Below, piece by piece: positions 1 to 13,400 of a stretch of 13,400 bases of DNA. Source of the DNA: Ignavibacteria bacterium (GTDB lineage: Bacteria > Elusimicrobiota > Endomicrobiia > PHAN01). The notes below the pieces were generated by a model. It had not been told where the DNA came from. It saw only the letters and a program-made list of their open reading frames with translations, and ran no database searches. The stretch is taken from assembly GCA_041694835.1 (NCBI GenBank), contig JBGFRZ010000031.1:1-13400 (forward strand), read 5' to 3'. The stretch's first letter is position 1; each line of letters starts with the position of its first letter. A program made the position numbers and the translations under genes.

Positions 1-73
1 TTGAGAGAAAATTCAGAAATTGAAAGAACTGTCAGCAATTTTTCAAACATAAATTGCTAAACCTACCGGCTAA

Positions 74-640
74 ATGGCGCTGGCTTTGCTAAATACTGAC
101 TTTTTCAACACTCTCATTATTCTAATATTCTCTATCTTTTTAGGTTGTGCTACTATTCCGAAAGTTGAAATTATTGAAGATAAATTTGATAACCATGTAA
201 TTTATAGAAAGGATTTCATTGCATTAGGCGGCAATTCTGGTTTTCTGTCACATTCAGCTATATCGCATGTTCGTTTAGCACTACAGAAATTTGTTAAGAG
301 TGATATTATAGTGTATCACTTGATTGTTCGATATGGGGGTGAAAATTGGTTATTTATTCCATCTGGAGAATCTTTGGTTATGCTTATTGATGGCGAAAGG
401 AAAGGATTTAGTGGTGACGGAAGTGAGAGACATCGTGAAGTTGTGCCTGTCTATGGTGCAGGTGTTGTTGTTATAGAAAAAGCATGGTATGAAATAAGTC
501 CCGATGATTTGATTAAAATCGCCAATGCTCGTGAGGTTAAAGTCAAAATAACAGGTGGGACCTATTTTTTAGAGAGGTATTTTACAGAAGAAAATTTTGA
601 GTATTTTGTAAGATTCGTTAAGGATTATGTAAAAAAATAG
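74..640 (+). CDS. Hypothetical lipoprotein
   Basis: 188-aa ORF. A hydrophobic stretch LIILIFSIFLG is followed by Cys (lipobox-like FLGC), then a soluble domain I cannot assign. No clear RBS, so the start is uncertain. Confidence 0.7.
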   Translation: MALALLNTDFFNTLIILIFSIFLGCATIPKVEIIEDKFDNHVIYRKDFIALGGNSGFLSHSAISHVRLALQKFVKSDIIVYHLIVRYGGENWLFIPSGESLVMLIDGERKGFSGDGSERHREVVPVYGAGVVVIEKAWYEISPDDLIKIANAREVKVKITGGTYFLERYFTEENFEYFVRFVKDYVKK

Positions 641-655
641 AATAGGTATTTTAGT

Positions 656-2335
656 ATGCCAAAACAAAAAATATCAGAACTTGAGGTGGAAAGAAGAAAA
701 TTTAAGCCGGTTTTGCCGTCGGTGTTTAAAAACGGACCCGTTGCGGTAAAGCCAAAATACGGCAGTCCGACTGAAAGCGCTACCGATCAAGAAACACTTC
801 ACAAACTTTTCCCAAATACATACGGTCTGCCGCTCGTAAATTTCATCAAAGACAAAAACACGGCCATTTCAAAAAAAACGATAAAAGCAGGCGTGGTTCT
901 CTCGGGCGGTCAAGCCCCCGGCGGACACAATGTAATAGCCGGGCTTTTCGACGGACTAAAAAAAGCCAATCCCAAAAATAAACTTATAGGATTTCTCGGC
1001 GGACCTTCCGGAATACTTGAAAATAAATGGAAGGAAATCACATCGCCTCTTTTGGTTAATTACAGAAATACCGGCGGATTTGACATCATTCAGTCGGGAA
1101 GGACAAAAATAGAGACACCTGAACAGTTTGAACAGACGAAAAAAGTTTTGACTGAAAATAAAATCAATGCCCTTGTCGTTGTAGGCGGAGACGACTCAAA
1201 CACCAACGCGGCGCTTCTTGCCGAGTACTTAAAAAAAGAAAAATTAAAAAGCGGTATAATCGGCGTTCCCAAGACGATTGATGGCGACTTAAAAAACGAA
1301 CAGATTGAGACATCTTTCGGATTCGACACGACGACAAAGATATACTCGGAACTCGTCGGAAATATCTGCCGCGACGCGTACTCGGCGAGAAAATACTGGC
1401 ATTTTGTGCGGCTTATGGGCAGAAGCGCCTCGCACATAACATTGGAAGTCGCCCTAAAAACTCGTCCCAATATCGCCCTTATAGGTGAAGAAGCGTTGGA
1501 TAGAAATATGACGCTTTCTCAAATCATAGATGATATCGCTAATGTGATAGTGAAACGCGCTCAAATGAAAAAAAACTTCGGAGTAATACTCGTTCCCGAG
1601 GGATTGATTGAGTTTATCCCCGAGATGAAAGAACTTATATCGGCATTAAACGACATTCTTGCACAAAACGAGTCGGCGATTAGTTCTATGTTTTCAGTCA
1701 AAGAAAAAGAAAATTTTATATTTACAAAACTTCCCGAAAATCTTGCAGCTCTTATGAAATCGCTTCCCGGCTTAATTTCTTCACAACTCCTTATTGACAG
1801 GGACCCACACGGCAATGTTCAGGTTTCTCAAATTGAGACAGAAAAACTTCTTATTGACATGTTAAAAGTAAAATTATCAGAACTTAAAAAAAGCGGTGCT
1901 TATAGCGGAAAATTTTCCACGATTACGCATTTCTTCGGATATGAAGGCCGTTGCGGGGCACCTTCAAATTTTGATGCAAATTACACCTATGCACTCGGAT
2001 ATAACTCGGCGGTTCTTGTACTTAACGAGCTTAGCGGGTATATGTCGTCTGTGAAAAAGTTGGTAAAAAAAGCATCTTTGTGGAAAGCGGGCGGAGTTCC
2101 TCTTACAATGCTTATGAACATAGAGAGAAGAAAAGGAAAAGAAAAACCGGTTATCAAAAAAGCGATTGTTAAATTGGACGACGGACCGTTCAAGCAATTG
2201 CTTAAAAACCGCGACAAATGGGCAATAACAGAAAGTTATATTTATCCCGGCCCGATTCAGTACTTCGGCACATCTTCGGTGACCGATATGACGACGATTA
2301 CGCTCAAATATGAACGACGAAAGAGGAGAGGGTAA
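656..2335 (+). CDS. pfp: Pyrophosphate-dependent phosphofructokinase (diphosphate--fructose-6-phosphate 1-phosphotransferase), long type
   Basis: 559 aa with motifs SGGQAPGGHNV, GGDDSNT (Asp at the PPi-specificity position), GVPKTIDGD, LMGRSASH and GYEGR. Confidence 0.95.
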   Translation: MPKQKISELEVERRKFKPVLPSVFKNGPVAVKPKYGSPTESATDQETLHKLFPNTYGLPLVNFIKDKNTAISKKTIKAGVVLSGGQAPGGHNVIAGLFDGLKKANPKNKLIGFLGGPSGILENKWKEITSPLLVNYRNTGGFDIIQSGRTKIETPEQFEQTKKVLTENKINALVVVGGDDSNTNAALLAEYLKKEKLKSGIIGVPKTIDGDLKNEQIETSFGFDTTTKIYSELVGNICRDAYSARKYWHFVRLMGRSASHITLEVALKTRPNIALIGEEALDRNMTLSQIIDDIANVIVKRAQMKKNFGVILVPEGLIEFIPEMKELISALNDILAQNESAISSMFSVKEKENFIFTKLPENLAALMKSLPGLISSQLLIDRDPHGNVQVSQIETEKLLIDMLKVKLSELKKSGAYSGKFSTITHFFGYEGRCGAPSNFDANYTYALGYNSAVLVLNELSGYMSSVKKLVKKASLWKAGGVPLTMLMNIERRKGKEKPVIKKAIVKLDDGPFKQLLKNRDKWAITESYIYPGPIQYFGTSSVTDMTTITLKYERRKRRG

Positions 2336-2336
2336 A

Positions 2337-3785
2337 ATGAAGGCAAACGAGCAAATTGTGAAAAAAACGATTCAAAGATGCAAGGAAAAAAACATAGTAA
2401 TTCCAACTTTTGCGCAGATGAAGGATCCTTCAAAAATTCCCCAGAAGATAAAGGACCAACTCAAAGGAGTTGGGCTTTGGGATATAAACCCGGTCAATCT
2501 TTTCAGAATAACTTGGAAAAACGACATAAAAACCGGACTTTACGGCGATGTGAATTTTTTGGAAATACCGAGGGGAATAACCGGCATTAAAGCAAGAATC
2601 ATTGGTCTGGTGGGGAAATACTTTCCGACGGGAGCTCATAAAGTCGGCGCCGCTTTTGGTTGTCTCGCCCCGCGTCTTGTTAGCGGCCAGTTCGACCCGA
2701 CGACGCAGAAAGCCGTCTGGCCGTCGACGGGCAATTACTGTCGTGGCGGAGCGTTTGACTGCGCCCTTTTGGGCGCTACTGCAGTGGCTATCCTCCCCGA
2801 AGAAATGAGCAAAGAAAGATTTGATTGGCTCAGAGAAATCGGAGCAGAAGTAATAGCGACGCCCGGAAGCGAGAGCAATGTCAAAGAGATTTACGACAAG
2901 TGCTGGGATATCAGAAAAAACAGAAAGGACTGCGTTATATTTAATCAGTTTGATGAATTCGGCAACTCCGTCTGGCATTATGAGGTTACCGCTTCCGCTA
3001 TGGAAGAAGCCTTCTTTCAACTTTCAACTCTCAACTCTCGACTACGTCTGTCGGCGTATGTTTCCGCCACAGGTTCAGCGGGGACTATCGCCGCCGGTGA
3101 TTATCTTAGAACGAAATTTCCTCATATAAAAGTAGCGGCGGTGGAGGCCCTTCAGTGTCCCACGCTTTGGCTAAATGGGTGGGGCGCTCACAGGATAGAG
3201 GGTATCGGCGATAAGCATGTTCCTTGGATACACAATGTCAGAAACACCGATATGGTAATCGCTGTAGATGACGAAAACACGATGAGGCTCCTCCGTCTTT
3301 TCAACGAACCCGACGGGGTAAAGTTGTTGAAAAAAAACGGTGTGTCGGAGGATGTTATATGCAGATTGAATCTTCTTGGTATTTCCGGAATCTGCAACAT
3401 GCTCGCGTCGATAAAGCTCGCAAAGTACTACGAACTCGGAGAAAACGATGTCGTATTTACGGTATTCACCGATTCCGCCGACATGTACAAATCTCGTCTT
3501 GAAGAATTGACCGAAGCCAGAGGTGAATACGTCGAGACCGATGCCGTGGCTGATTCTGAAAGATATCTAAAGGGCGTGGGTATTGATTATATGAAAGAAC
3601 TTTCATACTACGATAGAAAAGCGATTCATAATCTGAAATATTTTACCTGGGTCGAACAGCAGGGAAAAACATCCGAAGAACTTAATGAATTATGGAATCC
3701 GGAGTTTTGGCAAAAAATTTTCTCTCAAGCCACCAAGTGGGATGAACTTATAGAGGAGTTTAATAAAAAAACAGGGTTGGTATAA
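2337..3785 (+). CDS. Fold-type II PLP-dependent enzyme (CysK/TrpB-like superfamily, 482 aa)
   Basis: PLP-lysine motif FPTGAHKVG, PSTGNY, phosphate loop ATGSAGT and HRIEGIG (cf. CysK HKIQGIG). Start moved from 2310 to ATG 2337, which follows a GAGGAG RBS inside the pfp 3' end. Confidence 0.85.
   Translation: MKANEQIVKKTIQRCKEKNIVIPTFAQMKDPSKIPQKIKDQLKGVGLWDINPVNLFRITWKNDIKTGLYGDVNFLEIPRGITGIKARIIGLVGKYFPTGAHKVGAAFGCLAPRLVSGQFDPTTQKAVWPSTGNYCRGGAFDCALLGATAVAILPEEMSKERFDWLREIGAEVIATPGSESNVKEIYDKCWDIRKNRKDCVIFNQFDEFGNSVWHYEVTASAMEEAFFQLSTLNSRLRLSAYVSATGSAGTIAAGDYLRTKFPHIKVAAVEALQCPTLWLNGWGAHRIEGIGDKHVPWIHNVRNTDMVIAVDDENTMRLLRLFNEPDGVKLLKKNGVSEDVICRLNLLGISGICNMLASIKLAKYYELGENDVVFTVFTDSADMYKSRLEELTEARGEYVETDAVADSERYLKGVGIDYMKELSYYDRKAIHNLKYFTWVEQQGKTSEELNELWNPEFWQKIFSQATKWDELIEEFNKKTGLV
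3019..3039 (+). repeat. Intragenic heptamer tandem repeat (AACTYTC)x3
   Basis: aactttc aactctc aactctc, read in frame as QLSTLNSR within the PLP enzyme. Confidence 0.7.
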
Positions 3786-3977
3786 AGCAGATAACGGATA
3801 GCAGATAGCGAATAGTGCATAGAGGAGAGAGGTGAGAGATAAAAATGCCGCAAAGCGTAAAGCGTAAAGCGTAAAGCGTGAAGGGTGAACGGCTTTTAAC
3901 TCTTTCCGCTTCCCGCTTCCCGTTTTCTGTCCTCTGTCCTCTATTCTCTGTCCTCTGACTTGTGCTCTTGTGCACTA
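3786..3977. repeat. Composite heptamer tandem-repeat spacer
   Basis: AGCAGAT-type units 3786-3813; AGAGGWG 3821-3834; (AAAGCGT)x4 3852-3879; TTYCCGY x3 3903-3923; YYTCTRW x5 3924-3958; CTTGTGC x2 3959-3973. Confidence 0.95.
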
Positions 3978-3992
3978 ATATAGGGAGGTTTT

Positions 3993-4451
3993 ATGGTTAA
4001 AGTCGCCGTGGACGACAAACTTTCGTTGGAAAAGCAATCGCTTTTAAAGTTGGCTCTAAATCTTGCATGCGAACTTTCAGGTTCAGACGGGGGTTCGATT
4101 ATGACCGTTGTGGGCGAAAATCTTTTTATGTCCGCCTACAAGTCATCGGATCCGTCCGTCGATTCAGCGGGCAAAATCGGTATCACGCTTAAAATCGGAG
4201 AAAGGGTTGCCGGCAGATGCGCCCAAACGGGAGAGCCCATCATAATAGTCGGGGATATTTCCAAAGATTCTCGCTTTGGAGCCCTTAAGAAATTCCATGA
4301 AATAAAATCGGGTGCGTCTGTTCCGATGAAAAAGGGCGCTCAAGTCGTCGGAGTGATAAACATCAATAGATTGATGTCCGCCGCTCCGATGAGTCAGGAT
4401 GATGTCGACGTGATTTCGATTGTGGGTAAAAATTTGGCTGAATTGATATAA
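3993..4451 (+). CDS. Stand-alone GAF-domain protein
   Basis: 152 aa with a GGGAGG RBS. GAF-like pattern GSIM...LKIGERVAGRCAQTGEPIII...DISKDSRF...SVPM...VVGVINI...DDVDVI. No output domain. Confidence 0.85.
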   Translation: MVKVAVDDKLSLEKQSLLKLALNLACELSGSDGGSIMTVVGENLFMSAYKSSDPSVDSAGKIGITLKIGERVAGRCAQTGEPIIIVGDISKDSRFGALKKFHEIKSGASVPMKKGAQVVGVININRLMSAAPMSQDDVDVISIVGKNLAELI

Positions 4452-4464
4452 AGATTATTGAAAA

Positions 4465-4577
4465 AGTGTCGGTGATTAGTGTCGGTGTCAGTAATGACGC
4501 GCTGACACTGTCCACTGACACTGATGACACTGACAACTGACACTCTGTCACTATTATTACTTTGTCACTTTGTTGCC
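4465..4577. repeat. Inverted hexamer array (RGTGTC / ACTGAC) followed by octamer array
   Basis: agtgtcggtg and agtgtcggtgtcagt (4465-4492) face four (a)ctgacact-type blocks (4501-4544). These are followed by ctgtcact, ttattact, ttgtcact, ttgttgcc. Confidence 0.85.
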
Positions 4578-4637
4578 TATAACTTTACACTATGGCAGGG
4601 TTTTTCGATGGACTCATGACAAAACAAGGGAGGATTA

Positions 4638-5840
4638 ATGTTTTCGATTTCGCCGGAACGGTTCGCCGCCGCGGCAAAAAAGTATGAAACCGACATGGTT
4701 AAATTTGCACGGGCTCTCATCTCTATTCCAAGTTTTCCAATGCAGGAAGGAAAACTTGTCAAAAGAATAATTCAAGAGATGAAAAAAGTCGGTTTTGAGA
4801 GGGCATTTCACGACAAGATGGGCAATGTCGTCGGAGTCGTCGGCAGAGGCAAAACGAAAATAATGATTGACGCCCATATCGACACCGTCGGCGTCGGCGA
4901 CCCAAAAGCGTGGAAGTGGGACCCTTTCAAAGGTAAATACGAAAAAGGGATTATCTATGGCCGCGGCGCAACCGACCAGAAACTCTCGATGGTGCCGATG
5001 GTGTATGCCACCAAACTGATTAAAAATTTGAAACTTGACGGCGACTACACGCTTTGGATAGTGGGCTCTTGTCAGGAAGAGGACTGCGACGGATTGCCAT
5101 TGCTTCACATTATTCAGAAAGAAAAAATGAAACCCGATTATGTCGTCATAACCGAGCCGACGAATCTTCGCGTCTATAGGGGACATCGCGGAAGAATGGA
5201 GATGAAAGTCGTCGTCAAGGGACGCTCCTGCCACGCATCCGCTCCCGAGAGAGGCGACAACGCCGTCTGGAAAATGTCGTATGTGGTTCGGGAAATAACC
5301 GACCTCAACAAAAGATTAAAAAACGACAAGTTTCTCGGCAAGGGAACTGTCGCCGTCACAAAAATAGAGTGCCAGACGCCGTCGCTGAATGCGGTCCCCG
5401 ACGAATGCACGATTTATCTTGACAGGAGGCTTACTGACGGCGAAACGATGGATTTGGCCGTAAGTCAAATCAAAAAACTGCCGTCGGTCAAAAAATTCAA
5501 AGGAGATGTGGAAGTGCTCAAATATAAAGAAAAATCATGGACGGGGCTTGAGGTCGGTCAGGAAAAATATTATCCGACTTGGGTTATACCTGAAAATCAC
5601 AAACTGACCCAAGCGATGGTGAAAGCCGCGACAATCGCCCTCGGAGAAAAGCCCGTCGTTGACAAATGGACATTTTCAACGAATGGCGTTGCAACTATGG
5701 GTCGGCTTAAAATACCGACAATTGGTTTTGGTCCAGGCCATGAGATTTATGCTCATCAGGTGAACGAACAAATGCCCGTAGAACATTTGCTGAAAGCCGC
5801 GGTGTGCTATGCCGCCTTACCTCAGTTTCTCATAAAATAG
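4638..5840 (+). CDS. ygeY: YgeY-family M20/ArgE-like amidohydrolase
   Basis: 400 aa with DAHIDTVG, GRGATDQK, QEEDCDG, TEPT, GHRGRME, SCHASAPERGDNA, KWTFSTNGV and GFGPGHE. GGGAGG RBS; adjacent to ygeW. Confidence 0.9.
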   Translation: MFSISPERFAAAAKKYETDMVKFARALISIPSFPMQEGKLVKRIIQEMKKVGFERAFHDKMGNVVGVVGRGKTKIMIDAHIDTVGVGDPKAWKWDPFKGKYEKGIIYGRGATDQKLSMVPMVYATKLIKNLKLDGDYTLWIVGSCQEEDCDGLPLLHIIQKEKMKPDYVVITEPTNLRVYRGHRGRMEMKVVVKGRSCHASAPERGDNAVWKMSYVVREITDLNKRLKNDKFLGKGTVAVTKIECQTPSLNAVPDECTIYLDRRLTDGETMDLAVSQIKKLPSVKKFKGDVEVLKYKEKSWTGLEVGQEKYYPTWVIPENHKLTQAMVKAATIALGEKPVVDKWTFSTNGVATMGRLKIPTIGFGPGHEIYAHQVNEQMPVEHLLKAAVCYAALPQFLIK

Positions 5841-5855
5841 ACGCAAATTTTATCC

Positions 5856-5902
5856 AGTAGTTATTACTAAATGGTAATCATTACTAACAAGTAATCATTA
5901 CT
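5856..5902. repeat. Three 13-bp palindromes (AGTAATCATTACT consensus) at 17-bp period
   Basis: agtagttattact at 5856, ggtaatcattact at 5873, agtaatcattact at 5890. Confidence 0.85.
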
Positions 5903-5945
5903 AAACAATTGAGAAATACATTGGCTTGATAAAAGGAGGTTTGAA

Positions 5946-7145
5946 ATGTCTCAAAAACTTGCTCTAAAAAAGGCGTTGACTGAATTGTCAGAACTGAAGA
6001 CAAAATTTTACAACAATAATTTTCTACTGACATGGCAGAGAACTGACGACGAAATAAGAGCAGTGCTTGTTCTGGCTGAGATACTGAAAGAACTCTACAG
6101 CCAGAATATCTCCCTCAAAGTTTTTCAATCAGGCATTGCAGTTTCAAACTTTCGCGACCAATCCACGAGAACAAGATTTTCATTCGCTTCCGCCGCAAAT
6201 CTTCTGGGTCTTACCTCGCAGGATTTAGAAGAGGGAAAATCACAGATTGCACACGGCGAGACAGTGCGAGAGACGGCCAATATGATTTCATTTCTGACCG
6301 AAGTTATCGGGATAAGGGACGATATGTATATCGGCAAAGGGCATACATACATGAAAGAAGTTTCGGATGCAGTCGACGACGGTTTTAAAAACGGAGTTTT
6401 GAATCAACGTCCTGCCGTCGTCAATCTTCAGTGCGATCTCGACCATCCTACCCAGGTGATGGCGGACCTTCTTTTCCTGAAAAATTACTTCGGCGGTTTT
6501 GAAAATCTTAAGGGAAAAAGAATCGCAATGACATGGGCATATTCTCCCAGTTACGGCAAACCGCTTTCAGTTCCCCAGGGAATAATCACCCTTATGACGA
6601 GATTCGGAATGGATGTTGCTCTCGCTTATCCGCAGGGCTACGATTTGCTCCCTGAGACGATAGATGTTTCTAAAAAACACGCGCAAAAATCCGGCGGCAA
6701 GTTCGGCGTTTCAAATTCAATGCAAGAAGCGTTCAAGGATGCCGATATTATGTATCCCAAATCGTGGGCTTCGTATAAGGTTATGGAAAAAAGAACAAAA
6801 ATCGTAGAGCAAAATGACGCATCGGCTCTGAAAGAACTTGAAAAGCAATGCCTTTCCGAAAACGCCACTCACAAGGACTGGACTTGCGACGAAAAGATGG
6901 TCAAACTCACAAAAAAGGGCGAAGCGGTTTATCTGCACTGTCTGCCGGCCGATATCAGCGACGTCTCGTGCAAAGAAGGCGAGGTCTCGGCGGATGTTTT
7001 TGAGAAATACAGAATTGGAACTTATAAAGAGGCCGGCTTCAAGCCCTTTGTTATAGCGGCGATGATAATGTTTTGCAGATTTAAAAATCCTGATGCCGTC
7101 GTCGAAGAACTTCTAAAAAAATCCCAACAAAGGGTGTCTTATTGA
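5946..7145 (+). CDS. ygeW: Knotted carbamoyltransferase YgeW
   Basis: 399 aa with FRDQSTRT, QIAHGETVRET, NLQCDLDHPTQ, WAYSPSYGKPLSVPQG, YPKSW and HCLPAD. AAGGAGGT RBS. Confidence 0.95.
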   Translation: MSQKLALKKALTELSELKTKFYNNNFLLTWQRTDDEIRAVLVLAEILKELYSQNISLKVFQSGIAVSNFRDQSTRTRFSFASAANLLGLTSQDLEEGKSQIAHGETVRETANMISFLTEVIGIRDDMYIGKGHTYMKEVSDAVDDGFKNGVLNQRPAVVNLQCDLDHPTQVMADLLFLKNYFGGFENLKGKRIAMTWAYSPSYGKPLSVPQGIITLMTRFGMDVALAYPQGYDLLPETIDVSKKHAQKSGGKFGVSNSMQEAFKDADIMYPKSWASYKVMEKRTKIVEQNDASALKELEKQCLSENATHKDWTCDEKMVKLTKKGEAVYLHCLPADISDVSCKEGEVSADVFEKYRIGTYKEAGFKPFVIAAMIMFCRFKNPDAVVEELLKKSQQRVSY

Positions 7146-7200
7146 CGTATCAGTATCCGACAATTAATTGCTATTGGGATGTTATGAAATTTGTCGAGCG

Positions 7201-7224
7201 GTGTATTAGTGTTTTAGTTTTTTA
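7201..7224. repeat. Short degenerate octamer array
   Basis: gtgtatta gtgtttta gtttttta, immediately before the arcC RBS. Confidence 0.5.
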
Positions 7225-7239
7225 AGCGGAGATAAAACC

Positions 7240-8181
7240 ATGTCCAAAACGATAGTAGTTGCAATCGGTGGCAATTCTCTCATTAAAGACGAAAAACACA
7301 TGAGCGTGAAAGACCAGTATGATTGCATACGCGAAACGGCGCGTCATCTGGCGGCTTTGATTGAAGCGGGCAACAAAGTTGTCATAACCCACGGCAACGG
7401 GCCGCAGGTCGGATTTATTTTGCTTCGCTCCGAACATTCCCGGGGAATACTTCACGAAGTCCCCCTTGATTCGATAGTCGCAGATACCCAAGGTGCCATC
7501 GGTTATCAACTGCAACAAGCGATTCAAAATGAACTATGGAAAAAGAAAATCAAAAAAAATGTAGTTACGGTTATCACTCAAACGCTTGTCGACAAAAATG
7601 ACCCGGCTTTTAAAAATCCGACAAAGCCAATCGGACAGTTTTATACCCATCCGGAAGCAAAAGATAGAATGAATAAAGAAAAATGGACGATGGTAGAAGA
7701 CGCCGGGCGCGGATGGAGAAGGGTTGTTCCTTCGCCTGAACCCGTAAGAGTAATAGAGAGCAAGGAAATAAAAAATCTTGTCAATGAAGATGTCGTCGTA
7801 ATCGCCGCGGGAGGCGGCGGAATTCCGGTCGTGTCGGATGAAAGCGGAAATCTTTCCGGCGTCGCGGCGGTTATCGACAAGGACCTGGCCAGCGCAGCGC
7901 TTTCAAAAGAAATAGAAGCGGATTTACTTGTGATTTCAACCGCCGTTCCAAAGGTGTATATAAATTTCGGCAAACCCGACCAGAAAGCAATCGATAAAAT
8001 GACTGTCGCGGAAGCGAAAAAATATATTGAAGAAGGACATTTTAAACCCGGCTCTATGCTCCCAAAAATTCAGGCGTGCATTCAATTTATAATTTCCGGC
8101 GGCAAGGAATCTCTCATAACGATGCCTGAGACTCTATCTGAGTCGCTTGCCGGGGAAAACGGTACATTGATTGTATCTTAA
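7240..8181 (+). CDS. arcC: Carbamate kinase (ArcC/YqeA)
   Basis: 313 aa with VAIGGNSL, THGNGPQVG, TKPIG, EDAGRGWRRVVPSP, AVIDKD and GSMLPK. Confidence 0.95.
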   Translation: MSKTIVVAIGGNSLIKDEKHMSVKDQYDCIRETARHLAALIEAGNKVVITHGNGPQVGFILLRSEHSRGILHEVPLDSIVADTQGAIGYQLQQAIQNELWKKKIKKNVVTVITQTLVDKNDPAFKNPTKPIGQFYTHPEAKDRMNKEKWTMVEDAGRGWRRVVPSPEPVRVIESKEIKNLVNEDVVVIAAGGGGIPVVSDESGNLSGVAAVIDKDLASAALSKEIEADLLVISTAVPKVYINFGKPDQKAIDKMTVAEAKKYIEEGHFKPGSMLPKIQACIQFIISGGKESLITMPETLSESLAGENGTLIVS

Positions 8182-8211
8182 GGACATTAAACAATCTCAA
8201 CACATATCATT

Positions 8212-8412
8212 GTCAATAGTCCACGGTCCATAGACCATAGTGCTCTGTGACAGAAATAGTCGCCCATTTATGGGCGGTTTTGAATATAATGCTCAGCCAT
8301 CAACTATCCCGCAAAGTGCGGGGGGTGGGGCGGTAATCGGCAACTACATATGCTCAATTATCCGTGTCACAGAGCAAGAGTATGTGGATTCTGTCGACCA
8401 TCGACTATCGAC
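8212..8412. mobile_element. MITE-like element (8241-8376) nested between inverted heptamer arrays
   Basis: Perfect 12-bp inverted repeat TGCTCTGTGACA (8241-8252) / TGTCACAGAGCA (8365-8376) with internal hairpins. Flanked by GTCCATA-type x4 (8212-8239) and CTATCGA-type x3 (8391-8411). Mobility is inferred. Confidence 0.6.
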
Positions 8413-8449
8413 GGTGCTGTGGGTTAATGACTTTTTCATTGCGCTTATT

Positions 8450-9793
8450 ATGAAAAAAAAATACACATTTGCCGCTATACTTTTTCTGCTATTTTTTCTG
8501 CTCTTTCCTTTAAGTATCCCACACTTGACGGATATAGTCAGCGGCTCAGTTGTAACCGATTATTCTATAAAATACGGAATGTTGAGACACATATTTGAAC
8601 CGGTTTTTGGGCTGTCCGATTATTTTTCTTCATTTGCTGATTACCGCGGACAGCTTCTTTCATGGATTCTTTGGCTTTGGTTTTTTGTAATTTTGTTTAA
8701 TGTTGGAAAACTTTCCCGTCTGGAGATTAAAAAATTCATAATCGTTAACCTTAAATTTTTAACATTTTTTTTGCTTTGGGTGTTCTTTGTAGTTATATTC
8801 CCAAATCCTGCCCATAAAATCACATCTAAGACAGATTTTTTAGCGGTCGATTTTCATTCTCACACATATTACTCTCATGACGCTATAGCCTCTCCGAGGA
8901 TGAGTCTGAAATACCATAAAAGACATGGCTTTGGCGCTTTTTTCATAACGGAACACCAGAATACCGATTCTTATGAAAAATTGCTGAAAGTTGCGGCTCG
9001 GCACATGGACCACAAAGTATTTCCGGGTATCCAACAACAAACAAAAGACGGAATTTCCGTTTTGATACTCGGGGAAGAGAAGTTTTCGGCCGAAGAATTT
9101 CATGATAAAACGATAAAGGAAATCGTGGCATTGGCTCATAGGCGAAAGATGTCAGTGATAATTCCTCACTGGTGGAAGTGGGGAAGGCCATCTTGGTCGG
9201 ATTTGAAAAACTGGGGTATCGACGGATTCGAGATATACAATACAGGTTATAGAAATTTTAGCGACGAAGAAAGAAAAAAACTCACGGAATTTTGCAAAAA
9301 AAACAACCTGATTATGACCGCCTCGCCGGATTGGCACGGTTGGACGAGTAGCGGAGACGTCTGGAATGTTTATGAAAAATCGGGATTGGAAAATATGACT
9401 GCGGAAGATTTGCTCTTTGATGAAAGAGGTAAAATAAAACAACCGACGAGAGTTATCGTATTGAGAAAGTTCGGCGAACACTCCAAATTAAGGACTATCT
9501 TTGAGCCGTTCGTGGGACTTTATTATTATTTCAGAGATATGAACCCGCTAAAATTTCTCTCATGGTCATTTTGGATTTTAGTAATTGGTCTTGGGTATGA
9601 CAAGCTGAAAAAATATGGCAGATATTTTTGGTATGTTATTTTTGCCGCGGTAATTTATTATGCATTGAAGTATGCTTATTTTTACATAATACTTTACCCC
9701 GACAACCGCCCCACAGGACAACTCTCGCTGTTTCTTATTTTCATAGCGGCGATGCTTTTTCTTGTTGTAATCCCAAAAAAAGGAAAATTGTAG
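8450..9793 (+). CDS. Integral-membrane protein with central PHP (polymerase/histidinol phosphatase) domain
   Basis: Likely start MKKKYTF at ATG 8450. About three N-terminal and three C-terminal hydrophobic helices. PHP motifs DFHSHTYYSHD, ITEH, IIPHW, DGFEIYN and SPDWHG. Confidence 0.85.
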   Translation: MKKKYTFAAILFLLFFLLFPLSIPHLTDIVSGSVVTDYSIKYGMLRHIFEPVFGLSDYFSSFADYRGQLLSWILWLWFFVILFNVGKLSRLEIKKFIIVNLKFLTFFLLWVFFVVIFPNPAHKITSKTDFLAVDFHSHTYYSHDAIASPRMSLKYHKRHGFGAFFITEHQNTDSYEKLLKVAARHMDHKVFPGIQQQTKDGISVLILGEEKFSAEEFHDKTIKEIVALAHRRKMSVIIPHWWKWGRPSWSDLKNWGIDGFEIYNTGYRNFSDEERKKLTEFCKKNNLIMTASPDWHGWTSSGDVWNVYEKSGLENMTAEDLLFDERGKIKQPTRVIVLRKFGEHSKLRTIFEPFVGLYYYFRDMNPLKFLSWSFWILVIGLGYDKLKKYGRYFWYVIFAAVIYYALKYAYFYIILYPDNRPTGQLSLFLIFIAAMLFLVVIPKKGKL

Positions 9794-9909
9794 CGGCTGT
9801 CTTAATTTTCGTATCTTTTGGCCGCCGCGATTGATAATATCGTTTTCTTTCATAAACATCTCCGATTCACTGTCATTAAATACCACACACTAAAAGATGT
9901 ATAGAACAC

Positions 9910-9944
9910 TTGACAATCCACACTTAAAAGTTGTATTGTATAAT
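9910..9944 (+). promoter_or_regulatory. Candidate sigma70 promoter with duplicated operator-like motif
   Basis: TTGACA 9910-9915, then TATTGT after 18 bp and TATAAT (9939-9944) after 23 bp. The motif CACAC(T)TAAAAGWTGTAT occurs at ~9886 and ~9919. Confidence 0.4.
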
Positions 9945-10100
9945 GAAGCCGCTGAAAGACTTTATTGTGATCGAAACGGTTGTAGTTGCACCGCTCTCCA
10001 CCAAAGACACTCGGGGACAAGCTTTGCGGTGTTTTAGTTCATCCCGCATTGACAGATTGGAGTGTGGGAATGCTGTTTTGCAATAGTAACAAAATAACCG

Positions 10101-10131
10101 CGAACAAGTGTTCGCAGCGAACAAATGTTCG
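10101..10131. promoter_or_regulatory. Two tandem CGAAC-N4-GTTCG palindromes (Gram-positive-type LexA box consensus)
   Basis: cgaacaagtgttcg 10101-10114 and cgaacaaatgttcg 10118-10131. Regulatory role unproven. Confidence 0.5.
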
Positions 10132-10149
10132 GAAATAATTAAAAACGGG

Positions 10150-10197
10150 TTGATTTTGATTCGGAAAAAAAATAACCGAACATATGTTCGGTTATTT
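10150..10197. repeat. Direct repeat copy A, containing perfect 28-bp palindrome AAATAACCGAACATATGTTCGGTTATTT
   Basis: Palindrome at 10170-10197. The block aligns with 10962-11006. Confidence 0.9.
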
Positions 10198-10271
10198 AAA
10201 TAACTCACTACTGCCCACATCGGACATGAGTGAGGATAATCGGCGTTTGAAAACGCCAAGGAGGTGATTTT

Positions 10272-10559
10272 ATGTCAAAAATAGTTTTGCTGGTTTGTCT
10301 TTTTAGTTTGTTTTTGACCGGATGTGCTACGCACAGGCATATAGTTGGTGATGGTTCTCAAACCGGCGTCACGAAAAGTGAAAGACAATGGTATGCTCTT
10401 TATGGGTTAGTGCCACTTGGAGAAGTTGATACAAAAGATATGTCCGGCGGCGCGGAGGATTATGAAATTAAAACCGAGGAATCCGTTGAGGATTTTCTTT
10501 TAAACCTGGTGACCGGTATGATGACCATTGTGTCAAGAACTGTAACTGTCGCAAAATAG
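10272..10559 (+). CDS. Bor/Iss-like small lipoprotein
   Basis: 95 aa with AAGGAGG RBS and lipobox LTGC. Pattern QWYALYGLVP...IKTEES..D.LL.L.T......RTVTV resembles Bor-family proteins. Confidence 0.75.
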   Translation: MSKIVLLVCLFSLFLTGCATHRHIVGDGSQTGVTKSERQWYALYGLVPLGEVDTKDMSGGAEDYEIKTEESVEDFLLNLVTGMMTIVSRTVTVAK

Positions 10560-10599
10560 TATTCTCTCTTTGCGGGCAGTTCTAATCTGTAACATACAC

Positions 10600-10638
10600 C
10601 TGTGGGCGGGGTTTAATCCCCGCCTACAGTTTCTCTTT
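10600..10638 (+). terminator. GC-rich hairpin with T-rich tail; REP-like
   Basis: ctgtgggcgggg-tttaat-ccccgcctacag followed by tttctcttt, 40 bp after the lipoprotein stop. Confidence 0.65.
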
Positions 10639-10841
10639 ACCCATCCATAATGAAATGATTTGCTCCTCGTTTTCATAGGGCACACAATCAATCCCTCTTG
10701 ATAGAACATATCTTTTGTAAAACCCCCTGACAAAAAATTAGAAATATGTTAGATGTTAGAATAATAATGAATATAAAAGAATACAATGGTGAATGTATTT
10801 TAGCGAAGCGTCAGTGAACCCTATTTTAGCAGTGCTTTCAT

Positions 10842-10893
10842 AAATCTCTCTGCTTCGCTTCCCCCTTTGTAAAAGGGGGATTGAGGGGGATTT
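10842..10893. repeat. Nested palindrome (REP-like)
   Basis: Core hairpin tcccccttt-gta-aaaggggga (10860-10880) inside imperfect arms aaatctctct / agggggattt. Confidence 0.7.
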
Positions 10894-10961
10894 ACTCCTG
10901 CTTGTGGTCACAATGACAAAATAGATGCCAACCAATTATGCAAAATTCAATAGTTATGCAC

Positions 10962-11009
10962 TTGTCTTGACTCAGAAAAAATAACCGGACATATGTTCGG
11001 TTATTTTTT
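10962..11009. repeat. Direct repeat copy B; palindrome that may double as the rlmB terminator
   Basis: aaaaaataaccggacatatgttcggttatttttt (10976-11009) abuts the rlmB stop codon and differs from copy A by one base in the core. Confidence 0.85.
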
Positions 11010-11740
11010 TAGATGTTGATTTTTTGGCGGAAAATTTCGTAGCAAATTATGGATGCCGACATAGCGGCGTTTAGCGATGAGATTTTTTCTGTTATTGGTA
11101 TTGAGATGAGAAAATCACATTTTTCCTTTGTTAGATGTCTCAGCCCCTTCCCCTCGCTTCCTATAACGACGGCGACCCTTCCCTTAAGTTCAATCTTGCT
11201 TATCAACTTCCCCGACATATCGGCTCCGTAAATCCAGAAACCATTTTCTTTTAGTTTCTCAATCACCTGTGAAATGTTGACGACTTTAACTATGTTGGCG
11301 TATTCTACAGCGCCCGCCGAAGCTTTGACGGTGCCTGAAGAAATTCCCGCAGATGTTTTTTCCTGAACTATTATTCCGTCCACTCCAAAGCAAACCGCCG
11401 AACGGATTATTGAGCCGAGATTCTGAGGGTCTTCGATTTCGTCGAGTATGCAAATCGTGGCGCTTTCTTTGTTTTTGAGCGAGGATATTAAATCGTCAAG
11501 AGACAAATATTCTTTGGGCGATATATATGCGACAATCCCCTGGTTGTTTTTGGAATAACCGATTAGGTTTTTTCCTTCAACAAATTCAATGATTATTCCT
11601 TTGTCTTTCGCCAGTGCGATAATTTGAGCGACTATTTTACCTTCGGAGTTTTTTGCAACGAGGATTTTTTTTATTTTTCTTTTCCCGGCTTTTAGCGCTT
11701 CATAGACAGGGTGTCTACCATATATTATCTGATATTCCAT
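11009..11740 (-). CDS. rlmB: 23S rRNA (guanosine-2251-2'-O)-methyltransferase, SpoU/TrmH family
   Basis: IYGRHPVYEAL, LDEIEDPQNLGSIIRSA, VIGSEGKGL and SSLNAA. Typical position downstream of cysS. Confidence 0.93.
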   Translation of the reverse strand: MEYQIIYGRHPVYEALKAGKRKIKKILVAKNSEGKIVAQIIALAKDKGIIIEFVEGKNLIGYSKNNQGIVAYISPKEYLSLDDLISSLKNKESATICILDEIEDPQNLGSIIRSAVCFGVDGIIVQEKTSAGISSGTVKASAGAVEYANIVKVVNISQVIEKLKENGFWIYGADMSGKLISKIELKGRVAVVIGSEGKGLRHLTKEKCDFLISIPITEKISSLNAAMSASIICYEIFRQKINI

Positions 11741-11762
11741 ATTTTTAACTTGTCACACGATA

Positions 11763-11784
11763 AATTCGAACAAATGTTCGAATT
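11763..11784. repeat. 22-bp near-perfect palindrome with CGAAC-N4-GTTCG core
   Basis: aattcgaacaaatgttcgaatt in the cysS-rlmB spacer. Confidence 0.8.
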
Positions 11785-11798
11785 CTCCGACGATGTAA

Positions 11799-13205
11799 TT
11801 ATATTTTTTTTATCCTCGGGCCGAATTTTGTGTCTTCTATTTCAAAACCCAGAGTTTTTATCTTTTCTCTTATTTCGTCGGAGCGTCTCCAGTCTTTTGA
11901 CTTTCTAGCGATTTGTCGCTCATCGGCAAGTTTAATTACATCGGGAGGTATTGTCTCAGAGGTTGAAAGGTCTATTCCGAGTATGTTGAATAATTCCGTG
12001 AGTGTTTCAATGACAAACAGCAGTGTTTTTTTATTTAGTCCTTGCGGCTTATCTCTGTTCAAAATAAGAAGATGATTACTCGCTGAATGTATTGCCGCCA
12101 ACGCTTCCGCCGTATTGAAATCGTCGGACATCGCTTTGTTAAATTTATCTTTTATGCTTTTTATCAATTCTTCCGTGCCGCCGACTATTGTATTGCTAAC
12201 TTCGGAAACTTGCTGAACCAATATGTGCGCATCAAAAATTGCGTTTTTAATTCTTTCAATAGCATGTTTCGACTGCTCAAGTTTGTGGTCCGAAAAATCT
12301 ATCGGAGAGCGATAGTGTTGGCTTATGAGAAAATATCGGACAACCATTGGTTCATATTTTTTAAATATGTCTTCAAGTGCAAAAAAATTGCCGAGTGATT
12401 TTGACATTTTTTCATTGTTGATTGTTACAAATCCGTTATGAAGCCAATACTTCACGAATTCCCGCCCTAACGCCGCTTCCGACTGGGCAATCTCATTTTC
12501 GTGGTGGGGGAAAATAAGGTCTTGCCCGCCGCCGTGGATATCAAAAGTGTCAAATCCAAATTCGTCAAGAGACATAACCGAACACTCTATATGCCATCCC
12601 GGACGTCCTTTACCCCACGGACTATCCCATGAGGGCTCGCCTTCTTTTGATTTTTTCCAAAGAGCGAAATCCAGCGGGTCTTTTTTCTGTTCGCCGACTT
12701 CTACTCTTGCACCCGCTTTCAACTCTTCGATGTTTCGTTTGGAGAGTTTCCCGTAATCGGCGGATTTTCTGACTGAAAAATACACATCGCCGTCGATTTC
12801 ATAAGCATATCCGTTTGCGATTATTTTTTTTATCAACCCGACAATCTGCGGTATTTTTTGGGTCACTCTCGGATATGAGTTGGCATCCAAAACATTTAAT
12901 TTTCTCATCTGAACAAAATAATCGTCAATATATCTATTGGCTAACTCTAAACTCTCAACTCTCAACTCTAAACTCTTATTTATGATTTTATCGTCGATGT
13001 CTGTAAAATTTTGAATGTATTTGACTTTATATCCGCAATGAATTAAATATCTTCTTATGACATCGAAAACCACGTAACAACGCGCATGGCCAAGATGAAC
13101 TCTGTCATACGGGGTTATCCCGCAGACATACATATTGACTTTATTTTCTTTGACGGGCTTAAAAATTTCCTTGGCGCAGCTTAAGGTATTGTATAGTTTG
13201 AGCAT
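11799..13205 (-). CDS. cysS: Cysteine--tRNA ligase
   Basis: MYVCGITPYD, HLGH (HIGH), GRPGWHIECS, DIHGGGQDLIFPHHENE, KMSKS and DDFNT. Confidence 0.98.
   Translation of the reverse strand: MLKLYNTLSCAKEIFKPVKENKVNMYVCGITPYDRVHLGHARCYVVFDVIRRYLIHCGYKVKYIQNFTDIDDKIINKSLELRVESLELANRYIDDYFVQMRKLNVLDANSYPRVTQKIPQIVGLIKKIIANGYAYEIDGDVYFSVRKSADYGKLSKRNIEELKAGARVEVGEQKKDPLDFALWKKSKEGEPSWDSPWGKGRPGWHIECSVMSLDEFGFDTFDIHGGGQDLIFPHHENEIAQSEAALGREFVKYWLHNGFVTINNEKMSKSLGNFFALEDIFKKYEPMVVRYFLISQHYRSPIDFSDHKLEQSKHAIERIKNAIFDAHILVQQVSEVSNTIVGGTEELIKSIKDKFNKAMSDDFNTAEALAAIHSASNHLLILNRDKPQGLNKKTLLFVIETLTELFNILGIDLSTSETIPPDVIKLADERQIARKSKDWRRSDEIREKIKTLGFEIEDTKFGPRIKKI
12943..12977. repeat. Intragenic heptamer tandem repeat (AACTCTH)x5
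   Basis: aactcta aactctc aactctc aactcta aactctt, encoding KSLELRVESLEL in CysS on the - strand. Confidence 0.9.
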
Positions 13206-13269
13206 TTTAATTTTTTTTAGTTTGTATAAATTTCAGACGCTCGATTTCCATACTTATTCGTTTATTGTC

Positions 13270-13400
13270 TAGTGTCCTGTCCCGCAAATACCTTTACATT
13301 TGCTGTTCGTATTTTGTTTCAGCGTCAAGGCGCGAGGAGCGAAGCATACCCTCTGCGGTATGTAAGCGACGAGCAACGCCGACGATGAACAAAAGACATC
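13270..13400. mobile_element. Possible MITE-like/structured dispersed element, probably truncated by the window end
   Basis: Begins TAGTGTCCTGT (cf. TAGTGCTCTGT at 8238). Long imperfect hairpin ttttgtttcagcgtc (13312-13326) / gacgatgaacaaaa (13381-13394) with inner stem gcatacc/ggtatgt. Confidence 0.45.

Follow-up and report, generated by a model that had tools for sequence, protein, structure and literature searches.

An operon spacer as a probable gene-less, dispersed, intervening-sequence-like foldback repeat of 7-nt units

The window (the whole 13,400-nt stretch of DNA analyzed here) carries a spacer between two protein genes, at positions 3786–3977, which is probably a gene-less, dispersed foldback repeat built of 7-nt units and similar in kind to the intervening sequences (IVS) of 23S rRNA. 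The window copy is best explained as a diverged, internally shortened member of its family. The original prediction had read the spacer either as the layered scars of successive insertions and excisions at one site or as a long imperfect mRNA hairpin used for processing. The analysis supports the hairpin structure and the broad idea of inserted, mobile-type DNA, but not, as stated, layered scars at this one site.

Direct inspection of the sequence confirmed all of the predicted heptamer units. Eight in-phase units fill 3786–3841, right after the TAA stop; (AAAGCGT)x4, GAAGGGT and GAACGGC occupy 3852–3893; and nine pyrimidine-rich units run over 3903–3965, so ordered that the purine-rich side precedes the pyrimidine-rich side. 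The predicted inverted pair, TAGTGCA (3813–3819) and TGCACTA (3971–3977), was present as well. The 7-bp register claimed for the whole spacer is kept inside the left block and inside the right block but is lost between the three blocks, whose offsets are 3852 − 3786 = 9 × 7 + 3 and 3903 − 3852 = 7 × 7 + 2. The features of the region are as follows.

3783–3785, + strand: TAA stop of the upstream PLP-dependent enzyme gene (2310–3785); the repeat begins at the next base
3786–3820, + strand: outer purine-rich block, AGCAGAT, AACGGAT, AGCAGAT, AGCGAAT, AGTGCAT (AATAGCG family)
3821–3841, + strand: middle purine-rich block, AGAGGAG, AGAGGTG, AGAGATA
3842–3851, + strand: non-periodic family marker, AAAATGCCGC in the window and AATAAAATGCCGT in most copies
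3852–3893, + strand: inner purine-rich arm, (AAAGCGT)x4, GAAGGGT, GAACGGC
3894–3902, + strand: hairpin apex loop, TTTTAACTC
3903–3930, + strand: inner pyrimidine-rich arm, TTTCCGC, TTCCCGC, TTCCCGT, with transitional TTTCTGT; contains the junction 18-mer CCCGCTTCCCGTTTTCTG
3931–3958, + strand: middle pyrimidine-rich block, CCTCTGT, CCTCTAT, TCTCTGT, CCTCTGA
3959–3977, + strand: outer pyrimidine-rich block, CTTGTGCT octamer family
3983–3995, + strand: Shine-Dalgarno-like GGGAGG (3983–3988) and ATG (3993) of the GAF-domain gene
3760–3975, − strand: stop-free 71-codon frame, apparently a repeat artefact and not a gene; more than 40% repeat and dropped from the ORF map

A metagenome scan with the GAF protein returned one relative, at 44% identity. 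In the spacer, period-7 arrays were called by TRF at 3786–3809, 3852–3889, 3902–3922 and 3926–3957, and lag-7 identity over 3786–3977 was 0.654, against 0.247 ± 0.034 (maximum 0.351) in 1000 dinucleotide shuffles (z = 12). Each sub-block was significant alone (z = 5.2, 6.5 and 5.5). Within the right block, three unit types succeed one another in phase (TTCCCGT to TTTCTGT to CCTCTGT). The two outermost blocks, of AATAGCG and CTTGTGCT type, are not mutually complementary.

To place the spacer in the genome, a 1.9 Mb draft of 89 contigs with a crude ORF map as its gene map, nhmmer was run with window positions 3826–3930 as query. The search returned 36 matches at 20 distinct loci, revealing a dispersed family. 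The copies share a core of more than 100 nt (73–94% identity to the copy on contig C81) and a conserved block order; the non-periodic 19-mer AATAAAATGCCGTAAAGCG occurs 13 times exactly in the genome, and the junction 18-mer CCCGCTTCCCGTTTTCTG is exact in six copies. The marker orients the element: copies were found in both orientations, and the gene-sense orientation of the window copy is the minority one. Relative to the marker, the apex hairpin lies one way at eight loci and the other way at six, the window copy being of apex-orientation type II. Array length varies among copies from 2 to ~25 units. Copies occupy gaps between genes that run in the same direction, and valS contains two of them in frame. 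The inner hairpin also occurs alone (C71:15020, C88:16014, and in the sister genus), and arms of AGAGG/CCTCT type surround other apexes too. By nhmmer, the other spacers of the same operon were single-copy. Two stretches of the core, of 24 and 22 nt, gave 0 exact matches in genome and viral contig collections, from which the window's own genome was possibly omitted. The original prediction had set its reading against units found nowhere else and a spacer invariant among relatives; the units proved to be genome-wide, and the spacer differs in relatives.

Of 41 genomes searched, no other contained the full core; relatives of the inner hairpin gave 7 and 5 matches in the sister genus. The 1051-aa valS product carries two in-frame copies of ~72 aa, at residues 207–278 and 567–638, and both are absent from the orthologues of the sister-genus genomes G001 and G002. 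At the junction occupied by the window copy, the relatives' spacer is ~100 nt and hairpin-prone: G002 has a different 14-mer hairpin there, and G001 has no heptamers. No movement mechanism was found, and the copies share no fixed termini; they end in arrays that vary in unit type and number, not in fixed terminal inverted repeats. No target-site duplication was recognized by eye against relatives that are only ~70% identical, a divergence at which base-exact boundaries are unattainable. A search covering RAYT-like and RVT_1 proteins linked no transposase to the element, and the reverse transcriptase domain RVT_1 is absent from the genome. A RAYT as mover of the element was rejected: the sole RAYT-like gene (contig C41) is flanked by unrelated GGGGACGGTCCTC palindromes, present in ~5 copies, and not by heptamer arrays.

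The family stands in a genome rich in such arrays. TRF returned 800 period-7 and 403 period-8 rows, compared with 34 and 43 after mononucleotide shuffling, and period-7 rows numbered 41.9 per 100 kb here versus 5.0, 2.5, 6.7 and 15.0 in samples of four relatives. The commonest heptamer family was ACAGAGG/CCTCTGT (50 TRF rows); the two main variants of the CTTGTGCT octamer family accounted for 47 and 42. Array pairs ran from purine to pyrimidine in 115 cases and the reverse way in 2, among 196 clusters 70 nt or longer; counted by single arrays, the polarity was 177 versus 6. Rho avoidance, as a possible reason for the polarity, was examined through the strand bias of unpaired arrays, which in clean co-directional spacers were purine-rich on the sense strand at 103:38. 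For arrays overlapping crude ORFs the strand bias was 84:105, and the total was 187:143, figures affected by over-long ORF calls that swallow stop-free pyrimidine arrays. Many hairpins of the genome have private apexes; grouping gave one 68-member component together with many small ones and singletons. A nested insertion into an 'AATAAAA' apex was also considered and dropped, the likeness being just a 9-nt resemblance to the apex of another family.

The same architecture surrounds the genes of PF05635, the 23S-rRNA intervening-sequence protein (S23p, an Avd-like four-helix bundle). The genome holds 12 full-length PF05635 genes and 3 fragments. Eleven of the 12 are preceded by a purine array and followed by a complementary pyrimidine array, and the twelfth meets a contig end; the upstream purine arrays begin at the stop codon of the preceding gene. 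In nine other genomes, all nine PF05635 genes examined were bracketed likewise. Matched arms paired with a mean of −46.2 kcal/mol, compared with −29.3 ± 9.8 kcal/mol for mismatched arms. Decaying cassettes are present as well, with their arms left behind. Two unit families of the window copy recur in these cassettes: AATAGCG units, as in its outer purine block, form the arms of a PF05635 cassette on contig C6, and CTTGTGCT-type units, as in its outer pyrimidine block, form the arms of four. No PF05635 match was found on the window's own contig (C43), and the family core has no detectable similarity to any PF05635 cassette, none being included among the nhmmer matches, so that the tie to PF05635 is one of architecture, polarity and shared arm units. 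Furthermore, the 23S rRNA of this genome carries a 132-nt, ORF-less hairpin of purine-then-pyrimidine heptamers in place of the model's 3-nt loop.

Taken together, these data suggest an element with a short unique core and apex, enclosed by nested arrays that are purine-rich on the 5' side and pyrimidine-rich and partly complementary on the 3' side. It would belong to a genome-wide class of hairpins with a purine arm followed by a pyrimidine arm, the gene-bearing members of which would hold a PF05635 gene in the apex; the window copy would be one of those lacking a gene, much like intervening sequences that have no ORF. Slipped-strand mispairing may grow, shrink and drift the arrays, with new unit variants staying in register. 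The element would spread as selfish DNA to positions that tolerate a hairpin, probably operon spacers that run from a stop codon to a ribosome-binding site, loops on protein surfaces and the tips of rRNA helices. In a polycistronic transcript, its mismatch-punctuated stem may be inert or may be cut by RNase III like the rRNA intervening sequences, a cut that would split the upstream and GAF messages without ending transcription.

A broader proposal can be offered only tentatively, and we hold it to be a good deal less probable than the assignment of the spacer itself. The purine-then-pyrimidine heptamer hairpins of many bacteria might be the ends and gene-less remnants of one widespread, undescribed selfish class with PF05635 as its sole gene. 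The 23S rRNA intervening sequences would then be its rRNA-resident members, a new copying mechanism that needs no transposase would produce or exploit the arrays, and the window composite would be a non-autonomous member able to colonize any transcribed site, whether operon spacer, protein loop or rRNA helix. In the open-access full-text literature, we found no paper tying PF05635 genes to genome-wide heptamer arrays, which is not proof of absence.

At the RNA level, folding of the spacer predicted a single long imperfect hairpin of ~170 nt (~3788–3957; −71.1 kcal/mol, z −3.4), which none of 200 shuffles equaled in stability, in support of the structure proposed in the original prediction. The middle blocks (AGAGG-type against CCTCTGT) pair as 5 bp plus two mismatches per unit, and the outer pyrimidine block (3959–3977) folds into a small hairpin of its own. 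The GGGAGG and ATG of the GAF gene are unpaired in the minimum-energy fold. A processing role for the hairpin may be inferred only by analogy with the way RNase III removes intervening sequences from 23S rRNA (PMC4990558); an RNase III gene is present in the genome. A scan of 3500–6100 against Rfam matched no family (E ≤ 1). An intrinsic terminator was ruled out, the terminator and promoter scan having found no terminator-like or promoter-like site inside 3786–3977.

Several of these observations would also suit a host-selected signal for intercistronic RNA processing or stability that sets the ratio of upstream enzyme to GAF protein, in the manner of enterobacterial REP/BIME stem-loops. The hairpin lies precisely in the gap from the stop codon of one gene to the ribosome-binding site of the co-directional gene that follows, it leaves that site free, it contains no terminator-like site, the ~100-nt spacers of relatives are hairpin-prone too, and its mRNA strand folds strongly (−67.8 versus −58.8 kcal/mol for the antisense). 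However, the mRNA strand was the more stable at only 5 of the 20 family loci, and in 9 of 11 antisense copies the strand that folded better went with the direction of the element itself, indicating that the folding asymmetry follows the element and not transcription. The spacer sequence is, moreover, unconserved even in the sister genus, and the element occurs in both orientations, at unrelated junctions and in frame in valS. We consider a host signal of this kind unlikely.

The strict 7-nt unit raises another alternative, in which the arrays would be protein binding sites that organize DNA or RNA, with one unit per subunit of, for example, a pentameric PF05635 or a cold-shock-type protein. 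The constant position of the 12 PF05635 genes between arrays fits such a role. PF05635 resembles Avd, a nucleic-acid-handling protein of diversity-generating retroelements (PMC10053308), and the best solved relative is the Xanthomonas protein 2GSC; PMC4679880 speaks of a single cold-shock protein for each heptamer. The unit sequences nevertheless differ widely between families and genomes, which is hard to reconcile with one sequence-specific binder, and we judge this reading distinctly unlikely.

Layered scars of different elements that inserted at this site and left it again, one after another, would fit an onion-like layout of three block pairs around one apex. Each layer also occurs alone elsewhere, as the solitary inner hairpins illustrate, and arms do persist after a gene cassette has decayed. 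However, the same layer order and junction sequences recur at other loci, the exact junction 18-mer in six copies among them; the layering was therefore inherited with the element and predates its arrival here. Along the pyrimidine arm, units morph in phase, which independent insertions would achieve at a rate of ~1 in 7 per junction; one differentiating array fits better than independent nested insertions. As the whole composite recurs at many sites, layered scars survive only as a statement about family ancestry, and as an account of this spacer they are highly improbable. Growth of the arrays in place by replication slippage or fold-back copying, with no mobility and with unit likeness due to convergence, might be read from the variable unit number, the many private apexes and the single-copy state of the operon's other spacers, but the 13 exact copies of a non-periodic 19-mer, the long shared core and the two copies in conserved valS that relatives lack already contradict it for the window's family, unless the copies are assembly artefacts, and we give it hardly any credence.

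The over-representation of heptamers in bacterial genomes has been known for nearly twenty years and is unexplained (PMC4692102). Here, a single genome unites dispersed copies of a composite hairpin that keep a common core, an almost absolute rule of polarity and in-frame copies in an essential gene, and adds a like-built 23S rRNA insert and a dozen PF05635 genes between matching arrays. It thus offers a testable hypothesis, namely that the intervening sequences of rRNA and the heptamer hairpins between genes belong to a single class of element. There is also a warning for annotation: heptamer spacers give spurious stop-free ORFs, break short-read assemblies and add repeat-encoded loops to conserved proteins.

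Among known systems, the Rickettsia palindromic elements (RPE) are dispersed palindromes that lie between genes and in frame in conserved genes. The in-frame valS copies, absent from orthologues, make the present family (though not the window copy itself) similar to them; RPE are known only from Rickettsia and are not known to be built of tandem heptamers. REP/BIME sequences with RAYT transposases, found in enterobacteria and pseudomonads, are hairpin repeats that fill operon spacers in mosaics, whereas the element described here is far longer, is 7-nt periodic and does not flank the RAYT-like gene. With miniature inverted-repeat elements (MITE) it shares many dispersed non-coding copies (20 loci, with no Rfam match and no credible ORF), but not fixed termini, a target-site duplication or a linked transposase, for which RAYT-like and RVT_1 proteins were searched. 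The foldback (FB) elements of Drosophila, with long inverted arms of variable-number short tandem repeats around a unique center, are eukaryotic, kilobase-scale and transposase-associated, and the likeness is one of resemblance only.

Lineage-specific intergenic heptamer excess of unknown function is described for the STRR heptanucleotide repeats of cyanobacteria and the TAACTGA arrays of Beggiatoaceae (PMC4679880 and PMC4692102); these are mostly direct arrays in fixed orientation to the downstream gene, whereas inverted purine-then-pyrimidine pairs dominate here. Heptameric GGGAATC arrays that face each other as inverted pairs are described for Xanthomonas campestris and X. axonopodis, with counts of 70 and 75 pairs (Rehm et al. 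2015, PMC4692102). Both systems consist of intergenic tandem 7-nt units, often in convergent, stem-loop-capable array pairs, and in both the length of the arrays varies among relatives whereas their type stays the same. The Xanthomonas arrays use a single G-rich, quadruplex-forming unit, whereas the present genome has dozens of families, mostly without G-runs; the letters of the units AAAGCGT, AGAGGTG, AATAGCG and CCTCTGT contain no repeated runs of G3–4. Here, unlike in Xanthomonas, layers are nested around a conserved multi-copy core, and some copies lie within genes and keep the reading frame; PF05635 genes lie between arrays, whereas no gene link is mentioned in the part of that report on which we draw.

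The 23S rRNA intervening sequences of Coxiella and Leptospira, which carry an S23p (PF05635) ORF, provide the remaining comparison (Warrier et al. 2016, PMC4990558). There, a stem borders the intervening sequence, tandem purine-rich heptamers of strain-variable number lie directly ahead of the S23p start, and RNase III excises the whole. The window copy, by contrast, lies between protein genes and has no ORF, unlike these ORF-bearing, rRNA-resident sequences, and every 7 nt of its stem include two mismatches, where the intervening sequence has a nearly perfect 28-bp stem, cleavage being putative here. What the two share is complementary borders that form a long stem and, probably, the nature of a selfish insertion.

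The original prediction had described the spacer between the PALP and GAF genes as a series of heptamer blocks, and on reading the window sequence all of its units and coordinates were borne out. On the forward strand, the region is laid out as follows:

2310-3785, PLP-dependent enzyme gene (Pfam PALP), upstream of the spacer, TAA at 3783-3785
3786-3977, heptamer repeat
3983-3988, GGGAGG, 3' of the repeat
3993, ATG start of the GAF-domain gene

Tandem Repeats Finder (TRF) reported period-7 arrays in all three blocks. Lag-7 base identity over 3786-3977 was 0.654, against 0.247 ± 0.034 (maximum 0.351) in 1000 dinucleotide-preserving shuffles, with further peaks at lags 14 and 21. The claim that the blocks keep one 7-nt register held inside the left block and inside the right block, where three unit types morph while staying in phase, but not between the three blocks, which are offset by 3 and 2 nt. 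A long imperfect hairpin had also been proposed, and the plus-strand RNA is indeed predicted to fold as one (−71.1 kcal/mol; z −3.39; 0 of 200 shuffles as stable), each heptamer typically contributing 5 base pairs followed by a 2×2 mismatch. The GAF ribosome-binding site is unpaired in this fold. On the minus strand, 3760-3975 holds a 71-codon stop-free frame wholly inside the repeat.

The operon's other spacers also tend to form hairpins but are single-copy in the genome. The next one (4452-4637, between the GAF gene and an M20 peptidase gene) has GTGTCGGTG-type and then CTGACACTG-type units and folds at −56.9 kcal/mol (z −4.3), with lag-7 periodicity absent; two promoter-like sites lie inside it, at 4530-4557 and 4562-4591. 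The third (5841-5945) consists of 2.5 copies of a 17-nt unit, itself palindromic (ATTACT...AGTAAT), and folds weakly (z −1.9). The genes of 2310-8181 encode, by Pfam, a PLP enzyme, a GAF protein, an M20 peptidase, a carbamoyltransferase-like protein and an amino-acid (carbamate) kinase, a content resembling that of the ygeX-ygeY-ygeW-yqeA type of cluster in E. coli. Repeat-like non-coding DNA also occurs at 10590-10900, with an inverted repeat GGGCGGGGTTTAATCCCCGCC near 10605 and 1.9 copies of AGGGGGATTG at 10874-10892, and at 13240-13400, which includes a GC-rich stretch at the contig end. In the minus-strand cysS gene (11799-13205), an AACTCTA array of 4.9 units (12943-12976) encodes KSLELRVESLEL within the cysteinyl-tRNA synthetase catalytic domain. 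Residues 15-313 match Pfam profile positions 2-300, spans of equal length that show no net gain of residues, so the array seems to spell out a native segment in repeat units.

Across the genome (a 1.9-Mb, 89-contig draft assembly, G+C 42.5%), of which the window is one complete 13.4-kb contig, the unit families of the spacer proved to be the commonest ones. TRF gave 800 period-7 and 403 period-8 rows, compared with 34 and 43 after mononucleotide shuffling.

TRF rows in the genome by unit family
ACAGAGG (= CCTCTGT): 50
AATAGCG: 42
octamer AAGAGCAC: 47
octamer AAGTGCAC: 42

Period-7 rows per 100 kb numbered 41.9, well above all relatives sampled: 5.0 in G001 of the sister genus (80 kb sampled), 2.5 in G009 (40 kb), 6.7 in G020 (60 kb) and 15.0 in the AT-rich G010 (20 kb). 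On a crude ORF map, from which 14 repeat-made ORFs were removed, arrays occupied 10.3% of intergenic bases versus 1.8% of "coding" bases, the latter figure being inflated because stop-free repeats lengthen ORF calls.

Newly established here is the spacer's membership of a defined family of 20 loci, whose core is conserved and whose apex can be inverted. With window 3826-3930 as the query, nhmmer returned 36 matches at 20 distinct loci, and the non-periodic 19-mer AATAAAATGCCGTAAAGCG occurred exactly 13 times in the genome. Identity to the copy on contig C81 ranged from 73 to 94%; at 73%, the window copy is one of the most divergent. Alignment of the copies revealed a single common architecture, which in window orientation runs as follows:

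AATAGCG-type block
AGAGGTG-type block
marker (non-periodic core segment, window 3842-3851)
inner hairpin, a short apex flanked by AAAGCG(G/T) and GAAGGGT units
TTCCCGC-type block
CCTCTGT-type block
CTTGTGCT-type octamers

The core is itself 7-nt periodic, and the number of units per block differs between copies, from 2 to about 25. Relative to the marker, the inner hairpin lies in one orientation at 8 loci and in the other at 6, the window among the latter; two internal segments of long copies are absent from the window copy. Seventeen loci fall between co-directional genes (6 of them overlapped by a crude, over-extended ORF), two in valS and one beside the end of a contig. The marker points in the gene sense in 3 copies, including the window's, is antisense in 11 and is unrecognisable in 6. 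AGAGG/CCTCT-type arms around the apex GGGAATGGAAATTTTTATTCAATTCC mark a second dispersed foldback family, which occupies 14 loci in both orientations (e.g. C75:20938, C55:36000 and C28:43165).

The valS gene (C49:18965-22120; L013:366-3521) encodes 1051 residues, of which 207-278 and 567-638 are translated element copies of ~72 residues, in-frame and in the same frame as each other; a smaller repeat insert, the third, is found near residues 489-512. The valS orthologues of two sister-genus genomes have none of these inserts and align with the remainder at 66% identity. PALP-GAF gene order is preserved in the sister genus with a different spacer in between: in G002 it is about 100 nt long and contains a 14-mer repeat of another kind along with its complement, and in G001 it consists of heptamer-free, GC-rich hairpins over about 107 nt. 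The relative G009 has another gene neighbour at the corresponding junction. These differences from relatives point to arrival of the element by insertion and to rapid turnover. Among 41 genomes searched, only the window's own held the full family core. Shorter inner-hairpin relatives with other flanking units gave 7 and 5 matches in the sister genus and none in the other 38 genomes of the class searched. The exact core 24-mer and 22-mer had no matches in species-representative and viral collections, from which the own genome may be excluded.

Paired heptamer arrays of this kind also bracket genes of the 23S rRNA intervening-sequence protein (S23p) family, PF05635. The genome carries 12 full-length PF05635 genes, on contigs C52 (3), C55 (2), C81 (2), C39 (2), C6, C8 and C7, and 3 fragments, the highest number in the 41-genome search, which found 1 and 3 in the sister genus and none in 21 genomes. 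At 11 of the 12 genes, a purine-rich array runs from the upstream gene's stop codon to the PF05635 start, and a complementary pyrimidine-rich array follows 3'; at the twelfth, the contig ends 115 nt downstream. Arm units are GAGCACAA/CTTGTGCT in four cassettes (gene plus flanking arrays) and GCGAATA/TATTCGC in one, unit families that also make up the two outer blocks of the spacer. The same bracketing, with units private to each gene, was seen at 9 of 9 PF05635 genes examined across nine further genomes of the class. Arms of the same cassette paired at a mean of −46.2 kcal/mol, compared with −29.3 ± 9.8 kcal/mol for arms of differing cassettes, and the own partner was the best of 21 arms in 10 of 21 cassettes. 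Two cassettes are decaying (C6:5740-6230 and C8:780-1120): one retains both arms around a fragmented gene, and the other is reduced to its purine arm and an N-terminal piece of the gene. The sole solved structure related by sequence to a PF05635 protein is Xanthomonas campestris 2GSC (E 3e-19). The family has been described as akin to Avd of diversity-generating retroelements (PMC10053308).

Among 196 array clusters of at least 70 nt, 115 ran from a purine to a pyrimidine arm and 2 in reverse (39 one-sided, 40 mixed). Likewise, 355 purine-rich arrays of at least 21 nt had a pyrimidine-rich partner within 200 nt on the 3' side in 177 cases and on the 5' side in 6. Because reverse complementation leaves this order unchanged, it belongs to the duplex and holds for transcription of either strand. 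The 115 clusters have centres of several families that differ in units and apexes, among them the 14-copy one. The polarity may have been handed down from a gene-bearing form, the purine-rich 5' arm supplying an SD-like region to an ORF in the apex whichever way round it lies; another possibility is that the order keeps C-rich RNA from being exposed ahead of its partner's synthesis.

The original prediction had also raised a role for the hairpin in mRNA processing. No terminator-like site was found in 3786-3977, where the long stem lacks a U-tail, so transcription should read through the spacer, and the stem may be cleaved by RNase III by analogy with intervening sequences. For the window copy, the mRNA strand folds 9 kcal/mol better than the opposite strand. 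Across the family, the advantage lies with the mRNA strand at only 5 of 20 loci, and in 9 of the 11 antisense copies the marker-carrying strand folds better. This comparison speaks against a host-selected RNA function of the element.

The spacer is best read as a foldback repeat, a gene-less member of the heptamer-hairpin class tied to PF05635 cassettes. It would have been inserted, or copied in, between the PALP and GAF genes and would then have drifted through unit-wise slippage and point change, which would account for the in-register position of new unit variants and the likeness of neighbouring units. Family copies showed no fixed ends and no recognised target duplication, and a search of the genome found no reverse transcriptase domain. 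The genome's single RAYT-like tyrosine transposase gene (C41:8757-9467; L032:1468-2178; 236 aa; NF047646 at 62.7 bits, under the NCBIfam cut-off of 80) was rejected as the mover, its flanks being inverted copies of an unrelated GGGGACGGTCCTC palindrome with about 5 copies in the genome.

Intervening sequences in rRNA are described as selfish, stem-bordered elements that RNase III excises, with an S23p ORF preceded by purine-rich tandem heptamers of strain-variable copy number (PMC4990558). An RNase III gene is present in this genome. Its partial 23S rRNA gene, at a contig end (C31:14794-16492, minus strand; L067), carries 132 nt in place of the Rfam model's 3-nt loop near model position 1895, a purine-then-pyrimidine hairpin of GGTAGAA and CCCTCTA units. 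The same gene contains a pair of group I introns matching RF00028, one of about 236 nt near model position 1954 (69.7 bits) and one of about 235 nt near 1980 (54.4 bits). Besides the family, the polarity counts, the valS and 23S rRNA copies and the direct test of PF05635 bracketing in this genome and nine relatives are new here. Two Xanthomonas genomes have 70 and 75 convergent heptamer pairs, and heptamer over-representation is stated there as still lacking an explanation (PMC4692102).

The window element resembles these Xanthomonas pairs in appearance, and in its way of working may be likened to an ORF-less intervening sequence. It differs from rRNA intervening sequences in lying outside rRNA and having no ORF. 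It lacks the defining features of REP/RAYT systems, and its family differs from MITEs in having no fixed inverted termini, no recognised target duplication and no linked transposase. Like Rickettsia palindromic elements, the family enters genes in frame.
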